Part shown: piece after piece, positions 1 to 64,000 of the stretch
Layout of the letters: each line of letters opens with the position of its first letter
Position numbering within the stretch: position 1 is the first letter of the stretch
Source of the DNA: an uncultured bacterium
Lineage (GTDB): Bacteria; Patescibacteriota; Minisyncoccia; UBA6257; 2-01-FULL-56-20
NCBI GenBank assembly: GCA_963725235.1
Contig: CAVRXN010000002.1
Span: 442,902 to 506,901 of the forward strand
Reading direction: 5' to 3'
DNA length: 64,000 nt
Translations under genes and position numbers: made by a program
The notes under the pieces: model-generated
Databases searched by the model: none
Told to the model about the DNA's origin: nothing
What the model saw: only the letters and a program-made list of their open reading frames with translations

Positions 1-2
1 CA

Positions 3-458
3 TATCGCTACGTCCGCAACGCAGCAGATGCCGAGGATATCGCCCAGGAAACCTTCGTCCGCGCCTGGAAGAATTTAAAGAAGTTCGACACGTCGAAGAA
101 TTTGAAAACGTGGCTGTTTACGATCGCGAAAAATGCTTCGCTCGATATGTTGAAAAAGAAAAAACCGATGGCGTTTTCGAAGATTACAGAAACCGAAAGC
201 GAACTCGAATCGTTCCTCGCGCCGTATGTCGCGAGCGGTGAACTGCCGGAAGCTGCTGTCGATGCAAAATTATTAAAAGGGGATATTGATGAAGCACTCG
301 CAAAACTACCACCGGCCTATCGCGCCGTCCTCGCGCTTCGCTATAACGAACATTTGAAGTTTCGCGAGATCGCCGCAACGCTCGGTGAGCCGATCGATAC
401 CGTCAAAAGTAAGCATCGCCGCGGCTTGGCTCTGCTAAAGAACATCTGGTTTTCATAA
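3..458 (+). CDS. ECF-type sigma-70 family RNA polymerase sigma factor, 5' end cut by window edge
   Basis: Frame 3 is open from nt 3. It reads YRYVRNAADAEDIAQETFVRAWKNLKKFD..TWLFTIAKN (region 2) and YRAVLALRYNEHLKFREIAATLGEPIDTVKSKHRRGL (region 4 HTH). Confidence 0.85.
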   Translation, partial: YRYVRNAADAEDIAQETFVRAWKNLKKFDTSKNLKTWLFTIAKNASLDMLKKKKPMAFSKITETESELESFLAPYVASGELPEAAVDAKLLKGDIDEALAKLPPAYRAVLALRYNEHLKFREIAATLGEPIDTVKSKHRRGLALLKNIWFS

Positions 459-529
459 CAGAGAGTGGCTTCCAACGGCCATATGTGCCACATCCGCACC
501 CAAACCACACGCTCGCTCGTATGTAAAGC

Positions 530-934
530 ATGACCGAGCTCGAGCCACCGAAAATTCAACATCGGCCTGATTTGCAGGAGAAAATCATGAAGCGGATCGC
601 CCGACGCGAGCGGCGCGTCCTTGTCGTGAAAACGAGCGGTTTCGCCATGGTTTTCGTCGGCTCAGCGACATTCCTCTTCGACGCCTACCTCAACCTCGCG
701 ACCGCGCTTACCCAGTCCGGCTTCACGAGCTTCGCCGGCCTCTTTTTCTCCGACTTCAGCGCAGCTATGTCGAACTTCCAGGACTATGCTTTTTCGATTC
801 TCGAATCTTTCCCGGTATTCTCGGCTGCCTTCGTCGTAGGCGGCCTGATCGTCGTCATCTGGTCTGCCTCGAACCTCATTCAAGATATCGATATTATCCG
901 CCACGGCCATGAACGACTTCTTCAAACCACCTAA
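530..934 (+). CDS. membrane protein after the ECF sigma gene; possible anti-sigma factor
   Basis: 134-aa ORF starting 72 nt after the sigma gene. Charged N-terminus (RIARRERRVLVVK) followed by several hydrophobic helices. The call rests on position only; no zf-HC2 motif seen. Confidence 0.4.
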   Translation: MTELEPPKIQHRPDLQEKIMKRIARRERRVLVVKTSGFAMVFVGSATFLFDAYLNLATALTQSGFTSFAGLFFSDFSAAMSNFQDYAFSILESFPVFSAAFVVGGLIVVIWSASNLIQDIDIIRHGHERLLQTT

Positions 935-1370
935 AACCAAAACCTTGCTCTGGATTCTTACCGGCCTCCTTGGCATATTAATCGTTTTTGGCCTTGGTAT
1001 TACCGTCGGCTATCGCCGTGCGATTTTTTCATCCGACTTTGGCGCGACGTATTACCATGAAATGTACGGTACCCCATTCGGCAAACCGACCGTGATGGTT
1101 ATGTCGAACGGACCGATGGCAATGCATGGCGTCGCGGGACAAGTAATCGATGTCGATAGCTCGACGATATTAGTACAGGATCCAAACGGAGCTGAAGAAG
1201 CCGTGTTCGTCGCCTCCGGAACCACCATCAGGGAAATGAACCAGGATATTGCCCCGAGCGGCATCGTGGTCGGCGATGGCGTTACTGTTATCGGTGAACC
1301 GGATACTAATGGCCAAGTCGAGGCACGATTCATCAGGGTCTTCGAAGTCAATTCATCAACCAATTTTTAA
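909..1370 (+). CDS. membrane-anchored/secreted small beta-domain protein (DUF5666-like), paralog of 5333..5782
   Basis: N-terminal hydrophobic helix LLWILTGLLGILIVFGLGI. The C-terminal segment GQVIDVDSSTILVQDPNG..VTVIGEPDTNGQVEARFIRV aligns with the 5333..5782 product. Confidence 0.5.
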   Translation: MNDFFKPPKTKTLLWILTGLLGILIVFGLGITVGYRRAIFSSDFGATYYHEMYGTPFGKPTVMVMSNGPMAMHGVAGQVIDVDSSTILVQDPNGAEEAVFVASGTTIREMNQDIAPSGIVVGDGVTVIGEPDTNGQVEARFIRVFEVNSSTNF

Positions 1371-1373
1371 TAT

Positions 1374-3242
1374 ATGTTTAACATGTCGAACATCAAGCAG
1401 TTTGCGAAAGCACATAAAATAATAACGACGATCATTATCATCGTCATCGGCTGGGGCGGATACACGGTCTATGCCGACGCGACCAAACCCGCACCCGTAA
1501 CGAAATACGTCGTCCAAGCGGCATCGCAGGGGACTGTCATCGCTTCAATATCAGGCAGTGGCCAGGTAGATGCCGATACGACAGTCGACATCAAACCGCA
1601 AACCTCAGAAAACGCTACGAGGATCTACGTAACTCCGGGCGAGCATGTTGTGGCGGGACAGATACTGGTCCAGCTCGATACGACAAATGAGCAGAAAGCC
1701 GTGACCCAGGCGCAACTTTCCCTGCAATCGGCGCAACTTTCACTTGCGAAGCTTGAGGAGGTGACGACGAGCACGGTACTACAAGATGAATCGAGCGTCA
1801 CGAGCGCAGAGGAAAATCTGGCAAATGCATCGACGTCGCTTACCAAAGATTACCAAAGCGGCTTCGATACAATCGCCAGCACGTTCATCGACCTGCAAAA
1901 TATTATGACAAACCTCCAGGGCTTCGTCGGCGGAACGCAGGTAGATAAAACACATGACAACCCTGATGCATATGTCGACCTGATGCCGGGCTATCTCCAG
2001 CCGACGGCCGAGCCATACGCAACAGCGCTCGAGGCAGATTATCAAGGTGCGACCGCCGCCTACGGCCAGAATCTTGCCGATTATCACGCTGCAAACCGCA
2101 ATTCCGATCCGACCACAATAGCCAACTTGCTGACCGAAACGGAAAATACCGTGAAGACAATTAGCACTGCCATAAAAGCCGGTAACGATCTTCTGAATTA
2201 CGTCGTTAACAATTACCCGACATCACAAGGACTTGGTAATTTGCCGACTATCACGACAACGTATCAAACCAATTTCGGCAATTATACGAACACGATCGAT
2301 ACTGATCTAAATAATGTCACGGGGGCGCTAACGACGATAACGAGCGACCAGCAATCGATAACAAACGACCAATTCGCACTCGCGCAGGCCAGCACGAGCT
2401 ACGCAACACTGGTCTCCGGCCCCGATCCACTCGATATCCAATCGCAAAATATCAGCATCCAGAACGCACAAATATCGCTCCAGACCGCACAGGAGAACTT
2501 GGCGGACGATTCCATCACGGCGCCGATCGCGGGTGTCGTCGCGTCGGTTCCGGCAATAATCGGCGAAGCCGCGCCATCGCCGGCGGTAACGATCGTAAGT
2601 GACGGGCAGCTGGCGCAGGTAACGCTTAACGAAGTGGATGCGGCGAAAGTGCAGTTAAGCGATAAGGCAACGTTAACATTCGACGCATTGCCCGACGTTT
2701 CACTCGCAGGAACCGTAACCGAGATCGATCCGGTAGGAACCGTGAGCGCCGGCGTCGTGAACTATAATGTCCAAATCAGCTTCTCCCAGCCGGCGAATAC
2801 GAGCTCGAGCAACTTGATAAAGCCAGGCATGAGCGTAACGGCAAATATTGTCACGCAGGCAGACCAAAATGTTATCGCCGTGCCGAACACAGCGGTGCAT
2901 ACGAGCGCCGGCGCGAGCTATGTTCTTGAACCGGCGACGCCGCTTTCGGCAACGGATCTCGCGGCGAGTGCAAGCGGCGGCATACAACTTTCAGGCGGAA
3001 CAAAAATGGTTCCAGTCACGGCCGGCATCTCGAATGATACCCAGACCGAAATCGATTCAGGCATAAACGTCGGCGACCAGATTATCACGCAAACAATCCA
3101 ATCGACGGCTTCGAGCGGTTCGACAGTGCCAGCTGCAGGTGGAACGAACGCACTCCGGGCGCTCGGCGGTGGTGGAGGAGGCGGGGCTACATTTATCGCA
3201 GCTCCGGGCGGCGGCGGTTTCCGCGGCGGTGGTGGTGGATAA
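1374..3242 (+). CDS. efflux transporter periplasmic adaptor, HlyD/MacA family, with Gly-rich tail
   Basis: N-terminal TM, long A/Q/S/T-rich coiled coil, and adaptor motifs ITAPIAGVV and KPGMSVTANIV. Ends GGGGGGGATFIAAPGGGGFRGGGGG. Confidence 0.8.
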   Translation: MFNMSNIKQFAKAHKIITTIIIIVIGWGGYTVYADATKPAPVTKYVVQAASQGTVIASISGSGQVDADTTVDIKPQTSENATRIYVTPGEHVVAGQILVQLDTTNEQKAVTQAQLSLQSAQLSLAKLEEVTTSTVLQDESSVTSAEENLANASTSLTKDYQSGFDTIASTFIDLQNIMTNLQGFVGGTQVDKTHDNPDAYVDLMPGYLQPTAEPYATALEADYQGATAAYGQNLADYHAANRNSDPTTIANLLTETENTVKTISTAIKAGNDLLNYVVNNYPTSQGLGNLPTITTTYQTNFGNYTNTIDTDLNNVTGALTTITSDQQSITNDQFALAQASTSYATLVSGPDPLDIQSQNISIQNAQISLQTAQENLADDSITAPIAGVVASVPAIIGEAAPSPAVTIVSDGQLAQVTLNEVDAAKVQLSDKATLTFDALPDVSLAGTVTEIDPVGTVSAGVVNYNVQISFSQPANTSSSNLIKPGMSVTANIVTQADQNVIAVPNTAVHTSAGASYVLEPATPLSATDLAASASGGIQLSGGTKMVPVTAGISNDTQTEIDSGINVGDQIITQTIQSTASSGSTVPAAGGTNALRALGGGGGGGATFIAAPGGGGFRGGGGG

Positions 3243-3257
3243 GGCATTCCAGAACCT

Positions 3258-4040
3258 ATGAAAAATATCATCGAGTGTAAAGATATTAAAAAAACCTATC
3301 ATACCGGCGGCATCGACACCGTCGTCTTGAAGGGGATTACCTTTGCCGTCGCGGAAGGTGAGTTCGTCGCGATTATGGGTCCATCTGGTTCCGGCAAATC
3401 GACCTTGATGCACATCATCGGCGCGCTCGATACGCCGACGTCCGGTGAATATTTCCTCGACGGGAAAGATGTTTCGAAGCTGACCGACGAGGAACTCGCC
3501 GATATCCGGCGCGAGAAGATTGGCTTTGTGTTTCAGGCATTCAACTTACTCCCACGCGCGACCGTGTTAAGAAATGTTTCACTCCCGCTCGTATATGCCG
3601 ACGTCCCAAAAGAGAAGCGTGAAAAAATCGCCGAAAAAGCCCTCGCCGATTCCGCATTCCCAAAAGCATTCTGGCAACATCACTCGAACCAAATCTCCGG
3701 CGGCATGATGCAACGCGTTGCGATCGCACGGTCGCTCGTCAATGATCCCGCGCTAATCCTGGCCGACGAGCCGACCGGCAACCTCGACTCGAAAACCGGT
3801 GAAATAGTTCTCCATACATTTCAAGCGCTCAATATGGAACATGGCAAAACAATCGTTCTCATTACGCATGAGCCGTATGTCGCACAGCATGCCGACCGAA
3901 TCATACATATTCGCGATGGCAAAATAATGACCGATGAAAAAAATCCGAAAAAACTTATCGCACGCCACGAGTCAGAGATTACGGAACAAACGTTCGAAGC
4001 GGCCGGCACCGCTACCGCAAGCCATACCCATAAAAAATGA
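3258..4040 (+). CDS. ABC transporter ATP-binding protein (MacB/LolD type)
   Basis: Walker [10 protein letters not shown], signature [14 protein letters not shown], Walker [14 protein letters not shown]-loop ITHE. Confidence 0.9.
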
Positions 4041-5287
4041 CCACGCAAGACCTTTGGGAAGAAACCTATAGCGCCGTAACCGTAAACAAAGTGCGGTCCG
4101 GCTTAACAATGCTCGGCATCGTCATCGGCATCGCATCGGTCATCGCGCTGACCGCTGTCGGCGCCGGCGCACAATCGTCAATCTCATCGAGCATCAATTC
4201 GCTCGGTGCAAACCTCCTTATCATAACGCCCGGCGCATCGAAAACGTTCGGTTCAACGGTCAGCGCCGGACGCGGTTCGGCGGAAACATTAACGCCGGGC
4301 GACGCGACCGCGATCGCGTCACAGGTGTCGAACGTCGAAGCAGTCGCCCAAGAAGTTACCGCAAACGAACAGGTCGTCTACGAAGGTAATAATACCCGTA
4401 CGAGCATTCTCGGCACAACGCCCGCGTATACCCAAGTCCGCAACGTGCAGGTCGCCGACGGCTCATTCTTTACCGATGAAGACGTCGCGAACGGCAACCG
4501 TGTTGCGGTCATCGGCCCAACGGTTTTGCAAGACCTGTTTGGCGATCCGACCTCGGATGCGACGGTGACGCCGGATGTTGCGATTGGACAAACGATTCGT
4601 ATCGACGAACAGGATTTTACGGTCATTGGCGTTACCGTCTCGAAAGGTGGCAGCGGTTTCAGTAATCAGGATAATATGATCTTCGTACCACTGACCGCTG
4701 CCCAGCATTATTTCTTGGGTTCAACCGCCTATCTTACGGAAGTCGACGTCGAAGCCGCATCGCAAGGCGCCATGACGCAAGTGCAAAACGACATTACAAA
4801 TCTTTTGCTCCAAAAACATAATATCTCCGATCCAACCCAGGCCGACTTCAGCGTCTTAAACCAAGCCGACATCGTTTCGGCGGCATCATCCGTAACCGGA
4901 ACCTTTACGACGCTTCTTGCTGCGATCGCCGGTATTTCGCTCCTCGTCGGTGGCATCGGTATCATGAATATGATGCTTACGACTGTTACAGAACGAACGC
5001 GCGAGATCGGCTTGCGCAAAGCGATCGGCGCAAAGAAAAGGGACATCACGATGCAGTTTCTCGCCGAGTCCGTAACGTTGACGTTCACCGGCGGCGCAAT
5101 CGGCATAGCGCTCGGTTGGACCGCCGCATTTATTGTTTCCACGTTCGCCGGCATTTCGACGTCGGTATCCATAAGCTCGGTGTTGCTCGCATTTTTCGTT
5201 TCCGCCGGCATCGGCATCATCTTCGGCTATTATCCTGCCCGCCGCGCTGCGGCGTTAAGTCCGATTGAAGCGCTGCGGTATGAATAA
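4037..5287 (+). CDS. ABC transporter permease (MacB/FtsX family)
   Basis: 4-nt overlap with the ATPase gene. N-terminal TM, large extracytoplasmic domain, C-terminal FtsX-type bundle (MNMMLTTVTERTREIGLRKAIGA). Confidence 0.9.
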   Translation: MTTQDLWEETYSAVTVNKVRSGLTMLGIVIGIASVIALTAVGAGAQSSISSSINSLGANLLIITPGASKTFGSTVSAGRGSAETLTPGDATAIASQVSNVEAVAQEVTANEQVVYEGNNTRTSILGTTPAYTQVRNVQVADGSFFTDEDVANGNRVAVIGPTVLQDLFGDPTSDATVTPDVAIGQTIRIDEQDFTVIGVTVSKGGSGFSNQDNMIFVPLTAAQHYFLGSTAYLTEVDVEAASQGAMTQVQNDITNLLLQKHNISDPTQADFSVLNQADIVSAASSVTGTFTTLLAAIAGISLLVGGIGIMNMMLTTVTERTREIGLRKAIGAKKRDITMQFLAESVTLTFTGGAIGIALGWTAAFIVSTFAGISTSVSISSVLLAFFVSAGIGIIFGYYPARRAAALSPIEALRYE

Positions 5288-5332
5288 AAAGAAAAAGGTC
5301 GTTTAATCGAAATTTAATTTTGTTAAAAAATC

Positions 5333-5782
5333 ATGAAAAAATATAGAACACAGATCATTTGGATGATTGTCGCAGTTGTAGCGCTCGTCGGCGGCTTCTT
5401 TTGGGGTAAAAGCGTCGGAGCTTCGGCCGTAGCTGCCGGACGCGCAGGAGCCGGGCGGTTTGCTCTCGGATCCTCGACGGCCGCATTCGCTGGCCGAGCC
5501 GGTTTCGGCGGGGCCGCAGGCGGCGGTTTTACCGCTGGCCAGGTGCTTTCAGTTGATTCCGACAGTTTAACTCTGCAGCTCGCGAACGGAAATTCGGAAA
5601 ACGTCTTCTTCTCGAGCTCAACGCAGATCAGCATGCCGGAACCGGTGCCAGCGTCAAGCATCCAGTCAGGAACCATGGTCATGATTACCGGCACGACGAA
5701 TTCGGATGGCAGCGTGACAGCATCGACTATCCAGGTCCGCGGCAGTGCATCCGGCAATACCGGCAATACGACTACACAGTAG
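5333..5782 (+). CDS. secreted small beta-domain protein (DUF5666-like), paralog of 909..1370
   Basis: Hydrophobic N-terminus IIWMIVAVVALVGGFFW, then a G/A/R/F-rich linker, then GQVLSVDSDSLTLQLANG..MVMITGTTNSDGSVTASTIQV. The antisense ORF 5323..5994 is judged spurious. Confidence 0.55.
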   Translation: MKKYRTQIIWMIVAVVALVGGFFWGKSVGASAVAAGRAGAGRFALGSSTAAFAGRAGFGGAAGGGFTAGQVLSVDSDSLTLQLANGNSENVFFSSSTQISMPEPVPASSIQSGTMVMITGTTNSDGSVTASTIQVRGSASGNTGNTTTQ

Positions 5783-5799
5783 TGGTATAATTGAGAAGT

Positions 5800-7341
5800 A
5801 TGACGCTTCTCATTAAAAATGTACGCATCATCGGCGGAGCACGACAATTTCCCGATGTGTGCGACGTCTTTATAAATGACGACAAAATCTCGGCGATTGG
5901 AAATTTTCCGGACAAAAAAGCCGCGATAATGATCGATGGCCAAGGCGCCTATTTGAGTCCCGGCTTTATTGACGTCAATACCGATTCCGACCATTATTTA
6001 ACATTATTCGACCATCCCGGCCAGGAAGATTTTTTACGCCAAGGCGTCACGACTATCTTTGGCGGCATGTGCGGCTCATCGCTCGCCCCACTCCTATATG
6101 GCACGCTGGAATCCATCCAGAAATGGGGAGGCTCTGTCGATGGAATAAACGTAAACTGGCACACGATGGCAGAATTTTTGGCCGCCATCGATCGCAGGCC
6201 GTTTGCGGTTAATTTTGGCACCCTCGTGGGACAGAATACAATCCGCCGGGCGCTCGTCGGTGATGCCGTGCGCGAATTAACAAAAAATGAGATCTCCGTA
6301 TTTTCGGAAACGCTCCGTAAGGCGATAAGCGAAGGCGGGTTCGGATTGTCGACCAATCTCGGATCGGTTCATGCGCAAAAGACATCACACGTCGAGCTGA
6401 AATCGCTCACGCAAATCGTACACGATGGCGGGGGAATTTATGCCACCCATCTGCGAGATATGGGCACGGGCATCGATGGCGCGGTCGAAGAAGTAATCAA
6501 GCTCGCGAAGGAGACCGGCGTCAAAACGATGATCAGTCATTTCGTCCCAATTCGCGGAAGCGAAAAAGAATATGAGCGAGCGCTCGCGATGATCGAATCG
6601 TTGCCAACATCTGTCGATCTAAACTTCGACATCTATCCATTCGACGACCTGCTATTGCCCTTTTATACTTTTTTGCCGGACTGGGTGCGCCTCGGGGGCT
6701 TCGAGATTATGCTCGCCAATATCCAAGAAGCATGGCTCCTGCCAAAAATTTTAAAGGAGATGACGCCGATAGCAGGGGAGCGGTTTATCGTCGCACAGGC
6801 CCCAGGCAACGACTTCCTCGTCGGCAAGTCGCTGGCCGAGCTGAAAGACATGTACGGCGTCATGGACGAACGCGAAGCGCTGCTCAAGCTGATGGTTACC
6901 ACGAAAATGCGTGGCGTGGGACTCTATAAAAATATTAATGGCGATTTAATGAAAAAAGCGCTCGCGTCGAAACGGGCATTCATTTCATCAAACGCCGCAA
7001 GCTTCGGCGATACATCCCGCGGCCCCACTGCAGCACTGCGAATCACGCGGCAGTTGAAATCCGACCGCACGACCTCGACGTTCCCACAATTTTTAGAAAT
7101 CGTTATCGGCGAACGAATCATGTCGCTCGAAGATGCTATTAAGAAAATAACACTTGAACCGGCGCGGAAATTCGGGCTTGCTGGGCGCGGCGAAATAAAA
7201 GAGGGGAACTTTGCCGACCTCACCGGCTTTAAGAATAATGAAATAAAATTTACTATCGTTAACGGAAAGGTCGCAATGAGGGATGGGGAATTCGCCGAGA
7301 ATTTTGCCGGCAAAGCGCTTCGTCACGGCCAAAAGACCTAA
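5800..7341 (+). CDS. amidohydrolase family protein (D-aminoacylase-like)
   Basis: MTLLIKNVRIIGG..GFIDVNTDSDHY..GGMCGSSLAPL..YATHLRD..MISHF. Start placed at ATG 5800, 8 nt after TGgTATAAT (5783-5791). Confidence 0.75.
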   Translation: MTLLIKNVRIIGGARQFPDVCDVFINDDKISAIGNFPDKKAAIMIDGQGAYLSPGFIDVNTDSDHYLTLFDHPGQEDFLRQGVTTIFGGMCGSSLAPLLYGTLESIQKWGGSVDGINVNWHTMAEFLAAIDRRPFAVNFGTLVGQNTIRRALVGDAVRELTKNEISVFSETLRKAISEGGFGLSTNLGSVHAQKTSHVELKSLTQIVHDGGGIYATHLRDMGTGIDGAVEEVIKLAKETGVKTMISHFVPIRGSEKEYERALAMIESLPTSVDLNFDIYPFDDLLLPFYTFLPDWVRLGGFEIMLANIQEAWLLPKILKEMTPIAGERFIVAQAPGNDFLVGKSLAELKDMYGVMDEREALLKLMVTTKMRGVGLYKNINGDLMKKALASKRAFISSNAASFGDTSRGPTAALRITRQLKSDRTTSTFPQFLEIVIGERIMSLEDAIKKITLEPARKFGLAGRGEIKEGNFADLTGFKNNEIKFTIVNGKVAMRDGEFAENFAGKALRHGQKT

Positions 7342-7359
7342 TTCTCACGTACAGAAACA

Positions 7360-8463
7360 ATGCCCCGCTCCCGCAATTCTGCCGGCACCCCCGATCTTTT
7401 TTTTCTCGCCGTTGTCGTGGCGCTTTTAGTGTTCGGCCTCGCCATGCTTGCATCGGCCTCATCCGACCTCGGCAAAACATTATTTAATAACAGCTATTAT
7501 TACCTTGAACACCAAATCGAGTTCGGCCTGACGCTCGGCGCACTGGGCTTCGCCGTCGGCTATTTTATTCCATATCAAAAGTTTAAAAAGATCGCCTTCC
7601 CACTCCTTATCATCAGTATCGCATGCCTCGCCCTCGTATTTACCAAATTTGGCTCAACAATTAATGAAACAAATCGCTGGCTGCGCCTCGGACCACTCAG
7701 CTTCCAACCGGCCGAATTGATGAAATTAACCTATTTAATTTATCTTGCCGCATGGCTTTCGAATACAAAAATTAATCGTACAAAAGATCTGCAGAGTGGC
7801 TTTCTGCCGTTCGCGCTTGTCTCTGGCCTCATAGCCGTTTTATTGTTGCTCCAACCGGCAACCAGCACCGTTTTCATTTTGCTCGCGTCGGGCCTCGCCG
7901 TCTATTTCGTATCCGGTGCGCCCGTTAAATATATTTTGGGCATCGTTGCCGTCGGCGTCGTCGGCGTCGGCATGCTCATCCTTATAACACCGTACCGCCT
8001 CGCGCGCATAACAGGTTTCCTCCATCAAAGCTCAAATACACAAGGCCAAAATTTCCAAGTAAACCAAGCACTCATCGCCATCGGCTCCGGCGGCCCGACC
8101 GGCCAGGGCTATGGCCAATCGACAACGAAATCGATTCTGCCCGATCCGATCGACGACTCGATTTTCGCCGTCGTCGCCGAGGAACTCGGCTTCGTCGGCG
8201 CCGGTGTCTTGATCGCACTTTTTTGCATGTATACATTTCGATTGTATTGGCTTGCGCGGCGAACAGGCGACCGTTTCGGCCGCCTGTTATTGATCGGCTT
8301 CGGCACCGTCGTCGCCCTGCAGGCATTCGTCAACATGGCATCAATATCCGGCATCATCCCGCTGACCGGCGTTCCGTTGCCGTTCGTAAGCTATGGAGGA
8401 ACCGCGCTCGCGGTATTTCTAACGATGTCAGGCATCGCATTAAACGTTTCGCGGTATAATTAA
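7360..8463 (+). CDS. ftsW: SEDS-family peptidoglycan glycosyltransferase FtsW/RodA
   Basis: Polytopic membrane protein with RWLRLGPLSFQPAELMKL, DDSIFAVVAEELGFVG and PLPFVSYGGTA. Adjacent to murG. Confidence 0.85.
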   Translation: MPRSRNSAGTPDLFFLAVVVALLVFGLAMLASASSDLGKTLFNNSYYYLEHQIEFGLTLGALGFAVGYFIPYQKFKKIAFPLLIISIACLALVFTKFGSTINETNRWLRLGPLSFQPAELMKLTYLIYLAAWLSNTKINRTKDLQSGFLPFALVSGLIAVLLLLQPATSTVFILLASGLAVYFVSGAPVKYILGIVAVGVVGVGMLILITPYRLARITGFLHQSSNTQGQNFQVNQALIAIGSGGPTGQGYGQSTTKSILPDPIDDSIFAVVAEELGFVGAGVLIALFCMYTFRLYWLARRTGDRFGRLLLIGFGTVVALQAFVNMASISGIIPLTGVPLPFVSYGGTALAVFLTMSGIALNVSRYN

Positions 8464-8467
8464 TTCT

Positions 8468-9598
8468 ATGGATGAAAAATTTCGAGTCGTTTTGACCGGC
8501 GGGGGCAGCGGGGGACACATCTACCCCCTGCTTGCCGTTGCCGATGCGCTCGCCCATAAATCGGTCGAGATGAATTTTAATTGTGAAATGACCTATCTCG
8601 GCCCGCGCGACAGCTATGCGCCGCTTTTCGAAGCGCGGGGGATAGCGATCGATTCGATCGCCGCAGGAAAGCTACGCCGCTATTTCTCTCTCGAAAATTT
8701 TCTCGATGCGCCAAAATTCTTAATCGGCTTCATCCAGGCACTCTGGAAATTGTATCGAATCATGCCCGACGCCATTTTTTCGAAAGGCGGTACCGGCGCA
8801 TTGCCGGTTGTCGTCGCAGGCTGGTTCTATCGGATCCCAGTTGCGATCCATGAATCGGATGCTATTCCGGGACTGACGAACGCGGTCTCGGCACGATTCG
8901 CGCGAAAAGTATTCGTCAGCTTCCCGGATGCGGAAGATAAATTCGATGCGAAAAAAGTTGTCATGACCGGCGCGCCGATCCGGGATGAATTGTTGACGAA
9001 CCGTCCGAGGCCGGAGCTCGCGAAGGAATCGCTCGGTTTTAGCTCGTCGCATCCTTTAATGTTAATTCTCGGCGGTTCGCAAGGCTCGATGCGCATCAAT
9101 AATTTCATCGTTACGAATCTGCCGGAAATTATGAAAATAACGCAGGTCTTGCATCAAACCGGCGTCGCGAATTTCCTCGAAGTGCAAAAACTGGCTCATG
9201 CGGCATTGCTCGAACAACCAGCAGATGGCAATCGCTATGTTCCGATAAATTATTTCACGGATAAAATGGAAACGGCATATGCGGCGGCGGATGTCGTTGT
9301 TTGCCGGTCGGGCGGTACGATTTTCGAAATCGCATCGTTCGGCAAACCGGCGATCTTAATTCCGATCGCCGAATCGGCAAATGATCATCAGCGCGCCGAT
9401 GCCTATTCCTTCGCGGAAGCCGGAGGGGGAGTAGTTATAGAAGAAACAAACCTGTTACCGGGAATATTTCTAACTCAACTAAAGGCAATTTTAACGGACG
9501 ACAATCGGCGGGCGAAAATGTCCGCGGCATCGGCAAAGTTTTTCGTGCCGGACGCAGCGAAACGGATTGCGGATGAAATCTTGAAATTTGCCGTGTAA
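8468..9598 (+). CDS. murG: UDP-GlcNAc:lipid I N-acetylglucosaminyltransferase MurG
   Basis: GGGSGGHIYPLLAVADAL, LILGGSQGS and CRSGGTIFEIASFGKPAILIP. Confidence 0.9.
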   Translation: MDEKFRVVLTGGGSGGHIYPLLAVADALAHKSVEMNFNCEMTYLGPRDSYAPLFEARGIAIDSIAAGKLRRYFSLENFLDAPKFLIGFIQALWKLYRIMPDAIFSKGGTGALPVVVAGWFYRIPVAIHESDAIPGLTNAVSARFARKVFVSFPDAEDKFDAKKVVMTGAPIRDELLTNRPRPELAKESLGFSSSHPLMLILGGSQGSMRINNFIVTNLPEIMKITQVLHQTGVANFLEVQKLAHAALLEQPADGNRYVPINYFTDKMETAYAAADVVVCRSGGTIFEIASFGKPAILIPIAESANDHQRADAYSFAEAGGGVVIEETNLLPGIFLTQLKAILTDDNRRAKMSAASAKFFVPDAAKRIADEILKFAV

Positions 9599-9609
9599 AT
9601 CGGTAAAAT
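9581..9609 (+). promoter_or_regulatory. sigma70-like promoter of gltX (TTGAAA-N17-TAAAAT), ATG 7 nt after the -10 box
   Basis: TTGAAA at 9581-9586, TAAAAT at 9604-9609, ATG at 9617. No Shine-Dalgarno sequence fits in between. Confidence 0.6.
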
Positions 9610-9616
9610 AAGGGCT

Positions 9617-11113
9617 ATGGCAGCGAAATCGACGGCAAAGCCCAGCGAAACAATCCGTGTCCGGATGGCACCGAGTCCGACCGGGTTTTTGCACATCGGC
9701 ACGGCACGAACGGCACTTTCCAATTTTCTATTTGCCCGAAAAAATGGAGGTGTGTTTATGCTTCGTATTGAAGACACCGATGCCGAACGTTCAAAGACAG
9801 AATTTGAGGTGGAGCTTATCAAAGGATTGCATTGGCTTGGGATAGAATGGGATGAAGGACCCGATTATGTCAATGGCACATTGATTTCGAAAGGATCGTT
9901 TTCGCCATATCGCCAAAGCGAACGGCAGGACATTTATAAAAAATATGTCGATCAACTTTTGGCGGAAAACAAAGCGTATTATTGTTATTGTACGAAGGAA
10001 GAGTTAGAAGCCCAACAGCAAGTCATGCTGGCCAGTGGATTGCCGCCTAAATATAATGGCCATTGTCGCAGCCGAACTGAGCCACCGGCAAATTGGGCAT
10101 CCAGAGTAGTCCGTTTTAAAACGCCTGAAATTAAGGTTTCATTTAAAGATATCATCCGCGACAAAGTCGAATTCGATGCCTCATTAATTGGTGACATGAT
10201 TATTACTCGTTCGGATGGAAGCGTTTTATATAATCTTGCGGTCGTAATAGACGACCATGTGATGAACATCACCCATGTTATCCGAGGCGAAGACCATATT
10301 TCAAACACCCCCAAACAAATTCTTTTCCAGCAAGCTTTGGGATTCTCGACGCCTATGTACGCACATCTGCCGCTTATCCTTAATCCGGACAGAACTAAAT
10401 TTTCTAAGCGGAAAAATAAAGCTTCACTCTTGGACTATCAAAAAGATGGCTATCTGCCCGAAGCCATTATAAACTTTTTGGCCCTCCTCGGTTGGCATCC
10501 GAGCGATGATCGTGAAGTAATGAATATCAATGAACTGATCAGCGAGTTCGACCTTGAACGCGTACAGAAGGCTGGCGCAGTGTTCGACAAGGATAAACTC
10601 GACTGGCTAAATCGTGAGCATATGAAGGCTTATAGCAACACCGAGCTCGCGAAGATGGCAAAGCCTTTTATTGAAAATAAATTTGGGGGCTTACTGCCGA
10701 ACTCACCGGCCTCGGACGACATTTTTATCGAGCGCCTGGTCGCTGTCGAACGGACGCGCGCCAATACGCTCGCTGATTTCGCCGAAGTTGGCGGATTTTT
10801 CTTCCAGTTGCCGAACTATGAGCCGCGGCTTTTAATCTGGAAAGAGGCGCCAATGAAGGATGTCCGCGCTGTTTTAGAAAAAGCGTATGATGCTTTGGAT
10901 GAGTTGTCGCCCGATTCGTTTACACACGAGCCGTTGGCGGCAAAAATTTCCACTTTGATAGGGGAGGGTAACCGCGGTACGGTCCTGTGGCCGCTGCGCG
11001 TTGCCGTGTCCGGTCAACAGTCATCACCGGATCCGATCGACATCATGGAGGTACTGGGGAAGAAAGAATCGCTGGCGCGCGTAAAGATTGCGATTGAGAA
11101 ATTGTCGCAATAG
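9617..11113 (+). CDS. gltX: glutamate--tRNA ligase
   Basis: PSPTGFLHIGTARTAL (HIGH) and KFSKRK (KMSKS). Full-length class I GluRS layout. Confidence 0.95.
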   Translation: MAAKSTAKPSETIRVRMAPSPTGFLHIGTARTALSNFLFARKNGGVFMLRIEDTDAERSKTEFEVELIKGLHWLGIEWDEGPDYVNGTLISKGSFSPYRQSERQDIYKKYVDQLLAENKAYYCYCTKEELEAQQQVMLASGLPPKYNGHCRSRTEPPANWASRVVRFKTPEIKVSFKDIIRDKVEFDASLIGDMIITRSDGSVLYNLAVVIDDHVMNITHVIRGEDHISNTPKQILFQQALGFSTPMYAHLPLILNPDRTKFSKRKNKASLLDYQKDGYLPEAIINFLALLGWHPSDDREVMNINELISEFDLERVQKAGAVFDKDKLDWLNREHMKAYSNTELAKMAKPFIENKFGGLLPNSPASDDIFIERLVAVERTRANTLADFAEVGGFFFQLPNYEPRLLIWKEAPMKDVRAVLEKAYDALDELSPDSFTHEPLAAKISTLIGEGNRGTVLWPLRVAVSGQQSSPDPIDIMEVLGKKESLARVKIAIEKLSQ

Positions 11114-11228
11114 CAATAAATCGATATTACTATCTGGCATAAAAGGTATATTGTGCGACAGATAGTATGTTATCAGAACACTCTCCCCGACCTAGAAAAA
11201 TGGCTGACTTTATGATATAACGATTCTT

Positions 11229-11870
11229 ATGTCCAAAGGCATCGGCTTCGTTATTTTTATTTTCCTCGCGCTTGTCGCATTTAATCTCTTATTCAGTATG
11301 GCTGGCAGATTATTGCCGCCATTTCCATCAATTGCCGTTGCGCAAAACGCGGAAACCGGTGGCAACGCTGGCTCCTATAATCTCCCCTCCGTCGACGTCA
11401 ATTTATTTGCCGCGAATGGTGTCGGTCGCAGCTACATCACGCAAGGCTATGGCCACACCGCCTATGCCTATCTCTATATCGACGGCTGGCATAACGGCAT
11501 CGACTTCGCCGCGAACTTCGGCACGCCGGTCTATTCCCCCGCCGCAGGCGTCGTGCTCGCGACCGTAAACCAGGACGACTATTGTCCGCGCATCGCATTC
11601 GGCGAATATGCTGCGATCGATGATACGACGAATCATTTGGTTTTAGTTTTTTCGCACCTCGGCAATTTCGCCGTCACCCCAAGCGAACATATCGCAAGCG
11701 GCACGCTCATCGGCGACGTCGGCCCAACCGGACTCGAGACGGGTCCACACTTGTTGCTATCCATTTTCCAAGAACAGGGATTCTCGACAAGCACCGCGCA
11801 TGGCTGCGGCCCCTATCCCCAAGGCCACGACGTGAACCCGCTCAATTATCTCGGTTCGGTATATAATTAA
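11229..11870 (+). CDS. M23/LytM-domain protein with degenerate HxH motif
   Basis: N-terminal TM. HNGIDF (HxxxD) is present; GPTGLETGPHLLLS sits where M23 enzymes have GPHLHF. Confidence 0.75.
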   Translation: MSKGIGFVIFIFLALVAFNLLFSMAGRLLPPFPSIAVAQNAETGGNAGSYNLPSVDVNLFAANGVGRSYITQGYGHTAYAYLYIDGWHNGIDFAANFGTPVYSPAAGVVLATVNQDDYCPRIAFGEYAAIDDTTNHLVLVFSHLGNFAVTPSEHIASGTLIGDVGPTGLETGPHLLLSIFQEQGFSTSTAHGCGPYPQGHDVNPLNYLGSVYN

Positions 11871-11873
11871 AGA

Positions 11874-13247
11874 ATGCGTTCGATTTATTTTGTCGGTATC
11901 GGCGGGATCGGCCTATCAGCGCTCGCACGATATTTTAAATTCCATGGTTATACGGTTGCTGGATCAGATTTTGCACGAAGCAACATTACAGATAAATTAA
12001 AGAATGAAGGGATATCGGTTACTATTGGCCATAAAAGAAGGATTATAAATTCAACAATATCATTCGTCGTTTATAGCCGTGCCGTATCTCCCGTAAACAA
12101 CCCTGAACTTCTTGAAGCCCAGCGGCTCGGCGTCCCCATCGTCCCCTACGCCCAGGTTCTCGGCGAATTAACGAAGCGATATACGACAATCGCGATCACC
12201 GGCTCACATGGCAAGAGCACCACAACGGCGCTCGCCGCGCTCGTACTCATCCGCGGCGGTCTCGATCCAACCGTCCTTATCGGCACAAACCTGCGCGAGT
12301 TTGGCGGCAAAAATATCCGCGTTGGCAAAGAACGGCGCGCGCGCGCGAACTACCTCGTTCTCGAAGCCGACGACTTCGGCGCCGCATTTCTCGAATACTC
12401 CCCTACTATTTCGATCGTCACTAATATCGACCGCGAGCATATGGATTTCTATAAGACGTTCGGCGGCGTCAAAAATGCGTTTATAAAATTCATGGCAAGA
12501 ACACGAGATGGCGGCATGTTAATTTTAAATCGCGACGACAAAACACTCTACTCGTTACACACACGAATCGACGAGATCGCAAAAAAGAAAAACGTAAACA
12601 TTATTTGGTATTCAATTACTGCACGCCCGCCAGCAGCAAAAATTAAAAAATCGTTAAAATTGCCCGGCGTGCATAATTTTTCGAATGCAACTGCCGTTTA
12701 TGAACTCGGCAAGTTATTAAAAATTCCTGAAAAGAAAATACTTGCCGCGCTCAGTTCATACGAAGGTGCATGGCGCCGAATGGAATATCGCGGCACCGCT
12801 ATCATCGGCGACGCACCAAAAGAAACCAAAGCCCTCGTCTACGACGACTACGCACATCACCCAACCGAGATCAGCGCAACGCTCCAGGCCTTCCGAGAAA
12901 AATTCCCACACCAGCCCATCGTCTGCGTTTTCCAGCCGCATCAAGCGAAACGCTTACAGGTACTTTTTAAAGAGTTCGTCAACGCCTTTAACGATGCCGA
13001 CCTGCTAATTCTCCTCCCCTTTTATAAAGTTGCTGGACGCGATGAAAAGGAGTCAAGAATCACTTCCGAGCTACTGGCACGCGCGATCGCCAAAAAATAT
13101 CCGCGCAAACGCCTGTATTATCTCGCCGAACCGAAACACATTAAAAAATCATTAAGCACAATAATGCTAGCAGACGGGATAAAAGAGCCGGTTATCATCA
13201 TGATGGGCGCTGGGGACATCCTTAAATACAGCGATTTATTGCTTTAG
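11874..13247 (+). CDS. murC: UDP-N-acetylmuramate--L-alanine ligase MurC
   Basis: IYFVGIGGIGLSALARYF, GSHGKSTTTAL and DDYAHHPTE. Confidence 0.9.
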   Translation: MRSIYFVGIGGIGLSALARYFKFHGYTVAGSDFARSNITDKLKNEGISVTIGHKRRIINSTISFVVYSRAVSPVNNPELLEAQRLGVPIVPYAQVLGELTKRYTTIAITGSHGKSTTTALAALVLIRGGLDPTVLIGTNLREFGGKNIRVGKERRARANYLVLEADDFGAAFLEYSPTISIVTNIDREHMDFYKTFGGVKNAFIKFMARTRDGGMLILNRDDKTLYSLHTRIDEIAKKKNVNIIWYSITARPPAAKIKKSLKLPGVHNFSNATAVYELGKLLKIPEKKILAALSSYEGAWRRMEYRGTAIIGDAPKETKALVYDDYAHHPTEISATLQAFREKFPHQPIVCVFQPHQAKRLQVLFKEFVNAFNDADLLILLPFYKVAGRDEKESRITSELLARAIAKKYPRKRLYYLAEPKHIKKSLSTIMLADGIKEPVIIMMGAGDILKYSDLLL

Positions 13248-13304
13248 GATTCGATTATTTCGTTTCATCTATTTTTAATCGCCGTCGCATGGTAAAATAT
13301 ACAA

Positions 13305-14084
13305 ATGTTCGGCGATTATAAAGACCTTACGGAATTTAAAGAGCAATGCGGCTACACGATCGACGACGTGTGGTATCCGCGCGTCACGAAAATCGTTACG
13401 ATTAAGTCGAAACCGGCACTCTATTATTACTATGGCCAGGCAAAAAGCTATAAAGCGGCACAGGATATGACGGAACAGTCGGCAAAAGAAGGCACGATGA
13501 TCCATGAAGCTGTTGAAGGTTTGATGCTCGGCAAAAATCCAGAGATTCCGGCACAGATTGCACCAGCCGTTAAATCATTCCTCGAATTTTACGAAAAGAA
13601 CAGTATTCAGGTAACACCCGACCTCGTCGAACGACGCATTATAAACCGCGAGCATCGCTATGCCGGCACCGTCGACGCCATTGCCTTGATCGGCGGCAAA
13701 CTCGGCGTCCTCGACATCAAAACTTCGCAAGCGATCTATCGCGACTACTCGCTGCAAACATCGGCATACATGGATGCGCTCAAAGGCGAATTTCGCGCGC
13801 TCCAAACGCGATGGATTTTAAAAATCGACCAGATCCAGACCTGCAACCTCTGCGGCTCGCGGCGGCGGATTAAAGGCGGCAATGAAAAGATCAAGCTGAA
13901 TTATCGGGGCGGTTTCGGCGTTTCGGCAAAGAACTGCGAGCACGAATGGTCCGAACTTCGCGGCGATATCGAACTACAAGAATTCCCCTATTGGCAAAAA
14001 GATTTCGAGGGATTCCTTGGTGCCAAGAAGCTCTGGGAGTGGGAAAACGAAAGCTGGCTCCAGCGGGCCGGTTATCTATCGTAA
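13305..14084 (+). CDS. PD-(D/E)XK nuclease superfamily protein with Cys/His insert
   Basis: GTVDAIALIGGKLGVLDIKTSQ (D..D-x-K core) followed by YSLQTSAY. The insert contains CNLCG...CEHEW. Confidence 0.6.
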   Translation: MFGDYKDLTEFKEQCGYTIDDVWYPRVTKIVTIKSKPALYYYYGQAKSYKAAQDMTEQSAKEGTMIHEAVEGLMLGKNPEIPAQIAPAVKSFLEFYEKNSIQVTPDLVERRIINREHRYAGTVDAIALIGGKLGVLDIKTSQAIYRDYSLQTSAYMDALKGEFRALQTRWILKIDQIQTCNLCGSRRRIKGGNEKIKLNYRGGFGVSAKNCEHEWSELRGDIELQEFPYWQKDFEGFLGAKKLWEWENESWLQRAGYLS

Positions 14085-14184
14085 CTACCGTTCGTAATAA
14101 ACTCTGCTCCGCCAACGTAATAGTTTTTGCAAGCCCGGAAATTAAAGGTCGGTTGAAAACCTGTTCAATTCATACCTTAACCAT

Positions 14185-14337
14185 ATGCTCGTTACGATTG
14201 CAGTTATCTTGCTGATACTTTGGCTGCTTGGTATCGTGACTTCCTACACGATCGGCGGCTTTATCTACATCCTGTTAGTCGCCGCCATCATTCTTTTCCT
14301 TATTCGGATCATACAAGGAAAGAATCCGGTGCAGTAG
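14185..14337 (+). CDS. small two-TM peptide, Lmo0937-family-like
   Basis: Below the ORF-track cutoff. ATG 14185, TAG 14335-14337. Product: MLVTIAVILLILWLLGIVTSYTIGGFIYILLVAAIILFLIRIIQGKNPVQ (50 aa). Confidence 0.55.
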   Translation: MLVTIAVILLILWLLGIVTSYTIGGFIYILLVAAIILFLIRIIQGKNPVQ

Positions 14338-14351
14338 TAAAACAAGTTCAT

Positions 14352-14419
14352 CAGAGAATATATTAAAAAAGAGCGAATCCGTTCTGACGGCTCTTCACTC
14401 TTTTTTAATATATTCTCTG
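14352..14419. terminator. bidirectional terminator hairpin between convergent genes
   Basis: Perfect 22-bp inverted repeat: CAGAGAATATATTAAAAAAGAG (14352-14373) and CTCTTTTTTAATATATTCTCTG (14398-14419). It contains A/T runs on both strands. Confidence 0.7.
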
Positions 14420-14423
14420 GGGC

Positions 14424-16272
14424 TTATTTGTTCCCCGCTCGCTTCCTCTCATTCTCGTTCAAATATTTCTTGCGAATTCGGGTGCTGGTCGGCGTGATCT
14501 CGACGAGTTCGTCATCGCTGATATAATCCAAGCAATCTTCAAGCGACATTATAATCGGCACTTCGAGCTGGTCAGCGAGTCCTTCGTTTTTCGCGCGGAA
14601 GTTGGTTAGCTGTTTCTCACGGGCGACATGGACGAGGACGTCGCCTTCTTTCGCATTCTCGCCAACGACCATGCCTTCATAGACCGCGACGCCAGCGCTG
14701 ATAAAGAGCTTGCCGCGGCCCTGCGCGGTCACGAGGCCATAATTATTCGATACGCCGGCTTCGGTTGCGACGATCGAGCCATGCGGAATCGCCGTGATGT
14801 CGCCACGATAATCCTCATAGCCGAGGAACAGCGTGTTCATAATTCCGGCACCTTTGGTCGCGGTTAAAAATTTGTTTCGGAGGCCGATCAAGCCGCGCGT
14901 CGGGATCTCGAAATCCATAAAGGCGATGCCGCCTGTCGTACTCTGGGTCATAGCTGCGTTATCCACTTTCATATTCTTCATCAAGCCCAAGCCGCTTGCC
15001 CATCATCTCGATCACTGTTCCCGAATACTGCTCCGGCACTTCGATCGATGCAAGTTCGATCGGCTCCTGCTTCGTCGTTTTTCCATCCGCGCCGGTAACA
15101 TCCTTGAAAATAACCTGCGGCTTCGAAACTTCAAGTTCGAATCCTTCGCGGCGCATTTTCTCGATCAAAATCGCCAAATGCAACTCACCGCGTCCAGCAA
15201 CCACCCAACGATCATTCGCATCGGTCTGTTCAACTTTAAGCGCGACGTCGGTATCGAGTTCTTTCTCGAGCCGGTCTTTAATATTGCGCGAAGTCGTGAA
15301 CTTTCCTTCTTTGCCGCGGAACGGCGAAGTGTTGACCGCAAACGTCATCTTGATCGTCGGCTCTTCGATATGAATCGTTGGCAATGGCTGGGGATTCTCC
15401 GGGTCCGTAATCGTTTCGCCGATTGTAACGTCCGGGATACCCGCGATCGCGACGATGTCCCCTGCGTAGGCCTCTTCGACTTCAGCGCGGCCCAAACCAT
15501 CGAAAACCATAACAGAACTCAACTGCACTTTTTTCATCTCGCCCGCGCGATTGATATGGCCAACGGTCGATGCCTTTTTCAAAACGCCGGCATACAAACG
15601 TCCGACAGCAATCTTGCCCTTGTAGTTATCGTACGCCAAATTAACCGTCAGCATTTGCAAAGGTGCGTTAACATCAGCCTTCGGCGCCGGAATATATTTA
15701 ACGATCGTCTCAAACACCGGCTCGATGTCTTTCATCTCTTCGAGGATCGTCGTCAATCCAGCTTTGCCCTGGACGCCCGAGGCATAAACCGTCGGGAATT
15801 CGATCTGCTCTTCGTTCGCACCAAGCTCGAAGAACAAATCGAAGGTCGCCGACAACGCCCATTCCGGCCGTGCGTCCGGCTTATCAATTTTATTTATGAC
15901 CACGATGATTTTGTGTCCCGCTTGAATCGCTTTGCGTAAAACGAATTTCGTTTGCGGCATCGGACCTTCCTTCGCGTCGACGACGAGCAAAACACCGTCA
16001 ACCATGCGCATGATGCGCTCGACTTCACCGCCGAAGTCCGCATGGCCCGGCGTGTCGACGATATTGATCTTGATGTCTTTATAAATGACAGATGCGTTTT
16101 TCGAAAAAATCGTAATACCCCGCTCTCGTTCGAGTTCGTTTGAATCCATGATCAGGTCTTTTGTATCGCCCGTTTTCTGCTTGAAACTAATCGACTGCTT
16201 CAAAAGAGCATCGACGAGAGTCGTCTTGCCGTGGTCGACGTGAGCGATGATGGCGATGTTGCGGAGGTCCAT
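14424..16272 (-). pseudogene. typA: translational GTPase TypA/BipA, frame broken by one extra base (possibly an assembly error)
   Basis: [36 protein letters not shown]. ORFs 14959..16305 and 14424..14990 are the N- and C-terminal parts. Start set at ATG 16272. Confidence 0.9.
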
Positions 16273-16365
16273 AATAGTCAATATAAAGCCGCGCCACAAC
16301 GGCACGGTATGGGGTAATTATATACGAAATGAAGGAAAATTGCAAATATTGGGCCAAACAAAAAG

Positions 16366-16388
16366 CCCCCGACAAATTTCATCGGAGG
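16366..16388 (-). terminator. rho-independent terminator after 16406..17248
   Basis: Minus strand reads CCTCCGA-tgaaatttg-TCGGGGG followed by CTTTTTGTTTGG. Confidence 0.6.
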
Positions 16389-16405
16389 CAAGCTTACTGT
16401 AAAAT

Positions 16406-17248
16406 CTATATCCTACGTTGTTGCTTCTCGAAATCCGGCTCGTCCCAGACCTCGACGTAGTGCTTCTCACCTGCAACTTTTAAGATCAGAAAAGGCTCAT
16501 CTGTTGGCATTCTTCGCCGACAGAGGACATCGACGAAAAACTCTGCTTCCGGCAATCGCTCTTTGATGCGGATTGCGGTGTCGATTGGAAAATCGGGAAT
16601 GAGCTCCGTATACCCCTTTAAAGACATCTCGATCCACTCATAACGATCCGCGTTTTCTGGAGTGACTCGCACCATCACTTCTCTCGTTCGCGGTCGCCTC
16701 GCATACTCGTAGATGATGCTCGATACAATAGTAAGAGCACACAAGCACACAGAGGATAAAAAGAGGTAGCCAGCGAAAGCGTTTGGACCAAACATGAAGA
16801 AAGCGCATGCGCCGATAGCACCGATAAATGGGATGAGCATCCCACAGTAACCAGCGAGGTTTTCAGCGCGACCATCGTCCTTCCACGGAATCCGCTCTTG
16901 GCGAGGAATCATCCGTGCGCCTTCGGCTTTATCGACAGATGCCTCTTTATACTTATAGACAGAACCATGTGAGTACGGCTCGATCTCAAGCTCTTTCAAG
17001 AGTATGCGGACATTTCTTCGGGACAACAGCCGATCACGCTCTTGTTCCGCCCGGCTGATTTCATACTGCCGTTTGTGGTCAGTAAGTTCAATCGCGGAAC
17101 GAAGCTTATCATAACCAAGAAGCGATTTAGCTTTTTGGGCAAGCTCTCGTTGAAGAGGATCGATGACGTCAGGTGGAGGCGTTATCTGAGGAGGCAACTC
17201 CGGAATGGTTACCGGCTGATGCTCCAATAATTCCATTAGATTTTGCAC
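16406..17248 (-). CDS. hypothetical membrane protein (coiled-coil N-terminus, 2 TM, small C-terminal domain)
   Basis: GTG start 5 nt after AAGGAG. Central hydrophobic pair (LIPFIGAIGACAFFMF / YLFLSSVCLCALTIVSSIIY). No family recognised. Confidence 0.5.
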   Translation of the reverse strand: MQNLMELLEHQPVTIPELPPQITPPPDVIDPLQRELAQKAKSLLGYDKLRSAIELTDHKRQYEISRAEQERDRLLSRRNVRILLKELEIEPYSHGSVYKYKEASVDKAEGARMIPRQERIPWKDDGRAENLAGYCGMLIPFIGAIGACAFFMFGPNAFAGYLFLSSVCLCALTIVSSIIYEYARRPRTREVMVRVTPENADRYEWIEMSLKGYTELIPDFPIDTAIRIKERLPEAEFFVDVLCRRRMPTDEPFLILKVAGEKHYVEVWDEPDFEKQQRRI

Positions 17249-17332
17249 GAGATCTCCTTTCAGGGTACCGCAGTTAGATTATATTTTTTGGAGAAAATAG
17301 TCAATTTTTGTTATATGATACATAATAGAGAT

Positions 17333-17854
17333 ATGCCCCTCCCTCCCCTCAACTCCCCTGCTCCCGACTTCACGCTGCCCGACCAGGACGGCGCCGAGCA
17401 CACGCTGTCGCATCATCGCGGCGCGTGGGTGCTGTTGTATTTTTATCCAAAGGACGATACGGCGGGATGCACGAAAGAAGCGTGTATGATCCGAGACGCA
17501 CTGCCAGAGTTCGACAAGGCGGTTGGCGGCGCAGGTGGCAGCACGAGTGCCGGCTCAAGCGCCGGCGCGAAAATGAAAGTGTTCGGCGTCAGCGTCGATT
17601 CGGTCGCCAGCCACAAAAAGTTTGCTGAGAAAAACCAACTGCCGTTTACTCTACTCGCCGACGAAGACAAAAAAGTCGTCAACGCCTATGGCGTTTGGGG
17701 TAAAAAGAAATTTATGGGTAAGGAGTACGAAGGCACGATGCGAACGTCATTTTTAATTGACCCAGATGGAAAAATTGTAAAAATATACGAAAACGTGAAA
17801 CCGGATGCGCACACGAAAGAAGTGCTGGAGGATTTAAGAACGTTTAGAGCTTAA
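17333..17854 (+). CDS. bcp: thiol peroxidase / peroxiredoxin Bcp
   Basis: PAPDFTLPDQDG..LLYFYPKDDTAGCTKEAC..FGVSVDS. Start placed at ATG 17333, 6 nt after CATAAT (17321-17326). Confidence 0.85.
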   Translation: MPLPPLNSPAPDFTLPDQDGAEHTLSHHRGAWVLLYFYPKDDTAGCTKEACMIRDALPEFDKAVGGAGGSTSAGSSAGAKMKVFGVSVDSVASHKKFAEKNQLPFTLLADEDKKVVNAYGVWGKKKFMGKEYEGTMRTSFLIDPDGKIVKIYENVKPDAHTKEVLEDLRTFRA

Positions 17855-18210
17855 GCAGTTGACTCTTCGAGTTTAGTCACACGATTCTCCAATACTTGCA
17901 GTTCTTCTCGATCAGCTTTCTTCGTGTCCAAAAGATCAAATTTCTTATTAAGTTCTTTAACCTCCACTTCAACAACCATTAATCGTGTATCCAACTTTTC
18001 AACACCGACTTCCAATCGGGAAACTGCGCCGTGCAAGCGATCAATCCTCTTATCAGACGATCCCTGCCCTTCCAAAACAGTTTTTAACTGTCCACTGATT
18101 TCCTCCAACACAATCCCCACGTAGGGATCCCGCTCGGCCAAAACCTTCCGCGCCTGCTTTTTTGATATATTTTTGTTAGTCATATTTATTATCATAGAAG
18201 TGGCCCACAA
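17851..18210 (-). CDS. hypothetical coiled-coil protein
   Basis: 119 aa with heptad-like RIDRLHGAVSRLEVGVEKLDTRLMVVEVEVKELNKKFDLL. Lies downstream of mscL on the same strand. Confidence 0.45.
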   Translation of the reverse strand: MWATSMIINMTNKNISKKQARKVLAERDPYVGIVLEEISGQLKTVLEGQGSSDKRIDRLHGAVSRLEVGVEKLDTRLMVVEVEVKELNKKFDLLDTKKADREELQVLENRVTKLEESTA

Positions 18211-18236
18211 TTATGCAAACTTTGTTTAATAAAAAT

Positions 18237-18674
18237 TTAATGAATAGCAGATTGAACACTTGAATCTGTCAAATCACTCGTACAATACATACACTTTTTC
18301 GCGCCAACCGGAATATTGCTCAAGCAATACGGACATGGCTTGGTCGTCGCGGCCGGCGGCGGGCCTTTATGGATGCGCGCGGAGAACTTATTAATCGGCA
18401 GGACGATAAAGAAATAGATCGTAAGTGCCGTGATCAAAAACGAAATCAGATTGTTGATGAAATCGCCGTACATGAACTGGCTGCCACGAAGCATAAAAGT
18501 CATTGTCGCAAAATTCGGCTGCTTGAAAATCGCCGCAACGAGCGGCGTCATCAAATCTTTGACGAGCGCGGAAACGACGCTGTTGAACGCAGCGCCGATC
18601 ATGATACCGACCGCGAGGTCGACGACGTTGCCGCGGACGATGAAATCCTTAAAGCCTTTCAGAACTTCTTTCAT
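18237..18674 (-). CDS. mscL: large-conductance mechanosensitive channel MscL with C-terminal Cys4 ribbon
   Basis: KGFKDFIVRGNVVDLAVGIMIGAAFNSVVSALVKDLMTPL. The C-terminus has CPYC..x11..CMYC. Confidence 0.85.
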   Translation of the reverse strand: MKEVLKGFKDFIVRGNVVDLAVGIMIGAAFNSVVSALVKDLMTPLVAAIFKQPNFATMTFMLRGSQFMYGDFINNLISFLITALTIYFFIVLPINKFSARIHKGPPPAATTKPCPYCLSNIPVGAKKCMYCTSDLTDSSVQSAIH

Positions 18675-19003
18675 TGAGCGGTTTGAATTTCCTCCAGACC
18701 GAGTTCATCCTCGACGCGATCCATGCGAAAACGAAGATTTTCTATTCGCTTACCATGATCAGATTGATTGAACTCATCCCGGATTGCAATTGCCAAATCC
18801 GCTTTAGAAACCATATTTTCGTTTATATTTTTAACGTCTTCCTGTAATTCCTTGATTGCGAATTTTACACCATCTAATTCGACCTTGGTAGCCATATCCC
18901 GACGAACCGTCTTAATTTCGCCGGTGATTTTCTTATCCAACGCCATATAATCCTTATGGATCATGACCGCAAACTCATCCATTGTCTTTATTTTCTTTCT
19001 CAT
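18671..19003 (-). CDS. hypothetical coiled-coil protein
   Basis: 110 aa. 4-nt overlap with the mscL start. Contains VELDGVKFAIKELQEDVKNINENMVSKADL. Confidence 0.45.
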   Translation of the reverse strand: MRKKIKTMDEFAVMIHKDYMALDKKITGEIKTVRRDMATKVELDGVKFAIKELQEDVKNINENMVSKADLAIAIRDEFNQSDHGKRIENLRFRMDRVEDELGLEEIQTAQ

Positions 19004-19096
19004 GATGGTTATAAAATTTAGTTTGTATAAACTAAGTATAGATTTTTGGAAATGGGCGTCAAGAGTGCGGCCGGGAAAACATCGACAAATAATACA

Positions 19097-19120
19097 AAGC
19101 CCTCATTTTCATGAGGGCTT
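19097..19120 (-). terminator. rho-independent terminator
   Basis: Minus strand reads AAGCCCTCAT-gaaa-ATGAGGGCTT followed by TGTATTATTTG. Confidence 0.75.
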
Positions 19121-19138
19121 GGCGATGCGGTTCGGCGG

Positions 19139-19315
19139 CTACGCGCCACCGATCACCGCTGACTGCTGCGCTGCTGCCGGGATGGTCTGCAGCACTGCCG
19201 TCGCCCTATCAAAGAGCGTCAGCAGGAAAACATCCAACGCATGGAGTATCCCCGGTAAAAAAATCCCGAGAATCACGATCACCATGCCGAAAGCGATTGC
19301 GCTTCGCATAGTCAT
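19139..19315 (-). CDS. 58-aa hydrophobic peptide (below ORF-track cutoff)
   Basis: Product MTMRSAIAFGMVIVILGIFLPGILHALDVFLLTLFDRATAVLQTIPAAAQQSAVIGGA. Sits between a consensus promoter with leader and a strong terminator. No obvious SD. Confidence 0.4.
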   Translation of the reverse strand: MTMRSAIAFGMVIVILGIFLPGILHALDVFLLTLFDRATAVLQTIPAAAQQSAVIGGA

Positions 19316-19488
19316 GCAGGCGGGAGGGTTGTTTATTCAACAGCTCGACCGGCTGACGACCATGTATTGGCCTGTCCTCCTGCGGTAAACGCAGGATCTC
19401 ACCTACAGAGGAGACTGTTGCAGGCGAGCTTCCGCGCCCTTGCCGCAGGGAGGACAGGTTTCGTTTTCACAGCAATTGCAAAAGTTCT
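19316..19488 (-). promoter_or_regulatory. structured leader of about 170 nt (candidate cis-regulatory RNA, class unknown)
   Basis: Long-range stem CCTGTCCTCCCTGCGG (19443-19458) with CCGCAGGAGGACAGG (19381-19395). A competing local hairpin lies at 19389-19405. An AGGAGG sits inside the stem. Confidence 0.45.
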
Positions 19489-19494
19489 GCTTGC

Positions 19495-19522
19495 ATTATA
19501 GCAAATTCTGCGATGTTGTCAA
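19495..19522 (-). promoter_or_regulatory. consensus sigma70 promoter TTGACA-N16-TATAAT
   Basis: On the minus strand, TTGACA (19517-19522) and TATAAT (19495-19500). Confidence 0.7.
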
Positions 19523-20055
19523 GCAGCTGTGCTGGACGGGTACATCGGTGACACTTTCTGGTTCTTGTAATGGTACTCGACCGGTACCTCGTAGCCAAGG
19601 GTCTGATGGGGACGCTTGAAATTGTATTCGATCAGCCACTCGGTCATCTTTCGATTGAAGGCATCGCAGTCGGTACTCATGTTGCCCAGCTGGAGAAATT
19701 CCCGCTCGATGGTGCCATTGAACCGTTCGTCCACGGGATTGTCTTTGGGCGTTCTCGGACGCGAATGGTAATGCGGCAACGAAAGTTCTGCAGCTGCCTC
19801 CCGGAAATATTTTGCAAACTCGCTGCCATTGTCCGTCTGGAGATTCTCGATCAACGCCGCATTCTCTTTGTTTGCCCGGTAGAAATCAAACCAGTCCAGA
19901 CGCTTCTTGGCTTCAGTGCTGAGCGTGGGAATCCGGGCGAGCTCCATCGCCCCCGGCAGGATATGGGAGGTAGGCATGTTGTGCCCAGCATACCTCGTTT
20001 TGCCGCTATTTTTGATCCGTAGTTTGTAGGTCATCGGGCAACACCAGAGTGTCAC
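19519..20055 (-). pseudogene. transposase remnant: N-terminal HTH fragment fused in frame to the C-terminal half of the integrase core
   Basis: LSTEAKKRLDWFDFYRANKENAAL joins directly to LQTDNGSEF..SRPRTPKDNPVDERFNGT..YNFKRPHQTLG. The first part of the DDE domain is absent. Confidence 0.7.
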
Positions 20056-20062
20056 CGATGTA
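19541..20062 (-). mobile_element. internally deleted IS remnant (rve-type transposase) with intact terminal inverted repeats
   Basis: TACATCGGTGACACTTTCTGG (19541-19561) against the reverse complement of CCAGAGTGTCACCGATGTA (20044-20062). About 522 bp between the ends. Confidence 0.65.
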
Positions 20063-20149
20063 TCTCATCTTCCGCAGCAGCAGCCAGAGCAAAACCGAGA
20101 TACCAAAAACTTTAGAAAGTTTTAATCGATGAAATGGTAGAGTGTAGGC

Positions 20150-21250
20150 ATGAACTATAAATTTACGGTCGCTCTCATCGCGATCGCGGTGGTTTTGTTG
20201 ATCCTGCGATTTGGAAATTTTACATCAAAAACGCCTTCGAGCTCGCTCGAAAAACCACCGCCACCGATTGCGCTCCCCGTCACAATCAATAACTCGCTAT
20301 CGTTAATTACCGAGCCGGATGACGGCATGGCGCCAGTCATCGCAGCAATCAACGGCGCGTCGAGCTCGATCGACCTCACGATCTACGAACTGAGCGCCGG
20401 CCAAGTCGAACAAGCGCTACTCGCCGCCGCCCGGCGCGGCATCGCCGTCCGTGTCCTGCTCGACCACGGCTACAAAGGCACGCCATCCGCCGAAAACGCC
20501 GGTGCATACAATTATTTGCATTCGAACGACATCCCCGTCCGCTGGTCATCCCCCGCTTTTACGTTCACGCATGAAAAATCGATGACAATCGATTACGCTG
20601 ACGCCGCCGCCGAATCGGTCATCATGAGCTTCAACATAACATCGGCCGCGTTTATCGGCGATCGGGATTTCGGGATATTCGACCGCGCGCCGGAAGATGT
20701 CGCTGCGATGGAGGCGACGTTTGATGATGATTGGGACAGCGCGCGCGAAGGCGCGGGTATCGAAAGCACAGCGACAGGCGGCAACTACGGTGAAACCGGA
20801 AGCGGCGACCTCGTCTGGAGCCCCGGCTCGGAAAGCGAATTGATTGCGCTAATCGCGAGCGCCAAGACCTCGCTCGACGTCTATAACGAGGAAATGGACG
20901 ATCCGACGATCGAAAGCGCACTCGAAGCGGCAGCGCGCCGTGGCGTTCGAGTCGAAGTCGTCATGACCTACGCGACGACATGGAAAGCCGCATTCGCATC
21001 GCTCGCCGCAGCCGGCGTCGCGATCCGGACGTACTCCGCGCGCGCCTCGCTCTACATCCATGCAAAAATGATCGCCGCCGACGCCGGCACGGCCGCCGCC
21101 CGCGCCTTCATCGGCTCGGAAAACTTCTCGGCAACATCGCTCTGGTATAACCGTGAGCTCGGGATCATATTTTTAAACCCGACGCTGATTGCAGCGGTCG
21201 AGCAGACGTTTGCGCGTGACTGGGTCGCCGCTACACCTTTTTCTCCCTGA
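20150..21250 (+). CDS. phospholipase D-like (two HKD motifs) membrane-anchored/secreted protein
   Basis: N-terminal TM. HEKSMTID and HAKMIAAD..GSENFS (HxKxxxxD twice). Confidence 0.8.
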   Translation: MNYKFTVALIAIAVVLLILRFGNFTSKTPSSSLEKPPPPIALPVTINNSLSLITEPDDGMAPVIAAINGASSSIDLTIYELSAGQVEQALLAAARRGIAVRVLLDHGYKGTPSAENAGAYNYLHSNDIPVRWSSPAFTFTHEKSMTIDYADAAAESVIMSFNITSAAFIGDRDFGIFDRAPEDVAAMEATFDDDWDSAREGAGIESTATGGNYGETGSGDLVWSPGSESELIALIASAKTSLDVYNEEMDDPTIESALEAAARRGVRVEVVMTYATTWKAAFASLAAAGVAIRTYSARASLYIHAKMIAADAGTAAARAFIGSENFSATSLWYNRELGIIFLNPTLIAAVEQTFARDWVAATPFSP

Positions 21251-21264
21251 ATCCAAAATACATC

Positions 21265-21459
21265 TTACAGAATGTGATTTGGGTCGAATTCTATCATCCA
21301 TTCAATACCATATTTGTCCCTAAACATTGCGAAGTATGAACCCCAAGGGCTGTCGCCAATGGGCATTTCAACGGTACCTCCTGTCGAGAGCCCTTTGAAT
21401 AATCTGTCCGCTTCTTCCGCATTTCCGTTGAAGTTAATGTGTGGATTGATAAGTGCCAT
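21265..21459 (-). pseudogene. VOC/PhnB-like protein remnant with central in-frame deletion
   Basis: MALINPHINFNGNAEEA joins directly to DRLFKGLSTGGTVEMPIGDSPWGSYFAMFRDKYGIEWMIEF. Full-length relatives, as I recall them, are about twice as long. Confidence 0.5.
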
Positions 21460-21598
21460 ATTTTTATTTTTTTATTGTTACGGTACTAATATGATAAAAC
21501 TAATTTAATAATTCATCAATTGGGACGGGCAGTATGGGACGAAATTCGAACAACACTTGTGGGGTAATATACCAGATCGACCCAATTTTATTAGGGAC

Positions 21599-21626
21599 TT
21601 GACGGAAGAAACAAGAGGGGTATAAT
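21599..21626 (+). promoter_or_regulatory. near-consensus promoter TTGACG-N16-TATAAT
   Basis: TTGACG at 21599-21604 and TATAAT at 21621-21626. Confidence 0.6.
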
Positions 21627-21632
21627 CGAAAC

Positions 21633-21820
21633 CAGAACCTTAGGGTTATATGGTCACCGCGGTGGTTTCGACCATTTCGTCTTCCGTTTTGCGCTGTTGC
21701 GTCTGTTGTGACTTGTTGTGTCTGTTTCGACCATTTCGTTCTTTCCGTTTTCCGTTTGCGATCGCATGGTCGCTCCATAAGCCCCAATGAGAGAAATCTC
21801 AAAGGGGCTTTATTATTTCT
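21633..21820 (+). ncRNA. candidate non-coding RNA of about 185 nt, class unknown
   Basis: Lies between its own promoter and the terminator AAGCCCCAA-TGAGA-GAAA-TCTCA-AA-GGGGCTT + TATTATTTCT (21779-21820). Closing stem GGGTTATATGG (21643-53) with CCATAAGCCC (21775-84). No credible ORF. Confidence 0.4.
21665..21754 (+). repeat. two copies of a direct repeat of about 30 nt, spaced 59 nt
   Basis: GTTTCGACCATTTCGTCTTCCGTTTTGCG (21665-21693) and GTTTCGACCATTTCGTTCTTTCCGTTTTCCG (21724-21754). Confidence 0.8.
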
Positions 21821-21823
21821 CCG

Positions 21824-21910
21824 CGGAGAGGGAGGGATTCGAACCCTCGATACCATTTCTGGTATACGATCTTTCCAGGATCGTTGTTTCAGCCACTCGC
21901 ACACCTCTCC
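21824..21910 (-). tRNA. tRNA-Ser (anticodon GGA)
   Basis: GGAGAGG acceptor, anticodon loop CTGGAAA, long variable arm ATACCA-GAAA-TGGTAT, T arm GAGGGTTCGAATCCCTC. 87 nt, no encoded CCA. Confidence 0.9.
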
Positions 21911-21932
21911 TCGCGCGGCCACCGGCCGCAAT

Positions 21933-22625
21933 TCACCCAATGATTGTGCCCTGAAACTCATTTCCATTCAAGAGGGCGGCAAAGTTCTTGAGGTTGCGGC
22001 CATCGATGATGATGGCGCGCACGCCGGCACGATCGCCAAGCGCTGCGCCGACGGGATCGACGGGCGCGTGGAGGCCGGGCTTCCACTTGCGCGGGATGAG
22101 CTTGCGGTAATCGCCCCACGAGATGCGGTCGAACTTTTTCGCACCTCGAATTTTCGCCGGATCGCGCTCGTAAACATGCGACGGCTTGCCAGCGATGATC
22201 GCCTCCCCTGCACCGAAATCGGCGGCTAGTTGCATGGCAACATAGTCCGTCGACCAGCCCGGCCGCCAGCCGGCGGCGATCGTAACGGGATATTTCGGCG
22301 CGGCGATTCGCTTCCGCGCATCAATCATCACCGGATCGGCGACGTCGCGGAAGATTGTCCGGAGCAAATGGCCATTCAACCGCGTTGCGTGGATGCCGAT
22401 CCAGTCCTTGTCTTCGTCGGTCAACTTCGAAACGTCATGTGCGGCTTCCTGAAAACGCCGGGCGAGCTTGCCGCCGCCAACAACTAAAACGAACCGCATG
22501 CCGCGCCGTACAAACGGCGCAAGAAACTTTTTAAAATCCTTTAAGAATTTCGTGTCGATGGCGTCGGGATGGACGATGGAGCCGCCCAAAGCGACCACTA
22601 CAATTTTTGAGAATTTATAATGCAT
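21933..22625 (-). CDS. pyrH: UMP kinase, archaeal-type amino-acid-kinase fold
   Basis: VVVALGGS..VLVVGGGKLAR..AAGWRPGWSTDYVAMQLAADFGA.. Confidence 0.75.
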   Translation of the reverse strand: MHYKFSKIVVVALGGSIVHPDAIDTKFLKDFKKFLAPFVRRGMRFVLVVGGGKLARRFQEAAHDVSKLTDEDKDWIGIHATRLNGHLLRTIFRDVADPVMIDARKRIAAPKYPVTIAAGWRPGWSTDYVAMQLAADFGAGEAIIAGKPSHVYERDPAKIRGAKKFDRISWGDYRKLIPRKWKPGLHAPVDPVGAALGDRAGVRAIIIDGRNLKNFAALLNGNEFQGTIIG

Positions 22626-22631
22626 GCGAAG

Positions 22632-23547
22632 TTATCCCAACCCTCCCATAGCCCGAAGCGCAGCAATGCGTTCCTCGATCGGCGGATGCGTCGCAAACAG
22701 CTTATGCCACCAGGACGTCCCCTTGCCCTTGAACGGCGTGTCGAGCCACATATGCGCGGTCGAATCCTTCGCCGTGCGCATCGGGACCTCGTCCGCACCG
22801 ATCTTTTGCAGGGCCGAGATCAGGCCTTCGGGATAGCGCGTCAGCAAAACGCCGGACGCATCGGCGAGCGCTTCGCGGCGGCGCGAGATGGCAAGTTGGA
22901 TGAGCATCGTGCCGATCGGCGCGAGGATGGATAAAACGATCGCGGCGATGAAAAATATTTCTTGCGCTTCACCGTTGCCACGTCCACCGCGACCGCCGCC
23001 AATCCCGCCAAACATCAGCGACCGTAAAAACACGTCGGCAATCAGCGCAATAATGCCCGCGAGAATCGCGGCGACGGTCGAAACGAGGATATCGCGGTTC
23101 TTAACGTGCGAGAGCTCGTGCGCGATGACACCTTGTAACTCATCCTTATCGAGCCGCTGCAGCGCGCCAGCCGTTACCGCAACCGCCGCATGATCCTTAT
23201 CCCGCCCGGTTGCAAACGCATTAATCTGTAGCTCCGGCGTTATATACAGCTTCGGCATCGGCAAACCGTCGGCGATGCATAAATTTTCGACGATATTCCA
23301 AAGCATGCGGATTATCCGCTTTCTGAACCTCTTTCGCGCGCGCGAGCGACAGCGCGATCTTCGCTGATGCATAATAACTGATCAAAGAATACGCGACAAC
23401 GAAAATTATCGCGAAGATTAAAAAATCCGGACTACCGTAGGCCTCACTAATAACGTAACCAAGCCCGACGATGACAACAAAAAACACCACGAACATGACC
23501 CATGTCCGGCGTACGTTGGCGGCCTGATAGTCGTAAATGTTTGCCAT
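22632..23547 (-). pseudogene. htpX: HtpX-type M48 zinc protease, frame broken by one extra base
   Basis: ORFs 23221..23547 (N-terminal TMs) and 22632..23372 (GLPMPKLYI..NAFATG..HELSHVKNRD). Confidence 0.85.
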
Positions 23548-23566
23548 TTAAAAATTTAACTTTACA

Positions 23567-23959
23567 TTATCGCCATTCACCTTTAAAGCGCAAGAGGTAT
23601 ATTAGACCTAAGATGCTGATGAGTGCTAATGGAATACCGATGACTCCTGCGATACCTATCGGCACTGTAATAAGTAAAAGAATTATTGCGGGTACTTTTG
23701 CCCATTTTTTCATCAATATCATTCCGATACCTATCCCCCAAAAGCAAAGAATTAATAAAAGCACCACCAAGGCAAATCGACTGAATTCTGCAGAAGTGCC
23801 CGGCAGTGGACCGCTATCACCTAATGCAGATCCAAGCCCAACTGCAACATATCCGATAATACACAAAAATCCCCACAGAAATAAATATATTGAGACCATC
23901 CTGATGCCCATCGGATTGGTCGCTGCTGGAGAATGAACAGAATTTTCCTGATCAGTCAT
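23567..23959 (-). CDS. hypothetical 4-TM membrane protein
   Basis: 130 aa, four hydrophobic segments. Lies between lemA and htpX. Confidence 0.5.
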   Translation of the reverse strand: MTDQENSVHSPAATNPMGIRMVSIYLFLWGFLCIIGYVAVGLGSALGDSGPLPGTSAEFSRFALVVLLLILCFWGIGIGMILMKKWAKVPAIILLLITVPIGIAGVIGIPLALISILGLIYLLRFKGEWR

Positions 23960-23966
23960 TGGAAAT

Positions 23967-24530
23967 TTAGAACTTCACTGCCACCGGCTGTCGCTCCGCA
24001 TCCGTCAGGTCATTTCCAAAGAAGTCCATCTTCATGAAGCCGAATGAGCCGGCGATCATGTTTGTTGGGAACGACTGCAAGCGCGTGTTGTAATCGCGAA
24101 CCATGCCGTTGTAGAAGCGGCGCGCGGCCTGGATCTTGTCTTCTGTATCGGTCAATTCACCCTGCAACTGCAAGAAATTCTGGTTCGCTTTTAAGTCCGG
24201 ATAATTTTCCGCGACGGCGAATAACGACTTCAAAGCGCCGGACAACTGGTTCTCGGCTGCCGCTTTCTGATCATTTGGACCAGCCGGAGCCGACATCGCC
24301 GCCGTGCGGGCTTTCGTAACATCCTCAAAAACCGTCTTTTCATGGGCGGCATATCCTTGGACGGTGGACACCAAATTCGGGATCAAATCGTAGCGTCGCT
24401 TCAACTGGACGTCGATGTCGGAAAACGCTTCCTGCGTGCGATTACGGCCGCGTACAAGGCCATTATAGGCCGCGATGTACCAGATGACGAGGATTACAAC
24501 AATTACTATCAGAATCCATAAGATAATCAT
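23967..24530 (-). CDS. lemA: LemA family protein
   Basis: N-terminal TM, then YNGLVRGRNRTQEAFSDIDVQLKRRYDLIPNLV..ENYPDLKAN..F. Confidence 0.85.
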   Translation of the reverse strand: MIILWILIVIVVILVIWYIAAYNGLVRGRNRTQEAFSDIDVQLKRRYDLIPNLVSTVQGYAAHEKTVFEDVTKARTAAMSAPAGPNDQKAAAENQLSGALKSLFAVAENYPDLKANQNFLQLQGELTDTEDKIQAARRFYNGMVRDYNTRLQSFPTNMIAGSFGFMKMDFFGNDLTDAERQPVAVKF

Positions 24531-24575
24531 ATTAGTATTATACCAGCTATACGATTTGACAGCAAGAAAGGGTGC

Positions 24576-26095
24576 CTACCCCTCCGCGACGACGTGATGC
24601 TCCTGGGTAAGATGCTCTTTCGGCACCGTGATGAGAAACGCCAAGAATGAGCCAACGATAATGACGACGCCGGCAACATCAAATACGAATGCGTAGCTGG
24701 CGACTTGTGCTTTCAACTCAATCAAACCGATAAATGTTTGCATCGCCTGGGGGCTCGTCGAGCGCAAGATACTTTGCAGTGCGATCTGCAGAACATTGCC
24801 ATTGATCCGACCGTCAAGGATGGTGCTGAAAATGGCGACGCCGAATGCGCCGGAAATATTGCGGACGAGCGCAAGGACGGCGGATGCTTCCCCGATATCG
24901 TCTTTCGGGACGGCGACAGCAACGAGATTAGTACGCTGCGCCATGCCAAAGCCGAGGCCGAACGCGAGGATACATAAAGGAACGATCAAGTCGAGCGCCG
25001 TCGAGCGCGGGTCGATATTCGAAAGCAAAAGCATACCGATGCCGGCGACGAACGTGCTTGCGAAAATAACATATGCCGGTTTGACTTTGCCGATTAATTG
25101 GCCGCCGAGCGGCGCGCCGATCATGAGAGCTATCGCGAGGGGTATGAAAAGGTAGCCAGTTTTCGTGGCGTCATAGCCCAAAAAGGTTTCAGCAAAGATC
25201 GGAATCAAGGAAAATCGCGCCGATCAAACGCCATAAATACGACGAAGTTATTGATGAGTGTGTTGACAAACGTGCCGATCTTGAAGAATGCGAGATTGAT
25301 GATAGGTTCGGTCTCGCGGAATTCAATAAAGTAGAACCATATGCCGAATGCGATGGTCCCAAGATAGCAGAGAACGCTCGCGATCGATGTCCATCCCCAG
25401 GTTTGGCCCTGGTCGAGGACGAGGGTTAAGGTAAAGAGTGCCGCGCCAAGCGTCGAAGAACCCCACCAGTCAAAATGTGCCGCACGCTTTTCACCAACCG
25501 ATTCGTCGATATAGCGGAACGCGAGGAATAAGCCAATGATGCCGAGCGGAATGTTCACAAAAAAAACCGAGCGCCAGTTGAAATTGTCGATCAGCGGGCC
25601 ACCGATCAAAGGACCAAAAACCGAGGCCACCGCGAAGGCGCCGGACCAAATGCCGAGCGCCTGCGCGCGTTCTTTTACGTCGGTAAACGTGACCGACAAA
25701 ATTGCCATCGCGGTTGGATAATCGGCGCTGACGGCAAAGCCCTGGATGATGCGGAACGCGATCATCGATGTCAGATTCCATGCGATCGCGCAGAGGCCGG
25801 ATGCGATAATAAAGCCGATGAAACCGATCAGATAGATGCGCTTGCGGCCGGCGGTATCGCCAAGCTTTCCCCAGACCGGAACGAAAACCGCGTTCGCTAA
25901 AATATATGCCGTCGAAATCCAGGCAGCATCGCTGACGCTGATGCTGAAGTCGCCGATGATTTTCGGGAGCGCGAGGTTAACGACTGTTTGGTCGAGACGG
26001 CCGAGAAATGTGCCAAAAATAACCGTGGCCAAGACAATCCACCTTAGATTACTCTTCTCGCCAGTTTTTGTCGTTAGTTGGGTTTCTTCTGCCAT
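24576..26095 (-). pseudogene. MFS drug efflux transporter (DHA2/EmrB-like, 14 TM), frame broken twice
   Basis: ORF 25205..26095 (LGRLDQTVVNLALP..GKLGDTAGRKR) and ORF 24576..25208 (IPIFAETFLGYDATKTG..). Confidence 0.85.
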
Positions 26096-26120
26096 AAATT
26101 AATACTTGCAGCATAAAGAT

Positions 26121-26739
26121 TTATTTTGTATACACCCAAATCCGTGCCGACATTCCATTCTTCAGCTGTGGATATTTCATTGGATCAAATCGGACATAGA
26201 CATCGAATTGGTTCGTCGGGCGCTGGTCGGAAATATCGAAGACGACACTGCCGGCGTTCGACGTCGGTGCAACCTCATCGACAACGCCCTGGAACTGCTG
26301 GCCGCCGAATGCGTCGACAGTAAACATAGCCGAATCGCCAACGGCAACATCCGACAATCCTTTATTCTCATCCAGCTCGCCAACAACGCGCAACTGTGTC
26401 GGGTCGATCATCGTCGCGACATTCGCCTTGCCCGTCAATGGGTTTTCATATTCACCAATATTCTGGTCAACCGAAACGATCTCCCCCGACGTCTGTGCTT
26501 CGACAATCTCATTCCCAACTTCGCGCAACCGGCTCATTCGCCGTCACCATATCACCAACATTTACATACACCGCCTGCAAAATGCCGGAGTTCGCCGGTG
26601 ACAGATTAATCAACGGCGCCTGAATAACCGACTGATCGATATATACCGTCTTAGATGAAACATAGAAATATGCCACACCGCCTACGATGCCAATGACTAT
26701 CAGTGCTCCGATTATTGCCACCAAAAGTTTTCGATTCAT
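26121..26739 (-). pseudogene. short HlyD/EmrA-like adaptor, frame broken by one extra base
   Basis: ORF 26509..26739 (TM plus ..SGILQAVYVNVGDMVTANEPVA) and ORF 26121..26537 (..VGNEIVEAQTSGEIV..MSARIWVY). Confidence 0.75.
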
Positions 26740-26740
26740 G

Positions 26741-28240
26741 TTAGAAGTTTGCGAGTTGATCGCCTTGGTTTATTCCCGACGTTATTTCTGTCATCCCGTT
26801 ATCTCCTATGAGCCCGATCGTTACCGGCACCTGCGCCGTGCCCGTTGCCGTTTGGACCGTTACCGAATACCCGTTGCCGCTATTGATGACGAGCCGGCTT
26901 GGCACTTCAATAACATTATCATCCTCGGCAAGTATCAGATGCGCATTGCCGGTCATGCCGTCTTTCAATTGCGGCTGCACGGTTATAAAGTGCAGCGTTA
27001 CAAGATAGGCCGGCGTGCCATTGACCGACGTCTGCGTATTGCTGATCGTCGTCACGGTCGCCGGGAATGTCGTGCTTGCAGGGAATGCGTCGAGGGAAAT
27101 TAGCGCCGTATCCCCCGTTTTCACTTTCGCCACATCCGTTTCCGAAACATACGCCTGGATCTTTAAGCCGCCATTGTTAACGAGTGATGCGACCGGTGCG
27201 CCGGGCGAAACGACTTGGCCAATCTGCGCAGTAAGATTTTCTACCGTTCCGGAGAACGGTGCGACAAGGGTCGTATTGCTGAGCGCAACCTGCGCCGCGG
27301 TCTGGCCAGCCTGTGCCTGCGCAACGGCTGCTTGCAACGCCTCGATTGCCTGCGGCGTCGACCCCGCCTGCGCGAGCGTCAATGCATTTTGTGCAGTTTG
27401 CAACGCCGACTCGGCATTCGTCAATGTCGTTATCGCCGCATCGACTTCCGTCCGTCCCGCAGCCACATTCGCTTTATACCCCGCAAGCGTCGAAGCGCTG
27501 ATATTCGACTGCGGCGTCGCATCATTTACGGCGAGCGCCAACAAGTCGAGATACGATTGTACGTTCGCGAGCGATGTATTTGCAATTGACACAAGCGACG
27601 TCGCATTCGAACTCGTGCTATTAAGCGCCGCGTACCAGCCGGTCAACGTCGCTTCGATTGCGATGCGTGCGCTGATAACATTGTTCAACTGCTGAGAATC
27701 CGTAATTGGAACGAGGAATGTCGGATTATTGCTTTTAGGATTCGTAAATAAATTATCCGCTTGATTATGCACAGCATCATCCGCCGCCGCGTACGCATTC
27801 CCGATATCAACGTTCTCCGATGACTGCGCGCTCGATACGGCGGTCTCATCAATTGCCAATTGTTCCGGGCGCGTACCGCTCGCCGCCTGGCCAAGATTCG
27901 CTTGCGCCGCTTCGAGTGCCGCAGTCGCCTGCTCGACGTTCGCCTGCAAAGAGCCACTCGAGAGGTTGGCGAGAACCGCCCCCGCGGCCACCGACTGGCC
28001 GTTCGTTACATAAATATTTGCAATCTGCCCGCCCGCCTGAAACGCGAGCGACGCATTATTTTCGGCAAGCACCGTCGCCGGCTCATCCAACGACTCGACA
28101 ACGTTACCGCGGGCCGCGGCTGTCGCGCTGAACGATGGCGCTTTATTCGATCCGACATACCAAATTGCTCCGACGATCGAAACCACGACCGCCAAGCCGA
28201 TCACTATCGAAACCGTATGTTGTGCAAAAAAGTTTTTCAT
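26741..28240 (-). CDS. HlyD family efflux adaptor (long coiled coil)
   Basis: TM, GQIANIYVTNGQSVAAGAVLANL, A/Q/T/S-rich hairpin, LVAPFSGTV, and a barrel region. Confidence 0.8.
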   Translation of the reverse strand: MKNFFAQHTVSIVIGLAVVVSIVGAIWYVGSNKAPSFSATAAARGNVVESLDEPATVLAENNASLAFQAGGQIANIYVTNGQSVAAGAVLANLSSGSLQANVEQATAALEAAQANLGQAASGTRPEQLAIDETAVSSAQSSENVDIGNAYAAADDAVHNQADNLFTNPKSNNPTFLVPITDSQQLNNVISARIAIEATLTGWYAALNSTSSNATSLVSIANTSLANVQSYLDLLALAVNDATPQSNISASTLAGYKANVAAGRTEVDAAITTLTNAESALQTAQNALTLAQAGSTPQAIEALQAAVAQAQAGQTAAQVALSNTTLVAPFSGTVENLTAQIGQVVSPGAPVASLVNNGGLKIQAYVSETDVAKVKTGDTALISLDAFPASTTFPATVTTISNTQTSVNGTPAYLVTLHFITVQPQLKDGMTGNAHLILAEDDNVIEVPSRLVINSGNGYSVTVQTATGTAQVPVTIGLIGDNGMTEITSGINQGDQLANF

Positions 28241-28656
28241 TTCGACATTGCTATTTTATTTAATATTCTGACAAGTTCTGCATGTTCCTTCGCGTCGAGC
28301 ACCGAGAACACTTCCGTTATTTTTTTCACCCGCTGCTTAATCCCCTGCGCCAGAATCTGCTTGCCTTTCGGCGTCAGCGCCACTCGCACCGCCCGCCGGT
28401 CGTGCACATCGACGATCCGCCGCAACATCTTCCCTTCGACCAGCCCATCAACCAGCAGCGTCGCCGCGGGCCGCGTTATCGAGAAATATCCGGCAACATC
28501 GCTCATCAGCGGCCGCCGCTGTTCCTCGATGTACCGGAGCGCTTCGAAATGGATCCATGAAGCACCGCCAACCTTCTCGTTCTGCTTCATTTCCTCGCGC
28601 ATCCGCCGGCCAATGATGAACATCAGCGAGATAATTTTGGAAGAATTGTTAGGCAT
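28237..28656 (-). CDS. MarR family transcriptional regulator
   Basis: Winged-HTH region LMSDVAGYFSITRPAATLLVDGLVEGKMLRRIVDVHDRRAVRVALTPKG. 4-nt overlap with the adaptor gene. Confidence 0.85.
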   Translation of the reverse strand: MPNNSSKIISLMFIIGRRMREEMKQNEKVGGASWIHFEALRYIEEQRRPLMSDVAGYFSITRPAATLLVDGLVEGKMLRRIVDVHDRRAVRVALTPKGKQILAQGIKQRVKKITEVFSVLDAKEHAELVRILNKIAMSK

Positions 28657-28767
28657 TGGAATAGTTAGGTTACTTAATCATTTTAGCATACTGGCTCGGC
28701 GGGTCAATGTGACCGGTGTGCATAGGTTATACAACACCGTGGTACAATTGTTTCAACGCCATCTACC

Positions 28768-29154
28768 ATGCCACGTAAGCAAAAAATAGCGCTTTCTATC
28801 ATTATCGCCGTTTGCGTCATCCTCGCCGTCTATATATACGTCTCGACCGCGCCGCCGCCAAACGGGACCTACGACGCCTTCGCACGGTGTATCGCCGATA
28901 CGTCGACGACGTTCTATGGCGCCTGGTGGTGTCCGCACTGCGCCGCGCAAAAGACCGAATTCGGCGACGCGGCAAAATATTTGCCCTACGTCGAATGTGC
29001 CGCGTCCAATACGTCAGAGAACGCGACTTGCACCGCGATCGGCATCAAATCGTACCCGACGTGGTATTTCTCCGACGGCGTCAGCTCGACCGGCGTGAAT
29101 ACGCTCGCGAATATTGCCAAGAATACCGGTTGCGCGTTGCCGACGTCGACTTAA
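28768..29154 (+). CDS. membrane-anchored thioredoxin-fold protein, CPHC active site
   Basis: TM helix, then FYGAWWCPHCAAQKTEFG..YVECA..IKSYPTWYF. Confidence 0.75.
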   Translation: MPRKQKIALSIIIAVCVILAVYIYVSTAPPPNGTYDAFARCIADTSTTFYGAWWCPHCAAQKTEFGDAAKYLPYVECAASNTSENATCTAIGIKSYPTWYFSDGVSSTGVNTLANIAKNTGCALPTST

Positions 29155-29187
29155 TGAATTTTTAATGTAATATTATATAAAATCCCT

Positions 29188-29766
29188 ATGACCCCTTTCG
29201 TCCAAAATCTAACCAACGTCGCCTCATTCCTGACCGTCATCATCGACATATTTGCCATCGTTTTATTTTTCATCCTAATAACACCATTGCGCCGCAGCGG
29301 TTGGACCGGACGCTTCGCGAGCTGGTTCGGCAATAACGCAATCATGCTCGGCTTCCTCGTCGCCTTCATCGCCACCGCCGGCAGCTTGTTCTATGAAAAT
29401 ATCGCCGGATTCGCGCCGTGCCTTTTGTGCTGGTGGCAACGAATTTTTCTCTACCCGCAAACGCTGCTCCTGTTCGTCGCGCTCGTTTGGCGTGGTCGCG
29501 ACAGCGCTGCGGCGGCTGGTGCGCGACTCCTCGCACGCGTAAACTCGATCGTCCTCTCAGCAATCGGCATCGCGATCAGCATCTACCAAACGCTTTTGCA
29601 GGCCGGCGCCATCGGCAATGACCTACTCCCCTGCGACGCGAGTGGCGTTTCCTGCCAGCATGTCTACTTTATCAACTACGGCTACGTCACCATCCCGGCA
29701 ATGGCGCTGACCGCATTCGCGCTGATTATGTTGTTTATGTATGCGCCACGTGGGAAGGAGAAATAA
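29188..29766 (+). CDS. disulfide bond formation protein B (DsbB/BdbC type) with N-terminal extension
   Basis: FAPCLLCWWQRIFLYP (CxxC) and LPCDASGVSCQHVY (second Cys pair). 4-5 TM. Confidence 0.8.
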   Translation: MTPFVQNLTNVASFLTVIIDIFAIVLFFILITPLRRSGWTGRFASWFGNNAIMLGFLVAFIATAGSLFYENIAGFAPCLLCWWQRIFLYPQTLLLFVALVWRGRDSAAAAGARLLARVNSIVLSAIGIAISIYQTLLQAGAIGNDLLPCDASGVSCQHVYFINYGYVTIPAMALTAFALIMLFMYAPRGKEK

Positions 29767-29805
29767 AAAAAAATGGGCTGGGCGAAATAAATCACCTCAG
29801 CCCCC
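29765..29805 (-). terminator. rho-independent terminator after 29812..30306
   Basis: GGGCTGGG (29775-82) pairs with CTCAGCCC (29796-803). On the minus strand it is followed by a run of nine T. Confidence 0.7.
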
Positions 29806-29811
29806 ACAACT

Positions 29812-30306
29812 TTATCTGCTCTTTGAACCCCACGGCAGCGGGATAGAATACTGTGCGTCAAAATCACAATATTCGAGAGAATAACCATCCGCAGTTCTTT
29901 GGACACTATAACGGCGGCAAGAGAGTACCGCGCTAAAATCGTAATCCAACTCCTCACTGGCTATCGCCACCTTTACATCATCCGGGGAAACAGCTTTCCC
30001 TTTCAGATGCTTCATTGGAATGCGAATATAAGCCCTACAGTTCCTCATAGAAGTTCCGGAGAGCTGCCTCGCGAGATCTCTAATTAACGGATCTTTATCG
30101 TCTCGCAACTCACTTGCTGGAACCTCAAGACAATCCTCAAGATCCATATGCGAGGCAAATGCGGCGCCCGCAAATATCAGGGCAACGATGGAATATCCAA
30201 ATGGCAATTTGCCGAAACCAACGGCAACGAAGATGCTCAGTGCCAGGATCAAAAACACAATCCGGCACGCATTCAATGTCGCAATGCGAGTTCGACTTGG
30301 GTACAT
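29812..30306 (-). CDS. hypothetical membrane-anchored protein
   Basis: 164 aa with two N-terminal hydrophobic helices. No family recognised. Confidence 0.4.
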   Translation of the reverse strand: MYPSRTRIATLNACRIVFLILALSIFVAVGFGKLPFGYSIVALIFAGAAFASHMDLEDCLEVPASELRDDKDPLIRDLARQLSGTSMRNCRAYIRIPMKHLKGKAVSPDDVKVAIASEELDYDFSAVLSCRRYSVQRTADGYSLEYCDFDAQYSIPLPWGSKSR

Positions 30307-30366
30307 GTTGCAAAACTCCTTTCAGCTCTGCGGTTGAATATAGATTACCTCGGCCAAGAAGTCAAT

Positions 30367-31257
30367 TTACAGAAAAATCATTGCCACAAAAACCGCAATC
30401 AAAACAATCAACGAGATAAAAAACATTTTTCGAGCCCAACGCTCGTTGGCTTTAATATCACTGTCCGAAATCTTGAAACCACGCAGCGCTTGAATGAACC
30501 AAACTGTCCCGACAACAATCGCAATAATTAAATAGAAGGGACCGGCATAGCCAAATATAAATAATAGAATGGTCGCGACGACAAACAACGCAATATAAAT
30601 CATCATCGTTATTTTCGTCGTCCGCAATCCCCGCTTCACCGGCAAAATCGGGATGTGCGCCGCCGCATAGTCAGGCTGGCGATAAATACCGATCGCGAAA
30701 AAGTGCGGCATCTGCCAGAGCGCGAGGATAATAAAGAGGAGCGCGGCGCCGAGGTCGAGCCGGCCTGCGGCGGCCGCATAGCCGACGACCGGCGGCACGG
30801 CGCCCGCGATGCTGCCGACCGCGGTGCCGTAAACCGTTTTGCGTTTTGCCCATAAAGTATAGAGCACGACGTATGCGATCCAGCCGGCTGCGGCGACGGC
30901 GACCGTGAGCCAGTTGTTCCAGAGTGCGAGCGTTGCGAAGCCGATGACGCCGAGTACTATTCCGAACGTGAGCGCTTTCGCCGGAGAGATTCGTCCTTCG
31001 ACGAGTGGCCGATTTTTCGTCCGCGCCATCTCGAGGTCGATATCACGATCAATGATGTTATTAAATACACAGCCCGAGGCCATGACGAGCGCGATGCCGA
31101 TGATGGTTGCGGCGAGGATGATAAATGTTGTCGCATCAAAATTAATGCCACTCGCGCCACCCATGACCCGCGCCGCAACCGCAAATCCCCCGATGACCGG
31201 AATCAAATTGCCGTAGACGAGGCCGGACTTGGTAAGGGAATAATAGTCGCGGAACAT
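30367..31257 (-). CDS. cyoE: protoheme IX farnesyltransferase (heme O synthase)
   Basis: MFRDYYSLTKSGLVYGNLIPVIGGF..NNIIDRDIDLEMARTKNRPL. The ORF is open to GTG 31272. ATG 31257 was chosen by comparison with the N-terminus remembered for E. coli CyoE. Confidence 0.85.
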   Translation of the reverse strand: MFRDYYSLTKSGLVYGNLIPVIGGFAVAARVMGGASGINFDATTFIILAATIIGIALVMASGCVFNNIIDRDIDLEMARTKNRPLVEGRISPAKALTFGIVLGVIGFATLALWNNWLTVAVAAAGWIAYVVLYTLWAKRKTVYGTAVGSIAGAVPPVVGYAAAAGRLDLGAALLFIILALWQMPHFFAIGIYRQPDYAAAHIPILPVKRGLRTTKITMMIYIALFVVATILLFIFGYAGPFYLIIAIVVGTVWFIQALRGFKISDSDIKANERWARKMFFISLIVLIAVFVAMIFL

Positions 31258-31272
31258 TTTATTTTTGACCAC

Positions 31273-31647
31273 TTAACCGACCCGCTCCAGATACGCTTCT
31301 TTATTCTTGCAATCGACCACGGCACGATAGCCAAATACGGAAAACAAGCCGATACCCGCCAGCAATTCGCCGTCACCGATGAGAATTCTAATTGGCGCTT
31401 TACGTCCTTCCATTTCAGCATAACCTACGACCGCATCCACCAAAATTTCTTGGCCATGCGCGCTTACAGAAGGAACTTCAAACGTCCCAACAAATCCTAA
31501 ATCTTTTGCAGTGGATGGATTTATTTTTAGATCGCCGGAAAAGCCGGTATCAAGAACAAATTTCGGATATACAATCGCGTCCCGAACGCTCACGCCAACC
31601 TGGATATATGGCAAATTCTTATCCCTCGAAAATTTTCCATATATCAT
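31273..31647 (-). CDS. retropepsin-like (clan AA) aspartic protease family protein
   Basis: VLDTGFSG (DTG motif) and LLAGIGLF. 124 aa. ATGA overlap with the upstream gene. Confidence 0.6.
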   Translation of the reverse strand: MIYGKFSRDKNLPYIQVGVSVRDAIVYPKFVLDTGFSGDLKINPSTAKDLGFVGTFEVPSVSAHGQEILVDAVVGYAEMEGRKAPIRILIGDGELLAGIGLFSVFGYRAVVDCKNKEAYLERVG

Positions 31648-31916
31648 GAATACGCTGGAGCGAGATGGTAAATGGTCTCGACATAGTCATATCCGATACG
31701 AATGCCAAAGAATTCTCGGCCTGGGCTAAAACGTTCCTGCGCCCATAAAATCGCATCATTCAATTCCCTCTCCATGTGCACCATCCCTGATTCAACTTCA
31801 ATCGCCAAATATTTGCCTTTGTGCTCCGGTTCATATTGATCTCTGATCTTCGCATAGATAGCCCGTGCCTTCCGTGCAATTTCCTCGCGCTGTTCCTGAG
31901 TCTTCATTAATCCCAT
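31644..31916 (-). CDS. DUF5678-like small protein
   Basis: 90 aa containing EPEHKGKYLAIEVESGMV..FFGIRIG. The family assignment is from memory only. Confidence 0.5.
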   Translation of the reverse strand: MGLMKTQEQREEIARKARAIYAKIRDQYEPEHKGKYLAIEVESGMVHMERELNDAILWAQERFSPGREFFGIRIGYDYVETIYHLAPAYS

Positions 31917-32058
31917 ATTATCATATAGCTTAATAATTTACGACCTTTCTTCAACTCTACTCGCCGACAAAAATGGATGCAAAAGTTGTTTAATAATTTT
32001 TTAATGTTTAGGGCAAAAATCGAGCGATTTCAGGACATAATGAGGTTATAATAAAGGC

Positions 32059-32859
32059 ATGGCCGCCCAAAAGACCAGTCCCCTCCGTACCCTTATTATC
32101 TCCCTCGGCGGCCTCTGGCTACTCGACGGCATCCTCCAACTCCAACCAGCGATGTTTACGGCCGCATTCGTCCAGCAGGTTCTCGCGCCGAATTTGCCGG
32201 GCCAACCGTCGTTCATCGCCACGATCATTAAATTTGGCATCAGTATCTGGAATTTAAACCCATTCTGGTTCAACATCTTGGCGGCTGGGATACAGCTATT
32301 GATTGGCGTGCTGTTGATCATTCCATTCGTACGCCGTGGCGGCGACCACGCAAACATCACAGCGGCAATAACAAAATTCGCCCTCTGGCTCTCCGTCCCC
32401 TGGGCTTTGATTATCTGGATCTTCGGCGAAGGGTTCGGCCAGGTCGCAACCGGCTCAGCGACGTTTTACACCGGTGCGCCCGGCTCGGCGCTGCTCTATG
32501 CGATACTCGCGCTGTTTCTTTTATATGGCAGCAATAAACTAGAAAAACTCCCCATCGCCGCCGGTATTATTTTCCTCGTCGGCGCTGCGCTTCAGCTCGC
32601 GCCCATGTTCTGGCAGCCGACAATACTCTCGACGGTCGGCAACCTACTCGCAGTCGGCGCGCTCGCCGCGCTCGGCATCTTCCTCATCTGCATGCCGCGC
32701 AGCCGCACCGTCGCCTGGCTCGCGTGCGCCTTCCTCGTCGCCGTCTGGTGGATCAGCCAAAGCTTCGGCGGCATCTTCACTTTCCCCAGCGGCACCGCAA
32801 CCGATCCGAACTCGGCGGTTGTGCTGGTGCTGTTTTTGGTGGTGGGGATGATAACTTAA
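32059..32859 (+). CDS. polytopic membrane protein (DoxX-like?)
   Basis: 266 aa, 6-7 TM. ATG lies 6 nt after TATAAT (32047-32052). Confidence 0.5.
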   Translation: MAAQKTSPLRTLIISLGGLWLLDGILQLQPAMFTAAFVQQVLAPNLPGQPSFIATIIKFGISIWNLNPFWFNILAAGIQLLIGVLLIIPFVRRGGDHANITAAITKFALWLSVPWALIIWIFGEGFGQVATGSATFYTGAPGSALLYAILALFLLYGSNKLEKLPIAAGIIFLVGAALQLAPMFWQPTILSTVGNLLAVGALAALGIFLICMPRSRTVAWLACAFLVAVWWISQSFGGIFTFPSGTATDPNSAVVLVLFLVVGMIT

Positions 32860-33011
32860 AGAATCTCGGTTCAATAATATTGATAGTTTTAATTAAGACG
32901 CACAACGATTTTCGAAAAATACTAATATCTAAAAAATAGAAAACCGCCTCGCCTAGAAAGACTTATCTGTCTTCTTTCGACGGACGGTTTGGCTTAACGT
33001 TGTCCTCGCGG

Positions 33012-33179
33012 CTAGCGTAGATGGCGGAAGATCACCACTACAACAACGTACGTTGTAAGGATCCAAGACTGGAAAAAGCTGATCTTAAAAGCCTCAGCCC
33101 AATTTCTATCCTTAAATGCTTGATAGATGTAATTTCCAGCCACAAAACCAGACCCTAATCCCAATGCTAACAAAACCAT
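33012..33179 (-). CDS. 55-aa hydrophobic peptide (below ORF-track cutoff)
   Basis: GGAGA lies 5 nt before ATG 33179. Product MVLLALGLGSGFVAGNYIYQAFKDRNWAEAFKISFFQSWILTTYVVVVVIFRHLR. AT-rich region downstream of cyoD. Confidence 0.3.
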   Translation of the reverse strand: MVLLALGLGSGFVAGNYIYQAFKDRNWAEAFKISFFQSWILTTYVVVVVIFRHLR

Positions 33180-33274
33180 GACGGTCTCCTTCTGACGTCT
33201 TATATCATTATAATGATATAGTTGTCAAATGGGCGATGTACAATGGGGCGACGACCGAGTCGGAGCAAATCATC

Positions 33275-33619
33275 CTAAAACCCTTGCTGATCGTTGATAT
33301 ACTGCTGCATCTGTGCCGGGTTGGCCATCATGTTGTAGTTCAGGTGGTTCATTATCCAGAGTGAGCCGATGACGATGATGAGGACGAGCACGAGGGTTGA
33401 GCCGAAGACGGTGAGCTTCCAGCTGCGGCCGGGTTGCTCGGCGACGTGCAGGAAGAAAAACATTTGCACGACAAGCTGGACGACGGCGAGCGCGAGAATG
33501 ATGGCGAGGATTGCGGTCGCACTCATGCGAAGATCTACAACCGCAAAGTATGCGGCGAGGGTTAGGACTATCGAAATGATGAAGCCTGTTATATATGATT
33601 TGTATGTTCCTTGGTCCAT
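33275..33619 (-). CDS. cyoD: quinol oxidase subunit IV
   Basis: YITGFIISIVLTLAAYFAV. 3 TM. Position after cyoC. Confidence 0.8.
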   Translation of the reverse strand: MDQGTYKSYITGFIISIVLTLAAYFAVVDLRMSATAILAIILALAVVQLVVQMFFFLHVAEQPGRSWKLTVFGSTLVLVLIIVIGSLWIMNHLNYNMMANPAQMQQYINDQQGF

Positions 33620-33652
33620 GGTAAAAATTTGCGCGGTGCGATTATTAAAAAT

Positions 33653-34228
33653 TTATGAAATCACGTGGCTCATTAGATAGACGATGGTGAAGATGAAAAT
33701 CCAGACGATGTCGAGGAAGTGCCAGAAGAGTGCGAGGCGTTGGAGCTTTGAGACCACAAACGGAGTCAAGCCGCGGCGCACGACCATCGCCATGCCGACC
33801 GCCATCCAGAGCAGACCGACGGCGATGTGGAGGCCGTGCGTGCCGACGAGCGTGAAGAACGCGGAGAGTGCTGCGTTCGCTTGCGGCGTGTTGCCGGCGA
33901 CGGCGAGCGAGGCGAACTCGCGCAACTCGAGGCCGAGGAATGTCGCGCCGAGCACGAACGTAACGCCGAACCACGCGAGCGCTTGGCCTTTTTTACCCGC
34001 TTGCGCCGCGAGCATCGCGAGGCCGCACGTGAAGCTGCTCGTCAGCAAGATCAGCGTTTCCGCGAGCGCGTTCGACAAGCCGAGCAGCTGGCCCTGCGAC
34101 GAACCGCCGAACGTCGAGTCGCGCAGGACGGCATACGTCGCAAACAGCGCGGCGAACATAATCAAGTCGGTCATCAGGTAGACCCAGAAGCCGAAGATGT
34201 GCTTGTCGGAGGGGGTGTGATTAATCAT
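33653..34228 (-). CDS. cyoC: quinol oxidase subunit III
   Basis: 5-TM protein with FGFWVYLMTDLIMFAALFATY..FWHFLDIVWIFIF. Confidence 0.9.
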   Translation of the reverse strand: MINHTPSDKHIFGFWVYLMTDLIMFAALFATYAVLRDSTFGGSSQGQLLGLSNALAETLILLTSSFTCGLAMLAAQAGKKGQALAWFGVTFVLGATFLGLELREFASLAVAGNTPQANAALSAFFTLVGTHGLHIAVGLLWMAVGMAMVVRRGLTPFVVSKLQRLALFWHFLDIVWIFIFTIVYLMSHVIS

Positions 34229-34304
34229 AGAAATGTATTGTTTTCACGATTATAACCCTCATAATCGTGAAAATTGATAATTTTTTAATGTTTTTCACGC
34301 TTAT

Positions 34305-36380
34305 TTATGATATTTTGATCTTCTCCATCCTCTCCACCTCCCCCGCCGTCAAAATATATTCCGTATGTTCATCGAATGAGCGAATAATAACGCACGCGAT
34401 TGCGCCGACGAGCCCGACGGCAATCAGCCAGAAGATGTGCCAGACGAGTGCGAAACCGAGTGCGAGGACAAACGCGGAAAGATAGATTGCCATGCCGGTG
34501 TTTTTGGACATTTCGATGTCTTCATAACGCGCGGAGTTTTTTGGAGCGGCTGCCGACGCGCCACCGAGAGATTGTCCTTTTGCCTCCGCCGCTTTTTTCG
34601 TTTCCCAAAACGGATCGCGGCTCGCGACGGTTGGCGTCATCGCAAAATTATAGAACGGCACCGGCGACGCGGTTGCCCATTCCAAAGTGTGCCCATTCCA
34701 AGGATCGGCGCCGGGCGAACCGGCAACGCCAACCGCGCGGTTCGCGGGCAACCGCCGATCTCGAACTGAAACAATAACCTGAATAATCTGCGCCAAAAAA
34801 CCAAGAGCGATAATACAAACGCCAACGGCGGCGACTATAAACCATCCCTGCCAGCCGGTCGAAGCGGGATATTGGTTCATGCGGCGGACGGCGCCTTCGG
34901 AACCAAGAATATAGAGTGGCCCGAACGAAACGAAGAAGCCGATGAGCCACAACCAAAACGCGCGCTTACCCCATTTTTCGTCGAGACGGAATCCGAATAT
35001 TTTTGGGAACCAATACGTTATGCCGGCGAAGATGCCGAACAGGCCAGCGCCGACGATCATCGTGTGGAAATGCGCGACCAAAAATAACGTGTTGTGGAGC
35101 TGATAGTCGGCGGCGGGTGTTGCCAGCAAAACTCCTGCCATACCGCCAAAAGTAAATAAAGCGACGAAGCCGAGGAACCAATACATCGGCGTGTAGAATC
35201 GGATGCGACCGCGCCACATCGTCGCGATCCAATTGAAAATTTGCACGCCAGCGGGTATCGCGATTAGCATCGTCGAGATGCCGAAGAACGCGTTCACGTC
35301 GCTGCCCGCGCCCATCGTGAAAAAGTGGTGCACCCAAACGAGGCACGCGAGAAGCGACACGCAGATCAGCGCGCAGACCATCGAGATGTAGCCGAAAATC
35401 TTTTTTTGCGAAAACGTCGAAACGACTTCGGAGAAAATGCCGAACGACGGCAAAACGAGAATGTACACTTCCGGATGCCCCCACATCCAGATCAAGTTGA
35501 TGTACATCATCGGATTGCCGCCGAAGCTCGACGTGAAAAAGTGCATGCCGAACATTCGGTCGAGCCAGAGCAGCGCGATCGTTACCGTCAACACCGGGAA
35601 AACGGAAACGATCAATACCGAGCTAAGCAGTGCCGACCAGCTAAAGAGCGGCATCATGAACAGCTTCATCCCCTTCGCGCGCATCTTGATGATCGTCGCG
35701 ATAAAGTTCAAGCCGCCAAGCAAGCTGCCGAGTCCGGAAATTTGCAGTGACCAAATCCAGTAATCGACGCCAGTGCCAGGACTGTACGCGAGTTCGGAAA
35801 GCGGCGGGATCGAAAGCCAGCCGGCGCTCGCGAACTGTCCGCCAAAGATGAAAAACATATTAACTAAAATCGCGCCCGCGACGTAGAGCCAAAAACCGAG
35901 CGAGTTGAGAAATGGATACGCGAGATCGCGTGCGCCGATTTGCAACGGAACGATCAAGTTCATCAAGCCGACCAGCAAGCCCATCGTCGCGAAGAAGACC
36001 ATGATGTCGCCGTGTGCGGTGAAAATTTGCTGGAAGTGCGATGCGTCGAGATAGCCGACGGCGCTGCCAAGAAACGCATGTTGCGCAACGCCGTTCGCGT
36101 TCACCGCGCCAAGCGATTGCTGCAACCAGATCATGACGGCGTCGAGTCCCCCGCGGAACAACATCAGCATCGCGACAACGATGTACATGATGCCGATCTT
36201 TTTCGGATCGGTTGAGGTCAGATATTCTTTCCAAAGCCACTTCCAGCGGCGATAATATGTTAGGCCCGCCACGAATGCGATGCCGCCTAGGGCGATTGCC
36301 GCCGTACCGCCGATCGTAAACCACTGGTGCGGCAGATCGGACCACGTTAGGTTGCCGAAGAAGAATTGGGTGAGGGACAT
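34305..36380 (-). CDS. cyoB: heme-copper quinol oxidase subunit I
   Basis: GHPEVYILVLP, HHFFTMG and VAHFHTMIVG (heme/CuB ligand motifs). 691 aa. Confidence 0.95.
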   Translation of the reverse strand: MSLTQFFFGNLTWSDLPHQWFTIGGTAAIALGGIAFVAGLTYYRRWKWLWKEYLTSTDPKKIGIMYIVVAMLMLFRGGLDAVMIWLQQSLGAVNANGVAQHAFLGSAVGYLDASHFQQIFTAHGDIMVFFATMGLLVGLMNLIVPLQIGARDLAYPFLNSLGFWLYVAGAILVNMFFIFGGQFASAGWLSIPPLSELAYSPGTGVDYWIWSLQISGLGSLLGGLNFIATIIKMRAKGMKLFMMPLFSWSALLSSVLIVSVFPVLTVTIALLWLDRMFGMHFFTSSFGGNPMMYINLIWMWGHPEVYILVLPSFGIFSEVVSTFSQKKIFGYISMVCALICVSLLACLVWVHHFFTMGAGSDVNAFFGISTMLIAIPAGVQIFNWIATMWRGRIRFYTPMYWFLGFVALFTFGGMAGVLLATPAADYQLHNTLFLVAHFHTMIVGAGLFGIFAGITYWFPKIFGFRLDEKWGKRAFWLWLIGFFVSFGPLYILGSEGAVRRMNQYPASTGWQGWFIVAAVGVCIIALGFLAQIIQVIVSVRDRRLPANRAVGVAGSPGADPWNGHTLEWATASPVPFYNFAMTPTVASRDPFWETKKAAEAKGQSLGGASAAAPKNSARYEDIEMSKNTGMAIYLSAFVLALGFALVWHIFWLIAVGLVGAIACVIIRSFDEHTEYILTAGEVERMEKIKIS

Positions 36381-36431
36381 GGATGTCGGACTTATAGATT
36401 TATTATAGCGCGATTATGATTTGATTATTTT

Positions 36432-37391
36432 TTACATCTCCATCCCAGGCATCCCCTCCATCGTCCCGGATGAATTCATTCCCATCGTCGTAGTCGCTGT
36501 CATCATCGTTCCTGTCCCCATCGGCATCATATATTTCATCATCACGCCATCGAACAGCCCGGGCGCGACAAATGAATAGTACGCAACCGGATTATTTTCG
36601 GAAGGCGCGGCCAGAGTATTATAAGTATCCATCGTCAGCGGCGGATACGCCGGCGGTGTGCTTGTAGAAGTGCTCGTCGTCGCGCCCGCGGCGCTACCCT
36701 GCACCTCCGCCACCCATCCCGCAAAATCCCCCGGCGAAACCGAATCCGCCTCAAACGTCATCCCCGCATACCCCTCGCCATTAATCTCCGTGTCACGGCC
36801 GGTATACTCGCCGGTCGAAGACGCGAGCAAGTTAAGTTGCGTCATCATCGCGGCCATCGCGTAGATTTGCGAACCGAGCTGCGGGATCCAGAATGAGCTC
36901 ATCGGCGCGTCCGCGGTCAACTCGAAATGGACCGGCTCGCCCGCTGGAAACTCGATAAAGTTGACCGTCGCGATATTCTGCGCCGGATATATAAAGAGCC
37001 ACTTCCACGGCAGCGCGACAACTTCGATCGTCAGCGGCGCGCCATCGCCCGCGGCCACCGCCGACGCCGACGGCGTAAGCGACTGCTGCGGATCAAGCGC
37101 ATGCGCACTTTTCCAATTCAAAATTCCGAGAACGAAAATCAGCGACGCCGGAATCAACCACAAAATAATCTGACTCCATGCCGCGCGGGAGGAATGGTCG
37201 GGTTCGTACTTTGGTTCATTAAAACTTCGCACTCCTTTTTTTTCATCCGGCCGCACCCTATACCTTCGCACCACCGTAAACAACGCGATGAACATCGGCA
37301 CAACGATGATCAGCATCAAGCCGACCATCAGTTCGATCAGATGCGCTTGTGCCGCTGCAACCGGCCCGGCTGGGTTGAAAAACGAGGTCAT
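36432..37391 (-). CDS. cyoA: quinol oxidase subunit II (no CuA cysteines) with Met-rich C-terminal tail
   Basis: SFWIPQLGSQIYAMAAMMTQLNL is CyoA-like and there is no CxxxC CuA motif. Tail: MMKYMMPMGTGTMMTATTTMGMNSSGTMEGMPGMEM. Confidence 0.85.
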   Translation of the reverse strand: MTSFFNPAGPVAAAQAHLIELMVGLMLIIVVPMFIALFTVVRRYRVRPDEKKGVRSFNEPKYEPDHSSRAAWSQIILWLIPASLIFVLGILNWKSAHALDPQQSLTPSASAVAAGDGAPLTIEVVALPWKWLFIYPAQNIATVNFIEFPAGEPVHFELTADAPMSSFWIPQLGSQIYAMAAMMTQLNLLASSTGEYTGRDTEINGEGYAGMTFEADSVSPGDFAGWVAEVQGSAAGATTSTSTSTPPAYPPLTMDTYNTLAAPSENNPVAYYSFVAPGLFDGVMMKYMMPMGTGTMMTATTTMGMNSSGTMEGMPGMEM

Positions 37392-37451
37392 TATTTACAT
37401 AATATCATAACAAACAGGCGCCGACCTCGTCAGTCAGCGCCAATCGCTCCG

Positions 37452-38099
37452 CTACGGCGTCTCCTCTTCTTCCTCGTCTTCCTCTTCCACCTCAATTTCT
37501 TCAACCTCATCGTCATCATCACTCGCTTTTGCGGCACCGCCCGCGCCCTCTTTTCCGCCCATCGCCTCTTCATCAATTTTCGCGCTCGCCAACTCCGTCA
37601 GCTCATCGCTCGTCTCCCGCTCCTCGTCGAGCGTCTCCTGCAACAAATCGGCAACTTCGCCGAGGTCGAGCAGCCGCGCCCATGCGACCGCCGACTCGTA
37701 CCCGGCAATCTCATAGTGCTCAGCATATTGCCCCGCAGCGACGAGCGCAGCATCAAGCGCCGCATCACCCTTAACGTTTTTCATCACCCACTCCGCATCG
37801 GCGATAATGCCGCGAATACCTTCGCACGCCAACTTCTGCGGCCGGACCTCGAGCTCTGCGAACGCACGCTCCAACCGTGCACCGTGCTCCTGCGTCTGCT
37901 TCGCATGCCGCTCGAACCCGCGCCGCAAATCCTCATCCGTCGCCTTCTTCGCCATCTTCGGCAACGCCTTCACCAACTGACTCTCGACATCGTATAACGA
38001 TTTCAGTTTTGTCACTAAAAGATCGTCGAGCGCCATCTCTTCAACTTTCGTTTTCGCACCCGCCGCATTCTGCGCTATTTTTTGTAATTTCTTTGGCAT
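37452..38099 (-). CDS. ferritin-like YciE/YciF (DUF892) family protein with poly-acidic tail
   Basis: LKSLYDVESQLVKALPKMAKKATDEDLRRGFERHAKQTQEH. Tail DDDDEVEEIEVEEEDEEEEETP. Confidence 0.7.
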   Translation of the reverse strand: MPKKLQKIAQNAAGAKTKVEEMALDDLLVTKLKSLYDVESQLVKALPKMAKKATDEDLRRGFERHAKQTQEHGARLERAFAELEVRPQKLACEGIRGIIADAEWVMKNVKGDAALDAALVAAGQYAEHYEIAGYESAVAWARLLDLGEVADLLQETLDEERETSDELTELASAKIDEEAMGGKEGAGGAAKASDDDDEVEEIEVEEEDEEEEETP

Positions 38100-38214
38100 A
38101 TCTTTTTATATAAATTAATTTTAATTACTGCACCCGCGATTCCCCATCGCAAACACTACTACCCGCAGGCGTTTTCCTTTCTTTCAGCTATTATTTTACG
38201 GCCGCAAAATTACG

Positions 38215-38268
38215 ATACCACAAAGGTCATTAAAAAAAGTTTAAGAAAAAAGCCCAGCAAAACGCGCT
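38215..38268 (-). repeat. 54-nt intergenic sequence, copy A (copy B at 47400..47453)
   Basis: 41 of 54 positions are identical without gaps to 47400..47453. Both copies start at the stop codon of the upstream minus-strand gene and end in TGnTAT. Confidence 0.75.
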
Positions 38269-38505
38269 TTAATCCGCCTCTACCGTCTTCCTAATCTCCT
38301 TAAATTCATTCTCAATCTCCACCAGCCGTTTCTTGCTCGATTTCATCAATTCGCCAGCTTTTTTTATTTTTTCAAGCGCCAATTCGACATCAAGCTCTTC
38401 CTGCGAATCAAACCACTCGAGGATCACCGAGATCTCTTTGAGATGGTCTTTGAAATTTCCATTGCCGGCACCGCTCGCAACCGACTCCTTTATTTTTTTT
38501 GCCAT
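38269..38505 (-). CDS. xseB: exodeoxyribonuclease VII small subunit
   Basis: 78-aa helical protein directly after xseA, containing FKDHLKEISVILEWFDSQEELDVELALEKIKKAGELMK. Confidence 0.75.
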   Translation of the reverse strand: MAKKIKESVASGAGNGNFKDHLKEISVILEWFDSQEELDVELALEKIKKAGELMKSSKKRLVEIENEFKEIRKTVEAD

Positions 38506-38520
38506 GAAATTTTAATGAAA

Positions 38521-39687
38521 TTATAATAACTCATTCTGCGATCGAACGCGCGACTTGATCGAACCATCCGCAAATTCCGTTTCGAGTTCATCACCCGGCT
38601 TGAACGCGCCAACACTTCGCACAATTTTACCACCTTTCCGCGTGATCGAGTAGCCAAGTTTCAGCTGGCGGCGCGGATCGTTCAACCGGATAAACCGCTC
38701 CGCATAATCGATTTGCTCCGCGGCCCATTCGAGCCGCCGCTCAATCTGCCCCGTCATCCGCAACCACGCCGCCTCGATATCGTTCGCACGAAACTTCAGC
38801 TCCTGCTGCATCCGGACAAAAACCGACGCGAGCTGATGCACCTTCGCATACGCCTCCTCCCAAGAACGGTTGAGCAAGTGTGCCGTAGCGGTCGGCGTCG
38901 AACAAATGTAATCCGCCGCGAGCGCGACAAGCGGAACATCCTGATCGTGGCCGATGCCCGCGATGACCGGCACCGGGAAATCGACAATCGCACGGACGAG
39001 CAGTTCGTTATTGAATGCCTGGAGCGATTCGAGTGAGCCGCCGCCGCGAATAATGACGAGTGCGTCGAGACCGGGCTTGCCATCGCTGTCGATTCGGTCG
39101 GCCAACATACGCATCGTCGCGACTGCCGCGAGCAAATCCTTGACTGCCGCCTGTCCTTCAACGCGCGAATCGCAAACGCTAATTTTAAAACCAAACTTGC
39201 CAAGATTGTTTTCGAAGTCATGGATGACAGCCCCCTTGAGCGACGTTACCACACCGATGCGCTGCGGAAATTCCGGCAACGCGCGCTTCCGCTCCGGCGC
39301 GAATACACCGTCGACTTCGAGTTTCTTTTTGAGCGCCTCGTATGCTTTTTTGAGCGCTCCCTCGCCAACCAACTCGATCATATCCGCAACAAACGACAAC
39401 CGCCCGCTCGGCGGATAAATATTCGGATGGCCCGTCAGCACCACTTCCATCCCGACCTCGAGCGCGACGCCACACATTTCGTAGTTCCGTTTCCAGATAA
39501 TCGAATCGAGAACCGCGCTCGCGCCATTCTCGCCGGCGGTCTTATCTTTAATGGTGAAGTAGACGTGCCCCGATGCCGCGCGTTTCAGTTCGCAAATTTC
39601 GCCCGTGATGCGGACATCTTCTTTTTTGAAAAAGACGTTGAGGATTTCGACGAATTGCGAGATGGAGAAGATTTTGTCTTCGTTCAT
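38521..39687 (-). CDS. xseA: exodeoxyribonuclease VII large subunit
   Basis: OB-fold N-terminus (VRITGEICELKRAASGHVYFTIKD), then IGVVTS..GAVIHDF and IIRGGGSLESLQAFN. Confidence 0.9.
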   Translation of the reverse strand: MNEDKIFSISQFVEILNVFFKKEDVRITGEICELKRAASGHVYFTIKDKTAGENGASAVLDSIIWKRNYEMCGVALEVGMEVVLTGHPNIYPPSGRLSFVADMIELVGEGALKKAYEALKKKLEVDGVFAPERKRALPEFPQRIGVVTSLKGAVIHDFENNLGKFGFKISVCDSRVEGQAAVKDLLAAVATMRMLADRIDSDGKPGLDALVIIRGGGSLESLQAFNNELLVRAIVDFPVPVIAGIGHDQDVPLVALAADYICSTPTATAHLLNRSWEEAYAKVHQLASVFVRMQQELKFRANDIEAAWLRMTGQIERRLEWAAEQIDYAERFIRLNDPRRQLKLGYSITRKGGKIVRSVGAFKPGDELETEFADGSIKSRVRSQNELL

Positions 39688-39802
39688 TGTAATATCATTT
39701 TTTTAATTTCATCGTAATGTCGAGAAAATGAGCCGGAAATAACAATTGTCTTAGGCATTTTATTTATCCAATGATTATAAAACTAATCCCAAATAAGTGC
39801 AT

Positions 39803-40906
39803 TCATTCCAACTTTTCCACCCTCACTCCCAGCAATCGAAACGCTTTCCGCCGCGGATTCTCGCGTGCGTCGAGGAAGGGCAAAAATAATCGGAGCGCAT
39901 GAAATTCCAGCGTTTCAAGCTGTGAGTCCGAGCCCGTCAGCGTCATCGCCCTCGTCTTCGTCTCGAAATCGGCAAAGCGAACCGTTATCGCGATCGTGCG
40001 AAATTGCTTGAAACCGCTCCGCGCAAACCGCTCGTAGACATCCCGCGAAATCGCCGCAAGCCGCGCCCGCAAAAATTCCGGATCGTTCGCATCACGCTCG
40101 AACGTCTCCTGCTCGCCAATCGACTTCGCTTCCCACTCTTCGACAAGCGGCGCCTCCGACCGTCCACGCAATTTTTCATACAAGTCCACACCCCATTTCC
40201 CCATCAACTCACGCAATTCTGCGAGCGACAGCCGCCGCGCATCACCCACCGTCACAATCCCCAACCGCTTAAACTTCTCCTCCGCTTTCGGCCCAACGCC
40301 CGGAATTTTTCGCACAGACATCGGCTCCAAAAACTTTTCGGTATCCTCCGCGCGAACAACCGTCAGCCCATCCGGCTTCTCAACATCCGACGCAATCTTC
40401 GCGATCAGCTTATTCGGCCCGATCCCAACCGTCGCTGTCAAGTTTTCTTTAATCTTTATTTCATTTTTTATTTTGAAAGCAATCTCTCGCGCACGTTCAT
40501 AAGGATCCGTAACCGACGCACCAACCGTCGACAGATCGAAATATGCCTCGTCAATGCTTGCCTGTTCGATATGGTCGGTATACTGTTTCAGAATTTCCAT
40601 AATTCGCGCCGAGACCTCACCGTATTTCGAGTAATGACCGTCCACAAAAACCGCAGGCGGCAACCCGCGAACACGTGCCGCTTCCGAAAATTGCCATGCT
40701 TTCGAGATCGGCAACGCCGAGCGGATGCCGTATTCGCGCGCCGCATAGTTCGCCGTCGAAACAACACCACGCCCAAATCCATCTTTCGGATCTGCGCCAA
40801 CGACGATCGGCTTGCCGACGAGTCGTGGATTATCCCGTTCTTCGACTGAAGCAAAGAACGCATCCATGTCTAAATGTCCGATGATTCGTTGTGGTGATGA
40901 AGCCAT
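39803..40906 (-). CDS. dinB: DNA polymerase IV
   Basis: IIGHLDMDAFFASVEERDNPRL..SIDEAYFDL..GIGPNKLIAKIAS. Confidence 0.9.
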   Translation of the reverse strand: MASSPQRIIGHLDMDAFFASVEERDNPRLVGKPIVVGADPKDGFGRGVVSTANYAAREYGIRSALPISKAWQFSEAARVRGLPPAVFVDGHYSKYGEVSARIMEILKQYTDHIEQASIDEAYFDLSTVGASVTDPYERAREIAFKIKNEIKIKENLTATVGIGPNKLIAKIASDVEKPDGLTVVRAEDTEKFLEPMSVRKIPGVGPKAEEKFKRLGIVTVGDARRLSLAELRELMGKWGVDLYEKLRGRSEAPLVEEWEAKSIGEQETFERDANDPEFLRARLAAISRDVYERFARSGFKQFRTIAITVRFADFETKTRAMTLTGSDSQLETLEFHALRLFLPFLDARENPRRKAFRLLGVRVEKLE

Positions 40907-40970
40907 ATCTATATTATATACTGTATATACATTACGAGCGAAAACTCCGGGATGATTTATTAAAACTAGA

Positions 40971-41705
40971 TTAAATAAAATCGTAACTCAAGCTCTCTTC
41001 CTCCGGATTCTTATAGAGCGGCACGATTTCGATATCATCTTTGTGCGGCTTCATACGAATGACATCGATCACTTTGCCGAAAATCTGGAAATCGCGCTGC
41101 AGGATGATTGGCTTGTACTGCGGGTCGGATGAGACCGGACGCAGGATGACCGCGTTCGACGCGAACTCGATCTTTTTGATGACGGCGAAGCTGTCGATGA
41201 TCGCGACGACGAGATTGCCATCGTGGACCGCGTCGCTGCCCGCTTCCGTCACTTCGACCAGCACGTAGTCGCCTTCTTTAATGCCCGCGTCGACCATCGA
41301 ATCGCCGATCGCTTTCACGCAGACGACGTTGTCTTTTTTTACGCCGCGCAGTAACGTGGTCGCGACGCAGACATAGTCGCCGAAATTGCGATGGGCGAAA
41401 ATCGCCATTTGGTCGCAGCCGGCAGAGGCGATGACCGGGATGTTGATCGTCGCCACATTATTTTCATTCTCGCCCGTCAATCGAATCCCACGCCGCTCAT
41501 ACCGCCGCCGCTCGATCAATCCCTTCCGCTCAAGCGATTCGAGATACTGCGTCACCGCTCGCGGAGATGAAAATTTCATTAAATTCACCAGCTCCGCCAC
41601 CGTCGGCGACTCACCATTCTTCTCTACGAGCCGCTTCAGCGACTCATAGAACTGCTTTTGCTTTTCGGTCAGTTTGATTGGCCCATTGTTTTGTTTATTA
41701 GTCAT
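40971..41705 (-). CDS. lexA: LexA repressor
   Basis: N-terminal wHTH (SPTVAELVNLMKFSSPRAVTQYLESLERKGLI), an Ala-Gly site (ASAGC), and the S24 catalytic residues GDSM..VIKK. Confidence 0.9.
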   Translation of the reverse strand: MTNKQNNGPIKLTEKQKQFYESLKRLVEKNGESPTVAELVNLMKFSSPRAVTQYLESLERKGLIERRRYERRGIRLTGENENNVATINIPVIASAGCDQMAIFAHRNFGDYVCVATTLLRGVKKDNVVCVKAIGDSMVDAGIKEGDYVLVEVTEAGSDAVHDGNLVVAIIDSFAVIKKIEFASNAVILRPVSSDPQYKPIILQRDFQIFGKVIDVIRMKPHKDDIEIVPLYKNPEEESLSYDFI

Positions 41706-41769
41706 AAATATATTCTATCATCCATCTATTTATATACAATATATACCCTGTGGATAAGTTAAAAATAAT

Positions 41770-42873
41770 ATGCTATCATCAACCCTTATGGAAAACGAAG
41801 CCACCTACACCTCCCTCAAAAAGCTCTCCGACAAGCACGGCGAGCTGGAGTTTAGTGCGGAGATTCCGAACGAGACGATAGCTAAATATGAAACCAAAGC
41901 ACTGGCCGAACACGCGCGGGATTTTGAGTTGCCGGGATTCCGGAAGGGCAAGGTGCCGGAGGCGATGATTCGCGAGCGCGTGGATGAGATGCATTTGCTC
42001 GAAGATGCGGCGGATTACGCACTGCGCGATGCGGTGCGCGACATCATGCGCGACGAAAAACTTTCGATTGTCGGCAGCCCACGCCTGACGATTACGAAAA
42101 TCGCTCCGCGCAATCCGATTGAGTTTAAAGTTATGTTCGCGTTGTATCCGGAGGTGAAGTTGCCGGACTATAAGAAGATCGGCGCAGAAGTTGCGGCGAC
42201 GAAAGATGTCGCAGCGGAAGTCACGGAGCCAGAAATGAAGGAAGCAGTCACTCGCCTGCTCGCGATGCTCTCGCTCCAAAACCCGGAAATCGATACTGAC
42301 AAAGATAAAATGCCGGAGCTGACGGATGAGCTCGTTGGGAAGTTGGGCGCGTTCAAGAGCGTTGATGAATTTAAATTAAAATTACGTGAAAACCTGGCGC
42401 AGGATAAAGAATTGCAAGCGAAGGAAGCGCGGCGCGAGGAGTTGATGAAAAAAGTGGTTGATGCGGCGAAGGTGGAGATCCCGGAGATGCTGGTTGACGA
42501 GGAATGGTATGCGTTCGAAGAGCGGCGGAACGCCGAACTTGAGAACGCGAAAATCTCGCTCGACGATTATTTAAAACAGATTAAAAAATCGGCGGCGGAT
42601 CTCGAGAAGGAAGAGCGCGAGCTGATCGCCACGCGGATCAAGACGAGTATGGTGTTTCGCGCGATCCAACAGGCGGAAAAAATCGAGCCGAGCGAGCGTG
42701 AGGTCCAGACGAATATCGCCTATTTGAAAATGAAATACAAAGATCGAAGCGAAGCGTGGCTGCGCGAGACGGCGGAGGCGCTCATCATCCAGGAAAAGAT
42801 TTTTGCGTTGCTCGGGCTATCGATGGCGGACGAGAAACCGGCGGCGGCAACAGCGGCCGAAACGGCGAAATAA
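41770..42873 (+). CDS. tig: trigger factor lacking the PPIase domain
   Basis: GFRKGKVPEAMI N-domain motif. The N-terminal and C-terminal arm regions are joined by about 20 aa where the FKBP domain normally sits. Alternative start at ATG 41788. Confidence 0.8.
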   Translation: MLSSTLMENEATYTSLKKLSDKHGELEFSAEIPNETIAKYETKALAEHARDFELPGFRKGKVPEAMIRERVDEMHLLEDAADYALRDAVRDIMRDEKLSIVGSPRLTITKIAPRNPIEFKVMFALYPEVKLPDYKKIGAEVAATKDVAAEVTEPEMKEAVTRLLAMLSLQNPEIDTDKDKMPELTDELVGKLGAFKSVDEFKLKLRENLAQDKELQAKEARREELMKKVVDAAKVEIPEMLVDEEWYAFEERRNAELENAKISLDDYLKQIKKSAADLEKEERELIATRIKTSMVFRAIQQAEKIEPSEREVQTNIAYLKMKYKDRSEAWLRETAEALIIQEKIFALLGLSMADEKPAAATAAETAK

Positions 42874-42876
42874 AAA

Positions 42877-42902
42877 GGCGCGCCTGCGAGAACAGGAGCG
42901 CC
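42877..42902 (-). terminator. rho-independent terminator after 42926..43393
   Basis: Minus strand reads GGCGCTCCTG-ttctcg-CAGGCGCGCC followed by TTTTTATTT. Confidence 0.65.
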
Positions 42903-42925
42903 AGAATAATCATGCCTGCACGAAG

Positions 42926-43393
42926 TCAGTGTTCTTTCCGTACTCCAAGTGTTCCTTTGGGAGATTTTCCTCCTCGTCCGGCCGATCGTGGTGGGGCTGT
43001 GCGTGTATGGCGGGTAGCAGAACTGCGCCGCGGCTTCTGTCCTTTCTGCATCTCCTTCGCGAGCAATTTCGCCTGCGCCTGGATGCGCTTCCATTCCGCT
43101 TTCATGTCAGTCGCAACCTTCGCGAGTTCCGGCTTATTGATCTTCGCCATCGCACCATAATGCTTGACCGCCTGGTCAACAATTCGCTTATACTCCGTCT
43201 CGCTCATGCTCCGCGCCATCGCGAGCTTTTTCACCGACTCTTTCCTCGCCTTCGCAACCCACGTTTTCACCTTCGCCTGCTTCTCCTTCCCCATCCGCTC
43301 CCAAAGAACATAACCGCCCGCGAGCGCCAACGCCGCGGCAGCAATCGCTCCCGCCCCAATCTCCGCACCAAGATGTTTATTTTTTGTAGTCAT
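42926..43393 (-). CDS. basic membrane-anchored protein (YtxH-like?)
   Basis: GAEIGAGAIAAAALALAGG helix followed by a K/R/A-rich helical region. Confidence 0.4.
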   Translation of the reverse strand: MTTKNKHLGAEIGAGAIAAAALALAGGYVLWERMGKEKQAKVKTWVAKARKESVKKLAMARSMSETEYKRIVDQAVKHYGAMAKINKPELAKVATDMKAEWKRIQAQAKLLAKEMQKGQKPRRSSATRHTRTAPPRSAGRGGKSPKGTLGVRKEH

Positions 43394-43445
43394 AGTTGTT
43401 TTAATTATTAGTTAATTATGAAAATTTTAATGTATTTTTAACATT

Positions 43446-43730
43446 TTATTTCTTCGACTTTTTGGATGCATTATTCATCATGCTTTTAAAAAACTTCCCA
43501 AACGCGAACAAGCTCTTTAGTTTGAATCCTTCCCGGCGAACGACGTCGCGCAGGTCATGCACGTCTTCCTGGAACAAAACCGCTTCCTCGTGGACCAAGT
43601 CAGCGATCTTCCGAATGCGTCGCAAGGTAGCGACTAAATAGATCAGCGCGATTATTAAAACGATGCCAACAATGACAACGACGATGGTTGTTACGAAGAA
43701 GAAAATGTCGGCGTGGATGAAGTCGTTCAT
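43446..43730 (-). CDS. small membrane protein (DUF948-like?)
   Basis: One TM (IFFFVTTIVVVIVGIVLIIALIYLV) followed by an amphipathic helix. Confidence 0.4.
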   Translation of the reverse strand: MNDFIHADIFFFVTTIVVVIVGIVLIIALIYLVATLRRIRKIADLVHEEAVLFQEDVHDLRDVVRREGFKLKSLFAFGKFFKSMMNNASKKSKK

Positions 43731-43782
43731 GGTGATTATTCGTACTTCTAGTATATCATACTGCTATCATCCTCGCCGAATT

Positions 43783-44988
43783 TCATTTAGCAAATAATCT
43801 TCCAAGCGCTTGGCGTTTCTCGTCTGGCGATAAGCGCATGCGGCGCACCGCCTCGCCGAGGATCTGTATCGTCTGGTCATAGGTCTTCCGGTCGACGGCA
43901 TACGGCGTCGCATCCTTGCCGCCATGCGCGAAACTATATCGCGCCGGGTCTTCGTATGATGGATTCGCGCCATAAATAACCTCGCCGACCAGTGCGAGCG
44001 CGCGTACGGTTTTTGGCCCAACCCCTTCCATTGCGACGAGCTTCTCATAATTCTCCGGCTTGCGGTCCGTAACTTTCGCGAGAATTTTTTCGAGGTATTT
44101 GCTCCGTGCAAAATCTTCGTGGACGACTGGGTGATATTTAAACTCGCGCGATTCGAGATTGAGAACCGTTAACTCGCGATCTTCAAACAACCCTTCCTGC
44201 CCACGCTGCCGTAACTTCACCATCTGCGACAATCGCGACGAATGTTTCCGCAAAAGCTGAATATCTTTCATCAACGTAAAATATCCCGCTTGCACGAGCT
44301 CGGTCGAAAGCTCGCGCGTCGACGCGCTGCCCCGCGCCGTCAAGTTCAACACGCGATTCATAACGACCGGCGACGAAATCGCCGCATGCGGCTCCGCAAC
44401 CAGATCATCGATATTCTCCGAAAACCAATGATAGCGGCGCGCCTTCGCGGCTTCGGCGTTCATACCCTGCTGAACAACCGCCCATGAACCAATTTTCGCG
44501 CGGCCCATCGCCGCATCGCGCACGCGCGAAAAGAAAAAAGCATGATGATACAGCTGAAACCCATCTTGAACCAAAGCGCTATCAACCTTCGCGCTCATCT
44601 TCGAGTTATAAACCAAATTTTCCGTCGGCGCCTCGGCAAGCGCGAGCCGTTCGCCCCACGTACGAATTTCATCCGGCGTTTTCCGCGAAGTCGCACCTTT
44701 GCCGCCGCAGATAAAAATCCCAAGCTCGCGCTCTTCGCCGCGAATCGCTTCTTTCAGCGCCGCCGTCAAAATAGTTGTTAAACCGGAAGCGTTCCAGTCA
44801 AACGCCAACACCGTTCCGAGCGATTGAAACCAAACCGGATCAGCGATGCGCCGGATGAACTCATCCGGCCCATATTCGGCCACCAAGACGCGCACCATCT
44901 CGCGCCCCAGCGCCACCATGCGCCGAAAAAGCCACGGCGGACAATGTCCGCCATCAAGCCCGAAGGATGCAATGCCACGTTGGATCAT
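43783..44988 (-). CDS. DUF763 family protein with C-terminal helix-hairpin-helix
   Basis: GLDGGHCPPWLF..FDWNASGLTT..ICGGKG..VGPKTVRALALVGEVIYG. The family assignment is from memory. Confidence 0.6.
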   Translation of the reverse strand: MIQRGIASFGLDGGHCPPWLFRRMVALGREMVRVLVAEYGPDEFIRRIADPVWFQSLGTVLAFDWNASGLTTILTAALKEAIRGEERELGIFICGGKGATSRKTPDEIRTWGERLALAEAPTENLVYNSKMSAKVDSALVQDGFQLYHHAFFFSRVRDAAMGRAKIGSWAVVQQGMNAEAAKARRYHWFSENIDDLVAEPHAAISSPVVMNRVLNLTARGSASTRELSTELVQAGYFTLMKDIQLLRKHSSRLSQMVKLRQRGQEGLFEDRELTVLNLESREFKYHPVVHEDFARSKYLEKILAKVTDRKPENYEKLVAMEGVGPKTVRALALVGEVIYGANPSYEDPARYSFAHGGKDATPYAVDRKTYDQTIQILGEAVRRMRLSPDEKRQALGRLFAK

Positions 44989-45034
44989 ATATATAGTATA
45001 TACAATCTAGCGATGACTGTTATGCACAACCCAC

Positions 45035-45062
45035 TTGATTCTTATAGTTGTATTGCTACAAT
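45035..45062 (+). promoter_or_regulatory. promoter TTGATT-N16-TACAAT for the 45069 RNA
   Basis: TTGATT at 45035-45040 and TACAAT at 45057-45062. The first G of the RNA closing helix lies 7 nt downstream. Confidence 0.55.
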
Positions 45063-45068
45063 GATTGT

Positions 45069-45364
45069 GGGTTCAGTTCTTTGCGAATAAAACAACCGTG
45101 ATTCCCGTGCGACCACGGGAACCCAGGACAAACCAGAGGCGCAGTACGAAGCCGATGACGGGAGTTGTAGGACCTTCGCGCAAGAAGGCTCCTGAGTAGT
45201 GCAGCGACATGTGCACGTGCTGTTGCATGAATCAACGGGTCGAGACAACTTGAAGGAAATTCATTTTTCCGAAAGGTTCGCCCGTAATCCTAAACGTGAA
45301 GAACTGAGCCCCTTTGCTCTTTTGTTTTTATCATCTTAGCCGACGCTCGTCGTCGGCTTTTTTA
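45069..45364 (+). ncRNA. structured RNA of about 296 nt, class not identified
   Basis: Closing helix GGGTTCAGTTCTT (45069-81) with AAGAACTGAGCCC (45299-311). Internal hairpins include TTCCCGTG-cgac-CACGGGAA. Terminator AGCCGACG-ctcgt-CGTCGGCT + TTTTTTATT (45338-45364). Confidence 0.55.
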
Positions 45365-45415
45365 TTGACACACATACTATGATTTTGTATCTTTACTACC
45401 AGAAGGAGAAATTAC

Positions 45416-45745
45416 ATGGATCGGGACGTCAGTGAGCACATTTCCCAAAGTGAAATTGACCTTTTTTTGAAACAGGCGGACCAGCGAATAAAAATACTAC
45501 ATAAGTTAACTTTTTATGTACTGTTTGCCGCCATGGACCTTGATTCAGCCGTGAAAGAGCTCCACTTGTTTGAGGCTAAATTTGATGGCACGAAAACAGC
45601 ATACGATGTATGGCGACATGTAGCCAGCTGTTATAAATGCCGTCTAGTGTACGCTAAAATTTATGACTACAATTTGCCTCAAGCATTGAAACCTTCAGGG
45701 TTTTTATGGAGGGCATACATAAAGACGTTGGAGCCAGGGTGGTGA
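45416..45745 (+). CDS. hypothetical protein with C-terminal H-x3-C-x2-C motif
   Basis: AAGGAG lies 8 nt before the ATG. Contains WRHVASCYKCRLVY. AT-rich codon usage compared with the flanks. Confidence 0.5.
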   Translation: MDRDVSEHISQSEIDLFLKQADQRIKILHKLTFYVLFAAMDLDSAVKELHLFEAKFDGTKTAYDVWRHVASCYKCRLVYAKIYDYNLPQALKPSGFLWRAYIKTLEPGW

Positions 45746-45818
45746 TATCATTATCTCGGCACAGTGTATGCACTCAAAAAGCGCTGACAGCAGCAATGCA
45801 TCAGCGCCTTTTTATTAC

Positions 45819-46082
45819 TCACAACTTCTGATAAATATCCTTTCTATCCCGAAACCGAAGCAAAATAATTTCGTTTTTCGTGATGCGATATACCAATCGA
45901 TACGAACCAATTCGAATTCGGAAAACGGAACCTTGTATTCCATGAAGTTTTTTCGCGCTGAGTGAGGGATCGGCAGGATTGTCTCGAAGTAGAGCGATTA
46001 TATTGTTAATACGCTTACGCATTTCCGGTTGAACGTCTTTAATATCCCCGCTAAATTGCGGGGCACTGAATATTTCTCGCAT
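45819..46082 (-). CDS. relE: type II toxin, RelE/ParE family
   Basis: 87 aa containing KKLHGIQGSVFRIRIGSYRLVYRITKNEIILLRFRDRKDIY. Confidence 0.8.
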   Translation of the reverse strand: MREIFSAPQFSGDIKDVQPEMRKRINNIIALLRDNPADPSLSAKKLHGIQGSVFRIRIGSYRLVYRITKNEIILLRFRDRKDIYQKL

Positions 46083-46092
46083 GCCTTATTGC

Positions 46093-64000: not shown

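Follow-up and report, generated by a model that had tools for sequence, protein, structure and literature searches.

The locus and its transcription signals

An intergenic gap of 427 nt, among the largest in a tightly packed window (the window being the whole 64-kb stretch of DNA that was analyzed), separates the start of a DUF763 gene on the minus strand from a 109-amino-acid (109-aa) open reading frame (ORF) on the plus strand. The gap holds a predicted RNA gene composed of a promoter, a structured domain, a linker, and an intrinsic terminator, in that order (Table 1). A first-pass annotation of the same DNA had proposed a stand-alone RNA at this position, and its account of the transcription signals was borne out. 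The promoter that it read as TTGATT-N16-TACAAT was recovered by a consensus scan, which also revealed a TG before the −10 box. The spacing of this promoter places the predicted +1 at about G45069, ∼7 nt past the −10 box. This nucleotide is the opening base of the terminal helix, where the annotation had likewise put the start (the first G of the closing helix). At the other end, the annotated terminator was found to consist of a stem of 8 pairs (45338 to 45358), 6 of them GC, with a T-run behind it. The predicted transcript, from about G45069 to the terminator near 45364, is ∼296 nt long.

Table 1. Positions of the predicted RNA gene, its parts, and the flanking features, in window coordinates
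Feature	Position	Strand	Description
DUF763 gene	43783-44988	−	Its start borders the gap
Intergenic gap	44989-45415		427 nt
RNA gene	45035-45364	+	Promoter to terminator
Promoter	45035-45062	+	Sigma-70-type; TTGATT −35, 16-nt spacer, extended −10 TG-n-TACAAT (consensus scan)
Structured core	45069-45311	+	243 nt; predicted five-way junction of P1, P2 (bearing P3 and P4), P5, P6, and P7
P1, 5′ strand	45069-45085	+	GGGUUCAGUUCUUUGCG; same in both homologs; pairs with the 3′ strand
Junction strand J1/2	45086-45095	+	AAUAAAACAA; unpaired, invariant
P2 domain	45096-45161	+	P2 CCGU/ACGG (45096-45099 with 45158-45161); P3 and P4 inside
Hairpin P3	45102-45121	+	Within P2; one compensatory change
Conserved single strand	45125-45134	+	AGGAYAAACC, within the P2 domain
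Hairpin P4	45134-45157	+	Tandem G-A in the window copy; one compensatory change
Hairpin P5	45169-45193	+	AGGA-CCUUC ... GAAGG-C-UCCU
Hairpin P6	45199-45228	+	Length and sequence differ between homologs
Hairpin P7	45235-45285	+	Long, irregular; basal 6 pairs alignable
Junction strand J7/1	45286-45294	+	AAUCCUAAA; unpaired, invariant
P1, 3′ strand	45295-45311	+	CGUGAAGAACUGAGCCC; same in both homologs
Linker	45312-45337	+	26 nt; single-stranded, pyrimidine-rich; unpaired in MFE and centroid structures of both homologs
Intrinsic terminator	45338-45364	+	AGCCGACG-CUCGU-CGUCGGCU, then U6
Promoter-like site of the ORFan	45365-45393	+	TTGACA-17-TATCTT, between terminator and ORF
109-aa ORFan	45416-45745	+	AAGGAGA ribosome-binding site; starts 52 nt past the terminator

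The DUF763 assignment was made with Pfam (E = 5e-118), and the gene has thousands of homologs, the nearest named ones being in Candidatus Paceibacterota, Minisyncoccia, and Patescibacteria MAGs. An NCBI/ENA contig of 0.51 Mb and a Logan contig contain the same sequence. The other neighboring genes are ordinary and encode trigger factor, MsrB, an M50 protease, and a ParDE pair. Thirty window ORFs, comprising the largest ones and all neighbors of the RNA, were scanned, and no gene for a reverse transcriptase (RT), Cas, IscB/TnpB, IS, TROVE/Ro, or other RNA-guided protein was found among them. The GC content is ∼0.42 to 0.45 over positions 45200 to 46800, compared with ∼0.55 in the flanks, in agreement with the AT-rich islet of the first-pass annotation. 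The same annotation had called the RNA divergent from the DUF763 gene. The DUF763 gene is indeed the minus-strand neighbor, but the relation is incidental, since most DUF763 loci of relatives lack the RNA.

Downstream, the RNA was said to be separated from the next gene by its terminator; a separate promoter-like site before the 109-aa ORF strengthens that separation. The ORF is an ORFan. A search of 1.84 billion cluster representatives yielded one relative (47% identity), no match was obtained to Pfam, PADLOC, or PHROG, and a tblastn search against phages returned nothing. The pLDDT of its AF2 model, 55, was too low to justify searching by fold. In the related locus L008, ParE abuts the DUF763 promoter directly, and the RNA and the 109-aa ORF are both absent. 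Positions 45011 to 45810 of the window (RNA gene, 109-aa ORF, and terminator) therefore correspond to an indel of ∼800 nt. The small accessory genes that occupy the MsrB-DUF763 slot vary from relative to relative, and the slot is thus likely to be an accessory-gene hotspot. The order of promoter, RNA, terminator, and ORF at this locus also fits a leader or a two-gene RNA-protein module.

The predicted fold and its conservation in a homolog

The 251 nt from 45065 to 45315 fold on the plus strand with a predicted free energy of −98.2 kcal/mol (z = −6.09), a stability matched by 0 of 200 dinucleotide shuffles; the minus strand of the same stretch has a z of −2.97. When the linker and terminator are included, the MFE and centroid structures are the same, the terminator is intact, and the domain is kept. 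The predicted fold is a five-way junction closed by P1, a helix of 17 contiguous pairs, 3 of which are G-U. The 13-bp closing helix of the first-pass annotation and the UGCG/CGUG extension that it suggested together make up these 17 pairs. Its internal hairpins fared unevenly: UUCCCGUG-CGAC-CACGGGAA is found in the predicted fold, the hairpin given as CAGC(G)AC...GUGCUG exists in the corrected form GUGCAGCG-A-CAUG/CGUG-C-UGUUGCAU, and the pairing CGAAG..CUUCG lies outside both the MFE structure and the structure common to the homolog. By inspection, AGGA at 45125-45128 could pair with UCCU at 45289-45292 as a candidate pseudoknot.

One homolog of the RNA was found, on metagenome contig L003, where it lies upstream of a DUF763 gene whose product is 91% (BLASTP) or 93.8% (global alignment) identical to that of the window. 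The RNA was matched by nhmmer with an E value of 5e-24, and covariance model R1, built from the window copy, scored it at 93 bits (E = 6.5e-28). The promoter of the homolog reads TTGACT-16-TACAAT, with TGCTACAAT identical to the window copy, and its terminator has an unchanged stem and a different loop. Of the 80 nt that separate the start codon of DUF763 from the beginning of the RNA, 70 are identical. Folding each copy alone led independently to the five-way-junction architecture. In the homolog, P1 and the terminator form together, with the linker unpaired between them. The linker is the least conserved part of the RNA, with indels between the two copies, and the unpaired pyrimidine-rich stretch before the terminator measures 26 to 36 nt across both.

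Pairs were counted on a hand-made structural alignment, N-padded for colinearity and fitted to the structure, because MAFFT/RNAalifold misaligned the diverged middle and Infernal alignment A3 contained a spurious minus-strand self-hit. On this hand-fitted alignment of two sequences, the shared positions (n = 55 pairs) were 97.3% paired; compensatory changes numbered 10 and one-sided changes 5. The observed pairing and compensation values were reached by 0 of 500 shuffles, and controls with slid 3′ partners gave 0 to 3 compensatory pairs and 32 to 46% pairing. Among the individual helices, P5 (9 pairs) has three compensatory changes and one one-sided change, the basal pairs of P7 have one of each, and P2 has one C-G to U-G change. 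P6 occupies the same location in both homologs with an entirely different sequence, and its positional homology is uncertain; when P6 is left out, six compensatory pairs are counted, in P3, P4, P5, and P7. The compensatory changes support selection on the predicted RNA structure. The covariation is suggestive but statistically weak, as it comes from two instances, in close relatives, on a hand-fitted alignment.

Conservation is distributed unevenly along the RNA. The two copies agree at every one of the first 30 and last 29 nt (100% identity), against an identity of 67% at 4-fold degenerate sites in the neighboring DUF763 gene; at the latter rate, the chance of 59 identical terminal nucleotides under neutrality is ∼0.67^59, or roughly 6e-11. 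The middle of the RNA is ∼65% identical, with indels. The three G-U pairs of P1 are conserved and would read as A-C mismatches on the opposite strand, which identifies the plus strand as the functional one and disfavors an inverted repeat acting at the DNA level. None of the 17 P1 pairs changed, compared with 18 of the 38 other pairs (15 with standard pairing and 3 involving a nonstandard pair), so that P1 is constrained in sequence, beyond pairing alone. The invariant core takes in P1, the two junction strands, the base of P2/P3, and the strands AGGAYAAACC and GCCGAKGACGG, which are conserved between the homologs. In the peripheral hairpins P3 to P7, pairing is kept and sequence is not. Perfect conservation of the terminal helix also fits a DNA-level role or the pairing of each strand with other targets.

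Coding potential, known RNA families, and distribution

Mechanically called ORFs of 44 to 68 aa, with TTG, GTG, or ATG starts, overlap the RNA region on both strands. The earlier statement that the only ORFs inside are 13 to 14 codons long holds for an ATG-type reading but not in view of these longer ORFs. No conservation of the 44- to 68-aa ORFs was found in L003, save over the invariant RNA end, and the RNA region is therefore noncoding.

Searches of the whole 64 kb with Rfam 15 at gathering scores yielded a tRNA at 63790-63864 only. The Infernal/Rfam search of the region that the first-pass annotation had called for gave no family match at gathering scores. When the threshold was relaxed to an E value of ≤10, positions 44950 to 45450 (501 nt) matched only rseX, sR34, sRNA71, and freshwater-2; the best of these permissive scores were 14 to 21 bits, compared with thresholds of 40 to 50, and were driven by the terminator or the ribosome-binding site. 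The ARAGORN predictions for the window comprised two tRNAs, with no tmRNA among them. The first reading had found no signature of RNase P, SRP, tmRNA, or 6S or of the riboswitch classes that it considered (TPP, lysine, glmS, M-box, and cobalamin), and the Rfam search at an E value of ≤10 and ARAGORN were likewise negative.

A number of specific candidates were considered and either rejected or disfavored. A tmRNA is contradicted by the negative ARAGORN result and the lack of an Rfam match, and a group I intron likewise matched no model. For 6S and SRP RNA, no model was matched at an E value of ≤10, and the fold is a five-way junction rather than a rod. For RNase P RNA, no model was matched at the same E value, and close relatives lack the gene at the syntenic position. 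An intron-bearing tRNA is incompatible with a continuous helix of 17 bp and no T-arm. The antitoxin RNA of a type III toxin-antitoxin (TA) system is disfavored by the single nonrepetitive fold, which has no tandem repeats, and by the 109-aa ORF, for which Pfam and PADLOC gave no match to an endoribonuclease of the ToxN/AbiQ, CptN, or TenpN kind. No RT was found in the neighboring genes or the other large window ORFs scanned, as would accompany a retron msr-msd or DRT noncoding RNA (ncRNA), and the scanned window ORFs contain no gene that would go with an OMEGA (IscB/TnpB) guide RNA or an IS110 bridge RNA. The pattern of guide RNAs is, moreover, the opposite of the one seen here, where it is the middle that varies, between invariant ends. 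A MITE was rejected because the window contains one copy, none was found in 112 other loci, and the mismatches of the repeat are all conserved G-U pairs. A riboswitch or attenuator leader is disfavored because no anti-terminator was found and P1 and the terminator coexist in the MFE and centroid structures of both homologs. As for the coherence of the downstream gene, the window ORF is an ORFan and the second instance of the RNA sits at a contig end.

Further copies of the RNA were sought in several collections. The RNA is absent upstream of DUF763 in L004, L006, L008, L009, L010, L091, and L094, where DUF763 is 80 to 90% identical. Searches with nhmmer and covariance model R1 recovered no further copy in 112 fetched loci (∼1 Mb), no paralog was found in the 64-kb window, where the RNA is single copy, and blastn against phage and plasmid collections gave no match. 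These results show that, among close relatives, the RNA is narrowly distributed. The pattern CGAATAAAACN{165,195}TAATCCTAAAC gave 6 chance hits, in unrelated taxa, across 185,579 species-representative genomes (genome_contigs). In the JGI metagenome collection (metagenome_contigs), the pattern GCGAATAAAACN{2,8}GTGATTCCC gave 5 chance hits, and the contig of L003 itself was not among the results, indicating that this collection is incomplete for the lineage. Four exact-pattern scans of IMG/VR (viral_contigs) gave chance hits or none, and two internal-motif hits in IMG/VR represent one phage coding sequence. Checks with nhmmer and model R1 agreed that none of the exact-pattern hits is a copy of the RNA. 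The absence of distant homologs is weakly supported, given that the scans were exact-match scans and that the L003 contig was missed. A literature search returned no CPR RNA matching the description and nothing useful on DUF763.

Interpretation and comparison with known systems

The RNA has its own transcription signals, a strand-specific fold (plus-strand z = −6.09), compensatory changes (two sequences), no conserved ORF, and no Rfam match. The first four are generic marks of an ncRNA gene, and together with the last they uphold the first-pass reading of a stand-alone RNA gene. We consider it highly probable that the locus encodes a real stand-alone structured ncRNA. It belongs to no described family, yet its type, the stand-alone structured bacterial ncRNA, is familiar. 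The explanation that we prefer, and regard as probable overall, is an independently transcribed gene for a stable structured ncRNA that represents a new and very narrowly distributed family, in a bacterium of the Paceibacteria type (CPR/Patescibacteria), with a scaffold mechanism inferred for it. Transcription would begin at about G45069, exactly at the first base of the 17-bp terminal helix, and end near 45364, and the transcript would fold into a five-way junction with an invariant core. The constraint on the junction core and on the helix sequence, beside peripheral arms that drift, suggests a platform recognized by a macromolecule. The invariant helix and junction may form a sequence-specific three-dimensional platform for a protein partner, and the RNA would then work in trans, as an RNP scaffold or a sequestering RNA. 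The role of a protein-binding or RNP scaffold is put forward tentatively. Because the islet around the RNA is variable and close relatives lack the RNA, the function of the RNA is more probably accessory than housekeeping.

Two rival explanations tie the RNA to the 109-aa ORFan. The two genes may constitute a type III TA-like module within an accessory or addiction islet beside ParDE, in which the RNA would bind or neutralize the protein or be its RNA subunit. They are adjacent on the same strand with only a terminator between them, are jointly absent in L008, and are both extremely rare (one homolog of the RNA and one 47% relative of the protein among 1.84 billion), and the MsrB-DUF763 slot is one that carries varied small accessory genes. 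We nevertheless judge the module unlikely. The RNA does not have the tandem repeats that define type III antitoxins, the ORFan has a promoter-like site of its own and matches nothing in Pfam, PADLOC, or PHROG, and its structure model (pLDDT 55) is uninformative. Furthermore, the co-occurrence of RNA and ORFan has been observed only once, since the L003 contig ends at the terminator. Alternatively, the RNA could be a cis-acting leader, either riboswitch-like or a protein-sensed attenuator, that controls the terminator and hence the 109-aa ORF. This is very unlikely, even though a P1-closed domain, a terminator, and an ORF 52 nt further on follow one another on one strand and a junction core that is conserved amid variable peripheral helices resembles an aptamer. 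The invariant 17-bp P1 is far too stable for switching, in neither homolog does the MFE or centroid structure contain a competing pairing with the terminator, and the linker, which would connect the two, is the worst-conserved part of the RNA. In addition, the ORF is preceded, past the terminator, by the TTGACA-17-TATCTT site, no riboswitch family was matched even at an E value of ≤10, and the gene under control would be an ORFan, which carries no metabolic signature.

Other rivals leave the ORFan aside. A trans-acting base-pairing small RNA (sRNA) would use the linker or junction strands to pair with purine-rich (Shine-Dalgarno-like) mRNA sites, the domain serving for stability only; the unpaired pyrimidine-rich stretch, the terminator hairpin, and the U-tail seen in both homologs agree with such a role. 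It is quite unlikely all the same, considering that the linker is poorly conserved and has indels, that the invariant parts are mostly paired, and that a 243-nt five-way junction is atypical of seed-type sRNAs. We attach minimal probability to an element that acts at the DNA level and makes no functional RNA, for example a MITE-like insertion or an operator pair, the 17-bp strands of P1 being its terminal inverted repeats. The terminal repeats are invariant in sequence and the region is an indel among relatives, as such an element would predict, but the repeat is imperfect as DNA (14/17), and all three mismatches are conserved plus-strand G-U pairs. Nor does the element recur elsewhere in the 64 kb or at other loci; no target-site duplication was found, the L008 indel spans the promoter, ORF, and terminator and so extends beyond the repeat-bounded segment, and the internal hairpins show compensatory change. 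It is just as improbable, in our estimate, that the RNA is a housekeeping RNA in highly divergent or reduced form, for instance, an RNase P-like catalytic domain. The topology does recall RNase P architecture in its paired ends (P1) and in the P3-like hairpin before AGGAYAAACC. By inspection, AGGAYAAACC compares loosely with CR-I AGGAAAGUCC, and the pairing of AGGA with UCCU at the 3′ junction could be a P4-like pseudoknot. This pseudoknot would have only 4 to 5 bp, however, and there is no 3′ strand of the ACAGAA...GGCUUA type. No RNase P (bacterial A/B, archaeal, or type T), 6S, SRP, or tmRNA model was matched at an E value of ≤10, and ARAGORN was negative. The gene is missing from the slot in relatives whose DUF763 is 84 to 90% identical, and the junction motifs were not found in the 185,579 species-representative genomes beyond chance hits.

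The most far-reaching reading, which we think improbable, places the structured RNA at the center of a lineage-specific RNP or RNA-protein accessory module of CPR bacteria, of a sort not described before. Its partner would be the neighboring ORFan or a protein encoded elsewhere, with the invariant 17-bp helix and junction serving for recognition or as the active site. A new type of RNA-based addiction or defense system and a catalytic RNA are examples of what such a module could be.

Among known systems, the large or "ornate" orphan ncRNAs of bacteria that comparative genomics has revealed, among them the raiA-motif RNA and classes of the HEARO, ROOL, and OLE type, are similar in being stand-alone genes with their own promoter and terminator, in having a multihelix junction with a conserved core and a variable periphery, and in having neighbors that are uninformative on function. 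In contrast to them, the RNA described here matches no Rfam 15 family, is much rarer (two instances in one narrow Patescibacteria lineage), and has an unusually long sequence-invariant terminal helix. The Y RNAs of Ro60 RNPs, and other scaffold RNAs in which the paired ends make up the stem that binds the protein, share a long, sequence-conserved stem formed by the paired 5′ and 3′ ends, a variable distal part, and accessory status. Unlike the case of Y RNA, there is no Ro/TROVE gene in the scanned window ORFs, no Y RNA or tRNA-like module, and no Rfam match, and the RNA is 2 to 3 times longer than known bacterial Y RNAs. Type III TA systems (toxIN, cptIN, and tenpIN) have the same gene order of promoter, RNA, terminator, and small protein gene and a similar placement in accessory islets, here beside another TA pair (ParDE). 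They differ in that the RNA has one complex fold in place of an array of short repeats and in that the ORFan is unlike ToxN, CptN, TenpN, or any PADLOC model. The lysine riboswitch (L-box) and other multiway-junction aptamers resemble the RNA in their five helices, in the conserved junction closed by P1, and in the terminator that comes next, whereas the RNA has no Rfam match, a 17-bp invariant P1, no anti-terminator, and, downstream, an ORFan with its own promoter-like site.

The genomes of Patescibacteria/CPR are tiny and densely packed, and the expenditure of ∼430 nt on a noncoding gene is therefore notable. To our knowledge, almost nothing is known about the non-housekeeping RNAs of this group. 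The very narrow distribution of the RNA limits the generality of the finding. If a partner or an activity is found, the RNA would constitute a new RNA class and would show which accessory RNA functions ultrasmall bacteria keep. The combination of an invariant terminal helix and junction with covarying arms is unusual and points to specific molecular recognition, and the boundaries, transcript model, and five-way-junction fold of this candidate locus are all well defined.

Accessory gene slot beside DUF763

The interval between the methionine sulfoxide reductase gene msrB and the DUF763 gene is a hotspot of small accessory genes, whose contents vary among close relatives. Across the window and the relatives reached through DUF763 homologs (contigs with L numbers), it contains ParDE and coiled-coil or membrane ORFans; in the window, it holds the structured RNA gene and the 109-aa ORFan. 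The 109-aa ORF and ParE are convergent, with a bidirectional terminator hairpin in between.

The DUF763 protein bordering the slot is unusually highly conserved, at 70 to 90% identity over many Paceibacteria MAGs. Its gene has the −10 box TATACT only ∼6 nt ahead of the ATG, and this box is nearly invariant among relatives, with an equivalent site in L003, L004, L006, L008, L091, and L094. Transcripts of DUF763 would thus seem to carry little or no leader.

Coordinates of the slot and of other features described
Feature	Sequence	Positions	Strand	Detail
MsrB-DUF763 slot	window	45011-46750
MsrB-DUF763 slot	L004	3518-4000
MsrB-DUF763 slot	L006	3292-4000
MsrB-DUF763 slot	L008	397-980
MsrB-DUF763 slot	L009	2625-3000
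MsrB-DUF763 slot	L091	358-631
DUF763 −10 box and start	window	44986-45010		ATTGTATATACTATATATATG (gene strand)
Bidirectional terminator hairpin	window	45750-45815		GGCGCTGA...TCAGCGCC, A- and T-runs on flanks
MsrB-M50 protease gap	window	47165-47451		287 nt
tRNA-like element (core)	window	47319-47385	minus	acceptor-like helix, T-arm-like hairpin
Folded intergenic gap	window	14085-14423	both	339 nt
Oxidase genes	window	34305-37391

tRNA-like element between MsrB and the M50 protease

The gap separating MsrB from the M50 protease is far longer in the window than in relatives, where the spacing is just 10 to 40 nt, and it is strongly structured (z of −5.2 on the plus strand and −3.6 on the minus strand, dinucleotide shuffles). 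It includes a tRNA-like element, in which the acceptor-like helix spans 12 bp (GCGGUGGGCGCG/CGCGUCCACCGC) and the T-arm-like hairpin reads CGGGG-UUUGAUU-CCCCG. Neither ARAGORN nor Rfam at gathering thresholds returned a call for the element; the sub-threshold Rfam matches were mascRNA (E 0.039) and tRNA-Sec (E 0.073). A 21-nt inverted copy of the “anticodon arm” (GGTTGGCAAACCCAATTCTAGC) is located ∼100 nt downstream, directly past a promoter-like site, TTGACA-16-TATCCT. The element may represent a second accessory noncoding RNA or, alternatively, an att remnant derived from a tRNA.

Other features of the window

Another intergenic gap folds well on both strands (z of about −4.5, mononucleotide shuffles) and has no Rfam match at the gathering level. 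Elsewhere, a haem-copper oxidase subunit I gene (COX1, E 1e-136) has as its neighbor a gene whose product carries a COX aromatic-rich motif, resembling subunit II. Genes for respiratory oxidases are an unusual find in a Patescibacteria genome.
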